From contig JAVZXS010000003.1 in assembly GCA_038886535.1 (NCBI GenBank), positions 15,080 to 79,079 of the forward strand: DNA of 64,000 nucleotides. Direction: 5' to 3'. This DNA is from Candidatus Micrarchaeia archaeon (GTDB lineage Archaea > Micrarchaeota > Micrarchaeia > CABMEP01). The position numbers and the translations under genes are program-made. This document shows positions 1-64,000 of this stretch, one piece after another (within the stretch, counting starts at the first letter, position 1; the number at the start of each line of letters is the position of its first letter). The notes beneath the pieces are model-generated. The model was not told the origin of the DNA. It saw only the letters and a program-made list of their open reading frames with translations, and did no database searches.

Positions 1-59
1 TTCTTTTCTGGGTTCTTCAGACACCACCTCAGCAAGTAAACACGCAAACAAACAGCACA

Positions 60-506
60 ATGAGAGGAAATATAGAGCAATTCAAGGAATCTTTGCTTAA
101 TGCAGAAGGAATCATAATAATAGATAAGGTTACGGGCCTTTCAAGCGAAAAAGCAAGATACGTTTATGCATGCGGAGCAGGTCTTGCAGGAAGCTGGGGC
201 AAGATCGGGAAGGACATATCCAATCTATACACATTTGTAATAGACGGAGAGGAATGCACATACAGCAGTCCTAGAATAATAAACAACGAACTCTCTCATG
301 AGTCTACAGCCACAAACACTAACGAATGCATTAAGAAGATAAAAGAGATGCAGAAGAATCCACTTTATGTGACATTTGAAATCAATTATGGTCCACTATA
401 TTCAATTTATGAGACACATGCAGCCTATCTGTTCGTGAACGAAGACTTTGTTGAAGAATGCTCTTTCAGGACTTCAGAAACAGTGCCTACAATCACTGGA
501 CAGTAA
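60..506 (+). CDS. hypothetical protein; the frame stays open back to position 3, so the true start may lie upstream of the window
   Basis: 148-aa ORF with no motif I recognise; in-frame codons 3-59 contain no stop. Confidence 0.4.
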   Translation: MRGNIEQFKESLLNAEGIIIIDKVTGLSSEKARYVYACGAGLAGSWGKIGKDISNLYTFVIDGEECTYSSPRIINNELSHESTATNTNECIKKIKEMQKNPLYVTFEINYGPLYSIYETHAAYLFVNEDFVEECSFRTSETVPTITGQ

Positions 507-554
507 ACAATCAATTTATGCATAAAAAGAGTTTTTCTATTTTTTATTTTTATT

Positions 555-3305
555 TCATTTGTATCTAAGCAATCCGCCTATTCCTTTGAATCCTGCTAAA
601 AACTGCTTTCCTTCCGGACTGTCTTCAGGAATCAATTCCACTTCTATTCCATGCTTCTCCGCTTTCTCATAAGCTTCATCAAACAACTCTTCCTTGCTTA
701 TTATGTTCTTAATCTTGCTTCCATTGCTGCACCTGAGTTCTCTTTCTTCTTTTTCTTCTATTTCGCCGTCTATAAATATTTCTTCTTGTCCTGAATCGCA
801 TTCTACGATAAGATGGGTAATATCTAATCCTTCAGAAAGCAACAAAGTTCCTAATTTACCAGAGTTCATTGCTTCTATTGTTTCTTTAGGCCCATAAACT
901 GCAAGACCGCCCTTTGCAACTTCTCCGAAAAATCTTTCAAGAAGCTGCCTTTGCTTCTTTGCCTTCTCCTCAGAAATCAAATCAACTGCTTTTCGTGCAA
1001 GCTCTTGAATCCCATAATCGTCAACATAACCAGTATCAAGGACAGCTAAGATCTGAAATTGATAATTGAAAGGTTTCATTTTCAAAAAGTTTTCTTTCAC
1101 AGGCCCAGGTCCGCCCACTATAACTTTCTTAATTCCAGATGGTATAAGCGTTTCATTCATTGCATCTCCAACTCTCCTATAATAATCTTCTACAAGCTCT
1201 TCCACAAAACGTTGATACCTGGCCGCACTGTTGTGAACTATTATTCCATTGACTACAAAATTTTCAGTCTCGGGTACTGAAAGATCATAAAAATATTCAT
1301 TTGGGTTTTGTATTTTTTCTATCCTAATAATTTTTGGATACACAGCTTCATATTCTAGAGTTCTTTTTAAATATTCTAATATTGCAATGCCATGTTGATA
1401 TACTTTTTCATCTTGATTTTGTTTATATTTCATTTCTTTTTTTATCGCATTTTCAAAATAAGGTAAAACTTTTTCCATAAATACTTTTCGAGACATTCGT
1501 TTTTTATCTGCAAAAAACATGTTAATATTTGGGAAGTCTCTTGTGTTTAGACCTAATTCTCTGGCCAAAGCAATTACTTCTTTTCCGCTTACAGATATCT
1601 GTCGTATATTATCAGCTCTTTTTTTCGTTATTCTATTACATTTCTCATCTTTAGAGATAGAGGAGAATCCGATTCTATTTTTAAATATATTTATTGAATC
1701 TAAGTCATTTATTTCTAGGAACCAAACTCCAATCTGATCTGTTTTTTTCCAATACACCGAACTTATTATTCCAAATCTAAGGAGCGCATATCTTAACTTT
1801 TCAATTATATTTCTACTTCGCATTCCTATTCCTATCCTGTTTGTGACAAATCCTTCAGCGTCAAAAAGTCCGCTAATAAATGCAGCTAATAGATTATCAG
1901 GCAATTTTATGATGTCATTAGGTATATCCCGTAAATTACTTTTTGCTATTAATTCAGGATATTTATTCTCAATTTCGTCACTTAGCCATTTGCTGTATAT
2001 TCTTAACTCGTATAAATTTTTCTTTTTGCATTTTCTAATCTTAGTTTTCAATCCAAACTCAATTTCACATATTTTAGAATAAATTTCCAGATTTTCTTTA
2101 TCTCGATCATATAAAATTATTCGGTTATTATCTTTTGTTCCATCTCCAGCTATGTATCCAAAAAGTCGACAAATTCCTTCTGTATAATAAGATGGAATAG
2201 CAATTATCTTATCTTTTGGAATTAATTTTGTATCGAGCTTATAATATTCAAGAATCTTAGGTAAGATCTTGCTATCTTCCATCTTTCGTTTTCCAAGTTC
2301 TAAGCTTGATATTGTTGTTTGACTAATTCCTAAATCATCTGCCACTCTTTTCTGAGTTAGATTAAGTTCTTTTCTTCTTTGTCTTAGAATTTCTCTTAAT
2401 TTGCTATCTAATTTGTAAACTTCTTTTATTTCAAGCGGTAACTCTGTTTCTTTTCCTTTTATTTCAAAATTAGATATGTGAATAAGTCTATCTCCGACTT
2501 TTAATTCATCTACATATTTTTCCCTGATAGAATTCTCAGTTTCTTTCACAAAGAACAAGTGTTCAGGAGTTGCTATTATTTCTGTTCTAGGATGTTTCGT
2601 AATTATTTTATATGCAATATTAGTTTTTCTTTTCATAACTCTATTGCAAGTTGAGAATTTATATCTTTGTTGAGTAAAATCATAACTAAGCACTCTGTCG
2701 CCTTCTCTTACTTGTGATATTGGTATGATCATTCCATTTTCTAACTGAACCATTCCATCTTCTCTTATGCATGATCCACCTTTTGTTGACTTACTAGGTC
2801 CGGTTGTAGTAAGTCGTTTTAATATCTTTGTAACATTTCCTTCAAGCACTCCAATTGTTGCTTCCTTTCCATCTATTGTAATCAATCCATACTTTTCCTT
2901 AACTTTACCCTGTTCTGCAAGTGGCTCTAAAATAAATTCAGAATCGCATCTGTAAATACTCACCTGAATAGGAAGCGGCGGCTCAATAGAAAAGAGCTGT
3001 ATGTCTGTTTTTCCTGGATCCTTTGATATATTCCCACAGAATATTGCCAATCCTTTGTCTGGGGTTTTCCTAAAGAACTTAAGATAATTGATTATCTTGT
3101 CGATTGCATCTTGGACGTTTGTTCTTGTTGTTTTTGATTTAATGTTTCCTGCCTGCCCATGCTCAGATCGTAATTTATTAACTACCTCAGTTAATGGATA
3201 TCCAGCAGGAACATATAGACTTATTAGCTCTGTTCCACTGCCTCTTATCTTTCCAAGCTTGTTTAGCAGTTTCATTAATTCTCTTTTTTTCTTATCCGCA
3301 GCCAT
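555..3305 (-). CDS. prf1: peptide chain release factor aRF1 interrupted by a 514-aa intein (exteins 178 + 224 aa = 402 aa)
   Basis: NIKS motif (AGNIKSK), YxCxxxF (YRCDSEF), catalytic-loop context STKGGS...SAARYQRF, and a typical aRF1 C-terminal domain. The extein total of about 400 aa fits aRF1. Confidence 0.9.
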   Translation of the reverse strand: MAADKKKRELMKLLNKLGKIRGSGTELISLYVPAGYPLTEVVNKLRSEHGQAGNIKSKTTRTNVQDAIDKIINYLKFFRKTPDKGLAIFCGNISKDPGKTDIQLFSIEPPLPIQVSIYRCDSEFILEPLAEQGKVKEKYGLITIDGKEATIGVLEGNVTKILKRLTTTGPSKSTKGGSCIREDGMVQLENGMIIPISQVREGDRVLSYDFTQQRYKFSTCNRVMKRKTNIAYKIITKHPRTEIIATPEHLFFVKETENSIREKYVDELKVGDRLIHISNFEIKGKETELPLEIKEVYKLDSKLREILRQRRKELNLTQKRVADDLGISQTTISSLELGKRKMEDSKILPKILEYYKLDTKLIPKDKIIAIPSYYTEGICRLFGYIAGDGTKDNNRIILYDRDKENLEIYSKICEIEFGLKTKIRKCKKKNLYELRIYSKWLSDEIENKYPELIAKSNLRDIPNDIIKLPDNLLAAFISGLFDAEGFVTNRIGIGMRSRNIIEKLRYALLRFGIISSVYWKKTDQIGVWFLEINDLDSINIFKNRIGFSSISKDEKCNRITKKRADNIRQISVSGKEVIALARELGLNTRDFPNINMFFADKKRMSRKVFMEKVLPYFENAIKKEMKYKQNQDEKVYQHGIAILEYLKRTLEYEAVYPKIIRIEKIQNPNEYFYDLSVPETENFVVNGIIVHNSAARYQRFVEELVEDYYRRVGDAMNETLIPSGIKKVIVGGPGPVKENFLKMKPFNYQFQILAVLDTGYVDDYGIQELARKAVDLISEEKAKKQRQLLERFFGEVAKGGLAVYGPKETIEAMNSGKLGTLLLSEGLDITHLIVECDSGQEEIFIDGEIEEKEERELRCSNGSKIKNIISKEELFDEAYEKAEKHGIEVELIPEDSPEGKQFLAGFKGIGGLLRYK
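1230..2771 (-). mobile_element. intein (Hint domain + XRE-like HTH + LAGLIDADG homing-endonuclease domain) inside aRF1
   Basis: Starts at Cys179 (CIREDG, TGC at 2771-2769) and has block B ATPEHLF. LAGLIDADG motifs are LFGYIAGDGT and AFISGLFDAEGFV. It ends NGIIVHN (Asn692 at 1232-1230) followed by Ser693 (AGT at 1229-1227). Confidence 0.85.
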
Positions 3306-3439
3306 TTTATCACATATTCATTTATTTTCTTAGTTTCATTTATTTTTAGTTTCAAAATTTAAATTATAATATACTTAATATCTTTTAATCTATAAAGAAA
3401 TAAAAAGCTACACCTATTTTTTAGGTGTAGTCAGTTTTA

Positions 3440-4744
3440 CTAAATTTTCTTTACAGGCTCGATTCTTTCCTTTCCAAAATAAGGAACAACTGCCTTTGGA
3501 ATGATTATAGAACCATCTCTATCCTGGTGGTTTTCCATTATTGCAACTATCGCCCTTGGTGTTGCAATTGCAGTACTATTTAGAGTGTGAACATATTCTT
3601 TTCCTTCAGCTCCAACCTTTCCATATCTAATATTCAATCTTATGGCTTGGTAAGATGTGCAGTTGCTGCATGAGATCATTTCTCTGTAGGTATTCTGTGC
3701 AGGCATCCATGCCTCAAGATCATATTTCTTTGCAGCTACAATTCCAATCTCACCAGTACATATGTTGACTATTCTGTAAGGAACCTCAATCTTTTGGAAT
3801 ATCTCTTCAGCATTTCTTATTAACTCTTCATGAATATTCCAAGAATCCTCAGGTTTGCAAAAGACAAACTGTTCTATCTTGTTGAATTGATGCACTCTAA
3901 ATATTCCTTTCGTGTCTTTTCCATGCGCCCCAGCTTCTTTTCTAAAACATGCACTAATTCCAACATACTTAAGCGGCAACCTTTCTTCTTCAATTATTTC
4001 ATTCATATGCATTGCCGCTATTGGATGTTCAGAAGTAGAAATTAGATAGAGGTCTTCTCCTTCTATCTTGTAAAGAGCTTCCTCGAAAGTGCCAAGGTCA
4101 GTTACGCCTTCATAAGGCTTTCTCTTAAGCATGAAAGGCGGATAAATAGGAGTGAAGCCTTTCTTGACCATAAGGTCCATTACCATTCTTTGTAATGCCA
4201 TATCTAAGAGCACAAGGTCATTCTTTAGATAATAAAATCTGGCTCCCGAAACCTCTGCAGCTTTTTCTATATTTGCTCCGTCTATAACTGGCAATAGATC
4301 AACATGGCTTTTTAATTCAAACCCATAGTCTTCTTTTGTTTTTGGCTTGCCCCATGTTCTTACAACCTGATTATCATTTTCATCTTTTCCAAAAGGAACA
4401 GACTCATGCAATATATTTGGAAGGCGCATCAAATAAAATCGTACCTTTTCTTGCAGCTCTTCCATTTTTGCTTCTGCTTGCTTTATTTTTTCAGGAATTT
4501 CAGATGCTTTTTTCTTATATTCTTCAGCTTTTGCTTTATCTCCTTTTTTCATTGCGTCTGCGATCTGTCTTGTTACTTGGTTTCTTTCAGATCTAAGTTT
4601 TTCAACCTCTGCAAGTAATTCCCTATATTGTTTATCTTTTTCTATCAGATCTTCAAGCCACTGGATCTTTTCTAGATCTTGTCTTTTTTCAAGATCTGCT
4701 CTTACAATTTCAGGATTCTTTCTTATAAGTTTGATATCTAGCAT
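3440..4744 (-). CDS. serS: seryl-tRNA synthetase
   Basis: N-terminal coiled-coil arm (MLDIKLIRKNPE...), class II motif 2 (FRKEAGAHGKDTKGIFRVHQF) and motif 3 (LNSTAIATPRAIVAIMENHQ). The ATG at 4744 is preferred over the GTG at 4753. Confidence 0.9.
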   Translation of the reverse strand: MLDIKLIRKNPEIVRADLEKRQDLEKIQWLEDLIEKDKQYRELLAEVEKLRSERNQVTRQIADAMKKGDKAKAEEYKKKASEIPEKIKQAEAKMEELQEKVRFYLMRLPNILHESVPFGKDENDNQVVRTWGKPKTKEDYGFELKSHVDLLPVIDGANIEKAAEVSGARFYYLKNDLVLLDMALQRMVMDLMVKKGFTPIYPPFMLKRKPYEGVTDLGTFEEALYKIEGEDLYLISTSEHPIAAMHMNEIIEEERLPLKYVGISACFRKEAGAHGKDTKGIFRVHQFNKIEQFVFCKPEDSWNIHEELIRNAEEIFQKIEVPYRIVNICTGEIGIVAAKKYDLEAWMPAQNTYREMISCSNCTSYQAIRLNIRYGKVGAEGKEYVHTLNSTAIATPRAIVAIMENHQDRDGSIIIPKAVVPYFGKERIEPVKKI

Positions 4745-5041
4745 ACATGACACCTTTATTCTTATTATTGTTAAAACACTCTCTAAATGTTATTAGAATC
4801 TAAGTTTTTTTAACCTTTGTGAGCTAAGACCCAATTACATGCTTGCGGTTTTTCTGTATTTTAATAAAGATAATTAATTAGTATTAATTTATTTTTAAAT
4901 TGCTATATTCACTTCAATCATGGAAAAGATGTACTCATTTACTTTATTATCTATTTTTGCATCATTATTTCTAATGTAATGTCATCCATATAAAAATAAA
5001 ATGGATTAAGTTAGCTTATTTTATAGTTTTTATCTCATTGT

Positions 5042-6196
5042 ATGTTTTTATCAACAATACAAAAACTTTATATCTCTATTTTATCTAATAATCTTATGGT
5101 TCTAAAGATGAAAGAGACAGTTAAAAGTTTTGAGCAAAATAAGATAAACAAAAGCATCGAACAGCTTGAAAAATCAACACAATCTGCAATGAATTCTTTG
5201 AAAAATGTGCCTGGTCTTGTAATCATTTCTGAAAACGATTTATCTAAAATATTCTCAGAATTAAAAGAAAAGGCAAAGAAAATAAAGACAGAAGAAGACA
5301 AGAAAAAATTTTTTGAACATTATTCATTAGTTGCAAGTATGTGCCAATCCTACATAGAAGCAGCTAACGATTGGCAATCAATAAAGGAAGCAGGTTTGAA
5401 GGCCGTTTCTTTTTATTTAGGAGTGGATGAAAAATCTACAGAATCACCATCTTCCGCTATTATCTCTTCTGCTTTTATAGCTTTAGGAGTAGGTCAATTT
5501 AAAAAAATAAAAGATTTGAAAAATATCGCAAAGGCGGAAAAAATAAAAGAATTAGAAAAGACAGCTCCAAATACCGCGAGGGCTTTAATTAGGTTAGGGG
5601 AGAAGATAGACGAGTACGAGAAAAAAATTAATGGCCTAATAGCAAAAGAAAAAGAGTTTTTGATTTCTTTGGCAAAAGGTAGATTACGTTCAATCGGATT
5701 AAGAAGCGTAGCTGAGGTCAAGACTTTCTTTTCTGACCAGAATGTTATAAAAACTATGAAAGAAATGGATTCAAACTCAAGAAAGTCATTTATAATAAAG
5801 AATATCATAAATGAAGAAGACTTATTAATTAAAGAATCAGATCCAATTGAAATAAAAAGACAGAAAGAATTAGTAAGAAACCTATTGTTTCATTTGAAGA
5901 CTTCGGAACATTTACCTTTAGGAAAACTATCATCTGAAAAATCAATCGAAATGAAAGAGATAATTTCAAATTATATAGTTAAAGGAGGAACAGAAATAGA
6001 AGCAAACAAAATTTTAAGTGAAATTTCAACAAGAATTCAATATGCTGGAAAGCAAATAGGAGAACTCTGGCTTAAATCAGATTTAAATGACGAGGTTTTT
6101 AGAGGAATTTCTCACGATTTTAGAGATTTATTTTCAACAATTTCAATGTTTAGGGAATTGCTATCCGCTCAAATTAAAAAACATGTCATGATCTAA
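5042..6196 (+). CDS. hypothetical protein, Lys/Glu-rich helical with one central hydrophobic segment
   Basis: 384-aa ORF with no recognisable catalytic motif. The start is uncertain; an internal Met (MKETVKS) is possible. Confidence 0.5.
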   Translation: MFLSTIQKLYISILSNNLMVLKMKETVKSFEQNKINKSIEQLEKSTQSAMNSLKNVPGLVIISENDLSKIFSELKEKAKKIKTEEDKKKFFEHYSLVASMCQSYIEAANDWQSIKEAGLKAVSFYLGVDEKSTESPSSAIISSAFIALGVGQFKKIKDLKNIAKAEKIKELEKTAPNTARALIRLGEKIDEYEKKINGLIAKEKEFLISLAKGRLRSIGLRSVAEVKTFFSDQNVIKTMKEMDSNSRKSFIIKNIINEEDLLIKESDPIEIKRQKELVRNLLFHLKTSEHLPLGKLSSEKSIEMKEIISNYIVKGGTEIEANKILSEISTRIQYAGKQIGELWLKSDLNDEVFRGISHDFRDLFSTISMFRELLSAQIKKHVMI

Positions 6197-6233
6197 GGTA
6201 AGCGATTAAAAATCTTGTTTTTCATTATAAAAT

Positions 6234-6965
6234 ATGGCAACAAAAAGTAAAAAATTCTCAGATAGGGGTTTTCAAACAGTCGGGGATAACAAGTTTATTA
6301 TTTCTGTTGGTGGCTCTTTGATAGTCCCAGAAAAAATAGATACAAAATTCATTTCTTCTTTTAAGGAATTTATCACAAAGATGGCTTCAAATTCCTTCCG
6401 TTTTATTATTATTTGTGGCGGGGGTAAAACCGCAAGATTATACCAATCAGCTGCAAAAGAATTGGTAGAAGTTTCAAATGAGGATTTAGATTGGCTAGGA
6501 ATTCATTCTACTAGATTAAACGCCCATTTAATGAAAACAGTTTTAGGAGATATATGTTATAAAAGAATTCTTAAGAATCCAACTGAAAAGGTAGATTTTG
6601 GTAGAAGTAAAGTTATTGTTGCTGCAGGTTGGAAGCCAGGCTTCTCAACAGATTATGATGCAGTTATATTTGCAAAGACATATGGGATAAAGAATATAAT
6701 CAATCTGACCAACGTTGATTATGTTTATGACAAGAATCCAAAACAATTCAAAGACGCAAGACCATTTAAAGAGATAAGCTGGAAATACTACAGGAAGCTT
6801 GTCGGCGACAAATGGAGTCCAGGATTGAATGCTCCCTTTGATCCTGTTGCAGCAAAGGAAGCAGAAAAATTAGGATTAACTGTTTATATTTTGAACGGAA
6901 ACAATATGAAAAATTTAGAAAATCTTTTAGAAGGAAAGGAATTTATTGGAACTACTATAAAATAA
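6234..6965 (+). CDS. pyrH: archaeal-type UMP kinase (amino-acid kinase fold)
   Basis: VGGSLIVPE, ICGGGKTARLY, GWKPGFSTDYDA, NVDYVYDKNP and DPVAAK blocks align with archaeal PyrH. Confidence 0.7.
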   Translation: MATKSKKFSDRGFQTVGDNKFIISVGGSLIVPEKIDTKFISSFKEFITKMASNSFRFIIICGGGKTARLYQSAAKELVEVSNEDLDWLGIHSTRLNAHLMKTVLGDICYKRILKNPTEKVDFGRSKVIVAAGWKPGFSTDYDAVIFAKTYGIKNIINLTNVDYVYDKNPKQFKDARPFKEISWKYYRKLVGDKWSPGLNAPFDPVAAKEAEKLGLTVYILNGNNMKNLENLLEGKEFIGTTIK

Positions 6966-6989
6966 ACAGCAAAATGATGGGATTTATAG

Positions 6990-7450
6990 TCATTCCACCT
7001 TTACGATCCTTACTCCTGCTTCCTTGAAAAGTTTGAATGCCTCCTTATCGGGATAATCTCCCTTGTATCTTACCTCTTTTATTCCTGCGTTTATTATCAT
7101 CTTCGCGCATATCCTGCAAGGAGGAGTGTTAACATATAGAATCGAATTATTGGAAGATACGCCATGATATGCACATTGTATTATTGCATTCTGCTCTGCA
7201 TGAACCGCTCTGCATATCTCATGTCTTGTTCCGCTCTCTATTTTTAACTTATCTCTTAAACATCCCTCTTCAAGGCAATCCGGCATCTTCTTTGGTGCTC
7301 CATTATATCCTGTAGAAAGTATTTGATTATCTTTGATGATTACCCTATCTTTCTTCTTCTGCAAGTAGCTCTAGTTGCAACATCATCGCATATTCTCATA
7401 AAGTATTCATCTAAGCTCGGTCTTTTCAACTTTTCAGATTTCTTTTCCAT
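6990..7450 (-). pseudogene. dCMP/CMP deaminase (ComEB-like) split by a 1-nt frameshift
   Basis: Downstream frame (7364-6990) carries HAEQNAI and PCRICAKM zinc motifs. The upstream frame from ATG 7450 encodes MEKKSEKLKRPSLDEYFMRICDDVATRATCRRRKIG and stops at TAA 7342-7340. One extra G in the GGG run (7343-7345) would fuse them as ...RRRKIGVIIKDNQILSTGYNG. Confidence 0.75.
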
Positions 7451-7530
7451 CTTATTACATTATAACATCAATTTAATTCCTTATATACCTTTACATCCCC
7501 CACTTAGAGTAATGTTTATATTATTATCAA

Positions 7531-8754
7531 ATGTTAATATATTTAGAGAATATGGATATGGCTAGCTTAAGGAAAATAAATATAAATGCAAAAGAATTAG
7601 ACGGAGTTTTAAACAATCTTGAGTTATCAAAGGATCAAAAAAATCAAATTAAAAAAAGTTTACAGGAATTAAGCAAAAATCTTAATCTTCAGCAAAGAGA
7701 TGATCTTAATTCTTTGTTTCAGACTTATTATAAAAAATCAGATTCTAAGTTTATTTCCCATCTTAAGGAGGCAGTAAACAATGATTTTTCAAAAATCAAA
7801 TCAGATCTTTCCGAATTTGCTAATTCTAATCTAACGAAGATAAAAGCGATTAATGCATTTGAAAAGAACATCAATCTCAATAAGTTTAATTCAGTCACTT
7901 CAGAGTTGACTATACAAGCTATAAATGAAATTAATTCTAGATTTTCTGATTTTATTTCTATACATATGAATGGAACGAATGTTTCTGCTTCTTTGAATGT
8001 TATTAATTTAATCAGATTATCCCCACAAGATGTTCAATCAAAAAAATTAGGGAAGGTTCCTGTAAGTTCTATTGTTAAGGTATTTGAAAATAACAATATA
8101 AACAAAATAAATGTAAATAAACAAATCATCGAAGGTTTTAGAAGCAAATCAATAATGGATCAATCAAGTGCATTAAATAAGGCACTTGGAGAAGAAGTAA
8201 TCAATCCTGTAAAGGACGTTAATGATGCAGTAAATCTTATTGCTTCTTCCTTCTGTAAGTCGAGGCCTCGTGATGCAATTTCTGAGGAAGAGACATCAGG
8301 AAGAAGCTCAATTTTATTTACCAAAGGTCCAACTGCCTCTACAGGGATTATCGAAGCTTATAATTTTAATATGGGTTTAAAATACATGCCACTAAATGGA
8401 GCCGGTGTGCAATCATCTTTGTCAGGTTCTATCGTTAAATTCAATTTTTCAAAGCAAACTCACATACAGAAAGGTCTTGATTTAACAGCAAATTTCTCTA
8501 TTGGTGCAGCATTTGTAAAGGGAGGTGCTTCTCTGGTTATCGGTGATTACAGCGAAAAATTATATTCTTTAGATAAGATTATTCCAGTTGCATCAGCAGA
8601 AGTAGGATTCAATTATAATTTCAACAAAGATGTTTTATTTAGATCTACTGTTTCTTTTGTTCCTGGTGTAAATACATCATTTGAAAATAATAAATTTAAA
8701 TTTACACCTAAAGTGCAGAATAGTGTGTCTGCATCAATTTCAGTCAAAATATAA
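7531..8754 (+). CDS. hypothetical protein, Asn/Ser-rich N-terminal half and beta-strand-like C-terminal third
   Basis: 407-aa ORF with no recognised domain. The C-terminal about 120 aa show alternating hydrophobic/polar strand-like periodicity. Confidence 0.5.
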   Translation: MLIYLENMDMASLRKININAKELDGVLNNLELSKDQKNQIKKSLQELSKNLNLQQRDDLNSLFQTYYKKSDSKFISHLKEAVNNDFSKIKSDLSEFANSNLTKIKAINAFEKNINLNKFNSVTSELTIQAINEINSRFSDFISIHMNGTNVSASLNVINLIRLSPQDVQSKKLGKVPVSSIVKVFENNNINKINVNKQIIEGFRSKSIMDQSSALNKALGEEVINPVKDVNDAVNLIASSFCKSRPRDAISEEETSGRSSILFTKGPTASTGIIEAYNFNMGLKYMPLNGAGVQSSLSGSIVKFNFSKQTHIQKGLDLTANFSIGAAFVKGGASLVIGDYSEKLYSLDKIIPVASAEVGFNYNFNKDVLFRSTVSFVPGVNTSFENNKFKFTPKVQNSVSASISVKI

Positions 8755-8797
8755 AAAAAAGAATAAAAATTAAAAAGAACAAATAGATGCATTGGTT

Positions 8798-10435
8798 TTA
8801 GTATTCTCCTCCGCCCATTCCACCTGTGCCTCCAGATCCTCCAGATGAAATTGGCTTTGGTTTTGCACTTATCATATCGCTAATTCTTAGCAACATTTCT
8901 GCAGCCTCACTTGCAGACATTATTGCCTGTTCCTTAACCTTTGCAGGTTCGATTACACCAAGTTTCTCCATGTTGTCTATTTTTCCATCATAGACATTAA
9001 CTCCATATACGAGGCCATCCTTGTTATTGTGCTTTGACCTCAATGATACAAGTGTATCTATTGCATCCATTCCTGCACTCTCTGCAAGTGTTCTTGGAAT
9101 TACTTCAAGTGCATCTGCAAATGCAAGTATTGCAAGCTGCTCCCTTCCTCCTATCTTATTTGCATATTCTCTGAGGTCCTTTGCCAACTCGATTTCTGTT
9201 GCTCCTCCACCAAATACATATTTTCCTTCCTCAATAGCAGAGGAAACTGCACCTATGGCATCTTTAATTGCCCTTTCTCCCTCGTTGACAACATGGTCTG
9301 TTGATGCTCTTACTAGTATTGTTACTGATTTAGGATCTTTGCACTTTTCAACAAATACCATTGCCTCTCCACCAATCTTTCTTTCCTCTATAAGTCCAGC
9401 ATGTCCAAGATCTTTTGGTGAAAGGTCATTCAGGATTGTAACTATTCTTGCTCCTGTTGCTCTTGCAAGCTTCTCCATATCGCTTCTCTTTACTCTTCTT
9501 ACTGCCACAATTCCTTTCTTTGCAAGATAGTGTTGTGCAACATCATCTATTCCTTTTTGACAGAATACAACGTTCGCTCCGCTCTTCTCTATTTTTTCAA
9601 CCATTTCCTTAAGCATTTTTTCTTCTTGCTCAAGGAATGCAGTCAACTGAGAAGGATCAGTTATTTCGATCTTCGCATCTGTTTCAGTTTTCTCAATTTC
9701 TAGAGAGGTGTCAAGCAATGCGATTTTTGCATTCTCAACTTTCTTCGGCATTGCGGGATGCACTATCTCTTTATCAATTAAAACTCCATTTATAAGTGTG
9801 GTGTCATCAATTGACCCGCCTGCCTTTTTCTCTATTTTTATTAAATCTTGATCAATCACAAGTTTGCCATCCTTCTGTTCTGCAACTTGTGTAACTGCAT
9901 CTACTACAATCTTTGCAAGGTGGTCTTTTGATTCACCCACTCCTACTGATTTTGATCCCATTGAAATAGAAGCTATATTGTAAAGTACTTTTGTATCTTT
10001 GATGGTTACTGGCTTTGATATCTCTTTTACTCTTGCTATTGCTCTTGTTGCAGCAAGCTTGTAACCTCTAAGTATTGTAGATGAATGAATATCTTTGTCA
10101 AGTAAATCTTCTGCCCCTTTAAGTAATTCACCAGCTAACACAACAGAGGTAGTGGTTCCATCACCAACTTCCTTATCTTGTGTTTTTGCAACCTCTACAA
10201 GAATCTTAGCTGCAGGATGGTCTGTATTCATTTCAGTCAAAATCGTTGCTCCGTCATTAGTTATTACGATGTCTCCGAGCTCCGATACCAGCATTACATC
10301 GCTTCCCCTAGGACCAAGTGTTTTCTTTACTATTTCTCCAACTGCTCTTCCAACTACAATCATAATTCTCTGTGCATCTCTTCCTACAGTTCTTGAACTT
10401 CCCTCTGGAAGTATCATATTTTGTGAATTCGCCAT
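8798..10435 (-). CDS. ths: thermosome subunit (group II chaperonin)
   Basis: [25 protein letters not shown] and a GG(M/T)GG C-terminal tail. Confidence 0.95.
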
Positions 10436-10578
10436 ATTTTCACCCCTAAAATTAATTATATATTAAAACGACAATTGTTTTAACAAATAGAGCAATCCTA
10501 TTAAATAAAATATAGATGTCTATATTTATAATATTTGTATAGAAAAATTTAAGAAGTTTAAATATCTATAATTCAACT

Positions 10579-11325
10579 TTATCTTTTTAATTTAAGTGCA
10601 AATTCAGTAACAGATTTGTATACTTCCTTTGCACCAAGCTTCTTTAAGACTGCTCTTTCAGTACTTCCTGACATGATTCCAATAGGAATGCAACCTGCAG
10701 CCTTTGCAGCAATTATATCAGCTTCGCTGTCCCCTAAGTAATATGTTTCACTTGGTTTTAATCCTAATTTCTTACATGCTTTTAGTATCATTTCAGGAGA
10801 TGGCTTTGGCTGAGATGCATCTTCAGATGTAATCACAGTTTCAAAAATATTTATTACATCTCTGTCTTGCATCCATACTTGGTTGTATTCTCTTTTTGCA
10901 TTAGTTACTACGCCTAATTTAAAACCAGAATCCTTAAGTAATTTAGCACCTTTTTTACCTGCTCTTACAGGAGGTATACGCCTAAAAACTTTAGGGTCAG
11001 TAAGAGTTTTATTGTATGCGTAATGCATTTTTTCGAAATCTTCTTTACTTATGGGGGTTTTTTTCATCAATTCTTTTACATATTCAACAGGATATTTTTT
11101 CCATAAAATTCGTGTTATATCTTCTCCATTTTTAGCGATTGCATAGAGAGCTTTTAAGAATTCATCTTGATGATTCAATTCAGCAAAACCCCTTAACTTC
11201 CATGTTGCGGCAGGGTAGGAATTCAATTTAAGTCCAACTGCCTCTAACGCTTTTTCGTATGCGTGATGAAATGCATTTTTGGAGTCCCTAATGACTCCTT
11301 CCATGTCAAGGAGGATTCCCTTCAT
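10579..11325 (-). CDS. HAD-superfamily hydrolase (phosphatase-like)
   Basis: N-terminal LLDMEGVI nucleophile-motif region, VVTNA, and C-terminal YLGDSEADIIAAKAAG. Confidence 0.7.
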   Translation of the reverse strand: MKGILLDMEGVIRDSKNAFHHAYEKALEAVGLKLNSYPAATWKLRGFAELNHQDEFLKALYAIAKNGEDITRILWKKYPVEYVKELMKKTPISKEDFEKMHYAYNKTLTDPKVFRRIPPVRAGKKGAKLLKDSGFKLGVVTNAKREYNQVWMQDRDVINIFETVITSEDASQPKPSPEMILKACKKLGLKPSETYYLGDSEADIIAAKAAGCIPIGIMSGSTERAVLKKLGAKEVYKSVTEFALKLKR

Positions 11326-11544
11326 GTGAACACTTTTTTGTTATTTTTCTTTATATTGTATATTCATAGGTTATTTATAAATGTTTTGTTTTACATTTTT
11401 GTTGAATTCTTTAATTATAAGGATCATCTTTATAATATTCAAGCATCAGTATAAAGGAAATAGATCAAAATTTACAACTAAAATAGTTAAAGTATATTCG
11501 TTTTATTCCTATTTATTTTTAAATTTTTATTCTTATTTTATTGC

Positions 11545-12300
11545 ATGAAAATAATTTTTTTAGGTACTGGCGGTGGAAGAATAAATGTTACGTATAGATT
11601 TAGGTCCACATCTGGATTTCTAATTCAAGGTTCAAAACAGATTTATGTAGACCCAGGTCCCGGGGTGATTCCTGATGCAAAAAAACACAAGATTAAACTT
11701 AACAAAATAGATGCAGTATTTGTTTCACATCCACATCTGGATCATGCAAACGACATGAACGTGTTAATTGAGGCTATGACATACGCAACATCAAAGAAAA
11801 GAGGTATTCTTTTCGGACCAGAAACCTTATTTAAAAAAGAGCTCGAATTCGGTGTTTCTCTTTCAAAGTATCATGCAAATCTTCTAGATGCGTATTACAA
11901 AATGAAACCAAACGAAAATATAGACTTAGGTTCCTTTTCAATAAAAGCAACAAAAGCAAAACACGATAACACAAAAGGAATCGGATTTGTTTTAGAAATG
12001 GATGGAAAAAGAATAGGATATACGGGAGATACAGAATATTTTGAAGGAATTTCTGACAGTTATAAAGATTTAGATCTTTTAATAATTAATGTTCTACGTG
12101 CGCAAGAAAAATGGGAAGGACATCTTGACAAGTATTCGTGTCTTTCACTTTTGAAAGAGACAAAGCCAAAGATTGCAATCCTTACAAGATTCGGAGGAGA
12201 ATACCTAAAAACAAAAGCAGAAGATGTTGCAAAATGGCTTCAAAAAGAAAGCAAAGTCAAGGTAATCGCATCTTATGATGGGATGGAATTTGAGTTCTAA
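11545..12300 (+). CDS. metallo-beta-lactamase-fold hydrolase (possibly RNase Z/PhnP-like)
   Basis: IIFLGTGGG N-terminus, HPHLDHAND (HxHxDH) and YTGDT. Confidence 0.7.
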   Translation: MKIIFLGTGGGRINVTYRFRSTSGFLIQGSKQIYVDPGPGVIPDAKKHKIKLNKIDAVFVSHPHLDHANDMNVLIEAMTYATSKKRGILFGPETLFKKELEFGVSLSKYHANLLDAYYKMKPNENIDLGSFSIKATKAKHDNTKGIGFVLEMDGKRIGYTGDTEYFEGISDSYKDLDLLIINVLRAQEKWEGHLDKYSCLSLLKETKPKIAILTRFGGEYLKTKAEDVAKWLQKESKVKVIASYDGMEFEF

Positions 12301-12481
12301 CTTCCACTAAATATATCAAATTTTCTTTATTAAATTCAAAACCATTTTAAAATTTCATATCTATATCTTATATTATCTTTATGTAAGATGCGATTGGCAA
12401 AGTAATGAGCCATCTAGCCAATTTTAGTCGATCATTAGTTATCTTGAATGAATCTTTATGTATTATGTATGTTGTGGTTTT

Positions 12482-14899
12482 ATGTCAATCCAATTAAACG
12501 AAGCAAAGATCAAAGAAAAAAATTGGGATAAAAAGTTCGAGCAAGAAATGTACGAAGAACTAAAAACAAGTCCAATCTATAAATTCCAAGAAAATTCAAA
12601 CAAACCTTTATTCTCTATCGATACCCCTCCTCCTTATGTAAATACGCCTATTCATATTGGACAATTGACTACGTATGTCCTTATGGATATGTTTGCAAGA
12701 TTCCATAGGATGATAGGCTATAATGTAATATTTCCATTGGGTTTAGATCGAAATGGTCTTCCAATAGAGATGGCTGCAGAAAAGAAGTTCAATGTAAAGT
12801 TGAATCAGATCGAAAGAGAAAAGTTTCTTGAGATGTGCAAATCAGTGCTTGAGGAATCCTCTACCACCTCAACCAATTCTTTCCTTAAAGCAGGAGTTTC
12901 CTTTTCTTCTTGGGAATTTGGAAATAAAATAGGAGACGCATATATGACAGATTCTCCAGAATATAGAGCTTTAACTCAAGGTACATTTATAGATATGTGG
13001 AATGCAGGTTTAATATATGAATCAGAAAGAACGAATAACTACTGTCCCGGATGTAGAACAACACTTGCAGACGCAGAAGTCGAGTATGTGGATCTTCCTA
13101 CAAAATTTTATGATGTAGCATTTACAGTTAAAGAAACAGGAGAGGAGATTATAATTGCAACAACAAGACCAGAACTTCTTGGAAGTTGCGCAATGGTAAT
13201 TTATAATCCAGAAGATGAAAGATACAATAAAAAACTTGAAGGAAAACATGCTATCGTTCCAATATTTAACAAGATAGTTCCAATAAAAGCACATCCACTT
13301 GCTAATCCAGAAAAAGGATCTGGACTAGTTATGATGTGTTCATTTGGAGATCTTGCAGATATTAGGTTCTTTAGAGAGATGAATTTAACTCCTATCTATT
13401 CAATAGGGCAAGACGGGAGAATGAATGAAAATGCAGGACCAGCTGCAGGACTTCCAGTTCTCAAGGGAAGAGAAAAAATTGTTTCTGTACTAAAAGAACA
13501 GAATAAGATAAGAGGCGAGAAACAGATAATGCACAGAACACCAATATGTGAAAGATCGAAAGATCCGATAGAATTTATTCCGATGAAGGAATTCTATGTT
13601 AGGCAATTAGATCAGAAAGAAAAAATGCTCGAAATGGCAAATAATATGAATTTCTTTTCAGAAGAGAGTAGAAAGATGATGGTGGATTGGATAAATAGCC
13701 TTTCAATAGATTGGCCAATAAGTAGAAGAAGATACTATGCTACTGAAGTTCCGTTGTGGTATTGCAAGAATTGCAATGAAGTAATAGTTCCACCAAAAGG
13801 AAAGTACTACAGACCTTGGAAAGAGAATCCTCCAATTGAGAAATGCCCGAAGTGTGGAAGTAAAGAGTTCATAGGAGAAACAAGAGTTTTTGATACATGG
13901 TTTGATTCTTCAATAACTCCTCTTTATATTTTAGGCTATGAACGTCATCCGGACTTCTTCAAGTCGCATAATCAATGTACATTAAGGCCACAAGGAAAGG
14001 AAATAATTAGAACGTGGCTTTATTACACTGTACTTAAGTGCTATCTTTTGACAGGAAAACAGATATTTAGGGATGTATGGATAAATTACCATATAGTGGA
14101 TGAAAAAGGAAATAAGATGTCGAAATCTCTCGGAAACGTTATAGATCCACAAAAAATTCTCGAACAATTTGGCGCAGAGCCATTTAGATTATGGGCCGTA
14201 TTCGAAGGAAACATAACAGAACAAGATTTCAGATGCTCAAATGAAAGGATACAGGGTGCTGGAAAGACTCTTAATAAATTGTGGAATATTGCAAAATACG
14301 TCTCAATGTTTCCGCAAGTTGAGAAGCCGAAGAATCTGTCACCACTTGATCAAGCTATTTTGAACGAGTTTTATTCTATTATTGAATATGCAAAAATAAG
14401 ATTTAACAATTATGACTTTCACAATCCTGCAATAAGGATAAGGAATTTTATATGGGAAACTTTTGCATCTCACTACATAGAACTTTCAAAGAATCGTGCC
14501 TATAATAGTGAAGGAAAGTTTACTGAAGAAGAGCAATCATCAGCTATTTGGACATTGCATGAAATAATGTCAAATCTGTTGAAGCTTCTTGCACCTATAA
14601 TACCATTTGCAACCTGGAAGATTTACAAAGAAATGTATGGAAAGAATGTTCATGCAGAAACATTTCCGATTTCTGGTGAGATAAAAGAGTTGGAATTCTC
14701 ATTTGCTGAACTAGAAGAGATTGATAGCAAGATATGGAAGGCAAAGAAAGATAATGGGCTATCGCTAAAAGATCCAATCAAAGTATTGGAAATACCAGAG
14801 AAATTTAGAATTGTCGAGAATGACATAATTAATGCACACAAAGTAAGTGAATTGAGATACGGGGAATTTAATATTATTGTTGATAAAAAACAACAATAG
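12482..14899 (+). CDS. valS: valyl-tRNA synthetase (class Ia)
   Basis: HIGH-like PIHIGQ and KMSKS. The editing-domain block GSGLVMMCSFGDLADIRF resembles the archaeal ValRS TFGD block. FDTWFDSS is present. The ATG at 12482 is preferred over the longer ORF start at 12458. Confidence 0.75.
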   Translation: MSIQLNEAKIKEKNWDKKFEQEMYEELKTSPIYKFQENSNKPLFSIDTPPPYVNTPIHIGQLTTYVLMDMFARFHRMIGYNVIFPLGLDRNGLPIEMAAEKKFNVKLNQIEREKFLEMCKSVLEESSTTSTNSFLKAGVSFSSWEFGNKIGDAYMTDSPEYRALTQGTFIDMWNAGLIYESERTNNYCPGCRTTLADAEVEYVDLPTKFYDVAFTVKETGEEIIIATTRPELLGSCAMVIYNPEDERYNKKLEGKHAIVPIFNKIVPIKAHPLANPEKGSGLVMMCSFGDLADIRFFREMNLTPIYSIGQDGRMNENAGPAAGLPVLKGREKIVSVLKEQNKIRGEKQIMHRTPICERSKDPIEFIPMKEFYVRQLDQKEKMLEMANNMNFFSEESRKMMVDWINSLSIDWPISRRRYYATEVPLWYCKNCNEVIVPPKGKYYRPWKENPPIEKCPKCGSKEFIGETRVFDTWFDSSITPLYILGYERHPDFFKSHNQCTLRPQGKEIIRTWLYYTVLKCYLLTGKQIFRDVWINYHIVDEKGNKMSKSLGNVIDPQKILEQFGAEPFRLWAVFEGNITEQDFRCSNERIQGAGKTLNKLWNIAKYVSMFPQVEKPKNLSPLDQAILNEFYSIIEYAKIRFNNYDFHNPAIRIRNFIWETFASHYIELSKNRAYNSEGKFTEEEQSSAIWTLHEIMSNLLKLLAPIIPFATWKIYKEMYGKNVHAETFPISGEIKELEFSFAELEEIDSKIWKAKKDNGLSLKDPIKVLEIPEKFRIVENDIINAHKVSELRYGEFNIIVDKKQQ

Positions 14900-15088
14900 A
14901 TAAGTAACTAGATAATAGGTTCGCTTTTGTGAGTAGGTGTATAGAGGTATATAAGAATATTTAAAAACTTTAATCACATATATGTTATCATCATCGTTTT
15001 TTGATGAGATAATATAGCTCTTTAAATTATATTTTATATTAACATTGATTTATGTCGTTCTATTGAACGACACTATCAAGTGGGTATT

Positions 15089-15538
15089 ATGGCAAGATTG
15101 CATACAAAGAAAAAAGGAAAGTCTGGTTCAAGGAAATTTACAGGCAGTTCCTTACAGCCTGAAATGAGTAAAGAAGAGATTGAAAAGATCGTAGTTGATC
15201 TTTATAGAGCAGGCAATGCACCTTCTCTTATTGGTCATATTCTGAGAGACCAATATGCAATAGGAAGTGTAAGGCAGGCTACTGGAAAATCAATTTTAGA
15301 GATAATTGAAACTGCTACTGGAAGAAAAGAATTTCCGGAGAATTTAGCAAATTTAATGAAAAAGGCAGTTAGATTAAGAGCACATCTTGAAAAACACAAG
15401 TCAGATCTTCATAACAAAATTAAGCTTAATTCAATAGAAACAAAGATTAGAAGACTTGGAAAGTATTATATCAGAAAGAAAGTTCTTCCAGCGGATTGGA
15501 AGTATGATCCTGCAGTTGCAGCGATTCAATTCAAATGA
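15089..15538 (+). CDS. rps15: 30S ribosomal protein S15 (uS15)
   Basis: MARLHTKKKGKSGS N-terminus typical of archaeal S15/eukaryotic S13; ATG at 15089 preceded by AAGTGGGT. Confidence 0.9.
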   Translation: MARLHTKKKGKSGSRKFTGSSLQPEMSKEEIEKIVVDLYRAGNAPSLIGHILRDQYAIGSVRQATGKSILEIIETATGRKEFPENLANLMKKAVRLRAHLEKHKSDLHNKIKLNSIETKIRRLGKYYIRKKVLPADWKYDPAVAAIQFK

Positions 15539-15580
15539 TTCGTATTCATCATAGGATGAACGATTTTAATTGGTGATTAT

Positions 15581-16159
15581 TTGGTAAAGAAAGTTGTTGA
15601 TACTTGGAAAACAAAACAGTGGTATGAAGTGGTTGCACCACAGGTATTTGATTCAAAAGTAGTCGGAGAGATCATCTCTTCAGATCCGAAGCTTCTTAAG
15701 GATAGAGTTGTTAAGGTTGGGCTTGATGAACTTACTGGTGATTTTTCTCAAGCATATACTAATGTGAAGCTTAGGGTCGTTGATGTAAAAGGAAAGACTG
15801 CAATTACAAAGTTTATTGGTTCAGAGCAACTGCCAAGCTATATTAGGACATTTGTAAGAAGGAGAAAAACTATAATCGATGATGTAATAGATGTAAAGAC
15901 TATGGATGGACAAAAATTTAGAATAAAGCCAATAGTATTTGCAGCGGGTAAAATCGCAAGAGGTGCAGAAGCAGAAATAAGAGTAAAATTAAGAGCTCTT
16001 CTTACTGAAAAGGCTTCACAGACAAACAGCGACGACCTGATTAGAGAGTTACTATTTAAGAAGTATGCTCAATCTCTAATTCCTGCAATAAAGAAGATAG
16101 CACCTATAAAAAGAATAGAAATAAGAAAGATTGAGCTCAAAGAAGTCTTTACTCAGTAA
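15581..16159 (+). CDS. rps3ae: 30S ribosomal protein S3Ae (eS1)
   Basis: KKVVDTWKTKQWYEVVAP N-terminus; TTG start preceded by GGTGAT. Confidence 0.85.
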   Translation: MVKKVVDTWKTKQWYEVVAPQVFDSKVVGEIISSDPKLLKDRVVKVGLDELTGDFSQAYTNVKLRVVDVKGKTAITKFIGSEQLPSYIRTFVRRRKTIIDDVIDVKTMDGQKFRIKPIVFAAGKIARGAEAEIRVKLRALLTEKASQTNSDDLIRELLFKKYAQSLIPAIKKIAPIKRIEIRKIELKEVFTQ

Positions 16160-16204
16160 GTTGTAAATAACTATTTTTTATTTATTATACTTTTTTATTG
16201 TTTT

Positions 16205-16993
16205 TTATTGATTCAGTATTTCTTTTGCTCTCTTTTCAAATTCTTCTCTTAACTCCTTTCCTACAAAATGGCCCTTTCCATAGGCATCAACCTTTGCTGC
16301 TATCGCAAGCTTTGATGCCAAAGCCCTTGCCAGTTTTCCTCTTTTATTTTTAGGTGCAGAGTGTATTAAAGTATGTTGGAATATGATTCCATGTTTAGGT
16401 GGTTTTGTTTTTCTTCTTAGATGTTTAAACAATGCTTTCTCAGCACCTAGGACCTGAATAGTGCTTGCAGGTAGCTTTGCAAGTTTTTCAAGGCTTCCTA
16501 CGTGAGAAATTAGCTTTGATGCTATCTTAGGACCACCTACTTCTACTAAATTTGGACATATCTCTCTAGCAAGCTGCTCTTCGTATTGTTGAAGCTGTAA
16601 TTTTGTTTCTTCAAGCATTATTATTTGTTGGGCAAGTAGTTTTATCGCATCAAGATCTTTTTCTTCCAGTTCTGATCCCATTGTTTTTTCTAATGAATTT
16701 ATTACTCCTTGTGCTTTTTCACCCAGTAGGCTTTGAATTGACTTTTTGGTTGAATTCATATCCTTTTTATTTATCTGTAAAACTAGATTCGAGTATTTTA
16801 TTCTATCATCAATTTTTAATTCTGGAAAATAAACACCATACCATTCAGTTAGTCTCTCAAATAGAAGATTTGTTTGTTTTTCTATATCTGTAATTGCATT
16901 GTCAGCAAAGACAAGTAGATTGTCTTTTGATAGGTAAGATTTCTTTATTTTAGCCTTCATCTCCTCAAGAATCTTCATTCTTTTTTTGTCCAT
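16205..16993 (-). CDS. Nop56/58 (Nop5)-family C/D RNP protein, short form without the N-terminal domain
   Basis: RLTEWYGVYFPEL, GAEKALFKHL, KHGIIFQH and ARALASKLAIAAKVD Nop-domain blocks. It is only 262 aa and starts in the coiled-coil region. Confidence 0.8.
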   Translation of the reverse strand: MDKKRMKILEEMKAKIKKSYLSKDNLLVFADNAITDIEKQTNLLFERLTEWYGVYFPELKIDDRIKYSNLVLQINKKDMNSTKKSIQSLLGEKAQGVINSLEKTMGSELEEKDLDAIKLLAQQIIMLEETKLQLQQYEEQLAREICPNLVEVGGPKIASKLISHVGSLEKLAKLPASTIQVLGAEKALFKHLRRKTKPPKHGIIFQHTLIHSAPKNKRGKLARALASKLAIAAKVDAYGKGHFVGKELREEFEKRAKEILNQ

Positions 16994-17122
16994 AATACCA
17001 TCTCTTTCTAATATAATCTATACCTGGTTTTCTCTTAATATATATTAAAGATGCAATTTATTAATTTTACTTTATATTATATTTATTCATTGTTATTTTT
17101 CTATACATTTCGAAGTGAGAAA

Positions 17123-18628
17123 ATGACATCTACTGAAGTAAGAGAAAAGATAATGCAGATCGCATTAAGAAGAGGGATTTTCTTTCCAGCAGCAGAGATA
17201 TATTCACCAGTTGGAGGAATTTATGATTTAGGTCCAGTTGGAAGAGCTATTAAGGATAAGATAATTAAGCTTTGGCGTTCAATCTTTATAGAGAGGAATG
17301 GATTTCTTGAGATAGAGACATCTTTGATACTTCCAGAACCAGTTTTAAAAGCTTCAGGCCACTTAGATCATTTTAGCGATCCGGTCACAACATGTAAGCT
17401 TTGTGGCAATAAGTTCAGAGCAGATCATCTTCTTCAGGAAAACAATGTGAATGTAGAAGGAAAGTCAATAGATGAGATAAATCAGATTTTGAAGGTTGCG
17501 GATATCAAATGTCCAACGTGTGGAAAGAAAGGTTTTTCAGATGTAGAGTTCTTTAATCTCATGTTTAAGACAAACATCGGTCCTGTCGAGGGAACTCCTG
17601 GCTATTTAAGGCCTGAAACAGCGCAAGGAATCTACCTTGCATTCCCTCGTTTATTCAGGGTTTATGGAAAGCTTCCGCTTGCAATAGGACAGGTTGGGAA
17701 GTCATTCAGGAACGAAATATCTCCAAGGCAGGGGTTTGTTAGACTAAGAGAATTTACTCAGATGGAAGTGGAATATTTCTTTGATCCTTCAAATGCAAAG
17801 GTTAAGGAAATAGATAGAGTTCTTAATCGAAAAGTTCCTATTTTGACAAGAGAGAGCCAGGAAGAAGCAAGGAAAAATGGAACAGAACCAAAGGTTTCAT
17901 TTCTTACTGTGAAAGAACTCATAGAAAGAAAAATAGCTCCTAATGAGCCAATGGCATTTTTCCTTGGTCTCGCTTCAGAATTCTATGAGAGATGCGGAAT
18001 ACCTGAAGGAAAGATAAGATTCAGACATCTTTTCATGGATGAAGTGCCCCATTATTCTGGAGGAAATTTTGATCCAGAGGTAGAAACTTCATATGGCCAT
18101 ATAGAAGTAGCAGGTATTGCATATAGAACAGATTATGATTTGAAATCGCATTCTCATCTTTCAGGCAAAGATCTGTCAGTAACTCTGCCAGATGGAAGAA
18201 AAATCATTCCGCATGTAGTGGAACCATCATTAGGAGTGGAGCGTCTTATCTGGGCTATTCTTGAGCATTCATATAGAGGAAAGGATGGTGTCCATGATTG
18301 GGAATGGTTTGATCTACCACCAGAGCTTTCGCCATATGATGTTGCAGTATTTCCACTCATGAAAAAAGATGGTCTTGCAGAGAAAGCAAATGAAGTCACT
18401 GCATTTCTCAGAGGAAAAGGTCTTTCTGTTCTTTATGATGAATCTGGAAGCATAGGAAAGAGGTATGCAAGAGCAGACGAGATAGGAATGAAATGGGCAG
18501 TTACAATAGATTATGATACACTTAAAGATGATACAGTTACAATAAGAGATAGAAATACTGCAAAGCAAGTAAGATTGAAAATAAGCGAAATTATGGATTT
18601 CATAAAAAATAATTCAAAGATTTTATGA
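17123..18628 (+). CDS. glyS: glycyl-tRNA synthetase (archaeal/eukaryotic alpha2 type)
   Basis: RRGIFFPAAEIYSPVGGIYDLGPVG, FRNEISPRQGFVRLREFTQME (motif 2) and a C-terminal anticodon-binding domain. ATG at 17123 follows GAAGTGAGA. Confidence 0.9.
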   Translation: MTSTEVREKIMQIALRRGIFFPAAEIYSPVGGIYDLGPVGRAIKDKIIKLWRSIFIERNGFLEIETSLILPEPVLKASGHLDHFSDPVTTCKLCGNKFRADHLLQENNVNVEGKSIDEINQILKVADIKCPTCGKKGFSDVEFFNLMFKTNIGPVEGTPGYLRPETAQGIYLAFPRLFRVYGKLPLAIGQVGKSFRNEISPRQGFVRLREFTQMEVEYFFDPSNAKVKEIDRVLNRKVPILTRESQEEARKNGTEPKVSFLTVKELIERKIAPNEPMAFFLGLASEFYERCGIPEGKIRFRHLFMDEVPHYSGGNFDPEVETSYGHIEVAGIAYRTDYDLKSHSHLSGKDLSVTLPDGRKIIPHVVEPSLGVERLIWAILEHSYRGKDGVHDWEWFDLPPELSPYDVAVFPLMKKDGLAEKANEVTAFLRGKGLSVLYDESGSIGKRYARADEIGMKWAVTIDYDTLKDDTVTIRDRNTAKQVRLKISEIMDFIKNNSKIL

Positions 18629-18679
18629 TAAGAAAAAGTTTATAAATAATAAATACATATATTACTATCAGAAATTTCA

Positions 18680-18731
18680 AAGACTTTTTTAAGATTGTTT
18701 TCTAACGTGCCAATCTTAAAGTCTTGTTTTT
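18680..18731 (+). terminator. stem-loop followed by a T5 run downstream of glyS
   Basis: AAGACTTT(TTT)AAGATTG pairs with CAATCTTAAAGTCTT (15 bp with a 3-nt bulge, 13-nt loop), then GTTTTT. Confidence 0.4.
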
Positions 18732-18836
18732 AACATTATTTGGTACGTTTATGTGCTGTATATAAATCTAAACATTGGCTTAATCAGATTAGACTAAAGT
18801 CCAAAGATTTAACAGCACATTCATAAAGGTGAAAAA

Positions 18837-20351
18837 ATGTCAGAAGAAATTAAAGACAAAAAAGAAATAGATGAAATAAAAAATACAAGTGAGATGAAGG
18901 AAACAAAGGAAATTAGATCAAGAAATCCAAGATCTATGATCAAGGAAGATAAATTTGATCTAAAGGGAAAAAGAGTAATAGTTCCAGATACTTCAGTCAT
19001 AATCGATGGGAGACTGAGCGAGATTCTTAAGGAAAAGAATATTCAGCAGATTAGAGTAGTTATACACAAGGCTTCAGTGGGTGAGCTCGAACACCAGGCA
19101 AATTCTGGAAAAGAAATAGGTTTCAGTGGACTTGCTGAGATAAAGCTTCTTAGGGAGTTTTCTCAATCAGGTCAGATTGAACTTGAATTCGGTGGGGAAA
19201 GAAGCACGGAACTTATGGTAAAGGCAGCAAAACTTGGAGAGGTTGATGCGGCAATAAGAGAACTTGCGAAACAACTCAATGCAATGCTCATCACTTCAGA
19301 TAAAGTGCAATCTGAGGTTGCAAGAGCTGAAGGGATAGACGTAATATATCTTGAGCCAAGAAAATATCTGAGAGAACTTTCTTTTAAACAGTACTTAACT
19401 CCAGATACAATTTCTTTGCATTTCAAAGAGGACACAGTTCCTCTTGCAAAAAGAGGCAAGCCAGGCAATATTCAATTAGTTCAAGTGAGAAACGAACCCA
19501 TAACTAAAGAAGAATTAGAGATAATGATAAAAGAAATAATTGATACAGCTAGATCTGATAGTAAATCATATTTTGAACTTGATGCAAAAGGAGCAGCAGT
19601 TATTCAGTTAAGAGAGTTTAGGATTGCAATAGCAAGACAGCCATTCTCTGATGGAATTGAAATAACAATAGTCAGACCTATTATGAAAGCATCATTTGAT
19701 GATTACGCGCTTTCAGATAAATTAAGAAAAAGACTTCTTGAGAGAGCAGAAGGAATAATAATATGTGGTTCACCTGGAAGCGGTAAATCAACATTTGCAG
19801 CCGCATTGGCTGAGATGTATATGAAGAATAAAAAAATAGTTAAAACACTAGAATCTCCAAGAGATTTGCAAGTTCCAGATGAAGTTACGCAATATGCAGC
19901 ATTAGATGGTAGTTTTGAGAAAACAGGAGACATTCTTCTTCTTGTAAGACCAGATTATAGTATATACGATGAAATGAGAAAGACAACAGACTTTAAAGTA
20001 TTTGCAGATTTACGTCTTGCAGGTATTGGTATGGTGGGGGTAGTTCATGCAACAAGGCCGATCGAGGCAATTCAGAGATTTATAGGGAGAGTAGATTTAG
20101 GAATGATACCTCAGATTGTAGATACTGTAATCTTCATAAAAGACGGCAAAATCAAAAAAGTTCTTGAATTGAAGATGAAAGTTAAGATTCCATATGGGAT
20201 GAGAGATAGGGATCTTGCAAGACCTGTAGTTCAAGTAAGCGATTTTGAAACTGGAAAGGTGGAATGGGAAATTTATAAATTTGGAGATGAAACAGTAAGT
20301 ATACAAATAGAATCAGAAGATAAGTGGGAAAAACGTAATAGAAAGAGATAA
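18837..20351 (+). CDS. PIN domain / PilT-like ATPase / KH-domain protein (COG1855-type archaeal ATPase)
   Basis: VIVPDTSVIIDGRL (PIN), GSPGSGKST Walker A and a C-terminal KH-like region; SD AAAGGTGA upstream. Confidence 0.7.
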   Translation: MSEEIKDKKEIDEIKNTSEMKETKEIRSRNPRSMIKEDKFDLKGKRVIVPDTSVIIDGRLSEILKEKNIQQIRVVIHKASVGELEHQANSGKEIGFSGLAEIKLLREFSQSGQIELEFGGERSTELMVKAAKLGEVDAAIRELAKQLNAMLITSDKVQSEVARAEGIDVIYLEPRKYLRELSFKQYLTPDTISLHFKEDTVPLAKRGKPGNIQLVQVRNEPITKEELEIMIKEIIDTARSDSKSYFELDAKGAAVIQLREFRIAIARQPFSDGIEITIVRPIMKASFDDYALSDKLRKRLLERAEGIIICGSPGSGKSTFAAALAEMYMKNKKIVKTLESPRDLQVPDEVTQYAALDGSFEKTGDILLLVRPDYSIYDEMRKTTDFKVFADLRLAGIGMVGVVHATRPIEAIQRFIGRVDLGMIPQIVDTVIFIKDGKIKKVLELKMKVKIPYGMRDRDLARPVVQVSDFETGKVEWEIYKFGDETVSIQIESEDKWEKRNRKR

Positions 20352-20421
20352 AGAATAAGTAATCAAAAATAAAAGATAGAAAATTAAATAAAGAATAGAA
20401 TGGATGTTTTATTAATCATCA

Positions 20422-21039
20422 TTATATTTCATCTATGTTTATTTCTTCGTCTTTTCCATTTATCATTTTTCCAAATTCTCTTTCGATTTTTTCCAGTTCT
20501 TTTTTAGAAGGAATTTTCTCCTCATACATGTCATCTCTATCTTCTTTTTGATATTTCTTATTTTCTTTTATTTTATTTAAGCGAGCTTTAATCGAAGCTT
20601 TTTGCTTTTGAATCTTCTCCTTTATCTCTTTTATCTCTTCATCTTTTATATCATAAGTGTCTCTAGAAGATAAAAGTTCTGCTATTGGTTCGAGCAATCT
20701 TATAGAATACGAACCACCTAATGCTTTTTCAATAGCAGCCGCAACCCTTCTCGTAGTTGAGGGATGATTATTGTTTATTCTCATAACGTGGCAATTATGG
20801 ATTATGCTAATCGCGATTTCTTTTTCTTCAAATTTATTCGCTAGATCTATAAAAGGTTTCAATTCGTAATAATCTTCATATACCTCTGATTTCGATAGTC
20901 TCATTATAGTTTCATTTAGTAAGTAAGTATTATTCATTTGTCTGGACTTTATTTTTTTTGCCTCTTTTTCTTCTTTTTCAAATATGTCATCAAACTCATC
21001 ATCGTTTTTATAACTAAAATTTTGATTATAGTTTGCCAT
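20422..21039 (-). CDS. hypothetical protein, acidic/Lys-rich
   Basis: 205-aa ORF downstream of the Hef-like helicase on the same strand; no recognised motif. Confidence 0.45.
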   Translation of the reverse strand: MANYNQNFSYKNDDEFDDIFEKEEKEAKKIKSRQMNNTYLLNETIMRLSKSEVYEDYYELKPFIDLANKFEEKEIAISIIHNCHVMRINNNHPSTTRRVAAAIEKALGGSYSIRLLEPIAELLSSRDTYDIKDEEIKEIKEKIQKQKASIKARLNKIKENKKYQKEDRDDMYEEKIPSKKELEKIEREFGKMINGKDEEINIDEI

Positions 21040-21204
21040 GTTTTTAAAACATCAATTAGGTATATATTTCTTTCGCTTTTTTTCCTTTTAGGTCTTCCAT
21101 GAATAAGAGAATGAAAATATCTAGCATGTATAAAATATCTTTTTACCAAATGCAAATTATCAATAAGCAAACCCTTTAGGTCCAACTAATTCTTTTACTT
21201 ATTC

Positions 21205-22767
21205 TTACTTAAAATAATCCAAAATCTTTTGCTGTTTTATCTTGGGTGTTTCGTTTTTTTGCTTTTTCTCCTTTTTGCTTTTTTCTTCATTTTTTTCATT
21301 GTTTTTTTGTTCGAGTTTCTTTTTTTCAATAATATCTTTTATTACTCTTTTCATTTTTCTTTCTTTTGCTACAGATACGTATCTGAATATTTCATCTCTT
21401 GTACCTTTAGCTATCAAAATTAGTATCTCACCTTCTTTAAGTCTTCCAACTCTCCCCCTTCTTTGAATCATTCTTATTTCACTGGGAACAGGTTCATAGA
21501 AAATTGCAGTATCTGCGGATGGAATATCAATTCCCTCTTCACCGATTGAGGAGGCAACGAGAACCTGGATCTTACCCTCTGCAAACTCAGCTATTGTTTC
21601 TTTTTGTTTTTTATGTGCCGCACTTCCTTCCTTTCCTTTTCCTAAGAATTCTTTTGCGCTTATCCCGTTCTCTTTTAATTTTTCAACTATATGGTGCACC
21701 TGGTCTCTATATTGGGCAAAGACAATTATCTTTTTTCCTTCCCTTTCCTTTATCAGCTCAATTATTTTAGCGATCTTTGGGTGTTCAACACTTTTAACCT
21801 TGTTTGCTGCCTGATTGAACCTCCAGTCAATTCTTTTTTTTCTTTCCTTAAGACGTTCTAAAAATTTAATGTATGCAGTAGGGCTTTCACTTTCGAGAAG
21901 TTCTACTCCATGAAATGCATTGTAAAAAATAGCAAAATGACCAAGAGCAGCCATGTATCTATTTTCTACTAAATTCTTATATACTTGTGAAAGCCTTCCA
22001 CGTGGCGTCTTTCTTGATACTGTTATGTTCAATTCGTTTAGTGTCTTTGCCTTTTCATCCATCAATTCATTTAGTAAAGAAATCGCATCCTTTATTTCTT
22101 GAGGAAGTTCAACTTCTATCCATTTGATTTCTTTTTTAGGAATATATTTTTGCAAATCTTTATCTGTTTCTGTTCTTATTTCTACATTTTCAACTTTTAA
22201 TGCTTCCATTATTTCTTTTATTCTTTCAATATTTCCTCCAGGTGAGGCAGTTAAACCAATTATTGTTTTGTTAGTATTCATTAAACTTTCCTTTTCAATC
22301 CTTTCCTGCTCAAAAAATGCATTCGTAACATAGGTGTATGCATAATTTCCTACTGCTCTATGGCACTCATCTACTATCAGGCAGGAAAAAGTAGATATTA
22401 TTCCAGCAGGTTCATTTTCCATTGCCGTTTTTTCTATGTCATTTTTAACAGTTTGAGGAGTAGCAATAATTACATCATTCTCTTGATAAATTTGCAGTCT
22501 TTCTTTTCTGTTACTTTGTCCTGTTACTTGAGATATTTTATAATTAGAATCATAGAAAAATTCTTTCAACTTTTTTTCATGCTGATTGACAAGAGGTTTG
22601 GTCGGAGCAAGAAATAAGCATTTCTCTCCTCTTTTAAGAAAATGTTCAATTATAAGTGCTCCAATTACTGTTTTTCCAGTACCTGTAGGCAGTACAATAA
22701 GTGTATTCTTTTTTTCAATTGCACTTTTTGCTATTTTTTCTTGATATTCTCTAGGAATTATTTGCAT
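21205..22767 (-). CDS. hef: Hef/FANCM/Mph1-family SF2 helicase, helicase-only (no ERCC4 nuclease domain), with a Lys-rich tail ending in a PIP-box
   Basis: REYQEKIA, LPTGTGKT, IVDECHRAVGNYAY, LTASPG, QRRGRVGR and C-terminal QQKILDYF. Confidence 0.75.
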   Translation of the reverse strand: MQIIPREYQEKIAKSAIEKKNTLIVLPTGTGKTVIGALIIEHFLKRGEKCLFLAPTKPLVNQHEKKLKEFFYDSNYKISQVTGQSNRKERLQIYQENDVIIATPQTVKNDIEKTAMENEPAGIISTFSCLIVDECHRAVGNYAYTYVTNAFFEQERIEKESLMNTNKTIIGLTASPGGNIERIKEIMEALKVENVEIRTETDKDLQKYIPKKEIKWIEVELPQEIKDAISLLNELMDEKAKTLNELNITVSRKTPRGRLSQVYKNLVENRYMAALGHFAIFYNAFHGVELLESESPTAYIKFLERLKERKKRIDWRFNQAANKVKSVEHPKIAKIIELIKEREGKKIIVFAQYRDQVHHIVEKLKENGISAKEFLGKGKEGSAAHKKQKETIAEFAEGKIQVLVASSIGEEGIDIPSADTAIFYEPVPSEIRMIQRRGRVGRLKEGEILILIAKGTRDEIFRYVSVAKERKMKRVIKDIIEKKKLEQKNNEKNEEKSKKEKKQKNETPKIKQQKILDYFK

Positions 22768-22989
22768 GCTTTAAATCAGATATAAAAAAATATAAATTTA
22801 AAGGAACTTTATTTCTGGTAATTCTTAAATAATTAAATAAACAAAAATCACAGGAAATAAACATATCTTTTAAATATTTTTATACAAATATATATTACTT
22901 GTAATTAATTCTCTTCATTAAGCGAATCAGGTTCTGATTCTCTTGAAATGATGAAATGGTTGTATAAATTTTCAATAGAAGGTGTTTAA

Positions 22990-24171
22990 TTGAAACTTCC
23001 TAATATATATGAAGGAAATTACAGTTTGCTTATCATATTTCCTCTTGCACTTATAATAGTAAGTTTATTTTTAATACCTAATTTAAGATACGGAATAGAT
23101 CTTAAGGGAGGAATGCTGATAACAATTCAAACACAAGAACAGATAAGCAATCAACAGATAAAGGAAATTCTCTCACAGAACAATATTTATGACGCAGAGA
23201 TAAGATTATATCAGACACCAAATGGGAATATTGCTGAGATTGAAATAGCTACAGACAGGAGAATAACAGAAATAGATGACAAGCTTATCGAGATGGAGTC
23301 ACTTCTTAAGGATTCAAGCACGATCGAGAGCGAGCTTGCGAGATTGAGATCTGAACAACAAGCAACAGGGAAAGATCTTTCATCCAAGATAGCAGAGGAT
23401 GAAGCAAAACTAAGTTCTTTATCAAGCAAAGCGAAAGAATTGCAATCTCAAATATTTTCACTATCAGAGGAATTAATGGGTAGGAAAGCTGTTACACAGC
23501 AGGAAAGTTCAGATGATATATCTAAAATAATGAAAGCATCAAATGCAGTATTTGCAGAGGCAAAGGTTGTTTACAAGGACAGATTAATTTCTGCTTTATC
23601 TTCTTCTATTAGTAATTCAGATATGAAATTAGAGGAAGTGAGTCCTGCATTAAGCAGACTTTTCGTAAGCAAGGTGCTCAACATCGCATTGATCTCTGCT
23701 CTATTGGCGATTGTGGTGGTATTTCTTATATTCAGAACATTCATTCCATCCTTTGCAGTTCTTATAGGAGCAACTTCTGATATTATCATGGCTTTAGGTG
23801 CTATGGCATTTTTCGGAATCCCATTAACCCTTGCTTCTTTCGTTACATTAATGACATTGGCAGCCCTTTCATTAGATACTGACATGATGCTTACAATCAA
23901 GACAGTTAAAAGAAGAGAAGGTACTCCGAGAGAAAGAGCATATGATGCATTCAGAACAGGGTTTGCGATGACTACAACAGTTATAGTGGCATTTGCAATA
24001 TTGATGTTCTTAGGAATGTACACTCACATTCCAACTTATTACCAGATCGGTTCCGTAGCAGTTGCAGGTCTAATAGGAGATCTCATTGCTACCTGGTGCC
24101 TCAATTCAGTTTTGATACTTTGGTATTTGGAGGGCAAATATGAAAATCTCGCTCGCCTGGTTAAAAGATAA
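22990..24171 (+). CDS. secF: protein-export membrane protein SecF with an extended extracytoplasmic coiled-coil insert
   Basis: N-terminal TM, GIDLKGG, and a C-terminal multi-TM block (SLDTDMMLT). TTG start follows GAAGGTG. It overlaps secD. Confidence 0.7.
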   Translation: MKLPNIYEGNYSLLIIFPLALIIVSLFLIPNLRYGIDLKGGMLITIQTQEQISNQQIKEILSQNNIYDAEIRLYQTPNGNIAEIEIATDRRITEIDDKLIEMESLLKDSSTIESELARLRSEQQATGKDLSSKIAEDEAKLSSLSSKAKELQSQIFSLSEELMGRKAVTQQESSDDISKIMKASNAVFAEAKVVYKDRLISALSSSISNSDMKLEEVSPALSRLFVSKVLNIALISALLAIVVVFLIFRTFIPSFAVLIGATSDIIMALGAMAFFGIPLTLASFVTLMTLAALSLDTDMMLTIKTVKRREGTPRERAYDAFRTGFAMTTTVIVAFAILMFLGMYTHIPTYYQIGSVAVAGLIGDLIATWCLNSVLILWYLEGKYENLARLVKR

Positions 24172-25690
24172 ACGTGTAATATTCATAATGCTGCTCACAG
24201 CAGCTATGCTTTTGCTTCTCTATTTTAAGGGAGCTAATTTTGGATTAGAGTTTACAGGAGGAACAAGAATTCCAATCACTCTTGAAAAACCAGTTTCAAA
24301 GGCAACTATGGATGAGATTGTAAATACAATTAAACTCAGGGTAAGTAAATTCGGATTAAGCCAGGTTGTAGTTCGATCAGTTGGTGATCAGCAGGTTTAT
24401 GTCGAGCTTCCAGCTTCTTCTGATCAAGCCTACATTCAACAGGTTAAGGATATTCTTAGTTCTGAAGGAAAGTTTGAAGCCATAATTGACGGAACAACTG
24501 CAATAACTGGAGAGCACATAATAAGCGGAAGCATTAGAGATATGCCGTCAGTGAGTGGAAATACTATAAGATGGGGAGTAGGATTTGTTGTCAACCAAGA
24601 AGGTGCTAAGAAATTTGCTAATGCCGCATATGGAAAAGCCAACTATCCTGTTTATCTGTTTCTAGATAAGGCAGAAGATTCAGTAATTGTTATGAGAGAA
24701 ATCTATCTTGAAAATATCACTGTTCCAATAGAAGATGTTAAAAAGCAGCTTTCAACAGTTGCATCTTATGGACAAAATTCAGTAGTATTCGTGGATCCGA
24801 ACGATGATATAGAGGCTCAAATTGCATTAATATTATCTCAAAATAAGACAAAGATAATTATTTCACAAGAAGAATCGGTTTTAATTTCTAAAATTGATAA
24901 ATCGTATAAAGTTATTTCAAAACCCACTTCTGAATTCATTCCAGAAGTAATCAACATGGGGCTTGAAGGAATAACATTGAATCAATGGAGTGCGATCGGT
25001 CTTCTTTCAGCTCCAACGCTCAGTCCTGCACTTGCAACAGGACAGATCTCACAGCAGTTCAGTATAGAGGGAACTGCTAAAGGTGATACCTATCAAGAAA
25101 GGCAGGAATATGCAATTGCAGAGATGAAGAGAATAAAAAGTATTCTAAGCGGAGGTGCTCTCCCAGTTTCTATTGAATTGGGAAGTATAATATATGTGCC
25201 ACCTTCTTTAGGTAACGAGTTTCTTAATTATAGTATCATAGGAATGATTGTAGCAGGAGTAATAGTTCTTCTCTTCATTGCTTTTAGGTACAGGCATCCT
25301 GAACATATTTTCCCTCTTGTTTTTGTTGCCACCACTCAAATGATAATATTGATTTCATTCATGGCAGCAGTTGGAACGCTTGACCTATCAACAATCGCAG
25401 GATTATTCGGAACATTAGGAACATCAGTTGACTACCAGATAGTTATAACTGATGAGATTTTAGGAAGAAGCGCGGGTGGAAGAGACGAAGCGAAAAGAAG
25501 GCTTGAAAAGGCAAAATACATCATAAGCAGAGATGTAGGAGTGCTTACTGTAGTTATGCTTCCTCTTATGTTTTCAAATATCGTTGAGATTATAGGATTT
25601 GCGACAGCAACACTCTTAGGTGCACTGCTTGGTCTTGCAATAACTACTTTAGTATATAACGCAGTTATTGAAAAAACATACGAAGAATAA
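24140..25690 (+). CDS. secD: protein-export membrane protein SecD
   Basis: GLEFTGGTRI, a large extracytoplasmic domain and a C-terminal TM block with SVDYQIVITDE; SD GGAGGG upstream. Confidence 0.75.
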   Translation: MKISLAWLKDKRVIFIMLLTAAMLLLLYFKGANFGLEFTGGTRIPITLEKPVSKATMDEIVNTIKLRVSKFGLSQVVVRSVGDQQVYVELPASSDQAYIQQVKDILSSEGKFEAIIDGTTAITGEHIISGSIRDMPSVSGNTIRWGVGFVVNQEGAKKFANAAYGKANYPVYLFLDKAEDSVIVMREIYLENITVPIEDVKKQLSTVASYGQNSVVFVDPNDDIEAQIALILSQNKTKIIISQEESVLISKIDKSYKVISKPTSEFIPEVINMGLEGITLNQWSAIGLLSAPTLSPALATGQISQQFSIEGTAKGDTYQERQEYAIAEMKRIKSILSGGALPVSIELGSIIYVPPSLGNEFLNYSIIGMIVAGVIVLLFIAFRYRHPEHIFPLVFVATTQMIILISFMAAVGTLDLSTIAGLFGTLGTSVDYQIVITDEILGRSAGGRDEAKRRLEKAKYIISRDVGVLTVVMLPLMFSNIVEIIGFATATLLGALLGLAITTLVYNAVIEKTYEE

Positions 25691-25801
25691 AGATAAATTT
25701 TGAAGATGATAAGTTTAATAATTTTGTAACATATTAATTTCAATAAAAGATTAAGTCAAAACAAATAATTAAGACAAAGATATTTTCAATTAGGTGATAT
25801 C

Positions 25802-26014
25802 ATGATAGAAGAAGGCATGGTTTGCATTAAAAAAACAGGAAGAGATGCTGGAGAAAAATGTGTTGTAATCAATGTATTAGACAATCAATTTGTTGAGATT
25901 GTTTCAAAGAAAAGGAAACAGGCAAGAAAGGCAAACATACTGCATCTTTCACCCTTGGGTAAAAAAGTAAATCCAAAGTCAGAAGAAGAGATAAAGGCAG
26001 CCCTTAATGAGTAA
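25802..26014 (+). CDS. rpl14e: 50S ribosomal protein L14e (eL14)
   Basis: KOW-like KKTGRDAGEKCVVINVLD; conserved position just upstream of cbf5; SD AGGTGA. Confidence 0.8.
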   Translation: MIEEGMVCIKKTGRDAGEKCVVINVLDNQFVEIVSKKRKQARKANILHLSPLGKKVNPKSEEEIKAALNE

Positions 26015-26114
26015 GAAACAATCTGTCATTTTTATTTTTGCACTAATTTTTATTTCTTTTCATTCTTTATTTTAATTTAATACAATTGTTTAGTATTCTC
26101 TATTTGGTGCCAGT

Positions 26115-27083
26115 ATGGACGAATTAGTTTATATAAAAAGAGATTTTAAGTCAAATCCAGCTTATGGCGTTCCACCTAGAAAGAGGACAATAGAACAGCT
26201 TTTGAATACAGGTTTTATAAATTTAGACAAGCCTAAAGGTCCAACCAGTCATCAAGCAGTTGCGCAGATAAGAAAAATCCTTGGTGTGAAAAAAGCAGGT
26301 CACACTGGAACACTCGATCCCGAGGTATCTGGAGTTCTTCCAATTCTGCTTGGTTCATCTGTTTATGCTGCATCGTATCTAAATAAGGATAAGGAGTATG
26401 TTGGTGTGATGCATCTGCATAAAAATGTAGAAGAACGAAAAATAAAAGATTCGTTTGAAAAGTTTAAAGGAGAGATAACACAACTTCCACCAGTAAAATC
26501 TGCAGTTGCAAGAAAACCAAGAAAGAGGAAAGTCTATGAATTAGAAATAATTGAAATAGATGGAAGGGACGTTCTCTTTCGCGCCAAAGTTGAGGCAGGC
26601 ACTTATATAAGAAAGTTAATTCATGATATTGGTCAATATTTAGAAGTAGGGGCAAACATGACTGATTTAAGAAGAATTTCTGTTATGGATTTGACTGAGA
26701 ATGATTCAGTAACTCTTCATGAGATTGCAGAGGCTTCATGGCTTTTTAAACATGAGAATGATGACAGACTTTTAAGAGAATATGTTCTACCAATAGAAGA
26801 TGTATTGGATAAATTCGGGATTAAATTTATATGGGTTTCAGATTATGCCGTCGATCCATTATGTTCTGGCGCTCAACTTATGGAACCTGGAGTAGTCGCA
26901 TTTAATCAAGGAATAAAAGAAGGAGAAACAGTAGCAATTATGACGCTTAAGGATGAACTTATAGGTTTTGCATCTTCTTTATATTCTTCAGAAGATTTGA
27001 TAGAGATAGAAAACAAACAAGTTACAAAGACACTCAGAATAATTATGCCGAGAGGAATTTATCCTAAGTGGCAGAAAAAGTAG
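26115..27083 (+). CDS. cbf5: H/ACA RNP pseudouridine synthase Cbf5 (TruB family) with PUA domain
   Basis: INLDKPKGPTSH, GHTGTLDPEVSGVLPILLG and a C-terminal PUA-like region. Confidence 0.9.
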   Translation: MDELVYIKRDFKSNPAYGVPPRKRTIEQLLNTGFINLDKPKGPTSHQAVAQIRKILGVKKAGHTGTLDPEVSGVLPILLGSSVYAASYLNKDKEYVGVMHLHKNVEERKIKDSFEKFKGEITQLPPVKSAVARKPRKRKVYELEIIEIDGRDVLFRAKVEAGTYIRKLIHDIGQYLEVGANMTDLRRISVMDLTENDSVTLHEIAEASWLFKHENDDRLLREYVLPIEDVLDKFGIKFIWVSDYAVDPLCSGAQLMEPGVVAFNQGIKEGETVAIMTLKDELIGFASSLYSSEDLIEIENKQVTKTLRIIMPRGIYPKWQKK

Positions 27084-27199
27084 GTTCTAATAAACTGATC
27101 ATTAAATCAGATCATAAGAGAAATATAAAAAGAAAAACTCAACTTTATATTATCAAAATATAAAAATTTTATCTTATAATTATATATTAAAATTTTAAT

Positions 27200-27321
27200 G
27201 CGGAGATCGCATAACCTGGTAGTGCGCAAGCCTGGAAACATTTCATCAGGCAATATAATTGTATTTGCCAGGAAGCTTGTGGTCCGAAAGGGCCTTGTGG
27301 GTTCAAATCCCACTCTCCGCG
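27200..27321 (+). tRNA. tRNA-Ser(GGA), class II, with a 36-nt intron at canonical position 37/38 (27238-27273)
   Basis: Acceptor GCGGAGA/TCTCCGC with discriminator G. D stem GCAT/GTGC. Anticodon stem CAAGC/GCTTG with loop CTGGAA|A. Long variable arm GGTCCGAAAGGGCC. T arm GTGGG-TTCAAAT-CCCAC. Intron CCAGG pairs with exon CCTGG. Confidence 0.85.
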
Positions 27322-27542
27322 CTTAAATACAAAATGTATGAAGTATCTATAGGAATAGGCCTATAGTAATATTTAAAAAGTTGTTTATGATAATATATTA
27401 TACTTCTACATCTAACTTAAATGTAAGTATAGAAGATGCATAAGAACAGTCTTAGGCATCTCATTCTTATTACAGAATTAAATTTCAATGGTGCTTGTAC
27501 TTAATAAGCGTTAAAAGGTATCATATTTAATCCGTATAAAGA

Positions 27543-28109
27543 GTGAATAGAATGGTAAAAGATAATCTTCAAAATCCAAAATCAACTCCGAAAGAATCGG
27601 AGGATTTTAGAGGGATAGTGCACATCCTTGGAAAGGATGTAAAAGGACAAATAATGCTTAGAGATGCACTTAGGCAGGTAAAAGGAGTAGGACAAAATCT
27701 GTCTAATGTTTTTGCAAATGTAATAGCAAAGGAAATGAACATTCCAAAGGATATTCAGATAGGAAAACTAAGTGAGGAACAGGTGGAAAAAATAGAAGAT
27801 ATGATAAAAAATCCAGCAAAGTATAAAGTGCCATCATACCTATATAACAGAAGAAAAGATCTTGAGTCAGGCAAGGATATTCATGTAGCTGGTCCAGATG
27901 TAGCATTTACAACAAGAAATGACATCGAAAGACATAAAACATTATACACTTGGAGAGGATACAGACATGCTTATGGACAGAAGGTAAGAGGTCAAGGAAC
28001 AAGAACATCTGGAAGAAAAGGACTTACTGTAGGAGTTATAAGGTCAAAGGCAGTCCCAGGTGGGGCAGCCAAATCAGCTGAGTCTAAATCGGCTCAAGCA
28101 AAGAAGTAA
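27543..28109 (+). CDS. rps13: 30S ribosomal protein S13 (uS13)
   Basis: FRGIVHILGKDVKGQ...VKGVG and an Arg/Gly-rich C-terminus. The start may be the ATG at 27552 rather than the GTG at 27543. Confidence 0.9.
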   Translation: MNRMVKDNLQNPKSTPKESEDFRGIVHILGKDVKGQIMLRDALRQVKGVGQNLSNVFANVIAKEMNIPKDIQIGKLSEEQVEKIEDMIKNPAKYKVPSYLYNRRKDLESGKDIHVAGPDVAFTTRNDIERHKTLYTWRGYRHAYGQKVRGQGTRTSGRKGLTVGVIRSKAVPGGAAKSAESKSAQAKK

Positions 28110-28147
28110 TTTATATTTAATTGGATTTGTTTATAGAAGTGATACTT

Positions 28148-28675
28148 ATGGGAGATCCAAGAAAATTGAGAAAGAAATATGAAGTACCACAGCAGTTGTG
28201 GGATTCTGCAAGAATTGAAGAAGAAGGATCCATGGTTGAGGAATATGGATTGAAGAATATAAGAGAGGTATGGATTGCAAAATCATTGCTTAGAAAGATA
28301 AGAAATGAATACAAATCTTTACTTGCTCTTGGTGAGGCAGGAAACAAGCCAAAACAAGAGCTCCTTCAAAGAGTTATAAAGGCTGGCTACTGCAAACCAA
28401 CTGCAGTTCCAGATGATATTCTTTCACTTACAACAAGAGATATACTTGAGAGAAGACTCCAAACTATAGTTGTAAGAAACGGTCTTGCAAAATCAATGAG
28501 GCAAGCAAGACAGTTGATAACTCATGGATACATTTCAGTTAATGGAAGGAAAGTAAGATCTCCAAGCTATCAAGTATCTGTTGATATGCAGTCTAAAGTT
28601 GGATATTACAAACCAATCAAATTAGATCTGACTGAAAAGGCTGAATTGAAGTCTCAAAAACCAGAGGCTAAATAA
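28148..28675 (+). CDS. rps4: 30S ribosomal protein S4 (uS4)
   Basis: [15 protein letters not shown]-terminus and an S4 RNA-binding domain ([32 protein letters not shown]). Confidence 0.9.
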
Positions 28676-28694
28676 TAATTATTTTTGTATAGGG

Positions 28695-29267
28695 TTGATG
28701 TTTATGGCAGAAGAATCAAAAGAAAAATTAGTTCTGAAAGAAAAAGAACAGGTTAAACCAATAGAAGAGGAAGAGAAAAAGACAGAGAAAGGTGAAGAAA
28801 AAGAAGAGAAAAAAGAAGGATTTAAGTTTAGAAAGCAGAAGGGAGGCGGAAGATTTAAGTCAAGGTCTGTTCTCCCATCTGGTCAAGGAAAGGTTGGAAT
28901 TGCACATATTTATTCATCAAGAAACAATACGATTATTACAATAACTGATCTCAGTGGTGCAGAAATAATTGCAAGAGGAAGCGGTGGAATGGTTGTAGAT
29001 GCAGATAGAGAGGAGGGCTCACCATTCGCTGCAATGAGAGCAACCGCAAAGGCTGCAGAAATCGCATTGAGAAAAGGAATAACAAGAATTCGAGTTAAGA
29101 TTAGAGCTCCAGGAGGACACAATGAAAAGACACCTGGTCCAGGAGCACAGGCAGCAGTAAGAGCACTTGCACGTTCAGGTTTAAGAATAGAAAGAATTGA
29201 AGACGTCACACCTGTTCCAACAGATACAACAAAGAGACCAGGTGGAAGAAGAGGAAGAAGAGTATAA
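28695..29267 (+). CDS. rps11: 30S ribosomal protein S11 (uS11) with a Lys/Glu-rich N-terminal extension of about 55 aa
   Basis: [23 protein letters not shown] core and C-terminal [18 protein letters not shown]; probable ATG at 28704. Confidence 0.9.
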
Positions 29268-29320
29268 GCGATATGCATAATCATCCATACGCTTGTTTCA
29301 ACTCTATCGAGAGGGATTGA

Positions 29321-29887
29321 ATGAAAATCAATATTGAATTAAACAATCCGGATGAAATGATATTTACCTTAAGCGATGCACCAACATCCATTGCAAATCT
29401 TATAAGAAGATATTCAATTAATTCAGTACCTGTATTTGCAATTACAGAGGTTTCAATATACGAGAATAATTCATCTTTCTTTGATGAGTACATAACACAT
29501 AGGCTTGGTTTGATTCCTCTTTCATCACCTCCAAAAGCAAAAGAAGGAGAAGAGGTAACTTTAATGTTGGATGTAACTGGCCCTGGCATGATATATGCAG
29601 AAAGTTTAAAATCAACAGACAAAAACGTAGTTCCAGTATATCCAAAAATGCCGATAATAAAGTTATTAGATGATCAAAATATAAGAATGGAGTGCAAGGC
29701 TGTTCTTGCACCAGGGAGAGTGCACGCAAGGCACCAGCCGGGAATAATTGCATATGAAAAAGACGGTAACAACTTTAAGTTCAAGATAGAATCATACGGT
29801 CAGATGACAGCTGAAATGATTCTCAAGAAGGCGCTTGCCAAAATAAAGGAGTCCGCAGAAAATGTGGAATCCTCTTTGGAGGAATGA
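29321..29887 (+). CDS. rpoD: DNA-directed RNA polymerase subunit D (Rpo3)
   Basis: ANLIRRYSINSVPVFAITEVSIYENNSSFFDEYITHRLGLIPL; operon position after S11. Confidence 0.85.
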   Translation: MKINIELNNPDEMIFTLSDAPTSIANLIRRYSINSVPVFAITEVSIYENNSSFFDEYITHRLGLIPLSSPPKAKEGEEVTLMLDVTGPGMIYAESLKSTDKNVVPVYPKMPIIKLLDDQNIRMECKAVLAPGRVHARHQPGIIAYEKDGNNFKFKIESYGQMTAEMILKKALAKIKESAENVESSLEE

Positions 29888-29919
29888 TAGGGCTTATGCC
29901 TCTGAGTTTATGTTAATCT

Positions 29920-30081
29920 GCAGGGGTGGCAGAGCCAGGTCAAATGCGCCAGCTTGAGGGGTTGGTGCCGTAGTGGCTGCGTGGGTTCAAATGAAACTTA
30001 TTTAAGAAAGAAGTTTCATCAAGAAAATTCTTCGATGAGACTTCCTCAATAAGAAAGTTTCTGGAAATCCCACCCCCTGCA
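29920..30081 (+). tRNA. tRNA-Leu(GAG), class II, with an intron of about 76 nt inside the T-loop (about 29993-30068)
   Basis: Acceptor GCAGGGG/CCCCTGC with discriminator A. Anticodon stem CCAGC/GTTGG with loop TTGAGGG. Long variable arm. T stem GTGGG (29981-85) and CCCAC (30069-73) are separated by 83 nt that begin TTCAAAT and end GGAAAT. Confidence 0.8.
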
Positions 30082-30154
30082 TGATGATCTGAATGCGTTC
30101 GAAAAAAATGTTAAAAAAATAAACGATCCACATAATATTTATTAGGTGTTGATT

Positions 30155-30496
30155 ATGATGAAAGGACCAGAGAGAATCGAAACAATAAGAGCGTTAAAAT
30201 CTCTTTCAAAAGGAAAGGGAGCTTTATTTAAAGTATTATCAAAGTCTTTGAAGATGCCAAGAAGAAAAAAGATATGTGTTAATCTAAGCAAGATTTCAAG
30301 ATATTCAAAACCAAATTCAGTAGTAGTTGTTCCAGGTAAAGTTCTTGCAGGTGGGGAACTGAAGCATAAGATTGATTTAGTTGCGCTGTCTTTCAGTGAG
30401 GTTGCTTCTAAGAAGATCAAGGCAAGCGGAAGTCAAATTCATGATTTTGACTGGCTTGTCAAAAGAGGAGCAAAGGATGTTATATTAATAAAGTAA
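30155..30496 (+). CDS. rpl18e: 50S ribosomal protein L18e (eL18)
   Basis: Conserved operon position after rpoD/tRNA-Leu; small basic protein (KVLAGGEL...); ATG at 30155 lies 7 nt after AGGTG. Confidence 0.8.
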   Translation: MMKGPERIETIRALKSLSKGKGALFKVLSKSLKMPRRKKICVNLSKISRYSKPNSVVVVPGKVLAGGELKHKIDLVALSFSEVASKKIKASGSQIHDFDWLVKRGAKDVILIK

Positions 30497-30530
30497 TAGA
30501 TTTGTCTTCATAGATTATTGGGTGTTAAAT

Positions 30531-30953
30531 ATGATAATAAATGGCGAAGGAGCGATTCTTGGAAGAATGGCAGCTATCGCAGCAAAATCTGCATTAAAAG
30601 GTGAACAAGTTACGGTTGTTAATGCTGAAAAGATAATCATATCTGGAAATCCAAGACAGATTGTTGAGAAATATAAAGTAAGAAGAAGCCTTAAGAACAA
30701 AGCAGATCCAGAAAAATCTCCAAAGTGGCCAAGAAGGCCAGATATGCTTGTAAGAAGAATAATAAGAGGAATGCTTCCATATGATAAAGCAACTGGAAGA
30801 CAAGCATATAAAAGAATAAGAGTTTATATGGGTGTTCCAGAAGAATTCGCATCAAAACTTGGAGAAGCAATCGAATTTAAGAGAAATCTTCCAAGGAATT
30901 ATATTTCTATAGGTCAATTATCAAGAGAGTTGGGTTGGTATGGCAAAGCGTAA
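30531..30953 (+). CDS. rpl13: 50S ribosomal protein L13 (uL13)
   Basis: IINGEGAILGRMAA...VVNAEKIIISGN and RRIIRGMLP; ATG at 30531 follows GGGTG. Confidence 0.9.
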   Translation: MIINGEGAILGRMAAIAAKSALKGEQVTVVNAEKIIISGNPRQIVEKYKVRRSLKNKADPEKSPKWPRRPDMLVRRIIRGMLPYDKATGRQAYKRIRVYMGVPEEFASKLGEAIEFKRNLPRNYISIGQLSRELGWYGKA

Positions 30954-31485
30954 ATCTACTAAAACCGCGGAAGCGGCTGATGTTGAAAAAATTGAATCTT
31001 CTGAAAAATTAGAGAAAGAGAATTTAGAGCAGAGTGAGGGAGAAAAAGAGTCAAAGCAAGATTCAAAAGTAAAGAAAAGAACTCCTAAAAAACAGATAGT
31101 GGTATCAGCAAGAAGAAAAATGGCAATTGCAAGATCTACGATAAAACCAGGTAAAGGAATAGTTAGAATAAATAAGATAAACTTAAATGCAATAGACAAT
31201 CCTTACGTAAAGACCTTGATCTCAGAGCCGCTTAAGATTGCAAACGATTATATTTCACAAGTAGACATTGATGTTAATGTATATGGTGGGGGCCAGATGG
31301 GTCAAGCACAGGCAGTAAGATCTGCAATTGCTAAGGCTCTTGTTGCGTATACAAAAGATTCACAACTAAAGAAGGAAATGTTGGCGTATGATAGATTTAT
31401 GCTTATAGACGATGTAAGACAGGTAGAACCTAAGAAATTCAAAGGAAGAAAAGCAAGAGCGAGATTCCAGAAATCATACAGATAA
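30940..31485 (+). CDS. rps9: 30S ribosomal protein S9 (uS9) with a Lys/Glu-rich N-terminal extension of about 45 aa
   Basis: ARRKMAIARSTIKPGKGIVRIN, GGGQMGQAQAVRSAIAKAL and C-terminal RARFQKSYR; overlaps the rpl13 end by 14 nt. Confidence 0.9.
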   Translation: MAKRKSTKTAEAADVEKIESSEKLEKENLEQSEGEKESKQDSKVKKRTPKKQIVVSARRKMAIARSTIKPGKGIVRINKINLNAIDNPYVKTLISEPLKIANDYISQVDIDVNVYGGGQMGQAQAVRSAIAKALVAYTKDSQLKKEMLAYDRFMLIDDVRQVEPKKFKGRKARARFQKSYR

Positions 31486-31586
31486 TTAGATTATTTAGAT
31501 TATTTTAAAATTTTCTTAGTGTATATTCAATATAATTAGATAAAAATTAGATAAAAATGCGAAGTTAATAAAAAAGAGGTAATAAA

Positions 31587-31784
31587 ATGTTGCCACCAAT
31601 AAGATGTTTCTCATGTGGGAAGCCAATAGGTCATTTATTTGAAGCCTACAAAGAAAAAACATCACAAGGTAAAGATACAGCAGCAGTTTTAGATGAACTT
31701 GGAGTAAAAAAATACTGCTGCAGAAGAATGTTTATTTCTTATGTTGATCTTAGTGATGAAGTCATACATTATAAAGGCCATTAA
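31587..31784 (+). CDS. rpoN: DNA-directed RNA polymerase subunit N (Rpo10)
   Basis: MLPPIRCFSCGKPIG...YCCRRM zinc-binding pattern; 65 aa. Confidence 0.9.
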   Translation: MLPPIRCFSCGKPIGHLFEAYKEKTSQGKDTAAVLDELGVKKYCCRRMFISYVDLSDEVIHYKGH

Positions 31785-31862
31785 ATTCAAAAAGTGATTA
31801 ATTCAAAGGGTGATTATTAGTTTGAGATAAAATAATTATATATAGGATGGTCGCTTGAGAGC

Positions 31863-31971
31863 GGGGCTGTCTGCTAGCCTGGTTAGGCTTCCACCTTGGG
31901 GTGGTGGCGACCCGAGTTCAAGAACTTCAGGTTGAAAATGCCTGATGGTTGAACAAATCTCGGCGGCCCCA
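31863..31971 (+). tRNA. tRNA-Pro(GGG) with an intron of about 35 nt inside the T-loop (about 31922-31956)
   Basis: Acceptor GGGGCTG/CGGCCCC with discriminator A. Anticodon stem CCACC/GGTGG with loop TTGGGGT. T stem CCGAG (31912-16) and CTCGG (31959-63) are separated by 42 nt starting TTCAA and ending AAAT. Intron TTGAAC pairs with exon GTTCAA. Confidence 0.8.
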
Positions 31972-32022
31972 TTATCTCAATGATGTTAATTAGTTTGAGA
32001 TTATAATTAGAAGGTTGATCAA

Positions 32023-32700
32023 ATGGTTGAAAATGAAAATCTTCAAGAAAAATATCTTGAAGCTGGCGTTCACATCGGAACCAGAGTGTCCAGCAAATGG
32101 ATGAAGAAATTTGTATACAAATTTAGAAAAGATAAGCTTGTGATGCTTAATGTTGAGATGATAGACAGCAGGATAAAGAATATGGCTAAGCTTCTTAGCA
32201 AGTATGATATGTCTAAGGTAGCTGTAGTAGCATCTCGTGTTTATGCAGTTCCGGCTGCGAAAAAATTTGCAGAAATATTTGGTGCGAAATCATTTTTAGG
32301 AAGATTTATTCCAGGTACATTTACAAATCCTTCAAATGAAAATTTCTTTGAACCACAAGTAATATTTGTTTGTGATCCAAGAGTAGAAAAACAGGCTCTT
32401 ATAGAAGGAACATTTACTGGCGCATTGAATGTAGGATTGGCAGATACAGATAATTCAATAAAGAATCTTGACTACTTTATTCCTTGTAATAACAAAGGAA
32501 AGAAATCAGTCCCATTTGTTTTCTATCTTCTTTCAAAAGAACTTATGAAGGCAAAGGGAATGATTAAGGACGATTCAGAATTCAAATACAAGCCAGAGGA
32601 CTTTGAGCTTACCTCCTTCACAGCAGAAGAAAAGAAGGAAGTAGAAGAGTCTGAAAAAGAGGCCAAAAAAATAGAAGCAAAAGAAGAAGTAGAAGAGTAA
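32023..32700 (+). CDS. rps2: 30S ribosomal protein S2 (uS2) with an acidic C-terminal tail
   Basis: LEAGVHIGT, VFVCDPRVEKQALIE and IPCNNKGKKS. Confidence 0.9.
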   Translation: MVENENLQEKYLEAGVHIGTRVSSKWMKKFVYKFRKDKLVMLNVEMIDSRIKNMAKLLSKYDMSKVAVVASRVYAVPAAKKFAEIFGAKSFLGRFIPGTFTNPSNENFFEPQVIFVCDPRVEKQALIEGTFTGALNVGLADTDNSIKNLDYFIPCNNKGKKSVPFVFYLLSKELMKAKGMIKDDSEFKYKPEDFELTSFTAEEKKEVEESEKEAKKIEAKEEVEE

Positions 32701-32776
32701 GTATTCTTTTGTTTTCTTTATTCTCTTCTTTTCGTCTCTTTTATTCTCTTCTTATTCTCTTCCTTTTATAATTCAT

Positions 32777-34048
32777 TTATCCTTTCATGCATTCATTCCT
32801 TAAAGAATTATCAATTATATATACACAGTAGTCTGTTGCCAGCTGCTCTCTTTTTATTGCCATGTAGATGCATTGATCTTTGTAATACCCATCATTCATT
32901 TTTATACAGTTATCAAATGAAACTTTACTTCCAGCTATAACTTGTAGATAACAATCAGAAACATCTTTTCTTGTTAAGCTTGATGTATTTAGTAGGATTT
33001 CACATTCAGATGGCATTGCGTTTGCTTTTGCCACATTTTGAACGCATACTTTTTTCAGCATTATTGTTTTTATTCTGTCACACCCATTCACATCTTTGCT
33101 TGTCATTGCATAATCCCAATAGCATGAATCTCTTTTTTGTTCTGTAGATATCTCTTTGCAGAAACTCATGTCTTCAGCTCTTACGACACATCTCTGATAG
33201 CAGTCATCTTTGTAATTTATTCCAGATATAACGTTACACCAAGAACATGAAGAAGTGTAAACAGAATAATATTGATAACAGTAATCTTTTATTTGGATAT
33301 TCTCTATTGTTCCACATTGGACATTCTTAGAAATTATACTTTCACATGCTGTCTTTATGCCAAGATTTGATATCATTTCACATTTATTTTCTGAAAGACT
33401 AATGGAATAGTTTAGATAACATTCATCTTTTTGAAGTTGTGTGGTCATTTTTTCACATAAAGAAGCATTTTTCTTTGCTATTGCATTACATATATTAAGC
33501 ATGTAACTGTCATTTAATTTCTTGCATTCTTCTACATAGTCTCTTAAAAGGCAATCATTCCTTAAAGTGGAATTTTGTATCATATTGCATGCAGAATCCC
33601 CAAATTTAACTGCTGCATTTCTAAAGCATAAGTCTCTTTCGCTCCCATTCAATTTATTACAATAGCTATAATTGTATTCGGAAAGCTTTGAGATGCACTC
33701 AACATAATATTTCTGATCAAACTCTTCTTTTAAGAGAATTTCACAATCCTCTATATCATTGTTATTGTATGCTCTTTCAATTATGCATTTTTCCTTACCA
33801 ATAAGCAGATCTTCACATTTTTTCGGAATGGTTTGGTTTGTCTCGTTTCCAGGCAAAGTCTGATTCGTCTGGTTCAAATTTGTTTCATTCTTCTTTATAA
33901 TCGGCCCAATTTCAACATTCTTCTCTATGCAACCATACAGGAAAATCAGCGAAAGCAAAGCAACAAGAAGCATAAATATTCCAACTCTCACCTTTTTACC
34001 ATTTGTTTTTCTTTCCATTTTTTCCCTCTCAATTATTTTTAATATCAA
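32777..34048 (-). CDS. Cys-rich repeat surface protein with N-terminal signal anchor/lipobox-like LYGC
   Basis: Hydrophobic N-terminus VRVGIFMLLVALLSLIFLYGC, an NxT-rich linker, about 31 Cys, and repeated C-x(8-12)-[RK]D-x-C-[YFL] units. Confidence 0.6.
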   Translation of the reverse strand: MILKIIEREKMERKTNGKKVRVGIFMLLVALLSLIFLYGCIEKNVEIGPIIKKNETNLNQTNQTLPGNETNQTIPKKCEDLLIGKEKCIIERAYNNNDIEDCEILLKEEFDQKYYVECISKLSEYNYSYCNKLNGSERDLCFRNAAVKFGDSACNMIQNSTLRNDCLLRDYVEECKKLNDSYMLNICNAIAKKNASLCEKMTTQLQKDECYLNYSISLSENKCEMISNLGIKTACESIISKNVQCGTIENIQIKDYCYQYYSVYTSSCSWCNVISGINYKDDCYQRCVVRAEDMSFCKEISTEQKRDSCYWDYAMTSKDVNGCDRIKTIMLKKVCVQNVAKANAMPSECEILLNTSSLTRKDVSDCYLQVIAGSKVSFDNCIKMNDGYYKDQCIYMAIKREQLATDYCVYIIDNSLRNECMKG

Positions 34049-34064
34049 ATACTTTAATATTAAA

Positions 34065-34970
34065 TCACATTCCCTCGTAACATTCTTCCCATCCTTCTTC
34101 TTCTGCCTGCTTCTTGAATTTGATTCCTATTAATTTATATGCAAGTTGTGCACATATGATGGATGGCATCTTGAATCCATTTATTGGTGCGTGTTCAGTT
34201 ATATCCACCCCTATTATATTTCTTTTCTCTCCTATCTTCATCAATGGACTTACAACTTCATCCCAACTGAGTCCCCACGGCTCAGGCATTAATGTCGCAG
34301 GCATTAAGGAAGGGTCAAATGCATCTACATCTATACTTATGTAAACATTATCTTCTATTTCTTTCAGAAAGTCATTGAGCTCCTTCTGGTTGCTTATTCT
34401 GCAGTAAGCGTTAAGCTTTTCAGCTTCCTTGATTTCTTCACTTCCTATGCTTCTTGTTCCCAATAAGCTTACATTTATTTTATTTTCAACAAGCCTCTTT
34501 GTAACAGAAAGATTAGAGTTTTTATTTCCTTCAAATTCATCTTTCATATCTGTATGGGCATCAATGATTAGAACGCTGAACTCCTCATCTTTTTTCTTCA
34601 TCTCTTCACTCGCAGCTTTTACTGTAGCTATAGAAATAGCTTGATCTCCCCCAAGTACTACTGGAAACTTTCCATCCTGGATTATCTTTTTAGTGTTCAA
34701 ATATATAGAATTCAATCCAGCATCTCCTAAATAGATTCTTTCAGGAAGAGGATAAATTCTTGCTGCGCAGGGAGAGTAATTCAGTTGAAGGTCATAATCT
34801 TCCATGTTCCAGTTTTCAAGGATCTCCGAAGGTCCAAGAAGTGTTTGTTCAGAAATAGATGTTGAAGCGAAAGGTGCAGGAAATATTACTGCTCTTGCTT
34901 CTTCATAAGTGACATCCAGTCCCATGAAGTTTACTTTAGGCAATATTGATTTTTCCTTCCTATCTGCCAT
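34065..34970 (-). CDS. speB: agmatinase/arginase-family ureohydrolase
   Basis: IIDAHTDM, ISIDVDAFDP and GVDITEHAP metal-binding motifs; adjacent to deoxyhypusine synthase. Confidence 0.8.
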   Translation of the reverse strand: MADRKEKSILPKVNFMGLDVTYEEARAVIFPAPFASTSISEQTLLGPSEILENWNMEDYDLQLNYSPCAARIYPLPERIYLGDAGLNSIYLNTKKIIQDGKFPVVLGGDQAISIATVKAASEEMKKKDEEFSVLIIDAHTDMKDEFEGNKNSNLSVTKRLVENKINVSLLGTRSIGSEEIKEAEKLNAYCRISNQKELNDFLKEIEDNVYISIDVDAFDPSLMPATLMPEPWGLSWDEVVSPLMKIGEKRNIIGVDITEHAPINGFKMPSIICAQLAYKLIGIKFKKQAEEEGWEECYEGM

Positions 34971-35039
34971 AATCTAGTTTATAAGCTTTAGTTTAAAAAG
35001 TTTAGTTTTTATGTCTTTCGTATTATGTTATGCGCTTTT

Positions 35040-36059
35040 TTATTTTCTGAATGCCCCAGCTACAAGCAATGGAAATGCAATTGTTGCATCGCAGAATACC
35101 TTAACACTTTTTGTACCTGGTTTTATTTTTCCCCAAGACACGGCCTCATCAGGTCTTGCACCACTGTCTGACCCACCCTCTTCAATTTCTGTATTTATAT
35201 AAATAGTATAATCAGCTCCGTTTCTATATAAATTTGCATTCATTATATGATGTTTTATTATCCCACCACCTAGAACGATTACACCTGTTTTCTTTGCATC
35301 TAAAACCATGTTAACAAGTTTATTCATGTCTGCAGCTATGTCAATTCTGAAGTCAGCATTTTTCTTATCACTTTCTCTAAAGAAGTAGACCATATCTCCT
35401 ATAGATCCATCTGTTAATGCTGGGCAGAATGTTGGGATATTATTTCTTGAAGCCCAGTAATAAATTGATTTTTCATCCTGAACTTTAAGTCCTAATTTAT
35501 GAATAAATTCAGAAGGAGTATGAATACGTCCTGTGCTTCTTTGTTCATCAAGCAGCTCTTTCAAGAATGGATGCATCATCTTTTCAAATTCAATGTATCT
35601 ATTATTTGGGACAAAAACATTTCCTATTCTATTAATTCCTTTTTTCCTTAATTCAGCACCGTCAGCTCTAAAATCCCCAACATAAAAATTGCCAAACGTT
35701 TTCAAAATGTCTTCTTCCACTCCACCTGTGGTTGTAACCAAAGCCTTAACCATTTTATGCTTTACAAGATATCTTATGACATCCCTTATACCGGAACTTA
35801 CCATATTTGAATTATAGGCTAAAAAAATGTCTGCATTCTCTCTTCTCATTTCTTTAGCTATTTCTATGGCCTTGCCAAGGTGAGATGCTTGCATTCCTAT
35901 ATTGTAATATGAATTTATCAATTCACTTACTTCATCATTGATTTCAAATTTATCAAAATCATAACCCTTAATAATAGGCAAATCATTAGGTTCTTCTGAT
36001 TCTTTGTAATTTGCATCGTGCGCCTTTTTTATCTTATCTTTTGAAACCATTTTCTTCAC
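35040..36059 (-). CDS. dys: deoxyhypusine synthase
   Basis: NMVSSGIRDVIRYLVKHKMVKALVTTTGGVEEDI, GGGIIKHHIMNAN and EAVSWGKI. Confidence 0.9.
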   Translation of the reverse strand: MKKMVSKDKIKKAHDANYKESEEPNDLPIIKGYDFDKFEINDEVSELINSYYNIGMQASHLGKAIEIAKEMRRENADIFLAYNSNMVSSGIRDVIRYLVKHKMVKALVTTTGGVEEDILKTFGNFYVGDFRADGAELRKKGINRIGNVFVPNNRYIEFEKMMHPFLKELLDEQRSTGRIHTPSEFIHKLGLKVQDEKSIYYWASRNNIPTFCPALTDGSIGDMVYFFRESDKKNADFRIDIAADMNKLVNMVLDAKKTGVIVLGGGIIKHHIMNANLYRNGADYTIYINTEIEEGGSDSGARPDEAVSWGKIKPGTKSVKVFCDATIAFPLLVAGAFRK

Positions 36060-36114
36060 CTAACTTTATTAAATCACATGTAAGAATATTAAATCTTGCT
36101 GTTCTAATATATTT

Positions 36115-36579
36115 ATGGAAATTCCAGAATCAAAACTTATAAAATCAGAAATTATTCTGCGAGATATGGATTTGAATGATGAAGTAAAAATGACAAGAAA
36201 ATCTTTAGTAAGATGGTTAGCTTTATCTTTAGGAATAATATCAAAAAATGAGTCAAGACAGTCAGTTTTAAATGTTCTTGAGGCGCTTCTTTATTATCAT
36301 CTTAAAGAGAAGAAAGAACCGAACTATCAAGATCTAGTTGAATATTTTTCAAAGAATAACATTCAAATGAATGAAAAAACAATAAGATATCACTTAACAC
36401 AGCTTAGAAAGATGGGAATACTTGAAGACAATCGAGGCACATATCGTTTTTCAGGATTTCAATATGATGATCTTTCTTCAGCTCTAGAAACAACATATCA
36501 AAAAAGAGCATATATGGCATTCTTTAACATAAAGCAATCGTTAAATATCCTTCAAAAAATGTACGAAGAACAGAAATAA
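36115..36579 (+). CDS. winged-helix DNA-binding protein (putative transcription regulator)
   Basis: EKTIRYHLTQLRKMGILEDNRGTYRF, a wHTH recognition helix plus wing. Confidence 0.55.
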   Translation: MEIPESKLIKSEIILRDMDLNDEVKMTRKSLVRWLALSLGIISKNESRQSVLNVLEALLYYHLKEKKEPNYQDLVEYFSKNNIQMNEKTIRYHLTQLRKMGILEDNRGTYRFSGFQYDDLSSALETTYQKRAYMAFFNIKQSLNILQKMYEEQK

Positions 36580-36666
36580 TTGTATTTAATTATTTGCTTG
36601 ATTTAGTCATTGTATTTTTACTCTCTTGATCTTTCAGATAAATTAAACTGCTTAGTAGGTGATAAA

Positions 36667-37263
36667 ATGTTAATTGTAGATCTTGAAACTACTGGCGTCA
36701 ATCCTAAAAAAAATTCAATAATCAGCATAGGAGCAATAGATTTTCTTCATCCTGAAAGGACATTTTATGAAGAATGTAGGCCATGGAACGGAGCAGAAAT
36801 AGATGATGATGCTTTAGCTATTAATGGTTTTACTAAGGATCAGATTCTTGATGAAAACAGAAAAACTCTTTATGAGGCAATGAACAACTTTCTTAAATGG
36901 ATTAGCGAATCAGAAAATCAAACACTCGGTGGTCATAACTTTGGATTTGATTGGGCTTTCTTAAAAGAAACAGCTGAAATTTACAATCTTTCCTGGAAGC
37001 CGCATAGAAGAATTGTAGATCTTCATTCAGTATGCTACACCCATTATCTTAAGAGAGGCATTATTCCTCCGCTTAAAGACAACAGAACTGATCTGAGTTT
37101 CAACAAGGTTCTTAACTATGTTGGCCTTCCTGACGAGCCAATTCCGCACAATGCATTATTCGGTGCAAAGGCAGCTGCTGAGGCATTCTCACGTCTTCTC
37201 TATGGGAAGTCTCTTCTTGATGAATTTCATAAATATCCAATTCCAGATTACCTTAAAATTTAG
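36667..37263 (+). CDS. DnaQ/RNase T-like 3'-5' exonuclease (DEDDh fold), paralogue 1
   Basis: Exo I IVDLETTG, Exo II GHNFGFDWAFL, Exo III PHNALFGAKAAAEAF. The ATG at 36667 lies 4 nt after AGGTGAT. Confidence 0.75.
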   Translation: MLIVDLETTGVNPKKNSIISIGAIDFLHPERTFYEECRPWNGAEIDDDALAINGFTKDQILDENRKTLYEAMNNFLKWISESENQTLGGHNFGFDWAFLKETAEIYNLSWKPHRRIVDLHSVCYTHYLKRGIIPPLKDNRTDLSFNKVLNYVGLPDEPIPHNALFGAKAAAEAFSRLLYGKSLLDEFHKYPIPDYLKI

Positions 37264-37370
37264 TAAATTTATAATATTCTACTATCATCTTGATTAAAGG
37301 ATTCAAATTATATCGGGAGATATCGGAAGTAAACAAATAGGTAATAATATAGGTAAGAAGCACAATATAT

Positions 37371-37418
37371 CTTACATTTTTGCAAACTATAATTTTCAAA
37401 AATGTTGAAAATTTGCAA
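37371..37418 (+). repeat. 48-nt direct repeat, copy 1 (contains nested inverted repeats)
   Basis: CTTACATTTTTGCAAACTATAATTTTCAAAAATGTTGAAAATTTGCAA. It is identical to 38803-38850 except A37391/G38823. Confidence 0.9.
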
Positions 37419-37462
37419 ATTAAAATCAAAGAATTTATATATTTAACTATTAATAACATTTT

Positions 37463-38707
37463 ATGTTGAAAGATACGATATTAGCACTAAACCCACATTG
37501 GGAAGAGAATTTCTTTTATAGCTATCCATTGAAGCGTAAAGTTTTTACGAAAATTCTTAATTCTCTTTCTCATCCTCTAATGCCTACTTTGATAGGTCCA
37601 AGAAGAGTTGGAAAAACAGTTTTAATGAAACAGACAATAAACCATCTTATCTCTGAAGGATATTTGAGAAAGAATATTCTTTTCTTTAGTTTCGATGAGG
37701 AGGTAAAAGAACCATTAGAAATAATTAATGCATGGGAAGAGATGATCGCAAAGAAAGTAAGAGGATCAAATTTCTTTGTCTTTTTCGATGAAATTCAAAA
37801 ACTTGAAAACTGGGCATCAAAAATAAAACTACTTTATGACAATTTAGGAATAAAAATTTTCTTAAGCGGCTCTGCATCATTAGAAGTAAGAAAAGGATCA
37901 GAAAGTCTGGCTGGTAGGACAGTAGACATATTTGTAAATCCGATCTCGTTCGATGAATATCTTCTTCTTTCAGGAAAGAAGCATTCAGAAATAGATGAAG
38001 AAGAGTGGAAAAGTTACGTTATGTACATGCATAAACAACTACCAGAACTTGCTCTTTATCCATCAATTGACAGCAAAGAATACATCACAAGTATCGTGAA
38101 AAAAGTAATTTTTGAGGATGTCAAAAAATATTACAGAATAGAAGAATCAGAAACAATTGAAGGAATATTCAAATTTATATGTAGAGATCCAGGACAAATT
38201 ATTATAATATCCGATCTTGCTAAGGATTTCGGAATAAGCAGAATAACTGCATCTAACTATCTTCATGCATTAGAAAAGAGTTTTCTATTAAGAAAGCTAT
38301 ACAATTTCTCAAAGAATGCGAGAAAGATAGAGGTAAAGGCAAAGAAATACTATCCATTTTATACATCACTTGCAGATTATGTTGAATTAACAGACTTTTC
38401 GAAGCTTGCAGAAATCGAGGTAGCTTGGAAAACCCAAGCAGATTTCTTTTGGAATGACAGAGGAAAAGAGATTGATTTTATAAAATTAAAAGATAAAGAT
38501 TTAACAGCAATTGAGGTAAAAACAAGAAATATGATCGATAAGAAAGACATCAAATGGCTTGTAGAAAATAGAATAGGTGCAAAAAGAAGAATCGTGATTA
38601 CTGGCTTTGACTCTAAATACAACCTTGCTAAAGAAGATAAAGAAGAGATTAAAGACATAGAGTTTTTAAGACTTCATAAATTAGAATCAACATTTCAATC
38701 AGATTAA
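37463..38707 (+). CDS. AAA+ ATPase with a C-terminal PD-(D/E)xK-like module (COG1373 / DUF4143-type)
   Basis: Walker A GPRRVGKT, Walker B FVFFDEIQ, and C-terminal EIDF...IEVK (D...ExK). Confidence 0.7.
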   Translation: MLKDTILALNPHWEENFFYSYPLKRKVFTKILNSLSHPLMPTLIGPRRVGKTVLMKQTINHLISEGYLRKNILFFSFDEEVKEPLEIINAWEEMIAKKVRGSNFFVFFDEIQKLENWASKIKLLYDNLGIKIFLSGSASLEVRKGSESLAGRTVDIFVNPISFDEYLLLSGKKHSEIDEEEWKSYVMYMHKQLPELALYPSIDSKEYITSIVKKVIFEDVKKYYRIEESETIEGIFKFICRDPGQIIIISDLAKDFGISRITASNYLHALEKSFLLRKLYNFSKNARKIEVKAKKYYPFYTSLADYVELTDFSKLAEIEVAWKTQADFFWNDRGKEIDFIKLKDKDLTAIEVKTRNMIDKKDIKWLVENRIGAKRRIVITGFDSKYNLAKEDKEEIKDIEFLRLHKLESTFQSD

Positions 38708-38802
38708 AAACTTCAATCATCTTAAAGCAATTCAAATACCTTAATAAATTATTGATAAATTATTGAATCACTATTGAATCAGTTTAAAAGAAGCGTTTAA
38801 AA

Positions 38803-38850
38803 CTTACATTTTTGCAAACTATGATTTTCAAAAATGTTGAAAATTTGCAA
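38803..38850 (+). repeat. 48-nt direct repeat, copy 2
   Basis: 47/48 identity to 37371-37418; offset 1432 bp. Confidence 0.9.
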
Positions 38851-39121
38851 TATGGGATCCTATTCATCTAATATAACTAAGCGGTAGTTTTAAGAGAAAA
38901 ATCATAGAGTATGTAGCTATCATAATAGTTATGGAAATAAAAAGTATGAACATTATAAAATCCTAAAGTTAAATTAAAATCTCCAAAATCGTATCTAAAA
39001 TCCTTTATTCATTTAGGGATTCCTCCAAGTAAAAAATCCTATTTTTTCTTTACAGGATTTCTACAAAGCTATACAAAACAATATTTTTATATTACAACAC
39101 TGTTTTTTCTAAGGTGATAAT

Positions 39122-39724
39122 CTGATAGTAATAGATGTAGAAACAACAGGTCTCGATCCTAAGAAAAATTCTATAATTAGTATAGGCGTAGTTGATTTCT
39201 CTAATCCTAAGAGGCAATTTTATCGAGAATGCAGGCCATGGGAAGGAGCAATCATAGATGAAGCTGCATTGAATGTAAATGGATTTAAAAAAGATTCTTT
39301 GTTTAATCCAAATAAACCTTCACTTAAAGAAGCGATAAGCGAGTTTTTTTCATGGTTTCTTAAGTCTGAAAATCAAACTCTTGCAGGACATAACTTTGGT
39401 TCATTCGATTCAAAATTTATTCAAGCAGCTATTGAAATATATGATTTAAGTTTCAGGATACAAAGTAGATCTGTAGATCTCCATTATATTTGCTATGCAG
39501 ATCATTTAAGAAAAGGAATTCCTCTTCCTTTAAACAAAAATAGAACGAACATAAATTCTGATTATGCCTTCAAGTATGTTGGACTTCCAGAAGAGCCGCA
39601 CCCCCATATTGCAATCACAGGAGCAAAATTTATAGCTGAATCATTCTCAAGATTGATATATGGAAAGATTTTATTAGATGAATTTAGAAAATATAAAATT
39701 CCATCCCATCTAAAACAAAAATAA
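39122..39724 (+). CDS. DnaQ/RNase T-like exonuclease, paralogue 2, lacking a canonical start codon (CTG replaces the ATG); possible pseudogene or non-canonical start
   Basis: The frame is open from 39113 and encodes LIVIDVETTG (Exo I) upstream of the first ATG (39269). AGGTGATAATCTG aligns with AGGTGATAAAATG of paralogue 1. Exo II GHNFGSFDSKF; Exo III PHIAITGAKFIAESF. Confidence 0.55.
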   Translation: MIVIDVETTGLDPKKNSIISIGVVDFSNPKRQFYRECRPWEGAIIDEAALNVNGFKKDSLFNPNKPSLKEAISEFFSWFLKSENQTLAGHNFGSFDSKFIQAAIEIYDLSFRIQSRSVDLHYICYADHLRKGIPLPLNKNRTNINSDYAFKYVGLPEEPHPHIAITGAKFIAESFSRLIYGKILLDEFRKYKIPSHLKQK

Positions 39725-39814
39725 TCATAGGAAATCATGTTTAATAAGTATTAAATAGATGTTTTTCTATTTTTTAATATTGCACTTATTAGTTTAATTC
39801 TGGATTGTGGAAAT

Positions 39815-42568
39815 ATGTCACATTTGATAATTAAAAAATTCGGTTCTCTTACAGAAATACAGAAGCAAGCAATTCCTTTAGTGCAACAAGGAAAGAACGT
39901 TTTAATAATAGCTCCAACCGGATCTGGAAAAACAGAGACTGCAGCTGTACCAATAATGGAAAAGATAAAAGAAGCTAATCTTAAAGGGATTGCAGCTATC
40001 TATATCACTCCTCTTCGTGCTTTAAATAGAGATATGCTTAAAAGACTGACAGAATGGGCAAAAGAAATAGGAATAACTATTGCAGTAAGGCATGGAGATA
40101 CAGGAACTTCTGAAAGATCCTTACAGGCTAGATCACCTCCACAGTTTCTTATTACAACCCCTGAAACCCTTCAAGCTATTCTACCTGCAAAGAAAATAGG
40201 TGAGCATCTTAGAAATGTAAAATATGTAATTGTAGATGAACTTCATGAGCTTGCAGATAGCAAAAGAGGAGCTCAGCTTTCAATAGGTCTAGAAAGATTA
40301 GCAGAGAAAGCAGGTGAATTTCAAAGGATTGGAATAAGTGCTACAGTTTCAGATCCAATAAAGTTGTCTCAATTTTTGTGCGGATTCCGTTCATGTGAAA
40401 TAGTTGATTTAAAATATCTAAAGTCAATGAAATTTGAGATTTCTTACCCTCAACCAGTAATTCAGCATGAAAAAGAAGCAAACGAGCTTCAGATTGATTC
40501 AGCTGCCGTTGCAAGATTAAAGGAAATTCAAAAAATTATACAGCATCAACGCACTCTTATATTTGTAAATACTCGCTCAATTGCTGAGATTCTCGGTTCT
40601 AGGTTGATGAAGTTAGATCCAAAGATAGCAGTTCACCACGGTTCTCTATCAAAAGAAGTAAGAATTCAATTAGAGGATGATTTCAAAAACGGGAAACTTC
40701 ATGCTCTTGTTGCTACTTCTTCATTGGAGCTTGGAATAGATATAGGAGATATTTCACACGTAATTCAATATATGTCACCTAGACAGGTTTCAAGACTTGT
40801 TCAGAGGGTAGGAAGAAGCGGACATACTATAAAAGGAACTTCAAGAGGAACAATTATATGTGCAGATCCAGATGATGTATTTGAGGCCCATGCACTACTA
40901 AAATTAATAGAAGAAGGTCAGTTAGAAGAACAGCAGATCTGCGAAAATGCATTAGATGTTCTTGCACATCAGATTGCAGGCATATTGATTGAAAGAGATA
41001 AGGAAGTAAGTACAGAGGAGGTTTATAGCATAATAAAGAGAGCCTATCCATATTCAACACTTCATCCAGAGAAGTTTTTATCTGTAATTAATTTTATGGA
41101 AGACAAAAGACTTTTGAAAAAGAACGGAAACATGCTACAGAGAATGTCTTCTACACGTTTATACTACTATGAGCATCTCTCTACAATTCCATCTGTTGAA
41201 AAATTCCTTGTAAAGGATGCAGCAACAAACAAGATAATATCCACTCTTGATGAGGATTTTGTTTCTTTCTTTGAAACAAACGAGCTTTTCATAACTAAAG
41301 GGGTTCCATGGAGGATATTGGACATTGATAATGAGAGGAGAATTGTAGTGGTGGAGGCAGCAGATGATATAAGCGCAGCTATTCCAGATTGGGAAGGTGA
41401 AGAGATACCAACAAGCTATGAAGTTGCACAGACAGTTGGAAAATTAAGAACCAGCGTCAAGGAGCTTCTAAAGGAATCAGAAGATATAAATAAAGCAGCA
41501 AAAGAAACAGGAATAGAAGTAGAAGCTATAAAGGATTTAATTGATTCACCAGAATTTAGAGAAGTGATGCCAACAAATAAAAACATTCTTATAGAATGTT
41601 GGAATGATGTTGCTGTAATACATGTCTTAGGAGGCCTTAATGCAAACAGAACATTAGCTGCAGTGCTTGCAGAGAGATTATCAAAAGAATATGGTTCGTC
41701 AATAAAAACGCTTGTGGATGCGTATAGAATAGCATTGGTTCTTCCAAGGAAGGCAGAGTCAAATGTAGTAAAGGATCAGCTTTTAGCCATAGCCAGATCG
41801 GATATAAAATCAGATTTGGAATCCCATCTTTCTAAGCATAAGCTTTTTAGATTCAAATTCATCCACATAGGTAAGATGTTTAATTTGTTCCGTGAAACCC
41901 CCAGGATTTCAGATCGTTTCATCCAGGCCTTTGTAGGAACACCAGTTTATGAAGAGACACTTAGGGATGTTTATTCTTCTTATTATGATCTGAAGAATGC
42001 ACAAAAAATACTTGATGGAATTGCAAAGAAAGAGATTTCTGTCCACTCAGTGCAGGTGAAGAAACTCTCTCCAGTTGCAACACGTGCACTTATAAGGAAT
42101 CATGGGTCAGAGCTTATTGCATCAATAGAGCCAACATCAGAGATAATAAAGGCATTTAAAGCTAAGTTGCTTGGCAAGTCAGTTGTTTTATATTGCATGC
42201 ATTGCGGAAAGGATTGGATTTCATTTATTGGAACATTGCAGGAAAAGGTAAAATGCCCAAAGTGCGGAAGCAGTGTTGTTACAATAGTGCCTAATTTCGT
42301 CTCTGTAGAGGATATTAGAAAACTATTAAAGAAAAAGAGGCTTAATTCAGAGGAAAAAAGCTGGAGAGAAAAACTTGAAAGATCAGCCGCCATAATAAGT
42401 GCCTCAGGAAGGAATGGTGTGATTACACTTTCTACATATGGAATAGGCCCAACTAAGGCATCCTTCATTCTTAGCAGGCCATATAAGACTGAAGATGAGT
42501 TTTATGCAGCCCTCCTTGAAGCACAGAAGACATTTATAAGAACAAAGAGATTCTGGGAGTTTCATTAA
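39815..42568 (+). CDS. lhr: Lhr-type SF2 DExH helicase (archaeal Lhr2-like) with a C-terminal Cys4 zinc ribbon
   Basis: FGSLTEIQKQAIP, APTGSGKT, VIVDELHEL, GISATV, VATSSLELGIDIG, QRVGRSGH and CMHCG...CPKCG. Confidence 0.7.
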   Translation: MSHLIIKKFGSLTEIQKQAIPLVQQGKNVLIIAPTGSGKTETAAVPIMEKIKEANLKGIAAIYITPLRALNRDMLKRLTEWAKEIGITIAVRHGDTGTSERSLQARSPPQFLITTPETLQAILPAKKIGEHLRNVKYVIVDELHELADSKRGAQLSIGLERLAEKAGEFQRIGISATVSDPIKLSQFLCGFRSCEIVDLKYLKSMKFEISYPQPVIQHEKEANELQIDSAAVARLKEIQKIIQHQRTLIFVNTRSIAEILGSRLMKLDPKIAVHHGSLSKEVRIQLEDDFKNGKLHALVATSSLELGIDIGDISHVIQYMSPRQVSRLVQRVGRSGHTIKGTSRGTIICADPDDVFEAHALLKLIEEGQLEEQQICENALDVLAHQIAGILIERDKEVSTEEVYSIIKRAYPYSTLHPEKFLSVINFMEDKRLLKKNGNMLQRMSSTRLYYYEHLSTIPSVEKFLVKDAATNKIISTLDEDFVSFFETNELFITKGVPWRILDIDNERRIVVVEAADDISAAIPDWEGEEIPTSYEVAQTVGKLRTSVKELLKESEDINKAAKETGIEVEAIKDLIDSPEFREVMPTNKNILIECWNDVAVIHVLGGLNANRTLAAVLAERLSKEYGSSIKTLVDAYRIALVLPRKAESNVVKDQLLAIARSDIKSDLESHLSKHKLFRFKFIHIGKMFNLFRETPRISDRFIQAFVGTPVYEETLRDVYSSYYDLKNAQKILDGIAKKEISVHSVQVKKLSPVATRALIRNHGSELIASIEPTSEIIKAFKAKLLGKSVVLYCMHCGKDWISFIGTLQEKVKCPKCGSSVVTIVPNFVSVEDIRKLLKKKRLNSEEKSWREKLERSAAIISASGRNGVITLSTYGIGPTKASFILSRPYKTEDEFYAALLEAQKTFIRTKRFWEFH

Positions 42569-43050
42569 ACAACTGTATCAATGGGCAAACCAAATTCTAA
42601 GTGTTTGACAAACCAAAAAATAAGATTTATTTTCTCTACTTATATCTGGGTGGCACTACTTTAGAAAGAATATTGCAAAATAGAAAAAAAAAAGGAAAAA
42701 TATCTAATTATAATAAAGAAAAATCACATTTTTCTTTTCATTTATTAATTATAATTAATTATTAAGGTTTTTTATGTTAATTCTCTCTTTTTGCTTTTAA
42801 GCTATTAGGGTCTTTGATATAATAATCTTTTAAGTTCTGCCTATTGGAAATGATATCATCCTATAAGAGTAGTCGTAAGGATTTTATATAGAGTTTATTC
42901 TAATAATTTAATAGGATTTATTTAGAACTACTCAAAGATTTTTTAAATATTAGGAAAAAAGGAAAAATTCGAATTCTTACTTTCTCTCTAATATACCTAT
43001 AGTTCACTTTTAGTCGTCTGAAAATGTAACTGAAACAGATGCTCCGATAT

Positions 43051-43069
43051 CCACTTTGATTCAAAGTGG
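43051..43069. promoter_or_regulatory. perfect 19-nt palindrome, candidate operator upstream of the 43125 gene
   Basis: CCACTTTGA-T-TCAAAGTGG, ending 55 nt upstream of the ATG at 43125. Confidence 0.35.
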
Positions 43070-43124
43070 CACTTAATAGTAATTAACAATAATATTTATT
43101 AAAGTTGATTGCTTACATCTATTT

Positions 43125-44417
43125 ATGTCATTTGACAAAGGTCTTTCAAAGAGAGTACCAGAGCTTATCTTTCGGCTTCAGTTCGGAGACTCTTATGCTG
43201 CAACACAGCTCAGCCTTATTGCAGAATCAAAACCTCTTATTCTTGATATGTTAAGGAGCAAAGATCCGATTATCAATAAACTTCCTCCAATAATTATTTC
43301 AATCAATCCAAAAAATAGACAATGGATGAAAAGGATAGCAATAGAAGGAGGAATGGCTGCAGACAAACCGTTGGAACAGAAGAAAGAAAAGGCATTGGAA
43401 CAGTATGTTTATGAAATCATTAAAAAATGGAAATCAAATAAGAAACCTATTGAGGAAAGTATAAAAAAGGACGTTGAGGGTAATCTCCTTTCAAAGCAAG
43501 AGCTAAATGAAATAATTCGCACAATACCAAAAGAAGAAATTGAGCGCATTAAGAAAGATCTGATGGAATTAAAGGTAGAGCTTTCAAATAAGAATATTGC
43601 AGCATATTATTATCATGAGAGAGAAATAAGAACATCCTGGCTTGTTAATACAACCTATGGCATTCTCACAAGAAATGAAGTAAGGGCATCAATCCCATCG
43701 GAAGAGACTGAAAAGGAAATAAAAAAGATAATTGAATCATGTATACGTGAAAACAAGACACTCCATCTAATAGGATTCTGGGGAGGATATAAAGAAAGTA
43801 AGGATGGTAATCCAGATCTTGCTGATGAAAAGGCGTTGGATAGAATTAAAAGTCAAGTAGAACGCTTAAGATCACTTGGACTTAAAGTGGATGCAACACT
43901 TTTTCTTGCTGATTTACATGCGATATCTCCATTAATGGGAAGATCTTTAGAATTGAAGAGTTCTAGTACAATTTATCTTGCCAAAATCAAACAGATGTGT
44001 AATGAGAGAGATATCAACTACAAAAGTATAGCTGAAAGTTTTTATGGATTTTCAGTTTCTAACTATGCCTCTACCAAGGAAAGCGGAAAGGAAATTAGCT
44101 ATGAATATGAATTTAAAGAAGAAGTTATAAGGCGTGCTAAGGAGTTTTGGAAGAATGCAGACGAAGAAACAAAGGCTACAATTCTAAAAGCTGCAGAAAA
44201 GCATACTTTTACAGAAATGGAAAAAGAGGAAGCTGCACTGGGATATATAGGACACAGACTTTTTGAAAAAGAATGGCTTGAAACATTGGAGGACAGTATT
44301 ATTATTTCTTATGGTAGTCCACGCTTAGCGCCTCTTCTTCCAACAAATACCCTCTTTTGGTATTCAGTAGGCAATCTTTCTAATCCACCATGGTACATGG
44401 AAATGAGTGAAATTTAA
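43125..44417 (+). CDS. hypothetical protein (430 aa)
   Basis: Long ORF with a leaderless-type AT-rich upstream region; no motif I can assign (contains HLIGFWGGYKE ... LFLADLHA). Confidence 0.55.
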   Translation: MSFDKGLSKRVPELIFRLQFGDSYAATQLSLIAESKPLILDMLRSKDPIINKLPPIIISINPKNRQWMKRIAIEGGMAADKPLEQKKEKALEQYVYEIIKKWKSNKKPIEESIKKDVEGNLLSKQELNEIIRTIPKEEIERIKKDLMELKVELSNKNIAAYYYHEREIRTSWLVNTTYGILTRNEVRASIPSEETEKEIKKIIESCIRENKTLHLIGFWGGYKESKDGNPDLADEKALDRIKSQVERLRSLGLKVDATLFLADLHAISPLMGRSLELKSSSTIYLAKIKQMCNERDINYKSIAESFYGFSVSNYASTKESGKEISYEYEFKEEVIRRAKEFWKNADEETKATILKAAEKHTFTEMEKEEAALGYIGHRLFEKEWLETLEDSIIISYGSPRLAPLLPTNTLFWYSVGNLSNPPWYMEMSEI

Positions 44418-44530
44418 AAAAAGATAAAAAGAATTCAAGCGCTTATAGTTCTTCGATATTATCATTCATTTCTTACCTTATCTTTATAGATATTTAATAT
44501 TATTGCAGTTTACATGCTATTTTTCAACTG

Positions 44531-45235
44531 TTATTTAAATGGAATTTCTATTCCTATTCTGTGTAGATAGATTGGTGTTGCATCTCCATCTGAAACAAGT
44601 GCAGGATTATAGTTAAATTTCAAATTTCCAATTTGTTTTGAGACGTTTATTTCACCAGTTATCCATTTTGCTTTTCTAATGTCTGCAATATTCCATTCAC
44701 CAGAACAACTAACAGCAATATCTAAAGGTAATTTGAATTTAACAAGATATTCGATTGTTCGTTTATCTCTGATTAAATTTCTTCCATCATACCAAATTGG
44801 AAGCATAGCTATGTTCAGTGACACCCCTTTTGTAGGTTGAATTGTAGTATTAATACCTATTCCTAATTGACTAAAAATTTCATTATACTGCATTATATTT
44901 GTTCTTATTCCAATAACATTTTTATAAATATTTTTAATTAGAGTGTTTTTTCCAATATAACCTTTCTCTTCATTAAATAGCTTGAGAATAGTAGATCCTT
45001 TGATTTCTAATGGAAGATCATAATTCCCTGCAATTTTAATATAAGACGCTATTTTTGTATTTTCATGTTGGCCACTTGATACTAAACTAAGGTTCACATT
45101 TCCTTGACTGTTAAGTCTAGAAGGTGGAAGTAACATAGTTGCAAACATAGCTAATGCTATTGCAGTCTTTTTAGTGTTTTTTATTATTTTATACACCTTT
45201 GAGACACACATTCTCCTCTCCACATTTTTTTCCAT
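44531..45235 (-). CDS. hypothetical exported beta-rich protein
   Basis: N-terminal hydrophobic segment KKTAIALAMFATMLLPP followed by strand-like alternating hydrophobic patterns to the C-terminus (RIGIEIPFK). Confidence 0.5.
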   Translation of the reverse strand: MEKNVERRMCVSKVYKIIKNTKKTAIALAMFATMLLPPSRLNSQGNVNLSLVSSGQHENTKIASYIKIAGNYDLPLEIKGSTILKLFNEEKGYIGKNTLIKNIYKNVIGIRTNIMQYNEIFSQLGIGINTTIQPTKGVSLNIAMLPIWYDGRNLIRDKRTIEYLVKFKLPLDIAVSCSGEWNIADIRKAKWITGEINVSKQIGNLKFNYNPALVSDGDATPIYLHRIGIEIPFK

Positions 45236-45350
45236 TTATATCACCTCACTGTTATAACAATTCTTTATTATTTATTATTAATTGCATTAAAATTTGTAAA
45301 AAATAGTAAAAAAATGATAATCTTATAAATATTTTCAAATAAATATAGGT

Positions 45351-46418
45351 ATGGCACAAAATGTTAAGGGTACACTCAAAGAGGAAGCTAGAGAAGCAGA
45401 ATCTCAAGAGGCTAGGAATATTAAAAAGCTGAATAAAATAGGAAAAAGAATCTTATTCGAGCTTGACAGAGATTCCTCTCAAACACTTAATGAAATTGGG
45501 AAAAAAATAAGAAAGAGTCCACAGTATGTTGAATATTGGATCAATAAGTTGAGGAAGGAGGGTTATATTAAGGAGTTTTTAACTATCATTGATTATAAGA
45601 AATTAGGATATAACTATTATACCTTTTATATTTCACTAAGAATGATAAGTCCTAAGAAGTTGCAGAAACTTTTTGATTATTTTTATCGTGATTCATCAAT
45701 TACTTTGTTATATAGTTGTTATGGTAGATGGGATTTAATTATTGGATTTCTTGCTAAAGATCCATTGGAAGTTGGTGAGAAAATTAAAGATGTCAAAACT
45801 AAGTTTAGTGATACGATCGGGAATTTAAGGGTTGAAACACATGTTGGATCTTTATTTTTAGGTCGAAGACATTTGCTAGAAGGATTGGAAGAGTCTGAAT
45901 TAGAAAAGTTTTCTTCTTATCCTATCACGTCAGCTCCTGCGTCAGAAAAGCGTGAAATCATAGAATTTGACAAAAAAGATCTTCAACTTCTCTCTGTTTT
46001 GAAGAACAATGCAAGAACTTCTACAATTGAACTTGCAGAGAAATCCCACCTAACCCCAGATATGGTGAGATACAGATTGAAGAAATTAAGAGAAAAGAAA
46101 GTAATATTGAGATATACAATTCTTCCAGATTATGAAAAGATAGATTGGAAACTTTATCGTGTTCTTATTAAGCTAAGAAGAACTACTCCAATGCGTGAGA
46201 GAGAATTATTTAAATTTTTTGAAAATCAACCTCAAATCATTAGATATACTAAGGAGTTTGGAACATATGATGTTGCAATAGATGTTGAGATTTATGGAAA
46301 TGCTGATCTGAATAAATTAATTCGTGAAATGAAAGCAAATTTTTATGATATTATTTCAGATTTGGATGTACTCCAAGTTGAAAGGGCAGAGAAATCATAT
46401 TACTTCCTTTCTGTCTAG
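45351..46418 (+). CDS. tandem (double) Lrp/AsnC-family transcription regulator
   Basis: Two HTH+RAM modules: ILFELDRDSSQTLNEIGKKIRKSPQYVEYWINKLRKEGYI and LLSVLKNNARTSTIELAEKSHLTPDMVRYRLKKLREKKVI, each followed by a ligand-domain-like segment. Confidence 0.7.
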   Translation: MAQNVKGTLKEEAREAESQEARNIKKLNKIGKRILFELDRDSSQTLNEIGKKIRKSPQYVEYWINKLRKEGYIKEFLTIIDYKKLGYNYYTFYISLRMISPKKLQKLFDYFYRDSSITLLYSCYGRWDLIIGFLAKDPLEVGEKIKDVKTKFSDTIGNLRVETHVGSLFLGRRHLLEGLEESELEKFSSYPITSAPASEKREIIEFDKKDLQLLSVLKNNARTSTIELAEKSHLTPDMVRYRLKKLREKKVILRYTILPDYEKIDWKLYRVLIKLRRTTPMRERELFKFFENQPQIIRYTKEFGTYDVAIDVEIYGNADLNKLIREMKANFYDIISDLDVLQVERAEKSYYFLSV

Positions 46419-46527
46419 TTTTTAGCTGTAAATCTATATCAATTTATCTTAAATTGGAAGCAAATAAAAAAGAATCTAAATTAATTCGATAAGATATAAA
46501 TTTATAAATAAAAAATAAAAGAAAAAC

Positions 46528-49428
46528 TTAGCTGCATCCGCTTGTTGCGCCGCAATTAAGGCACTTGTAGCATGCACCATTTCTTACCATTATTGCCCCG
46601 CAGTAAGAGCAAGCTGGTGCATCTTCTGAGTTTTGGAATGCAACCTTACTGTTTTTCTTTTCAGTTGCAATAGCAACGGCAGGAGCCGCAACCGGTTTTG
46701 TTTCAACTAACTTCTCAGCAGCTCTTGCAGCATCGCTGCTTATTGTCTGCGTTGAATTCCCAGGTGGGGAACCTATTGCACTGTTTTCAGCAGGCACCTG
46801 ATTTACAGCTTCTACTGTTTCAGGAATCTCTTCCTCTTTCATATAGGAGGTTATAGGACCTTCGGCTTCAAGATTTAATCCAACCTCTATCTGCTCCTCC
46901 CTGCTTAGGAATTTCAAAGCCATCCATCTGAATATGTAATCCATTAATGATTTAGCAAATCTTATGTTTGGATGAGAGGTGTATCCAGATGGTTCGAATC
47001 TCATGTGGACGAATTTCTTAACCAAGGTCTTCAAAGGAACTCCATACTGGAGAGCAATTGATATGGATGTTGCAAAAGCATCCATCAATCCAGAGATGGT
47101 ACTTCCTTCCTTGGACATGGTGATGAATATCTCTCCAGGTTGCCCATTTTCATACAGTCCCACAGTTATATATCCTTCATGCCCAGATATACTGAACTTA
47201 TGGGTAATTGATCTCCTCTCGTCAGGAAGTTTTCTCCTGGTGGGTCGGTTTACCACCACTTCCTTCACAACTTCTTTTACAACCTCTTTAACTTCAACCT
47301 TGGCCGCCTCGATCTTATCTACCTCCTTCACCTCTTTGGTGAGCGTGATAGGCTGGACTCCTTTTGACCCATCTCTATATATTGCAATTGCCTTGAGTCC
47401 AAGCTCCCATGAAGTCATATATGCATTATAGATGTCTTCCACTGTTGATTCCTTAGGCATATTAACCGTTTTCGAAATAGCACCCGATATAAATGGCTGG
47501 ACAGCAGCCATCATTTTGATATGGCCAAGGTAATGAATGAATCGTTTGCCATTTGCAGGCTTGAATGCGCAATCGAATACAGGTAGATGCTCTTCCTTCA
47601 GGTGTGGTGCACCTTCTATAGTTTCTTTATCATCTATGTATTGCATTATTTCATTTATCTGTTGTTCTGTGTATCCTAATCTCTTAAGTGCGATAGGAAC
47701 CGTTGAGTTTACTATCTTCATCATTCCCCCGCCAACTAGCCATTTGTATTTAATTAATGCAATATCCGGTTCTATTCCTGTTGTATCACAATCCATCAGG
47801 AATCCTATCGTGCCTGTAGGTGCAAGGGCAGATATCTGTGCATTTCTATATCCATACATAGAACCAGATGCAAACGCATGTCTCCATGCTTCAATCGCAG
47901 CGTTCCTTAAATAGTGAGGTGCTTTATCACTTATGGATTCAGCTTGATCAAGATGCATCTTTATTACTTCTAACATTGATTCCTTGTTCATTTCGTATTT
48001 GTTGAATGACCCCATTCTCTTTGCAAGCATAGCTGATATATAATAGCCATAACCTGTCATCAACGCACTTACTGCAGCTGCATATGCTCTTCCTTCATCA
48101 CTATCATATGGAAGTCCGCATGCCATAAGCAGAGCCCCCAGATTTGCATAGCCCAAACCAAGAGGTCTAAAGTCGATAGAATTCCTTTCAATTTCAGGTG
48201 TAGGATAGGCTGCATTACCTACTATGATTTCTTGTGCAGTTATCATTATTGCAACTGTATGCTTGAATTTTTCAGTGTCAAATCTTCCGGTTTCTGGATC
48301 AAGATATTTCAGTAGATTTATTGATGCCAAGTTGCATGCAGAGTTGTCAAGAAACATATATTCGCTGCATGGATTGGATGCATTTATCCTACCGCTTGCC
48401 TTGCAGGTATGCCACTTGTTGATAGTAGTATCAAATTGTATGCCCGGATCTCCACATTCCCATGTTGCTTCTGCAATCTCTTTCATTATAGTTCGTGCAT
48501 CTAATTTTTCACATTCTTTTCCAGTTGTCACATATTTTGTTGAGTATTCTTTTCCTTCTTTTACTGCTTGCATGAATTCATCTGTTACTCGTACAGAATT
48601 ATTAGCGTTCTGGAAAAAGATATTAGAATATACTTCTCCATCAAGAGAACCATCATAACCCAACTTTATTAGATCTTTTGCCTTTCTTTCCTCCTTTGCC
48701 TTGCACCAGATAAATTCTCTTATGTCTGGATGATCTACATTTAATATAACCATCTTAGCAGCTCTTCTTGTCTTTCCTCCAGATTTTATTACTCCTGCAA
48801 ATGCATCATATCCTTTCATAAACGATACAGGGCCAGATGCCTTTCCACCACTCGACAAATGTTCTTTTGATGATCTAAGCACAGAGAGATTAACTCCAGC
48901 ACCAGATCCATACTTAAACAACATTCCTTCAGTTACTGCGAGCTGGAGGATAGATCTCATGTCGTCCTCTACAGAATTGATAAAACACGCCGACCCCTGA
49001 GGTCTCTTCTCAACCCCGAAATTAAACCACACAGGACTGTTAAATGCTGCGTATTGATTTACAAGTATGTATGTTAATTCATCACTAAATATTTTTGCCT
49101 CATCAGCAGAAGCAAAATATCCATCCTTCTTTCCCCATTCTGTTATTGTTCTTACCACTCTGTCTACCATCTGTTTAACGCTTGTCTCTCTTTCAGGAGT
49201 GCCCAATTTTCCTCTAAAGTATTTAGAAGCAGCGATATTGGTTGCAGATTGAGACCACGTAGCTGGAACCTCTACATCTTTTTGTTCGAATATTTTCTTT
49301 CCATTCGCATCCATGATTACTGAATCTCTTTTCTCCCACATTATCATGTCATATGGATGTACTCCTTCTTTAGTGAAAACCCTTTGTATCTTATATTCTG
49401 GAAGCTCTATATCTTTCTTTGCCATCAT
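46528..49428 (-). CDS. nrdJ: class II (adenosylcobalamin-dependent) ribonucleotide reductase NrdJ
   Basis: TNIAASKYFRG, NPCSEYMFLDNSACNLASINL and a C-terminal Cys-rich tail CSYCG...CYKCLNCG. ATG at 49428/49425 follows GGGGTG; the longer ORF start at 49473 is less likely. Confidence 0.9.
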   Translation of the reverse strand: MMAKKDIELPEYKIQRVFTKEGVHPYDMIMWEKRDSVIMDANGKKIFEQKDVEVPATWSQSATNIAASKYFRGKLGTPERETSVKQMVDRVVRTITEWGKKDGYFASADEAKIFSDELTYILVNQYAAFNSPVWFNFGVEKRPQGSACFINSVEDDMRSILQLAVTEGMLFKYGSGAGVNLSVLRSSKEHLSSGGKASGPVSFMKGYDAFAGVIKSGGKTRRAAKMVILNVDHPDIREFIWCKAKEERKAKDLIKLGYDGSLDGEVYSNIFFQNANNSVRVTDEFMQAVKEGKEYSTKYVTTGKECEKLDARTIMKEIAEATWECGDPGIQFDTTINKWHTCKASGRINASNPCSEYMFLDNSACNLASINLLKYLDPETGRFDTEKFKHTVAIMITAQEIIVGNAAYPTPEIERNSIDFRPLGLGYANLGALLMACGLPYDSDEGRAYAAAVSALMTGYGYYISAMLAKRMGSFNKYEMNKESMLEVIKMHLDQAESISDKAPHYLRNAAIEAWRHAFASGSMYGYRNAQISALAPTGTIGFLMDCDTTGIEPDIALIKYKWLVGGGMMKIVNSTVPIALKRLGYTEQQINEIMQYIDDKETIEGAPHLKEEHLPVFDCAFKPANGKRFIHYLGHIKMMAAVQPFISGAISKTVNMPKESTVEDIYNAYMTSWELGLKAIAIYRDGSKGVQPITLTKEVKEVDKIEAAKVEVKEVVKEVVKEVVVNRPTRRKLPDERRSITHKFSISGHEGYITVGLYENGQPGEIFITMSKEGSTISGLMDAFATSISIALQYGVPLKTLVKKFVHMRFEPSGYTSHPNIRFAKSLMDYIFRWMALKFLSREEQIEVGLNLEAEGPITSYMKEEEIPETVEAVNQVPAENSAIGSPPGNSTQTISSDAARAAEKLVETKPVAAPAVAIATEKKNSKVAFQNSEDAPACSYCGAIMVRNGACYKCLNCGATSGCS

Positions 49429-49539
49429 TACACCCCATCTTTTCATTTTTAGTGATTTATACCATCTGCCCAACTATATTTCTTATAATTTAAATGTTGA
49501 TTACTAGAATACCACCTTATTCAACTTTTAATTTTTTGA

Positions 49540-49555
49540 ACACATTATATAGTGG
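49540..49555. promoter_or_regulatory. NrdR-box-like palindrome upstream of nrdJ
   Basis: ACACATTATATAGTGG matches the published consensus acaCwAtATaTwGtgt at 14/16 positions by hand, about 110 nt upstream of the nrdJ start. Confidence 0.4.
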
Positions 49556-49867
49556 TATTTTACTTTTTAATAATCAACATTTAGTGATTGAAATTTCTTA
49601 CTTTTGTTTATTTATAAATCTTTGCTTTCACGTCGAAATTTACGCAATGTATCTTTTAAAAATTCTGCATTTTTTGTCCATTTATTTGTTTAAATGATAA
49701 AATAAGCAATTTAAACAAAAAAATAAGTTCATTTATATATTATAAAATTTTTTTAAACTAAGATATTTAATTATTTTATTTTGTTGCACTATTAATTCTA
49801 TTTTTTAAGACGAAGTGTAATTCTTAATGAATCCAGATCTTTAATATTCATATCTATAAATAGTAGA

Positions 49868-50326
49868 TTATTTACTTTTTCCTTTTAGAATTTTTATTTC
49901 ATTAAGGACATCATCGATTGTCTTAAATTCTTTATATACCGCTGCAAATCTAATGTATGCAATGTCGTCGAGCTTTCTAAGTCTTTTTAGGACCATTTCA
50001 CCGATGTGTTTACTTTCAACCTCTTCAGATTGCTTTGTTCTAAGTTCTCTTTCAATATCCTCTACAAGTTCTACGATCTTATTATAGCTTACAGGCCTTT
50101 TGCCTACGGATTTTATTATACTATTTATTAGTTTTTGTTTATCAAATTTTTCTCTTTTTCCGTCTCTTTTTATTACAACTATTATGCTCTCTTCAGGTCT
50201 TTCATACGTTGTGAATCTTTTTTTGCATGAAGGACATTCTCTTCTTCTTCGTATCACAGTACCTTCATCCGTATCTCTAGAATCTACTACATCAGTATCT
50301 TTATATCCACAAAATGGACATTTCAT
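49868..50326 (-). CDS. nrdR: transcriptional repressor NrdR (zinc ribbon + ATP-cone)
   Basis: MKCPFCGYKDTDVVDSRDTDEGTVIRRRRECPSCKKRFTTYE, then an ATP-cone (VIKRDGKREKFDKQKL...). Confidence 0.9.
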   Translation of the reverse strand: MKCPFCGYKDTDVVDSRDTDEGTVIRRRRECPSCKKRFTTYERPEESIIVVIKRDGKREKFDKQKLINSIIKSVGKRPVSYNKIVELVEDIERELRTKQSEEVESKHIGEMVLKRLRKLDDIAYIRFAAVYKEFKTIDDVLNEIKILKGKSK

Positions 50327-50417
50327 GTGCTTCTTTCTCATGCTAATTTTAAAAAACTTCTGAATTGCAAATTTTTACTTCTTTAAAATATGTACTTCTA
50401 ACAAAAATAGATAAAAA

Positions 50418-50433
50418 GGAAACATTTATATAT
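50418..50433 (+). promoter_or_regulatory. BRE/TATA-type promoter for a leaderless transcript
   Basis: GGAAACATTTATATAT; the TATA element ends 22 nt before the ATG at 50454, and there is no SD. Confidence 0.5.
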
Positions 50434-50453
50434 GGGTTTAATGTCTAATAATT

Positions 50454-51509
50454 ATGACAAATTATAAACTTCCAAACAATAGAATAAAAATTATAGACCC
50501 AGACAAGACAGAACATCACCTAAATTTAAAACGTATACTTTCCGATGAGAATTATAAAACCGATAAAATCAAAAGAATACTGAAAAGAGCAGCGGTTGCT
50601 ACTGCAATAGGGATGTCTCTTCTTTTAGTTTCCAAATCTTTAAAAGCTGAAGAAGTTTCAACTAATTTAGTTTCTGTCGACCAAGTATCTGTCTCCTCAG
50701 AATCTACCAGTAACTTTGATAGGAATTCAAGCAATCCATTAAACTCTACAGTAAATAAAATAGTGGATAAAAGCAAAGAGATTATGAATAACGCAATGAA
50801 TGTCCTATCTAAAAAAGAAACAACCACCCAAATACAGAAAGATGCACTGGATTGTAAATTAGGCGATAATTCAAAGAAATATGCTATGAATGAAATTTCC
50901 AAGTGTCTTTCATCAGAAAAAAAAGACGATGTAACTAATGCGATTACGGAATTGTTAAACAAAGACATTGTTCTTAGCAAAGAAGTAAGAAACAAGATTA
51001 CTAACTTGGTTTTACATGCAGACGAATTCGATTACAGTAGGATTATGGAAGTTATAAAGATGCATAAGATAGTCGAAGCAGTTCCATCTATAATAAAAAG
51101 ATTGGAATCTGTTTCAAACGGCTCCGATCCAATGTTTAATGATTCAATTCCCGCACTTGGAGTATTCGCAGTTAAGGGGGATTGGAATGCGATTAATACT
51201 CTCATGTCAATTCTCAAGAATAATCCAGACGAAGATGTTAAGTCTTTGGCCGCAGCTTGTTTAATACATGTAGACAAGAATGTAATGCCAGAAATTATTC
51301 AGTTTTACAATTCCATAAGCGAAGAAAAAAGAATTGATCTTATAAGAGAAATGCAGATATTTCGTGCATTTGACATCGAAATGAATGGCATTATTTATAA
51401 CAAAAATGCCGTATTTTCTAGAATAGAACAACTTTTAAAATTCGAAGAAAGCAGAATTGTGGGCGAAGAGTTAAAAACTGCAAAACCTTTAATCTTTGAA
51501 AATTTCTGA
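50454..51509 (+). CDS. membrane-anchored protein with a HEAT/PBS-lyase-like repeat region
   Basis: TM AAVATAIGMSLLLV and C-terminal repeats (VPSIIKRLE..., NTLMSILKNNPDEDVKSLAAACL). Confidence 0.5.
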   Translation: MTNYKLPNNRIKIIDPDKTEHHLNLKRILSDENYKTDKIKRILKRAAVATAIGMSLLLVSKSLKAEEVSTNLVSVDQVSVSSESTSNFDRNSSNPLNSTVNKIVDKSKEIMNNAMNVLSKKETTTQIQKDALDCKLGDNSKKYAMNEISKCLSSEKKDDVTNAITELLNKDIVLSKEVRNKITNLVLHADEFDYSRIMEVIKMHKIVEAVPSIIKRLESVSNGSDPMFNDSIPALGVFAVKGDWNAINTLMSILKNNPDEDVKSLAAACLIHVDKNVMPEIIQFYNSISEEKRIDLIREMQIFRAFDIEMNGIIYNKNAVFSRIEQLLKFEESRIVGEELKTAKPLIFENF

Positions 51510-51557
51510 AGTAAAAATAAGAAATTAAAAAAGATTTAAAGAATTAAAACTTAAAAA

Positions 51558-52574
51558 TTAGTACCAAAGATCGCCGTATCTTTTCTCTTCTTTCTTTTTA
51601 GTCTCCGCAGTTATAGCTCTTAACGCCTCTCCTTCCTTAAGGCCGGTAAAAATCGCGATTACCTCTATTCTTCCAAGATATGATTGGTCCATTCTTGCTC
51701 CATATATGACATTAGCATATGGGTCAACTTCAGATGTTATCATTTCTCCTACTGTATTTGCGTCACCCAATGTCATATCTGGTCCACCAGTTATATGGAG
51801 AAGAACTCCCTTTGCTCCTTTAGGATCCACATCTAATAATCTGTGATCAAGGGTGTTCTTTACTACCTCTTCAACCTTGCTGATTCCCTTTCCTTCTCCT
51901 ACTGCAATCATAGATATTCCACCACCAGTCATTATGGTAGTTAGATCAGCAAAGTCAAGATTAATAAGAGAAGGATTAAGAAGTGTTTCGCTTATTCCTC
52001 TTACTGCTCTTGCAGTTATTTCATCTGCAATCATAAACGTTTGCTCAATCGGTAAATTTGGAACATAATCAAGTAACTTTTGATTGTCTATTATAACAAG
52101 CGTATCACTTACTTTCTTTAGATTTTCAATTCCTTCCTTTGCTTTTTGCAATCTTGCTCTTTCAATTCTGAAAGGATAAGTTACAATAGAAACAACTAAT
52201 GCACCATTTTTCTTTGCAATATCTGCAACTACTGGTGCAGCACCTGTACCTGTACCTCCTCCCATACCTGCTACCAGGAAAACAAGATCAAAATCAGATA
52301 ATGCAGCCTCTATATCTGGTTTGCTTGCCTCTGCAGCTTTTTGTGCTATTTCTGGATATCCTCCAGCACCAAGACCTCTTGTTATAGATTGACCGATTAA
52401 TATCTTCTTTGCCGGTGGTTTTATTGTATCAAGGTGTATTCTATCAGTATTTATTGCTATAAGTTCAGGTCCTTTCAATCCATAATCAATCAGCCTTTTT
52501 ATGGTGTTGCAACCCCCACCACCAACTCCAACTATTGCAATTTTCACTCCGGATGTAGAATACTCTTTTACCAT
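51558..52574 (-). CDS. ftsZ: cell division GTPase FtsZ
   Basis: [25 protein letters not shown] and NLDFADL. Confidence 0.9.
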
Positions 52575-52742
52575 TTGATCACGCTCACACTATATTTCTG
52601 CCTCTTAGAAATATACATTTTTGAAATATATATTTTAAAATTAAAATGTATTATGTGTTATTGATTTGTTAATTTTATAAATATTCTTTTTCTTTTGTTT
52701 TACTGAATTTAATAATGTTTAAAATGATCATTATTAATTTAC

Positions 52743-53714
52743 TTATAATTTTAGTTGGTTAATTGATTCTCTTATTTCGTTTATTGGATTTAATTTATCC
52801 TTCATTTTCTTATAAATTGTCAGTTTTCTTTTATCAAACGAATTCATTATCTCAGGTAGGAATCTAAGGTATTCAGCTTCAAAAATTTTTTCTTCTATTC
52901 CATATCCGATTCCCATTTCTTCTATGAATCTGACATGGTTGCTTCTTTCTGAATAACTTTTATCATAGATTGCAATCACCGGTTTTCCATAGCTTAATGC
53001 CTCTGTAATTGTAGTATGGCCACCATGGCATATTACTATTTTGCATGATTCATAATATGGCTTAACATTTCCAACTTCAGAGCTGTAAATTGCATTATTT
53101 CCTAAGTATTTTTTTAGCTTCTTATCTATCATCTCATTTGTAGTTATTACAAGGCAATCATTGTTGTGTTTGATTTGCTTTACATTTTCTAAAAGAGGTC
53201 CTATTATTTTGATGTTTTCATTTTCCATTAGATTATATTTTGCAACAGTAAATGGAGGAGGAAAATCCGGAATAAGTATCTTTTCTGGATAGGATAGAAT
53301 TAATTGATTTAGCTCATTTGCTATCGGTCGTTGTATTCCGTTAACACCAACAAGAGAAGAAGTATCATTTGTAATCATTATCGTTTTCTTCCCTGCAATC
53401 TTGGCAAGTATTAAACCTATCGGAGATCCGTCAACTATTACGAAATCTACCTCTTGAAATCTTTTTATTATATCTGAAGTAATGGATGGATTGAAAAATC
53501 GCATTATCTGTCGCAGGTTTGCAACTATTTTTGTCTTTCCTTTTGTTTCTATTTTGTAAGGGGAAGGAATTTCAATAAACTCTTTTTTTCTCATCTTGAG
53601 GTATTCGGCCCCCATTCCGAATGTCATTATAGGTATGTCTAGAGATTCGGATATTATAAAATCTCTTGCAACATGTCCATATCCATTTCCTTCGCTGAAA
53701 ATCATCCCTTTCAT
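52743..53714 (-). CDS. glycosyltransferase (GT-B, GT1/GT28 MurG-like C-terminal domain)
   Basis: CHGGHTTITEALSYGKPVIAI donor-binding motif and N-terminal GNGYGHVAR. Confidence 0.65.
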   Translation of the reverse strand: MKGMIFSEGNGYGHVARDFIISESLDIPIMTFGMGAEYLKMRKKEFIEIPSPYKIETKGKTKIVANLRQIMRFFNPSITSDIIKRFQEVDFVIVDGSPIGLILAKIAGKKTIMITNDTSSLVGVNGIQRPIANELNQLILSYPEKILIPDFPPPFTVAKYNLMENENIKIIGPLLENVKQIKHNNDCLVITTNEMIDKKLKKYLGNNAIYSSEVGNVKPYYESCKIVICHGGHTTITEALSYGKPVIAIYDKSYSERSNHVRFIEEMGIGYGIEEKIFEAEYLRFLPEIMNSFDKRKLTIYKKMKDKLNPINEIRESINQLKL

Positions 53715-53785
53715 AATTTAGATATTAAGGGAAACTTTTTATTTATTCACAATAATCATTTATCAAAAATTATTTTCGTGATTTT

Positions 53786-54319
53786 GTGAGAGCATTTATT
53801 GCAGTTGAAATTCCAAACGAAATTAAAGAGAGGCTAATTCAACTTCAGGAAGAGATTAGGAGTAGATTTAAGAAAGAGGTAAAGATGGTTGAACCCGAGA
53901 ATCTCCATTTTACACTTAGGTTTTTCCCTGAGATAGATGAAAATGCAGCTGAAAAGATAAAAGGCATAATTAAAAATATAGAATTCGATGCTTTTGAAAT
54001 TAAATGCAGAGGCTTAGGGGTTTTTCCAAATGAAAACTACATAAGGGTGGTTTGGGTAGGTGGGGATAGCAATGGAAAGTTAGAGGAGATAGAAAAAATG
54101 CTATCAGAAAGATTGGCAGCAATCGGATTCAAAAAAGAAAAAGATGAAAAATTTGTAGCTCACTTAACTTTAGCGAGGGTAAAACAGAAGATAAAATTTA
54201 AAGAATTTCTTGAAAAATACAAAGAACAGGATTTTGGAAGCTTTACAATCAATAAAGATATGATAAAGTTAAAGAAAAGCCAGCTTACTCCAAAAGGACC
54301 TATTTATAGCGATCTGTAA
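53786..54319 (+). CDS. thpR: RNA 2',3'-cyclic phosphodiesterase / 2'-5' RNA ligase family (ThpR/LigT)
   Basis: Two HxT motifs, HFTLRF and HLTLAR; GTG start. Confidence 0.8.
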   Translation: MRAFIAVEIPNEIKERLIQLQEEIRSRFKKEVKMVEPENLHFTLRFFPEIDENAAEKIKGIIKNIEFDAFEIKCRGLGVFPNENYIRVVWVGGDSNGKLEEIEKMLSERLAAIGFKKEKDEKFVAHLTLARVKQKIKFKEFLEKYKEQDFGSFTINKDMIKLKKSQLTPKGPIYSDL

Positions 54320-54425
54320 TTTTAATTTATATTTAATCCAGTACTCCCGCTATTTAATCATATTTTATAAATTTAATTAACAAATCTATCATACTTTATC
54401 TTATATTACTCCTAAAGGTGAGTGC

Positions 54426-55154
54426 ATGCCAATACAAATAGCAAAATTCATAGTGAAAGAGAAATTTAATCAGACTTCAGATGTAGTTACATTGAGATTA
54501 AGTCCTATTGAACCATTTAATATGGATTTCAAACCAGGTCAATTTGTAAATCTATACATACAAAGAGAAAATGAACCATTGCTTGCAAGGCCTTACTCCA
54601 TAGCATCTTCTCCAACTAATAAAGAATATCTTGAGCTTACAATAAAGATAGTAGAAGGAGGGAGATTTACTCCAAGGGTGGCTTCTCTAAAGGTGGGGGA
54701 TGTTGTAAAAATAGGAGGACCATTTGGAAAATTCTTTTTCTTGGATGAGGAAAAAATGAAGGACGTTGTTTTAATTGGAGGTGGGTGTGGTATAACCCCT
54801 TTCATATCTATGATAAGATATGTAGCAGAAAAGAATCTTCCTATAAATATAACATATTTTTATTCTGCAAGAACTATGGATTCTATATTATATAAAGATG
54901 AATTAGAGTCGATATCAAAGCTACATAAAAACATACGGGTTGTATTTACTTGCACAAGAGAACAGTCAGACAAATGGAAAGGTGAAAAAGGAAGAATTAG
55001 CTTGGAAATGATAAAGAAATATGTAGACATAGCCGATAAAGACAAATATTTTATGCTGTGCGGCCCACCTGAAATGATCCGTTCTCTAGTGGAACAATTA
55101 AGATCAGCAGGAATAGAAGAAGAAAGAATCATCCACGAAAGCTGGAGTGCATGA
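54426..55154 (+). CDS. FAD/NAD(P)-binding oxidoreductase (ferredoxin-NADP reductase fold, no Fe-S tail)
   Basis: RPYSIAS (RxYS FAD motif), GGGCGITPF (NAD(P) motif) and CGPPEM. Confidence 0.7.
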   Translation: MPIQIAKFIVKEKFNQTSDVVTLRLSPIEPFNMDFKPGQFVNLYIQRENEPLLARPYSIASSPTNKEYLELTIKIVEGGRFTPRVASLKVGDVVKIGGPFGKFFFLDEEKMKDVVLIGGGCGITPFISMIRYVAEKNLPINITYFYSARTMDSILYKDELESISKLHKNIRVVFTCTREQSDKWKGEKGRISLEMIKKYVDIADKDKYFMLCGPPEMIRSLVEQLRSAGIEEERIIHESWSA

Positions 55155-55173
55155 GAGAATCATAAAAGATAAA

Positions 55174-56157
55174 TTAAGTTAAAGCAGTAGTGGTTATTTC
55201 AAATCTTACTGTTTTTTCCTTATTTTCTTCCTTTAAATCTTCTAAAAGAGAAGAGAATCCTTCAAGCGAAACATACTTTTTATCTCCTTTTTTGACAATT
55301 ATCCCTTCAACTTTTGGATCTATTACATCGCTTTTAGCTTTTATAAGCAAACCTGTTTTTTCTGTAATCTTTCCAGTCGGAGTCTCATGTATCAAGCTTC
55401 CCATAATTTTTGCAAAGCTTATGTTCATAGTAGGTATAACTTTCACAAGTATGGCATATCCAGGCACATCTGTAATTATAACATCAGTTCTTTCATCTGG
55501 TATGTTATTCTTTGTAAACCCTGTCCTGTCCTTGACCATTGATTCAAATTTTGTTTTGATTTCTTCATAATCTTGTTTAATAGATTTTGCCATTAAGTAT
55601 ATTCTTGCACTTCCGCTTATACTTGGATCGTTAGTCCTGCTGATATCCAACGCAAAGCTTGGTGTCTTTAAAACTTCTTCAGCAAAATCATTTTCGTCAT
55701 ATTCTATTTTCTGCGTCACTCCTTCCTTTCCTATCTTTACAGATTCAATAGTTGATTTTATCTTTTCTATCATCAAATCAAGAGATACAAAAGGAATCCC
55801 ATCTATGAGGGTAAGATCCTTTATTCTTCCTATTCTTTTGTGTTCATTAATAAGATGTTTTGTATATTCAACAATGTGCTCATATGCTAGTGCATACTGA
55901 GGCCTTTTTGTAGTTGGAGCAGACAAAACATTGAATTTTATTCCATCTATCTTTATTGTTTTCTTCGTTTCCTTTTCTGGCGGATTCGTGTCGCTATATC
56001 CGCTCATTCGTTTTAAAGCTGATTCAAATGGCTCGATTGCAAATTCTTCAAGAAGTGGAATTATTGAATGGATAGCTCTTTGATATATGCGTATGCTTTC
56101 AGAATTAATATCAACTATTGGCTTAGGCCTGTCAATAGAAATAATTAGGTTTCCCAT
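55174..56157 (-). CDS. hypothetical protein, divergent from the serine recombinase
   Basis: 327-aa ORF with no recognised motif. Confidence 0.5.
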   Translation of the reverse strand: MGNLIISIDRPKPIVDINSESIRIYQRAIHSIIPLLEEFAIEPFESALKRMSGYSDTNPPEKETKKTIKIDGIKFNVLSAPTTKRPQYALAYEHIVEYTKHLINEHKRIGRIKDLTLIDGIPFVSLDLMIEKIKSTIESVKIGKEGVTQKIEYDENDFAEEVLKTPSFALDISRTNDPSISGSARIYLMAKSIKQDYEEIKTKFESMVKDRTGFTKNNIPDERTDVIITDVPGYAILVKVIPTMNISFAKIMGSLIHETPTGKITEKTGLLIKAKSDVIDPKVEGIIVKKGDKKYVSLEGFSSLLEDLKEENKEKTVRFEITTTALT

Positions 56158-56243
56158 ATAAATAGTGAAACATTTCTTATTTATATTCTTTTCTATTTCC
56201 TTTATTCAATAGCTTTTAATTTCTTTTTATTTAATGTTTATTT

Positions 56244-56972
56244 ATGAGAGCGGCCATATATGCAAGAGTTTCTACTGATGACAAGGGGCAGGACGTGGAG
56301 AACCAGCTTATCCAGCTTAGAGACTACTGCAAAGCTAAGGGATATCAGATTTATAAGGAATACACGGAGTACATTACAGGAACTGGAAAGAAAAGAAGGC
56401 CTGTATTCGAAGAGATGATGGAAGATGCAAGAAAGAGAAGGTTTGATGTCTTGTTGGTATGGTCTTATGACAGATTCAGTAGAGCAGGCCTAAAAGACAT
56501 TCATTACATCAATGACCTTAATGAGTGGGGAGTGAAATTCGTTTCATATCAGGAAAGCTTTCTTGACACCACCACAGAAATGGGAGAGCTTCTTCTTCCA
56601 ATTTTCGCTTGGATAGCAAAACAGGAAGCCAAAAAGATAAGTGAAAGAACAAAGGCAGGATTGCAAAGAGCGAAAAATGAAGGCAAAAATCTAGGTAGAC
56701 CTAAAGTTCAGATAAATTATGACATAATTATGAAGTTAAGAAACGAAGGAAAGTCTCTTTCTGAGATAGCAGAGCAGCTTCAATGTTCAAAAGAGACCGT
56801 TAGAAGAAGGCTGATGGAGCTTTCAAAATTAGATAACTCTATTTCTAGTACTCAATCTTTCGAAAAAGAGAATTCAGCTTCATCAAGTGAAACTAGCAGA
56901 ATAGATACAAATATTACAATGGGTTCTATCCAAGAAAATGAGATTCAGATGAAAGAAAACCAAAATTCATAA
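56244..56972 (+). CDS. serine recombinase (resolvase/invertase family) with C-terminal HTH
   Basis: AAIYARVSTDDKGQ (catalytic Ser), LLVWSYDRFSR, GRPK and HTH LSEIAEQLQCSKETVRRRL. Confidence 0.85.
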   Translation: MRAAIYARVSTDDKGQDVENQLIQLRDYCKAKGYQIYKEYTEYITGTGKKRRPVFEEMMEDARKRRFDVLLVWSYDRFSRAGLKDIHYINDLNEWGVKFVSYQESFLDTTTEMGELLLPIFAWIAKQEAKKISERTKAGLQRAKNEGKNLGRPKVQINYDIIMKLRNEGKSLSEIAEQLQCSKETVRRRLMELSKLDNSISSTQSFEKENSASSSETSRIDTNITMGSIQENEIQMKENQNS

Positions 56973-56979
56973 CAGTAAG

Positions 56980-59622
56980 TTGTTCAAGGTGTGTTTATTG
57001 ACAGGAAAATTGAAGAATAATGCAGGATTGGAAAAAAGTGAGCAATCTTATCAGTATTCTCTTCCTTTCTGGAAAATGGAAAGCGAAAATGTAATCAAAC
57101 ATTTCAATTCCTCAATAAATGGACTATCTGATTCTGAATCAAGAGATCGACTTATTAAATTCGGAAAGAACGAAGTGTTGGTAAAGGAGCATCACTTTCT
57201 TATTAAATTGATTTTAAGAAATCTCTTTAATCCAATTACAATCGCACTTATCCTTGCAGGCTTGATTACATATTTCATAAACGACATTCAATCAGCTGTT
57301 ATAATCTTTGCAATAGTTCTGCTTTCTTTAATCATTAATGTGGTACAAGAATACAGGTCACATAGTGCAATTGAGAAACTGAAGAAAATGGTCTCATTCT
57401 ATTGCCATGTTATAAGAAATGGAAATGTAATAGAGATAGATTCAAGGGAACTTGTTCCTGGTGACATAGTCATTTTCACTGTCGGAGACAGGATTCCCGC
57501 AGATATAAGAATCATAGAAGAGAACAATCTTGCTATAGATGAATCAGTTATTACTGGAGAATACTATCCGATAAAGAAAACAGCAAAAGAAATAAGGAAA
57601 CATAATCCCCTTCCTCAAGAGATGCATAACATTGCATTTGCAGGCTCTATTGTAAAAGAAGGAAAAGGAAAAGGAATTGTGATTGCCACTGGAAAGCAAA
57701 CCTTCATAGGCAAGACCATAGATATAATGGAAGAGATAAAGGATGAAAGCGAATTTGAAAAGAATATGAAGGATTTCAGCCAATATCTTCTGAATATAAT
57801 ATTATTTGCATGCGCATTAATTCTTATCCTTAATATATTTGTGGGGCACGACATTGTTGTTTCACTTATTTTTGCCGTTGCACTTGCAGTAGGTCTCATT
57901 CCTGAACCATTGCCAATGATTATGACTTCTATACTTTCAAGAGGGGCAATGAAGCTTGCATCAAAAGGAGTGATTATAAAACGTCTTTCAGCTACTGAGG
58001 ATCTTGGAAATATTGACATACTTTGCTGTGATAAGACAGGAACGCTTACTGAGAATAGATTAAGGGTTTTGGATTCCTTTGACTATGAAGGAAATGAAAC
58101 AAAATTACCTCTTGTTCTTTCAGCAGCATGCACTTCTGTAATTAAGAAAGATCATTCAATAAAGGGAAGCTCGATCGATGTGGCATTAAATCAACACCTT
58201 AACTTTAATTCAGAAATTAAAAAATTAGTTGAAAAATACAAGATTGAAGAGGTTATACCTTTTGATTACGAGCGACAAAGGATGAGTGTAGTAGTCAAAT
58301 TTGAAAGAAAGAAGCTTCTTATAGTCAAAGGTTCCCCTGAGGCTATTCTTTCAATTTCAAGATACGGGCTGCAGAATGGCCAGGCAGTCACAATAAGCAG
58401 AGTAAGAAGCAAGGCAATGGAGACATACACAAAACTGAGCGACCAAGGTCTCAGGGTAATAGCGGTAGGCATAAAAGAGATCAAGGCTAGCGCGAGTAAG
58501 CATAACTATTCAAAAGAAGATGAGTCTGAAATTACATTCATCGGTTTTGTAAGCTTCATAGATCCAATCAAGCCAACTGCAAGAGAAACATTAAAGATGG
58601 CCAAGAAATACGGAGTTGATATCAAAATAATAACTGGAGACAGTGCAAATGTTACAAAGACAATAGCTGAAAAACTCGACTTCCATGTAGATGATAAACA
58701 AATCCTTACAGGAAAGGAAATAGATGAAGTTTTAAGGAAAAAAGATTTTGAACGTCTTGAAAACGCGATCATTTTTGCAAGAGCAACGCCAGAACAGAAG
58801 TATAAAATAATAAAGTTCCTTAGGTCAAGAGGCCATGTAGTTGCATATCTTGGAGATGGAGTTAATGATGCACCATCTTTGATAGAGGCAGACGTCGGAA
58901 TTTCAGTTAATACAGGAACAGACGTTTCAAAGGAGGCAGCGGATGTCATATTAACAAGAAAGAGCCTAAGATCTGTTTTCGAAGGCATAATAATTGGAAG
59001 AACATTGTTTTCAAATATAGTCAAGTATCTTAGAGTAACATTCGCAGGTAACTTCGGTAATCTCTTCACGATAGGATTTGCATCTGGCTTCCTGAAATTT
59101 ATTCCTTTACTCCCTTCTCAAATTTTATTCGTCAACTTCTTATCAGATCTTCCTGCTCTTGCGTTTTCAACAGACAATGTAGACGGGGATGATTTGAAAA
59201 AGCCAAGAAAATGGAGAAGTGATCAGATAATTAAAAATGGAGCGATATTCGGTGCAATTAGTACAATTTTCGACCTGATACTCATTGTTTACTTAGTTTA
59301 TGTACTGAATGTGTTTGATGAGGTATTTAGAACATTATTCTTCCTTGAAATAGTTTTGTCAGAGATTTTTGTAATCCTATTCCTTAGAACAACAAAGCCG
59401 TTCTTCTTTGCAGCTAGGCCGTCTGCAATTTTGATGGCTGCGCTTATTATTTCAACTGCAATCGGATTCATATCTATATTTCCACCTTTTGCTTCGTATT
59501 TTAATTTCGAAACACCAGTAACTGATTTGATTCTATTCACAGTTTTAATCGCAGTCGGTTATGCATTGACAACTGAACTAGTGAAATACTTTGTCTATAG
59601 AAATCAGGAATTGAAGTATTGA
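56980..59622 (+). CDS. P-type cation-transporting ATPase, MgtA-like (type II/III)
   Basis: TGE (ITGEYYP), CCDKTGTLTEN, IPFDYERQRMSVVV (MgtA-like), TGD and GDGVNDAPSL. The start is uncertain (TTG 56980 or ATG 57076). Confidence 0.8.
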   Translation: MFKVCLLTGKLKNNAGLEKSEQSYQYSLPFWKMESENVIKHFNSSINGLSDSESRDRLIKFGKNEVLVKEHHFLIKLILRNLFNPITIALILAGLITYFINDIQSAVIIFAIVLLSLIINVVQEYRSHSAIEKLKKMVSFYCHVIRNGNVIEIDSRELVPGDIVIFTVGDRIPADIRIIEENNLAIDESVITGEYYPIKKTAKEIRKHNPLPQEMHNIAFAGSIVKEGKGKGIVIATGKQTFIGKTIDIMEEIKDESEFEKNMKDFSQYLLNIILFACALILILNIFVGHDIVVSLIFAVALAVGLIPEPLPMIMTSILSRGAMKLASKGVIIKRLSATEDLGNIDILCCDKTGTLTENRLRVLDSFDYEGNETKLPLVLSAACTSVIKKDHSIKGSSIDVALNQHLNFNSEIKKLVEKYKIEEVIPFDYERQRMSVVVKFERKKLLIVKGSPEAILSISRYGLQNGQAVTISRVRSKAMETYTKLSDQGLRVIAVGIKEIKASASKHNYSKEDESEITFIGFVSFIDPIKPTARETLKMAKKYGVDIKIITGDSANVTKTIAEKLDFHVDDKQILTGKEIDEVLRKKDFERLENAIIFARATPEQKYKIIKFLRSRGHVVAYLGDGVNDAPSLIEADVGISVNTGTDVSKEAADVILTRKSLRSVFEGIIIGRTLFSNIVKYLRVTFAGNFGNLFTIGFASGFLKFIPLLPSQILFVNFLSDLPALAFSTDNVDGDDLKKPRKWRSDQIIKNGAIFGAISTIFDLILIVYLVYVLNVFDEVFRTLFFLEIVLSEIFVILFLRTTKPFFFAARPSAILMAALIISTAIGFISIFPPFASYFNFETPVTDLILFTVLIAVGYALTTELVKYFVYRNQELKY

Positions 59623-59705
59623 CCTCTATTTAATTAGCAATTTATAACATCCGGCCTTAAGCCTTAAACCGAAAAGTATATAAATAAGTTTTATGTTTAA
59701 TTTTT

Positions 59706-61295
59706 ATGGCAAACGAAAACATATCAAATGGTCATGTTGAAGATAAAGGTGATTCAGAGGTTAAATTTTCATCTAGTGTAGATGAAAAGAAAAAGGCAAT
59801 CCAAAACAAAGTAAAAGAGAAATATCAACCAAAAATAGATATGCTTACTACTGGAAAGGAAAAAGTGCAAAGATATGCAGAATCCCAAAGAAAAACAAAA
59901 ATAGAGAATATTACTAAAGATTATAAATCAAAAATTAGTTCTATTGAAGAGAAATATAAAAAAGCGGAGATGGAGCTTGACTCTTCAAAAGAGAATAAAA
60001 TTAAAGAGATAATTAATTCTATAGATTCATTTTCTCTGTCTGAAGATGAAAAAAAGAAAATAGAAGAGGCTCTGAACATTTCTTTTGAAAATGTAATCAA
60101 AGAAAAGAAAAAAGCAGAGATGACAAAAGAAAAAGAAAGAGAAAAAGAGTTAGTAGAAAAAGAATATGAAGAATCTAAAAACAAAATTGAATATGAACAT
60201 CTCTCATTTATTAATAAGTACAATTCAATTTTTGATGATAGAATAAATAGGATAAAAGAAGAAATGAATAATAGAATAGATGAAATAGATTCTGATGTTT
60301 CAGAAGCAGATGTATCAATTACAAAATTTGAAAGCGAATCCAATAGTAAAGTAGAAGAAAAGGTTGGAAATTCAGAAAATGGAAATGTTCAAAATATAAA
60401 CGAAGAAGTAAAAACAGATACGAAAGGAACTAATGTAGATCTAATAAGAAGGGATCTTATAAAACTAGTTGGAATAATAAGCATTCCACTTATCGGAATT
60501 AGTAGCGCATTGCTAATACCTGAAATAAAGAGAATTAATTCTATTAAACAGGAAACACGACAGGAAACACCTGTCAGGGTTAATAAGCCAATTTCTGATT
60601 CAAAGATACTAAATAACAAGAATTCAACAATATATGTACAGACTTTACCAATAAAGATAGAACCTGGAGATATTTCAGTATCTACTCCACCAATTAAATC
60701 TAATGAACCAACCGTTTCTAAATCAACATCTACTAAACCTGAAAATATTCCAGTATCTACAACACCCGTAGGCACTATTCAACCAAAAACTAAAGATAAA
60801 TCAGTTAAACCAACAATAAGATCTAAGAAACAGATTAATCCTAAAAATAACGAAATAATTAAGAAGTCAAATACTGCAAAGGCAGACCTTCCTTCACTAC
60901 TTCTTGAATTTAAGAGATCAATTATACAATTAAAAGAAAAAGCAGAAGAGCTTAAATATGATGGAATTCCAATAGCTAAAGGCTCTTCAAAATCACAAAT
61001 ATTGAAATTCATCAAAAAGATTGAAGAAATGGATAAAAATGGTAAACTTTCTATAGAACAAAAAAGAAAACTCACCGTGCTTTTAAGAGAAATGGCAAAG
61101 AGCCTTGACATGTATGTAAGGAAAGAACAAGTCATAATTTCAACCATACCTGATGATATAATAGAGATAAAGCGTGATGTAGTAAAATACATAAAATGGT
61201 TATTGTCACAGAACATAAATCCAGATGCAATAGAATATGTAATAAAACAATGGGAAAAATCTATAGGTCCCAAGCATTTGAAAGCAGTTCAATGA
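59706..61295 (+). CDS. hypothetical coiled-coil / single-TM / Pro-Thr-Ser linker protein
   Basis: About 240 aa of Lys/Glu heptad-like sequence, TM LVGIISIPLIGISSALLIP, a P/T/S-rich linker and a helical C-terminal domain. Confidence 0.55.
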   Translation: MANENISNGHVEDKGDSEVKFSSSVDEKKKAIQNKVKEKYQPKIDMLTTGKEKVQRYAESQRKTKIENITKDYKSKISSIEEKYKKAEMELDSSKENKIKEIINSIDSFSLSEDEKKKIEEALNISFENVIKEKKKAEMTKEKEREKELVEKEYEESKNKIEYEHLSFINKYNSIFDDRINRIKEEMNNRIDEIDSDVSEADVSITKFESESNSKVEEKVGNSENGNVQNINEEVKTDTKGTNVDLIRRDLIKLVGIISIPLIGISSALLIPEIKRINSIKQETRQETPVRVNKPISDSKILNNKNSTIYVQTLPIKIEPGDISVSTPPIKSNEPTVSKSTSTKPENIPVSTTPVGTIQPKTKDKSVKPTIRSKKQINPKNNEIIKKSNTAKADLPSLLLEFKRSIIQLKEKAEELKYDGIPIAKGSSKSQILKFIKKIEEMDKNGKLSIEQKRKLTVLLREMAKSLDMYVRKEQVIISTIPDDIIEIKRDVVKYIKWLLSQNINPDAIEYVIKQWEKSIGPKHLKAVQ

Positions 61296-61308
61296 TGAGT
61301 GATGCAGT

Positions 61309-63483
61309 ATGGATAAAATAAAAATAGATGCCAAATCATTAGATGAATTCAAAAGAGATGCATTTAGAAGGAGGATTATTGCAGCTTGTTTGGCAGAAGA
61401 ATACTCAACAAAAACATCTGAAATTAAAAAGAAAATTGAGACTATTGAAATGAACACAGACTTAATAATTAGCTCACTTAAAAAAAGTAGAGAATATTAT
61501 AAAGAATATATTACAAAGCTAGGTCAATTTAAAATAGAAAGTACAAATAAAGAGAGAGCTAATGAAATTGAAAAATATCTAAAAATATTTGAAGAGAATC
61601 ATAAAAAGATTGATAAAGAATATGAAAAGCAAGTAAAGCAGTTAGATGAATTGCTTAAAAATAAACTAAAAGAAATTGAAGAAAAATATGAGTATTATTC
61701 ATATGTTTTAGATCCAATGAATAATCCTTCTTATTATCTCTTAGAGACTATAAGAGAGAAAGGTATTGATACGTCGTTTATTACAGGAAATAAAGATATA
61801 GATATGGAACTTGGAAATAAGTTATATGAATATAATAAAAAAATAAAAGAATACGAATCTCAGAGAGATAAAGAGAAGGAAACCGTTATTAACGATTTTA
61901 TTAAGGCAAAGAGTGACTTAGAGATTAGGTTTAAAGAATTTAGAAAAAAAGTCGAAGAAAAGGAAAAACAAATTATCGAAAAAATAAATGAGAATTATGA
62001 TAAAAAGATAAAAGAAATCGAATCCGAGACGATTAATTCAATAAACTCAAAAATACAAAGTATAGACATTACCATCGCATTAATCGAAAATAAGAAAGAA
62101 TCAACCATTTCAAAATTTGATTCTGAAATAATTACATTAAAAAACGAATTCAAAGCAAAAATCGAATCCTTAATGCAACCACTATCTCCAATACCTGACG
62201 AATTGCTTTCAAAGTATATTTATTGTAAGATTGAAATAAAGAAACCAGAAATCATTGAACAAAAGGCGGAGGAAGTAAAAGAAGAAAAGAAAGATACTGT
62301 AGAAAATAAAGATGAAGCAAAAGATTTAGAAGATACAAAGAATGCAGCAAGTCAGTTACAGCCTGTCATAACATCTGAAACTAAGGCATTATATTGGAAT
62401 GCTAATAAAGAAAAAAGTAAGAAATTTATGGAGAAGCTTAATGCTTTTTGCAGATATGTGAGAACTGCATTTTATGCAACTGCTTTAAGCTCACTCTTCC
62501 TATTGGTTCTTAAGGATACATTAAATACTCCAACAAGTCTTATTAGTAACAAATCAATTAAAGATATAACTTCTATTTCAGATACTGCTAAGTCAATTGG
62601 AAAAGAGATTAAAAAGAATGAAGATAGAAAAGGAACAAAAGATGAAATAACAGAAGGATCAAGAGAAAAGAAAAGTAATGTATTAAATCAAGAGATTTCA
62701 GTTTCTAATAAAGACGTAAACGAAAAAGATAAAATTGATGAAGAAAAACACTTTGAAAAAATGTTTATTAGCATAGATAAAGAATTAGATGAATATAATG
62801 CAGCAAGGCTTAATTTTGAAACTCAACTTGAATTATTTGAGTTATATGTAAAAGAAATCAAGCCTTCATTTGGTGAAGTGATAGGTGTTTCAAAGGGGAG
62901 AAAAGTTATTGCTAATGAGCTGCTTCAAAAGCTAAAAAGATTAGGATATGGTCTTTCAAAGGAAAAAATGAATTTAATTGCAGACGCTCTTAAAAATGCT
63001 AGGCTATACAACATTTCGGAATTAAGGAAATATATAGATCAGATAATAAGTATGGATGAGGATCAACTTTTTGGAGTAGATCCAACTGGAAAAATAGTTC
63101 CAATACTACCACCTCCTAAGATAATTCATAACCCAAAACAAGATTCTAATCCAATAATTAGGAAAGAAAAGGACACAATTAAGGTCAATCCATCTTCAGA
63201 TACTATAAGCTTAAATATTATTGATTCAGAAAATATTCCTAACGGTTCAGGTGAAAATACGGTAAATGAAGAAAATGTCAATACTATTAATCCAATAAGC
63301 GAGGACCCTAAATCATATATTGAAGAAAAAAACATGGATGATCAAGTTGTAAATCAAGTTGTAAAATATGAAGAATTAATTGATGCTATAATAATTTGTG
63401 AAAATAAAGCTATGTTTATAAAAGTACCAAAAGGATACAATATAAAAGATAACGATCCTTATATTTGCAATACTGAATATTAA
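61309..63483 (+). CDS. hypothetical coiled-coil / single-TM protein
   Basis: About 390 aa of Lys/Glu coiled-coil-like sequence, TM FYATALSSLFLLVL and a C-terminal region with helical and Asn-rich segments. Confidence 0.55.
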   Translation: MDKIKIDAKSLDEFKRDAFRRRIIAACLAEEYSTKTSEIKKKIETIEMNTDLIISSLKKSREYYKEYITKLGQFKIESTNKERANEIEKYLKIFEENHKKIDKEYEKQVKQLDELLKNKLKEIEEKYEYYSYVLDPMNNPSYYLLETIREKGIDTSFITGNKDIDMELGNKLYEYNKKIKEYESQRDKEKETVINDFIKAKSDLEIRFKEFRKKVEEKEKQIIEKINENYDKKIKEIESETINSINSKIQSIDITIALIENKKESTISKFDSEIITLKNEFKAKIESLMQPLSPIPDELLSKYIYCKIEIKKPEIIEQKAEEVKEEKKDTVENKDEAKDLEDTKNAASQLQPVITSETKALYWNANKEKSKKFMEKLNAFCRYVRTAFYATALSSLFLLVLKDTLNTPTSLISNKSIKDITSISDTAKSIGKEIKKNEDRKGTKDEITEGSREKKSNVLNQEISVSNKDVNEKDKIDEEKHFEKMFISIDKELDEYNAARLNFETQLELFELYVKEIKPSFGEVIGVSKGRKVIANELLQKLKRLGYGLSKEKMNLIADALKNARLYNISELRKYIDQIISMDEDQLFGVDPTGKIVPILPPPKIIHNPKQDSNPIIRKEKDTIKVNPSSDTISLNIIDSENIPNGSGENTVNEENVNTINPISEDPKSYIEEKNMDDQVVNQVVKYEELIDAIIICENKAMFIKVPKGYNIKDNDPYICNTEY

Positions 63484-63537
63484 CATCATTGTTTGATTTT
63501 TATCTATTTTTATCATTCTAAGTCAAATAGATCAAAA

Positions 63538-63553
63538 CGAAACATTTATATAC
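63538..63553 (+). promoter_or_regulatory. BRE/TATA-type promoter for a leaderless transcript
   Basis: CGAAACATTTATATAC. The 13-mer GAAACATTTATAT and the 22-nt spacing to the ATG (63574) are the same as at 50418. Confidence 0.5.
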
Positions 63554-63573
63554 TTCTTTTTTGTTAATAATTT

Positions 63574-64000
63574 ATGGCAGAATTCAAATTTGAATGGGAT
63601 CCTGAAGATAAGAATGAAAAAAAATTTAGAGAGCAATTTAATTTAAGGGAAGGAAGAGAGTACCTTCCAATGGAAAAAAATAATTATCCATTGATGCCTA
63701 GTAGTAAAGAAAAAATAGAATCGAGCTTTAAAGAGTATCTGAATATGGATTATTCATATGAACTAGTTCAAGAAGTTCTTGAAGAGATACACCAGACTAA
63801 AAAATGTACACTAGAACAAGCTGATACACTTAATACAAATTTCGCAAAACTTCTTGTAGGCATTTATCAACTTAATAAAAGAAATCTACATTGTTACTAC
63901 TTTAAAAAACTTAAGAATAGTGATTATGAAGTGTTAAATAGATCGCTGTTATCCCTAATAAATTCGAATTTAACATTTGATGATATATGTAATGATGCAG
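63574..64000 (+). CDS. hypothetical protein, 3'-truncated by the window end
   Basis: ATG at 63574 (MAEFKFEWDPEDK...); I translated it to position 64000 without meeting a stop. Confidence 0.5.
   Translation, partial: MAEFKFEWDPEDKNEKKFREQFNLREGREYLPMEKNNYPLMPSSKEKIESSFKEYLNMDYSYELVQEVLEEIHQTKKCTLEQADTLNTNFAKLLVGIYQLNKRNLHCYYFKKLKNSDYEVLNRSLLSLINSNLTFDDICNDA

What the first reader, a model, noticed from the sequence alone, without database searches (positions are those of the whole stretch)
1227..2783. aRF1 carries an intein exactly in the GGQ peptidyl-tRNA hydrolysis loop, and the loop reads GGS rather than GGQ
Reading the minus strand from 3305, the N-extein ends ...SKSTKGGS. The codons are Gly176 GGT, Gly177 GGA and Ser178 TCA (2774-2772). 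Cys179 (TGC, 2771-2769) opens a Hint domain, which closes ...NGIIVHN (Asn692, 1232-1230) followed by Ser693. Removing residues 179-692 gives KGGS-SAARYQRF. This aligns without gaps to the class I release-factor loop as I recall it, (R/K)GGQSxxRFxR. The NIKS and YxCxxxF motifs show this is a genuine aRF1 and not Pelota. The intein therefore sits in the catalytic loop, a typical intein homing position. I do not recall aRF1 being listed as an intein host. The Gln of GGQ, regarded as universally conserved in RF1/RF2/eRF1/aRF1, is Ser at the -1 position of the splice junction. Possible explanations are a tolerated GGS variant, a second canonical aRF1 elsewhere in the genome, or a base-call error.
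Basis: partly seen in the sequence, partly recalled or inferred. Interest (0 to 1): 0.8.

Follow-up and report, generated by a model that had tools for sequence, protein, structure and literature searches.

The report
Intein-split release factor lacking catalytic glutamine
An archaeal translation-termination factor gene is interrupted by a self-splicing intein exactly at its catalytic loop, and across this lineage the glutamine of the "universally conserved" GGQ motif is naturally replaced by serine, which specialists would find surprising.

Summary
ORF 555-3305(-) encodes a 916-aa aRF1 precursor. A 514-aa class-1 intein (Cys179...His-Asn692/Ser693; XRE helix-turn-helix plus LAGLIDADG endonuclease) sits directly after Gly-Gly-Ser178.

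GGS is neither a base-call error nor a product of the intein:
- The identical protein occurs on four contigs; the two shown come from two MAGs.
- A ~90%-identical sister genome carries an intein-free allele at the same SerRS-aRF1 locus, and it also reads KGGSSAARY.
- 38 distinct Micrarchaeota aRF1 sequences, in two clades with 99-100% bootstrap support, read GGS.
- Five Ser codons from both codon families encode this serine.
- The GGS loop is the most conserved segment of the protein.
- NIKS and YxCxxxF are intact, and all three stop codons are used.
- No second Micrarchaeota-type aRF1 appeared in the five GGS species genomes scanned.

The most likely reading is a functional orthologous release factor that hydrolyses peptidyl-tRNA without the Gln side chain.

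The intein belongs to a widespread family specific to this aRF1 site (59 of 273 sampled sequences). Other DPANN aRF1s read GGW (Aenigmarchaeota-like, 113 of 118 hits), GGM, GGF or GGA. I found no paper describing any of this. Whole-genome absence of a GGQ paralogue, and release activity itself, remain untested.

The parts
555..3305 (-). Complete 916-aa aRF1 precursor ORF (stop codon at 555-557)
   Evidence: ORF list; Pfam eRF1_1/2/3 plus intein domains
2772..3305 (-). N-extein, residues 1-178 (aRF1 domain 1 and the first part of domain 2), ending ...SKSTKGGS
   Evidence: It is 100% collinear with the intein-free allele in L001.
2772..2780 (-). Gly176-Gly177-Ser178 (GGT GGA TCA): the GGQ-equivalent catalytic loop tip, with Ser in place of Gln; Ser178 is the intein -1 residue
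   Evidence: ungapped alignment to GGQ of 4AF1 and 3J5Y; Ser codons TCA, TCC, TCG, AGC and AGT in relatives
1230..2771 (-). 514-aa class-1 intein (Cys179 to Asn692)
   Evidence: Pfam Intein_splicing 92.5 bits and Hint. It is absent precisely between Ser178 and Ser179 of the intein-free allele. GC is 28.9% against 37-39% in the exteins.
2733..2771 (-). Intein block A (CIREDGMVQLENG), with the Cys1 nucleophile
   Evidence: conserved C-[ILV]-x-x-[DN] start in 59 homologous inteins
2547..2570 (-). Intein block B (TPEHLFFV; the TxxH motif)
   Evidence: read directly from the sequence
2226..2393 (-). XRE-type helix-turn-helix domain inside the intein (precursor residues 305-360)
   Evidence: Pfam HTH_19 at 44-45 bits and HTH_3 at 41-42 bits
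2136..2165 (-). LAGLIDADG motif 1 (LFGYIAGDGT; acidic Asp retained)
   Evidence: Pfam LAGLIDADG_3, two stretches, 77.6 bits
1848..1880 (-). LAGLIDADG motif 2 (FISGLFDAEGF; acidic Glu retained)
1227..1295 (-). Intein blocks F and G (YFYDLSVPETENFVV-NGIIVHN) plus the +1 nucleophile Ser693
   Evidence...VHN|S conserved across the aRF1 intein family
558..1229 (-). C-extein, residues 693-916 (SAARYQRF...; the rest of domain 2 and domain 3)
3135..3146 (-). NIKS stop-codon recognition motif
   Evidence: invariant across the GGS clade
2934..2954 (-). YxCxxxF motif (YRCDSEF)
   Evidence: Y118, C120, D121, S122 and F124 are invariant across the GGS clade
3440..4753 (-). Seryl-tRNA synthetase gene directly upstream on the same strand. 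It is the conserved syntenic partner that marks this as the orthologous aRF1 locus.
   Evidence: Neighbour annotation. SerRS ends 30-150 nt before aRF1 in GGS loci and in many GGQ Micrarchaeota loci.

Best explanation
This is the orthologous, and probably only, class-I release factor gene of a Micrarchaeia (DPANN) archaeon. It is interrupted by a mobile class-1 intein at the catalytic loop.

Inferred sequence of events:
1. The 916-aa precursor cannot act in the peptidyl-transferase centre, because 514 residues sit at the tip of the loop.
2. The intein excises itself by standard chemistry: Cys179 N-S acyl shift, transesterification to Ser693, Asn692 cyclisation, then an O-N shift.
3. This joins Ser178 to Ser693 and yields a 402-aa aRF1 reading KGGS-SAARYQRF.
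4. The freed intein carries a LAGLIDADG endonuclease and an HTH domain, and can home into intein-free alleles at the GGS-coding site.

The mature factor keeps NIKS and YxCxxxF and recognises all three stop codons. It places a Gly-Gly-Ser loop in the peptidyl-transferase centre.

Hydrolysis is inferred to proceed as in canonical factors, through the Gly-Gly backbone conformation and the main-chain amide of the third residue. The small Ser side chain would replace the water-packing role of the methylated Gln.

Ser is a fixed, selected state in this lineage and does not depend on the intein.

Shown: gene structure, junctions, the GGS state, its conservation, orthologous position and distribution. 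Inferred: splicing, endonuclease activity, release activity and the catalytic mechanism.
For: - Gene structure and junctions.
- aRF1 identity of the spliced product: TIGR03676 at 410 bits against a cutoff of 235. The AF2 model (mean pLDDT 79) has its best structural matches in aRF1 4AF1 (E 1e-39, TM 0.71) and ribosome-accommodated eRF1 (TM 0.73-0.76), well ahead of Pelota and Balon.
- Ser178 aligns ungapped with Gln of GGQ.
- Not an error: the exact protein is on four contigs, of which the two shown come from two MAGs.
- Not due to the intein: the intein-free allele in the ~90%-identical sister genome (L001/L005), at the same locus, reads GGSSAARY with a TCC codon.
- Lineage-wide: 37 of 273 sampled aRF1 sequences read GGS. 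With the Q/S column masked they form two clades, with bootstrap 99 (30 sequences, including the window) and 100 (8 sequences).
- Selection for Ser: the codons are TCA, TCC, TCG, AGC and AGT, while the nearest GGQ relatives use CAA or CAG.
- Functional constraint: between the window and L001, 90 codons differ synonymously and 13 non-synonymously. The loop window 170-184 is the most conserved of 388 windows in the GGS set, with the NIKS window second.
- Orthology: the SerRS-aRF1 pair is shared by GGS and GGQ Micrarchaeota loci.
- Copy number: in a scan of GTDB species genomes, the 5 GGS assemblies each have one locus among the best 80. Of the 79 assemblies represented, 78 have a single locus.
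- Standard termination is needed: window genes use TAA 36, TGA 9 and TAG 5 times, with 87% coding density under the standard code.
- Mechanistic plausibility from the literature: the Gln main-chain amide is the catalytic group, Q-to-P abolishes release, and the side chain packs and selects water (PMC4691834; PMC6742477).
- The intein belongs to a homologous family at exactly this site in 59 of 273 sampled aRF1 sequences. In a separate search, 52 of 56 intein homologues sit in eRF1-domain proteins.
Against: - No closed genome of a GGS organism could be scanned.
- The GTDB scan used two Micrarchaeota-derived peptide patterns and kept only the best 80 of 555 relatives (lowest identity about 43%). 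A divergent second aRF1 or another peptidyl-tRNA hydrolase could have been missed.
- As I recall the genetics, which I could not check in papers held here, Gln substitutions in yeast eRF1 and E. coli RF1/RF2 are deleterious in vivo. Full function of GGS would therefore be unexpected.
- No biochemical data exist. Splicing with Ser at -1, endonuclease activity and release activity are all inferred.
- All sequences are from metagenome-assembled genomes.
Confidence: 0.7

Rival explanations
1. Specialised paralogue. The organism has a canonical GGQ aRF1 elsewhere in its genome. The GGS protein would then be a diverged copy with another role, such as A-site binding for rescue or hibernation without hydrolysis, as in Pelota or Balon.
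For: - Relatives of aRF1 without a catalytic Gln exist and bind the A site. Pelota and Balon appear as weaker sequence and structure matches.
- One Micrarchaeota assembly (CAZFUA01) has two aRF1 loci.
- The genome scan was pattern-limited and truncated at 80 loci.
Against: - The GGS gene sits in the conserved SerRS-aRF1 position that the single GGQ aRF1 occupies in other Micrarchaeota.
- It keeps NIKS and YxCxxxF, and its loop is the most conserved segment.
- It scores 410 bits on the aRF1 equivalog model, against 50 bits for Pelota (cutoff 178) and 39 bits for Balon-type RHF (cutoff 320).
- None of the 5 GGS assemblies shows a second locus.
- There is no second copy in the 64-kb window.
- Three GGQ-type 'Micrarchaeia archaeon' proteins that I traced come from samples other than the four GGS assemblies.
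Confidence: 0.12
2. Impaired but tolerated factor. GGS aRF1 is the only release factor but is catalytically slow or less selective for water. A slow-growing, host-dependent DPANN cell would tolerate this. Ser would then be a drift-fixed, slightly deleterious state rather than an equivalent solution.
For: - DPANN lineages show several different residues at this position (S, W, M, F, A), which suggests relaxed requirements rather than one optimised solution.
- The literature assigns the Gln side chain a role in packing and selecting water (PMC4691834).
Against: - Ser is invariant in 38 of 38 clade members although the codon family switches between TCN and AGY. This indicates selection for Ser specifically, not drift.
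- The surrounding loop is under the strongest constraint in the protein.
Confidence: 0.12
3. Intein-driven origin. The Q-to-S change (and W/M/F elsewhere) was selected because of the intein that targets this codon. The change would either improve splicing through a better -1 residue or alter the homing-endonuclease target.
For: - The intein family inserts exactly after this residue in 59 of 273 sampled aRF1 sequences. Non-Q alleles carry it at least as often as GGQ alleles: 17 of 61 against 42 of 204.
- The eight codons just upstream of the insertion site all differ synonymously between the intein-containing and intein-free alleles (permutation P = 0.004).
Against: - Most GGS sequences (33 of 37) are intein-free.
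- Most intein-bearing alleles keep GGQ.
- The counts are not phylogenetically independent, and cluster representatives favour long (intein-bearing) sequences.
- No test of splicing or cleavage was possible.
Confidence: 0.1
4. Artefact. This could be a base-call or assembly error at 2772-2774, or mis-set intein junctions that hide a Gln.
For: None found.
Against: - An identical protein occurs in independent assemblies.
- An intein-free allele has the contiguous sequence GGS-SAARY.
- 38 distinct GGS sequences exist, with five different Ser codons.
- No Gln lies within reach of either junction.
Confidence: 0.01

Closest known systems
Canonical archaeal and eukaryotic class-I release factors aRF1/eRF1 (e.g. 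Halobacterium salinarum aRF1 PDB 4AF1; human eRF1 1DT9, 5LZU)
   Same: - Three-domain architecture, with NIKS and YxCxxxF decoding motifs.
- A Gly-Gly loop followed by S-x-x-R-[FY] and a long helix.
- An end-to-end equivalog HMM match and the best structural matches.
- The same SerRS-linked locus as GGQ aRF1 of other Micrarchaeota.
   Different: - The third residue of the catalytic motif is Ser, not the Gln described as universally conserved and N5-methylated in all three domains (PMC7708063 abstract; PMC4691834).
- The gene is split by an intein at that residue.
Engineered Gln substitutions in RF1, RF2 and eRF1 (Shaw & Green 2007; Santos et al. 2013; Frolova 1999; Seit-Nebi 2001), as summarised in PMC4691834
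   Same: The same position is changed. The published interpretation is that the main-chain amide catalyses and the side chain packs and selects water, so non-Pro substitutions can retain release activity in vitro. This gives a rationale for a working GGS.
   Different: Those are laboratory mutants, reported (from my memory of the genetics) as deleterious in vivo. Here the substitution is natural, fixed and conserved in whole lineages. The primary papers were not available to read.
Pelota/Dom34 and bacterial Balon (Rv2629/MSMEG_1130 hibernation factors): aeRF1-fold proteins without GGQ
   Same: They share the superfamily fold and lack the catalytic Gln.
   Different: - They lack NIKS and YxCxxxF and have no Gly-Gly loop.
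- The window protein scores far below their family cutoffs: 50 against 178 bits, and 39 against 320 bits.
- It scores far above the aRF1 cutoff.
The GGQ-site intein of other DPANN aRF1 genes (e.g. P0056 GGQ|C...HN|SARRY; P0121/P0391, annotated by JGI as 'eRF1/intein/homing endonuclease')
   Same: - The same insertion point.
- The same Cys1 / TxxH / HN / Ser+1 chemistry.
- A homologous Hint domain, LAGLIDADG domain and (in many members) HTH domain.
- 53% identity over the full length to P0121.
   Different: The window allele has Ser at -1 where most family members have Gln. The closest known copy is only 53% identical.
Classical LAGLIDADG-containing class-1 inteins in catalytic sites of essential proteins (e.g. 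PI-SceI in VMA1; archaeal polymerase, RNR and IF2 inteins)
   Same: Insertion at the most conserved, catalytic codons of an essential gene, with a bipartite Hint domain enclosing a two-motif LAGLIDADG endonuclease.
   Different: The host protein (aRF1) is not one I found in any paper. There is also an extra XRE-type HTH domain between the N-terminal Hint lobe and the endonuclease.

Membership tests
aRF1/eRF1 class-I release factor (TIGR03676) | Curated equivalog HMM matched end to end above the cutoff | tested here: met
   410.4 bits against a cutoff of 234.7; residues 7-402 match model positions 2-402 of 403
aRF1/eRF1 class-I release factor (TIGR03676) | Three domains eRF1_1, eRF1_2 and eRF1_3, and the eRF1 fold | tested here: met
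   Pfam hits for all three domains. The AF2 model's best matches are 4AF1 (E 1e-39, TM 0.71) and accommodated eRF1.
aRF1/eRF1 class-I release factor (TIGR03676) | NIKS and YxCxxxF stop-codon recognition motifs in domain 1 | tested here: met
   NIKS at residues 54-57 and YRCDSEF at 118-124; invariant in the GGS clade
aRF1/eRF1 class-I release factor (TIGR03676) | GGQ motif: Gly-Gly-Gln at the tip of domain 2 | tested here: not met
   The motif reads Gly-Gly-Ser, and Ser178 aligns ungapped to Gln of 4AF1 and 3J5Y. I therefore file this as the aRF1 orthologue with a variant catalytic motif, not as a canonical member.
aRF1/eRF1 class-I release factor (TIGR03676) | Single-copy orthologue in the conserved genomic position | tested here: met
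   SerRS-aRF1 synteny is shared with GGQ Micrarchaeota. There is one locus per GGS assembly among the best 80 GTDB loci. The scan was truncated, so this is not proof.
aRF1/eRF1 class-I release factor (TIGR03676) | Stop-codon-dependent peptidyl-tRNA hydrolysis on the ribosome | not testable with these tools
   Needs an in vitro release assay or genetic complementation.
Pelota/Dom34 (TIGR00111) | Equivalog HMM above the cutoff, with no NIKS or GG loop | tested here: not met
   49.9 bits against a cutoff of 177.65; NIKS and the Gly-Gly loop are present
Balon-type ribosome hibernation factors (NF052289, NF052288) | Equivalog HMM above the cutoff | tested here: not met
   38.8 bits against 320, and 20.3 bits against 480
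Class-1 intein | Cys/Ser at position 1, TxxH in block B, terminal His-Asn, and Ser/Thr/Cys at +1 | tested here: met
   Cys179, TPEH at residues 246-249, His691-Asn692 and Ser693; Pfam Intein_splicing 92.5 bits
Class-1 intein | In-frame insertion whose removal restores a contiguous host protein | tested here: met
   The intein-free allele L001 is collinear across the junction, and the 402-aa product is 97% identical to P0001.
Class-1 intein | Protein splicing actually occurs | not testable with these tools
   Needs expression and mass spectrometry.
LAGLIDADG homing endonuclease (two-motif) | Two LAGLIDADG motifs with the catalytic acidic residue retained | tested here: met
   LFGYIAGDGT and FISGLFDAEGF; LAGLIDADG_3 in two stretches, 77.6 bits. 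Cleavage activity was not testable.

The most novel reading that the evidence does not exclude
In several DPANN lineages the sole class-I release factor has lost the "universally conserved" catalytic glutamine. These are two Micrarchaeota clades with GGS, a large Aenigmarchaeota-like clade with GGW, and scattered GGM, GGF and GGA lineages.

If so, cellular translation termination does not need the Gln side chain or its N5-methylation. The recurrent loss may be linked to an intein family that homes into exactly this codon.
Probability: 0.55. Interest if true: 0.9.

Novelty: new variant of a known kind. Interest (0 to 1): 0.8.

Why it matters
[quoted passage not shown] The role of the Gln side chain has been argued for 25 years from mutants and structures: catalysis, or packing and selection of water.

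Natural, conserved GGS factors (and GGW, GGM, GGF) in otherwise intact orthologues offer ready-made test cases.
- If they are the only release factors in these cells, the side chain is dispensable in vivo.
- Mtq2-Trm112 would then lose its release-factor substrate in these lineages.
- Annotation and completeness rules that treat GGQ as diagnostic would need revising.

The intein at the same codon adds a second point. The precursor must splice before it can terminate translation, so expression of the cell's release factor depends on a mobile element.

Tried and rejected
- **Base-call or assembly error.** Rejected.
- **Alternative intein junctions that would restore a Gln.** Rejected, because the intein-free allele reads GGS-SAARY contiguously.
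- **A second aRF1 or a second copy of the intein in the window.** tblastn found none. Other large ORFs, including the class II RNR, carry no intein.
- **Recoded genetic code as an explanation.** Rejected. All three stop codons are used, and coding density is 87% under the standard code.
- **Literature.**
  - Searches for natural GGQ variants and for aRF1/eRF1 inteins returned nothing relevant.
  - The 'GGS' hits were only DOIs of the journal Genes & Genetic Systems.
  - Shaw & Green 2007 and Seit-Nebi 2001 are not held. Statements about which substitutions retain activity therefore rest on the secondary summary in PMC4691834.
- **Taxon names for the GGW, GGM and GGF representatives.** The listing of cluster members gave none. 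A homologue search with P0137 did give names.
- **Automated extraction of insertions from the hmmalign output.**
  - The first parse of intein inserts used the wrong column and found none. This was corrected.
  - hmmalign also misplaced the second insertion site of five sequences. This was resolved by BLAST and motif search.
- **First bootstrap run.** It used an off-by-one motif index and was redone.
- **Tracing GGQ-type 'Micrarchaeia archaeon' proteins to the window's assemblies.** All three came from samples other than the four GGS assemblies, which is only weak negative evidence.
- **Mtq2/Trm112 presence or absence.** Not testable without whole genomes.


Full report
**1. The observation**

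The minus-strand ORF 555..3305 encodes 916 aa.

Pfam finds eRF1_1, eRF1_2 and eRF1_3 interrupted by Intein_splicing/Hint, two LAGLIDADG_3 stretches and an XRE-type HTH. The intein has the full class-1 set of motifs:
- Cys1, in block A (CIREDG...).
- TPEH, the TxxH motif of block B.
- Blocks F and G, ending ...NGIIVHN.
- Ser at +1.
- Two LAGLIDADG motifs (LFGYIAGDGT and FISGLFDAEGF), both with the acidic residue retained.

Its DNA is more AT-rich than the exteins: 28.9% GC against 37-39%.

**2. Identity of the host protein**

Removing residues 179-692 leaves 402 aa. This product matches the NCBIfam aRF1/eRF1 equivalog model end to end at 410 bits, against a cutoff of 235. It scores only 50 bits on Pelota and 39 bits on Balon-type factors.

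phmmer against PDB sequences aligns ...PSKSTKGGSSAARYQRF without a gap to ...PGKQRKGGQSAQRFARL of H. salinarum aRF1 (4AF1) and to the human eRF1 loop. Ser178 therefore occupies the Gln position.

An AlphaFold2 model built from a 34-sequence alignment has mean pLDDT 79. It places the loop just before the long domain-2 helix. Its best structural matches are 4AF1 (E 1e-39, TM 0.71) and ribosome-accommodated eRF1 (TM 0.73-0.76), ahead of Pelota and Balon.

**3. GGS is real, and it is not caused by the intein**

- The exact 916-aa protein is on four public contigs. The two shown are from NCBI MAGs GCA_038885895.1 and GCA_038885315.1. All have the same TCA codon.
- The best database hit (P0001, 97% identical, 'Candidatus Micrarchaeia archaeon') is 402 aa and intein-free, and it reads KGGSSAARYQRF.
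- Its locus (L001, in GCA_038882495.1) is syntenic with the window at 88-91% nucleotide identity. It lacks exactly the 1542 intein bases.
- Between these two alleles, 90 extein codons differ synonymously and only 13 non-synonymously.

**4. Distribution of GGS**

I aligned 273 aRF1 sequences to a profile with inteins removed: two database searches plus the window. The loop reads GGQ in 204, GGS in 37, GGW in 11, GGM in 6, GGF in 5 and GGA in 2.

With the Q/S column masked, a bootstrapped NJ tree of Micrarchaeota sequences places all 38 distinct GGS sequences in two clades. One has 30 sequences including the window (bootstrap 99). The other has 8 sequences (bootstrap 100). Their mutual relationship is unresolved, so there were one or two Q-to-S events.

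Relatives with the same PSKTxK...SAARY context but with GGQ also exist (P0074, L024, L037 and others). They look like the ancestral state.

The Ser is encoded by TCA, TCC, TCG, AGC and AGT in different members, whereas GGQ relatives use CAA or CAG. A switch between the TCN and AGY codon families while Ser is preserved argues for selection on Ser itself.

In the GGS set, the 15-residue window 170-184 (GPSKSTKGGSSAARY) is the most conserved of 388 windows. The NIKS window is second.

**5. Orthologue or paralogue?**

- No second aRF1-like sequence exists in the 64-kb window.
- I scanned one genome per GTDB species with patterns taken from the GGS-clade alignment. The scan found 555 relatives, and the best 80 are all labelled as DPANN or unclassified archaea, mostly Micrarchaeota.
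- Five of the assemblies carry GGS (L005, L033, L006, L007, L020), and each has a single locus.
- Of the 79 assemblies represented, 78 have a single locus.
- SerRS lies directly upstream on the same strand in GGS loci (L001, L005, L007, L033). The same holds in many GGQ Micrarchaeota loci, including L036, L041, L053, L058-L061, L066, L072-L076, L079 and L084 (also L089 and L090). The GGS gene therefore occupies the orthologous position.
- Three further GGQ-type proteins labelled 'Micrarchaeia archaeon' trace to samples other than the four GGS assemblies.

Limits: the scan was pattern-based and truncated, and no closed GGS genome was available. A divergent second factor is therefore not excluded.

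**6. Need for normal termination**

Fifty non-overlapping ORFs cover 87% of the window under the standard code. They end in TAA (36), TGA (9) and TAG (5). NIKS and YxCxxxF are invariant in the clade.

**7. Mechanism (inferred)**

The published structural and biochemical consensus, as summarised in PMC4691834 and PMC6742477, has four parts:
- The two glycines adopt a backbone conformation that no other residue can reach.
- The main-chain amide of the Gln residue is the catalytic group.
- Q-to-P abolishes release.
- The side chain mainly packs the pocket and selects water.

A Gly-Gly-Ser loop keeps everything except the side chain. I therefore propose that spliced GGS aRF1 releases peptides by the canonical route, without the packing contribution of Gln and without N5-methylation.

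The precursor cannot do this, because the intein sits at the loop tip. Splicing is therefore obligatory for function.

**8. The intein family**

Of the 273 sequences, 59 carry an insertion at exactly GGX|C...HN|S. By loop type these are 42 GGQ, 6 GGW, 4 GGS, 4 GGM and 3 GGF.

All are homologous to the window's intein. They range from 130-160-aa mini-inteins (P0011, P0025, P0056) to 420-580-aa forms with an endonuclease. The closest copy is P0121/P0391, at 53% identity.

A database search with the intein alone gave 56 hits, and 52 of them lie in eRF1-domain proteins. The few that carry source names are labelled Woesearchaeota, Nanoarchaeota/Nanoarchaeia or Diapherotrites. JGI's pipeline already labels some as 'eRF1/intein/homing endonuclease'. 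aRF1 is thus a frequent intein host in DPANN data, although I found no paper saying so.

Codons 171-178 all differ synonymously between the intein-containing and intein-free alleles. This is eight codons in a row, ending at the insertion site. It is the longest such run in the gene (permutation P = 0.004). Either target-site immunity or co-conversion would explain it.

**9. Beyond the finding**

A search with the GGW protein P0137 returned 118 close homologues. Of these, 113 read GGW. The few with source names are labelled mostly Aenigmarchaeota or Nanoarchaeota. NIKS and YxCxxxF are intact, and some lie on contigs of 0.5-0.7 Mb.

GGM, GGF and GGA occur in further places in the tree. I did not test whether those genomes have a second aRF1.

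**10. Novelty**

The papers held here describe GGQ as universally conserved (PMC7708063 abstract; PMC4691834). Searches combining GGQ with DPANN, Micrarchaeota or GGS found no report of natural variants.

I rate the finding as a new variant of a known kind. It is an orthologous aRF1 that departs from the family's defining catalytic motif, and it carries a new member of a known kind of mobile element.

Noticed in passing
Related proteins P0137, P0142, P0151-P0156, P0193, P0220, P0225, P0253, P0258 (GGW); P0140, P0143, P0145, P0153, P0246, P0256 (GGM); P0133, P0180, P0208 (GGF); P0243, P0200 (GGA): Other aRF1 lineages also lack the Gln. 24 of the 150 nearest 50%-identity cluster representatives are non-Q. 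113 of 118 close homologues of P0137 read GGW; the few with source names are mostly labelled Aenigmarchaeota or Nanoarchaeota. NIKS and YxCxxxF are intact in these.
   Followed up: partly
Related proteins P0202, P0217, P0224 (one intein) and P0222, P0235 (two inteins): aRF1 has a second intein insertion site, ...VHN|CDDHF. The Cys of the YxCxxxF stop-codon recognition motif serves as the +1 nucleophile. P0222 and P0235 carry inteins at both this site and the GGQ site.
   Followed up: partly
window 2772-2795 (codons 171-178), compared with L001 10511-10534: Eight consecutive codons, ending exactly at the intein insertion site, all differ synonymously between the intein-containing and intein-free alleles. 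This is the longest such run in the gene (permutation P = 0.004). Homing-endonuclease target immunity or co-conversion would explain it.
   Followed up: partly
window 1230-2771: The intein is markedly more AT-rich than its host gene: GC 28.9% against 37-39%, and GC3 0.195 against 0.28-0.31. It carries an XRE-type HTH domain that many, but not all, members of the aRF1 intein family share.
   Followed up: partly
window 27200-27321 (+): Rfam finds a 122-nt tRNA that default ARAGORN missed. In intron mode ARAGORN calls an intron-containing tRNA here. Its anticodon assignment (Pro-GGG, with a long extra arm) looks unreliable.
   Followed up: partly
window 18837-20351 (+): A 504-aa ORF combines an N-terminal PIN nuclease domain with an nSTAND3 NTPase. 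This looks like a possible conflict or defence protein.
   Followed up: no
window 46528-49473 (-): A class II (B12-dependent) ribonucleotide reductase with a TSCPD domain. RNR is a classic intein host, but this copy is intein-free.
   Followed up: no
window 59706-61295 and 61309-63483 (+): Two adjacent large ORFs (529 and 724 aa) have no Pfam match at E <= 1e-5.
   Followed up: no
L057 and L078 (assembly CAZFUA01, isolate SRP271791_co2_54): This is the only Micrarchaeota assembly among the 79 with two aRF1 loci. Both are GGQ, at 46% and 44% identity to the query. It could be a true paralogue pair or a mixed bin.
   Followed up: no

Follow-up and report, generated by a model that had tools for sequence, protein, structure and literature searches.

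The PDC-S01 / COG1373 family consists of genes whose products join an ATPase to a PD-(D/E)XK domain (PMC3424549; PMC12988326). Among prokaryotic "defence system" calls, PDC-S01 (AAA_14-DUF4143) reportedly ranks fourth in frequency, and Archaea contribute about 10,000 instances; it is unvalidated for defence, and no mechanism, ligand or target of it is known (PMC12988326). A description of direct repeats flanking PDC-S01 genes was not found in the searchable literature. The window analyzed here, the whole stretch of 64,000 nucleotides, is from a Micrarchaeota MAG, a DPANN archaeon, and it carries a PDC-S01 gene that is bracketed by 48-nt direct repeats and sits "embedded" among other genes in the sense of the guilt-by-embedding definition (bioRxiv 10.1101/2024.01.29.577857).

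The only open reading frame between the two repeats encodes an ATPase-nuclease of 414 aa (37463..38707, forward strand), which consists of an AAA_14 P-loop domain (PF13173, E=7e-29 in Pfam), a winged helix, and a DUF4143 PD-(D/E)XK domain (PF13635, E=7e-19) with the D...E-x-K motif. The PADLOC HMM for PDC-S01 also matched strongly (PDLC04787, E=1e-51, 174 bits), and these features place the protein within PDC-S01 / COG1373, whose candidate single-gene defence proteins share the same domain architecture. GPRRVGKT and FFDEIQ of the Walker A/B region are invariant in the alignment, as are E336 and D338 of the predicted nuclease motif, and E351-V-K353 is at least 90% conserved. The AF2 model (pLDDT 92.4) shows an alpha-beta-beta-beta-alpha-beta topology for the nuclease domain, and its Foldseek matches include Apaf-1, ORC, Cdc6, RuvB, and RFC (among them 2qby and 7jpq); a sequence search of the PDB gave no match. 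The AAA+/winged-helix portion, which is modelled with confidence, resembles ORC/Cdc6/STAND proteins. Co-variation of the recognition helix with the repeat was seen only anecdotally.

The 48-mer, CTTACATTTTTGCAAACTAT(A/G)ATTTTCAAAAATGTTGAAAATTTGCAA, is present on the forward strand at 37371..37418 (DR1) and 38803..38850 (DR2), and the two copies are identical at 47 of 48 positions with a spacing of 1432 nt, exactly as a previous sequence-only reading had it. The nested inverted sub-repeats described there, ACATTTTTG/CAAAAATGT and ATTTTCAA/TTGAAAAT plus TTTGCAAA, also lie inside each copy. The boxes of the 48-mer are ACATTTTTGCAAA and CAAAAATGTTGAAAATTTG; in DR1, which has dyad symmetry and matches the repeat profile with E=5e-15, the boxes ACAttTTTGCAAA and CAAAAATGTTGAAAATTTG were marked. 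From the end of DR1 to the ATPase ATG (37463) there are 44 nt, and DR2 ends 271 nt before the N-terminus of the right-hand exonuclease exo2 (~39122), for which about 270 nt had been claimed. The similarity proposed upstream of the repeats does exist as AAGAAGC beside both copies (37355..37361 and 38788..38794), but it lies 9 nt from one repeat and 8 nt from the other, so that it needs a 1-nt shift of the offset and is marginal.

When up to three mismatches were allowed, the 64 kb contained exactly two matches to the 48-mer, compared with none in 100 shuffles, and DR1/DR2 is the sole long high-identity direct repeat of the window, every other one being at most 82% identical. Because two independent Logan assemblies reproduce the sequence of the NCBI MAG contig byte for byte, the repeat pair is not an assembly artifact. 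A repeat profile run over 371 kb of collected sequence recovered the flanking copies only (E<=4e-9) and no solo or scattered copy, and the MITE-like or generic intergenic repeat that the earlier reading had held up against itself was rejected on this lack of dispersed copies. An exact 24-mer gave no match in genome contigs and one in metagenome contigs (L004), and this 24-mer fits only the window variant, its last base being different in L023, and says little on the wider family. L004 was set aside as a chance match, being a GC-rich bacterial contig with only the core in common, and so were 42 matches to a 17-mer core in viral contigs, all single and 30% identical outside the core.

The cassette lies between two DEDDh exonuclease genes on the forward strand, exo1 (36667..37263; Pfam RNase_T, with orthologues in L006-L009) and exo2 (39122..39724; lacking a canonical start codon), whose products are 55.6% identical and thus bear out the proposed paralogy. 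By comparing the window with its close relatives L006 and L007 (98% and 92% identical by Lhr), we found that both have the order wHTH-exo1-exo2-Lhr with exo1-exo2 gaps of 78 and 69 nt, and neither contains the ATPase or the 48-mer; L009 has one exo only. In blastn against L006/L007, homology stops at 37261-37262, the end of exo1, and restarts at 39078. Since exo1 and exo2 are adjacent in these relatives, with no ATPase and no 48-mer between them, the segment 37264..39077 (forward strand) is an insertion of about 1.8 kb in place of about 30 nt, and this alignment shows that the ATPase cassette was inserted in the window lineage. The sequence-only reading, which had suggested an insertion or duplication by recombination between the repeats, was therefore right about the insertion; its account of the repeats did not hold, for they are borne by the cassette, accompany the ATPase gene into unrelated contexts, and are neither a target site nor a by-product of the exo duplication.

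DR1 and DR2 are subterminal to this indel. Outside DR1 there is an extra segment of 107 nt (37264..37370), which has no Rfam match, and outside DR2 one of 227 nt (38851..39077), which is ORF-free and contains AAAATCCT three times and once inverted; neither has relatives by blastn or tblastx in the collected sequence. No duplicated target was detected at the outer indel edges, where the alignment score fell below those of shuffles, and when the whole insert was compared by blastn with plasmid and phage records, no match appeared. The GC content of the insert (28.6% versus 33.3%) falls within the lowest 4% of windows, which is weak evidence and comes mostly from the noncoding parts. The comparison marks the exo1-Lhr slot of Micrarchaeota as a variable point of insertion.

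Homologous repeats accompany related genes elsewhere. L019, L020, L021/22, L023, L024/25, L027, and L074 encode ATPases of 51 to 73% identity, with differing neighbors and homologous flanking repeats of 45 to 50 nt, and these represent six other, unrelated DPANN contexts, each with its own pair homologous to the 48-mer (in L020 DR1 alone is visible, the contig ending inside the gene). Identities within the pairs are 50/50, 46/46, 46/46, 48/48, 43/47, and 39/45. L029 carries a 32/32 pair of different sequence in equal geometry, and L073 retains a DR1-like remnant with no DR2, which means that the pair is not obligatory. The repeat boundaries agree within about 5 nt across lineages. DR1 ends 28 to 44 nt ahead of the ATG, and a TATA-like box lies in the interval, an arrangement also found in L023, L027, L074, L029, and L019; in the window, the TATA-box-like TTTATATA (37434..37441, forward strand), as read from the sequence, lies 15 nt past DR1 and 21 nt before the ATG, and the spacing of this putative ATPase promoter from the ATG would fit a leaderless transcript. 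Outside the window/L019 clade, DR2 is located at the stop codon or overlaps it; the spacer that separates the stop codon from DR2 in the window (38708..38802) is specific to that clade. According to the C-terminal alignment, the window DR2 retains the string coding ..FANYD, the ATPase C-terminus in related cassettes.

These alignments show that, in the clade of at least 51% identity, a homologous direct repeat of about 48 nt stands on both sides wherever the gene sits, and that DR1 always adjoins the TATA box and DR2 is at or over the gene end. The cassettes are patchily distributed over Micrarchaeota, Anstonellales, and Aenigmarchaeota in unrelated contexts. Archaeal homologues at 44 to 45% identity and two bacterial plasmid copies lack the repeat pair, and more distant homologues have tandem or dyad boxes upstream with no downstream copy, which is consistent with an ancestral operator role of such boxes. 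No recombinase or transposase families were detected within ±4 to 10 kb of any cassette, and IMG/VR contained no relatives of the ATPase.

Over 3.7 kb, L021 and L024 align collinearly with 77% DNA identity, and they hold the cassette at an orthologous position, the flanking proteins being 87% and 66% identical and the ATPases 82%. In each genome the two repeats are identical, and between the genomes the pairs show three differences, each shared by both copies; one of these differences (A/G) falls in DR2 on a C-terminal codon, switching it between N and D, and recurs in the noncoding DR1. Since identity within each genome goes together with shared differences between genomes, we may conclude from this comparison that the two repeat copies evolve in concert. 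Perfect identity over 46 to 50 nt is not easily due to selection alone and may instead come from a recombination mechanism.

It seems probable from these comparisons that the 48-nt repeats are conserved elements at the two boundaries of a compact one-gene cassette, acquired horizontally and encoding the PDC-S01 / COG1373 ATPase-nuclease, and that they are putative binding sites of its own protein. Each repeat would then form an array of dyad- or iteron-like candidate sites (ACAAATTTGCAAA ... CAAAAATGTTGAAAATTTG) for the winged-helix protein of the cassette. On DR1 the protein would autoregulate its promoter, while on both repeats it could insulate or loop the potentially toxic nuclease gene, and such insulation or looping would allow the gene to function in any insertion context. 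Gene conversion could keep the copies identical, as could unequal exchange or excision via a one-repeat intermediate, and a recombination role of the repeats alongside protein binding is possible.

The repeats might also be primarily sites of recombination or mobility, a reading compatible with the one above that we regard as possible yet rather unlikely. Excision would occur by exchange between the two repeats or by staggered cleavage at both ends of the 48-bp segment, carried out by the PD-(D/E)XK nuclease of the cassette itself or by a host recombinase in trans; the product would be a one-repeat circle of about 1.3 to 1.4 kb, where the end of the ORF would lead directly into its promoter, and re-insertion would regenerate two identical repeats. 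The presence/absence polymorphism between near-identical genomes, the patchy spread, the identity of the repeats within and divergence between genomes, and the conserved repeat ends all agree with such movement. Moreover, the last ORF codons come from DR2, so a one-repeat circle would be complete and maximally compact, and the 7-7-7 dyad (ATTTTCA-AAAATGT-TGAAAAT) may be likened to a recombinase core site. However, the empty sites in L006 and L007 have no repeat-like attB, the profile search recovered no solo repeat, the window indel extends 107 and 227 nt beyond the repeats with no target duplication at its edges, no circle junction was observed among the contigs, and the orthologous position in L021 and L024 indicates that long residence without movement occurs. 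The short Logan contigs L026 and L075, which begin and end in the repeat, had been considered as circles and were rejected as graph breaks because they extend exactly 30 nt (k-1). Going further, the DR-ATPase-DR unit could be an autonomous, previously unrecognized one-gene mobile element, whose ORC/STAND-like protein recognizes and cuts its own ~48-bp terminal repeats, so that the element moves as a circle with one repeat and restores two identical copies when it inserts; we hold this to be improbable. If it were true, at least part of the PDC-S01 "defence candidates" would be selfish elements, and their operon "embedding" would reflect self-insertion, instead of or alongside immunity.

It is very unlikely that the repeat works in a folded single-stranded form, such as the RNA hairpin of a terminator or insulator, a site like attC, or a subterminal ssDNA hairpin of the IS200/IS605 kind. 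Folded as RNA, the plus strand does modestly better than shuffles (z ~ -2.2), and the dyad is conserved, since 86% and 82% of cells pair compared with 31 to 53% and 12 to 69% when the register is slid. On the other hand, covariation is not significant (the helix A score was reached by 96 of 500 shuffles, and helix B has no double-sided changes), the two central pairs are broken in half of the lineages, and the stems are weak and A/T-only (-9 to -10 kcal/mol); an Rfam search at E<=1 over 37200-39200, which covers the repeat region, gave no match, and neither a Y1/HUH transposase nor an integron integrase is nearby.

The sequence-only reading had also offered the repeat as a shared operator/promoter that co-regulates the ATPase and exo2-lhr and is bound by the adjacent wHTH protein (36115-36579), and although DR1 adjoins the ATPase TATA box, TAATATAA follows the window DR2 by 17 nt, and the downstream repeat of L019 precedes a TATA-like box and a GNAT gene, this proposal is scarcely tenable and largely refuted by the comparative data: wHTH-exo-Lhr occurs repeat-free in L006, L007, L009, L011, and L012, no other repeat-bearing cassette is adjoined by a wHTH, exo, or Lhr homologue, exo2 retains from 39078 onward its own TATA-containing upstream region with TTTTTATATTACAAC, conserved in repeat-free relatives, and in L021, L024, and L027 DR2 lies over the stop codon or between convergent genes, where a promoter role is impossible.

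As boundary elements and putative binding sites, the repeats provide a candidate cognate DNA site for PDC-S01, namely, a conserved element of about 48 bp with defined boxes that co-occurs with one protein clade. The natural pair of filled and empty sites dates an acquisition, and the concerted evolution would mean an active process that keeps both flanking copies identical. The locus and its relatives open direct experiments on binding, cleavage, looping, and excision, and they prompt one to ask whether such genes serve immunity, are selfish elements, or both.

Several described systems share parts of this layout. A target-site duplication of a transposon or IS does not fit, because the repeats are homologous across unrelated sites and direct rather than inverted, with no duplicated target. 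An IS200/IS605-type transposon was rejected for want of a Y1 HUH TnpA and of significant hairpin covariation, and an element exploiting Xer/dif (IMEX) because the empty site has no related sequence and the repeat is 48 nt compared with the 28-bp dif. Archaeal att-flanked elements of the SSV or pNOB8 type integrate into gene or tRNA 3' ends, and they likewise have flanking direct repeats of about 45 to 50 bp that rebuild a gene 3' end. Unlike them, the cassette has no integrase and no attB at the empty site, its repeated 3' end belongs to its own cargo, and it measures only about 1.3 kb; an attL/attR integrative element was rejected because the L006/L007 intergenic regions hold no repeat by profile search and the element encodes no integrase.

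Integron cassettes, including CALINs and those of the reported archaeal integrons, are likewise gene-sized, with imperfectly palindromic sites in the same orientation, the 3' site lying over the ORF end, and no recombinase encoded within, and for both a circular intermediate with one site can be imagined. The attC site spans about 55 to 140 nt in an R''-L''-spacer-L'-R' layout with a GTTRRRY core, and integrons hold arrays of diverse cargo, with an integron integrase in cis or elsewhere. The present repeat of 46 to 50 nt has a single 8-nt dyad with a 5-nt spacer and no R''-L''...L'-R', GTTGAAA fits GTTRRRY partly and fails at the last position, and the pairs always surround one ATPase family with its own promoter and without an array; attC/CALIN and integron cassettes were rejected on these grounds. 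No IntI was found within ±10 kb and no tyrosine recombinase Pfam match within ±4 to 10 kb.

Unlike the PDC-S01 family at large, the flanking repeats are confined to one sub-clade, with at least 51% identity to the window protein. Archaeal Orc1/Cdc6 genes with ORB origins offer a further likeness, for there too an ORC/Cdc6-like AAA+ winged-helix gene is flanked by dyad-containing AT-rich repeats. An actual Orc1/Cdc6-ORB origin was rejected because the repeats here run in the same direction instead of facing each other across an AT-rich unwinding element, and because the locus is accessory, being absent from close relatives; unlike Orc1/Cdc6, the protein also has a Pfam AAA_14 rather than a Cdc6 domain and an extra PD-(D/E)XK nuclease. 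By analogy, the likeness to Orc1/Cdc6 and ORB suggests that the cassette protein recognizes its own flanks.

The ATPase gene lies in a horizontally acquired one-gene cassette whose paired boundary repeats are conserved, specific to one clade and evolving in concert. The 48-mer described in the sequence-only reading was re-found at 37371-37418 (DR1) and 38803-38850 (DR2), 1432 nt apart and identical at 47 of 48 positions. A scan of the 64 kb that allowed up to three mismatches returned these two copies alone, 100 dinucleotide-preserving shuffles gave no match, and the pair is the sole long high-identity direct repeat of the window. The nested inverted sub-repeats within it are real, while the claimed upstream AAGAAGC similarity is present but marginal, as it needs a 1-nt offset shift. 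An NCBI MAG contig (GCA_038885315.1, JAWAAD010000003.1) and two independent Logan assemblies carry the identical sequence, so the locus is not an assembly artefact. Elsewhere, a 76-nt direct repeat (50396-50471 and 63516-63591; 71% identical, 13 kb apart) has a common promoter-like core, GAAACATTTATATA.

The host is a Micrarchaeota (DPANN) archaeon, and an apparently intron-containing archaeal tRNA (Rfam match at 27200-27321; 122 nt, 44.7 bits) fits the archaeal origin; ARAGORN missed it, its single call being tRNA-Pro at 31868-31938. Along the locus, the genes and repeats run deoxyhypusine synthase (- strand), 154-aa wHTH protein, exo1 (a DEDDh exonuclease), DR1, ATPase, DR2, exo2 and Lhr helicase. 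By searching with Lhr, we obtained a graded set of relatives. Both L006 (Lhr 98% identical, wHTH 100%) and L007 (Lhr 92%) have the order wHTH-exo1-exo2-Lhr, with the exo genes 78 and 69 nt apart, and neither the ATPase nor the 48-mer is present at these loci. This adjacency supports the earlier proposal of an inserted cassette. Nucleotide homology of the window to the relatives ends at the exo1 end (37261-37262) and restarts at 39078, so 37264-39077 (~1.8 kb) is an insertion. One gain in the window lineage is the parsimonious reading, as loss through repeat-repeat recombination would have left behind a solo repeat, which these sites lack. The indel exceeds the DR1-to-DR2 unit on both sides, by 107 nt (left) and 227 nt (right), and neither segment matches any of the sequences compared or an Rfam family. 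The ORF-free 227-nt segment contains AAAATCCT three times (38958, 38998 and 39034; 40 and 36 nt apart) and, at 39055, AGGATTT in inverted orientation, together spanning 38958-39062.

The exo2-lhr unit, proposed to be co-regulated by the repeat, still has its ancestral upstream sequence, which starts at 39078, and the repeat seems not to be needed for its expression. Nor did the neighbouring wHTH protein (36115-36579) hold up as the binder: relatives that lack the repeat keep it next to Lhr, and it is missing at all other repeat loci. The wHTH-(DEDDh exonuclease)-Lhr order (window 36115-42568; L006-L014) is kept across Micrarchaeota, and the exonuclease duplication is confined to the window/L006/L007 clade; L009 has one exo gene only. 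The slot before Lhr is variable, its content in L008 being ~5 kb of unrelated genes, including response-regulator, TrmB, HD and histidine-phosphatase genes. An independent assembly of the same strain (L003, window 32634-39063) ends 14 nt short of the insertion's right edge, and a 98%-related MAG contig (L005) begins inside exo2, at window ~39240; contig breaks cluster at this slot, possibly through strain heterogeneity. At the exo2 start (39110-39133), the stretch from the in-frame TAA (39110) to the catalytic Asp has no ATG, GTG or TTG; its seven codons read GGT GAT AAT CTG ATA GTA ATA. Insertion-free L006 (9300-9325) likewise lacks a canonical start, and in L007 (2357-2440) the open frame extends upstream as far as a TTG, two codons past the stop of exo1. 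Between genomes, the ORF (200 codons) is 89% conserved, and the pattern suggests a non-canonical start (ATA or CTG) or coupling to exo1.

The ATPase (37463..38707, + strand) comprises AAA_14 and DUF4143 domains. In PADLOC it matches the candidate defence family PDC-S01 (E=1e-51), described as a highly abundant but unvalidated defence candidate that was identified via 'guilt-by-embedding' (bioRxiv 10.1101/2024.01.29.577857; PMC12988326; PMC13356809). In a confident AlphaFold model (40 homologues; pLDDT 92.4), the N-terminal two thirds show structural similarity to Apaf-1/NLR STAND proteins, ORC/Cdc6, RuvB, RFC and DnaA, and are predicted to combine an AAA+ domain and a winged helix. In the C-terminal domain, the alpha-beta-beta-beta-alpha-beta topology and the conserved residues E336/D338 ... 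E351-x-K353 are those of PD-(D/E)XK nucleases, which agrees with how DUF4143 has been classified (PMC3424549).

Among 5.8 billion proteins, the nearest homologues are only 51-73% identical, and their hosts belong to other lineages of DPANN, Anstonellales and Aenigmarchaeota among them. The homologues sit beside unrelated housekeeping genes (carbohydrate kinase, SHMT/ThyX, CrcB/DUF190, tRNA methyltransferase, GNAT), and no recombinase or transposase family was found in any homologue contig examined. About nine independent cassette lineages were examined in total. In these unrelated contexts each homologue has a direct repeat pair of its own on its two sides: 50/50 nt in L021/L022, 46/46 in both L024/L025 and L027, 48/48 in L074, 43/47 in L023 and 39/45 in L019, whose contig begins inside DR1; L020 shows DR1 only, its contig stopping inside the gene. 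These repeats align to the window 48-mer with invariant blocks ACA..TG.AAA and TGTTGAAAA.T, and the repeat belongs to the ATPase gene, not to the insertion site. L029 (52% identity) has a 32/32 pair of like geometry and different sequence. No bracketing repeat above shuffle level was found in L028 (45%, three paralogues), L076 (44%) or two bacterial plasmid copies (26-31%). Some repeat-less homologues carry tandem or dyad boxes upstream only, and operator-like upstream boxes may be a family-wide feature. In Micrarchaeota contig L028 (1-9233), three AAA_14-DUF4143 paralogues lie within 9 kb amid housekeeping genes, one with ATATTCCAGTTGGTGGAATA twice in tandem upstream; in L076 (2414-2472), the region before the ATG holds a pair of (T/G)nCAAACATGCnTAT boxes at a distance of 33 nt. 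L073 (52%-identical ATPase) keeps a DR1-like remnant beside its TATA box and lacks DR2. Its cassette is flanked by a ~105-nt imperfect direct repeat (2308-2413 and 3715-3819; ~70%), of which the downstream copy encodes the C-terminus of a convergent cytidylyltransferase-like gene and the upstream copy is a frameshifted pseudo-copy; it looks like a long target (or donor) duplication tied to insertion.

Across the cassettes, DR1 ends 28-44 nt before the ATG with a TATA-like box in the gap; in the window this box (TTTATATA, 37434-37441) lies 21 nt upstream of the ATG, which suggests a leaderless transcript. In six lineages DR2 starts 18-35 nt before the stop codon end and encodes the conserved C-terminus (..IDKFANY-), while it lies past the stop codon by 95 nt in the window, where the FANYD-coding string is still readable, and by 27 nt in L019. 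L021 and L024 align collinearly across 3.7 kb (77% nucleotide identity; flanking proteins 87% and 66%, ATPase 82%), so the cassette is orthologous in both genomes. Both genomes have two identical repeats, yet three positions distinguish the L021 pair from the L024 pair, each difference being common to both copies. One of them, an A/G change, replaces the C-terminal Asn by Asp in DR2 and is mirrored in non-coding DR1. Independent evolution cannot give this pattern, so the copies are being homogenised, which could occur by gene conversion, unequal exchange or a one-repeat intermediate.

Inferring function from sequence throughout, we consider it rather probable that the repeats are binding-site arrays for the cassette's own ORC/STAND-like winged-helix protein. 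This protein would bind the site array of each repeat, DR1 would serve as the operator beside the promoter, and the pair would insulate or loop the potentially toxic nuclease gene, making it context-independent. That the repeats are excision/insertion sites is a less likely, non-exclusive reading. Presence/absence polymorphism, perfect identity within pairs and conserved repeat boundaries are in its favour, and with a repeat period of 1266-1432 nt and this geometry a hypothetical one-repeat circle would be a complete unit of ORF, repeat, TATA and ATG; however, empty sites lack an attB, solo repeats and circle evidence were not found, and the repeats are subterminal in the window indel. A folded-strand element is probably not involved: the dyad symmetry is conserved, but its pairs lack significant covariation and the central ones are broken in half of the lineages. 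An attB/attP pair is excluded by the absence of the repeat from empty sites, and a target-site duplication by its homology across unrelated sites. Scatter of a generic or MITE-like repeat, named beforehand as a refuting outcome, was looked for: 64 kb holds only the two matches, and a profile search over 371 kb (whole window and all relatives) recovered the flanking copies (E<=4e-9) and reverse-strand echoes, with no solo or scattered copies. DNA scans of public collections used a variant-specific 24-mer as query. The repeat is not dif, and for attC it is too short, with the wrong layout, one cargo family only and no IntI nearby.

In the searchable literature on DUF4143, COG1373, PDC-S01 and related terms, flanking repeats or mobility are unmentioned. 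We give a minority chance to the cassette being a new kind of self-mobilising element; among known kinds, we place it with repeat-bounded gene cassettes or autoregulated defence-type genes.
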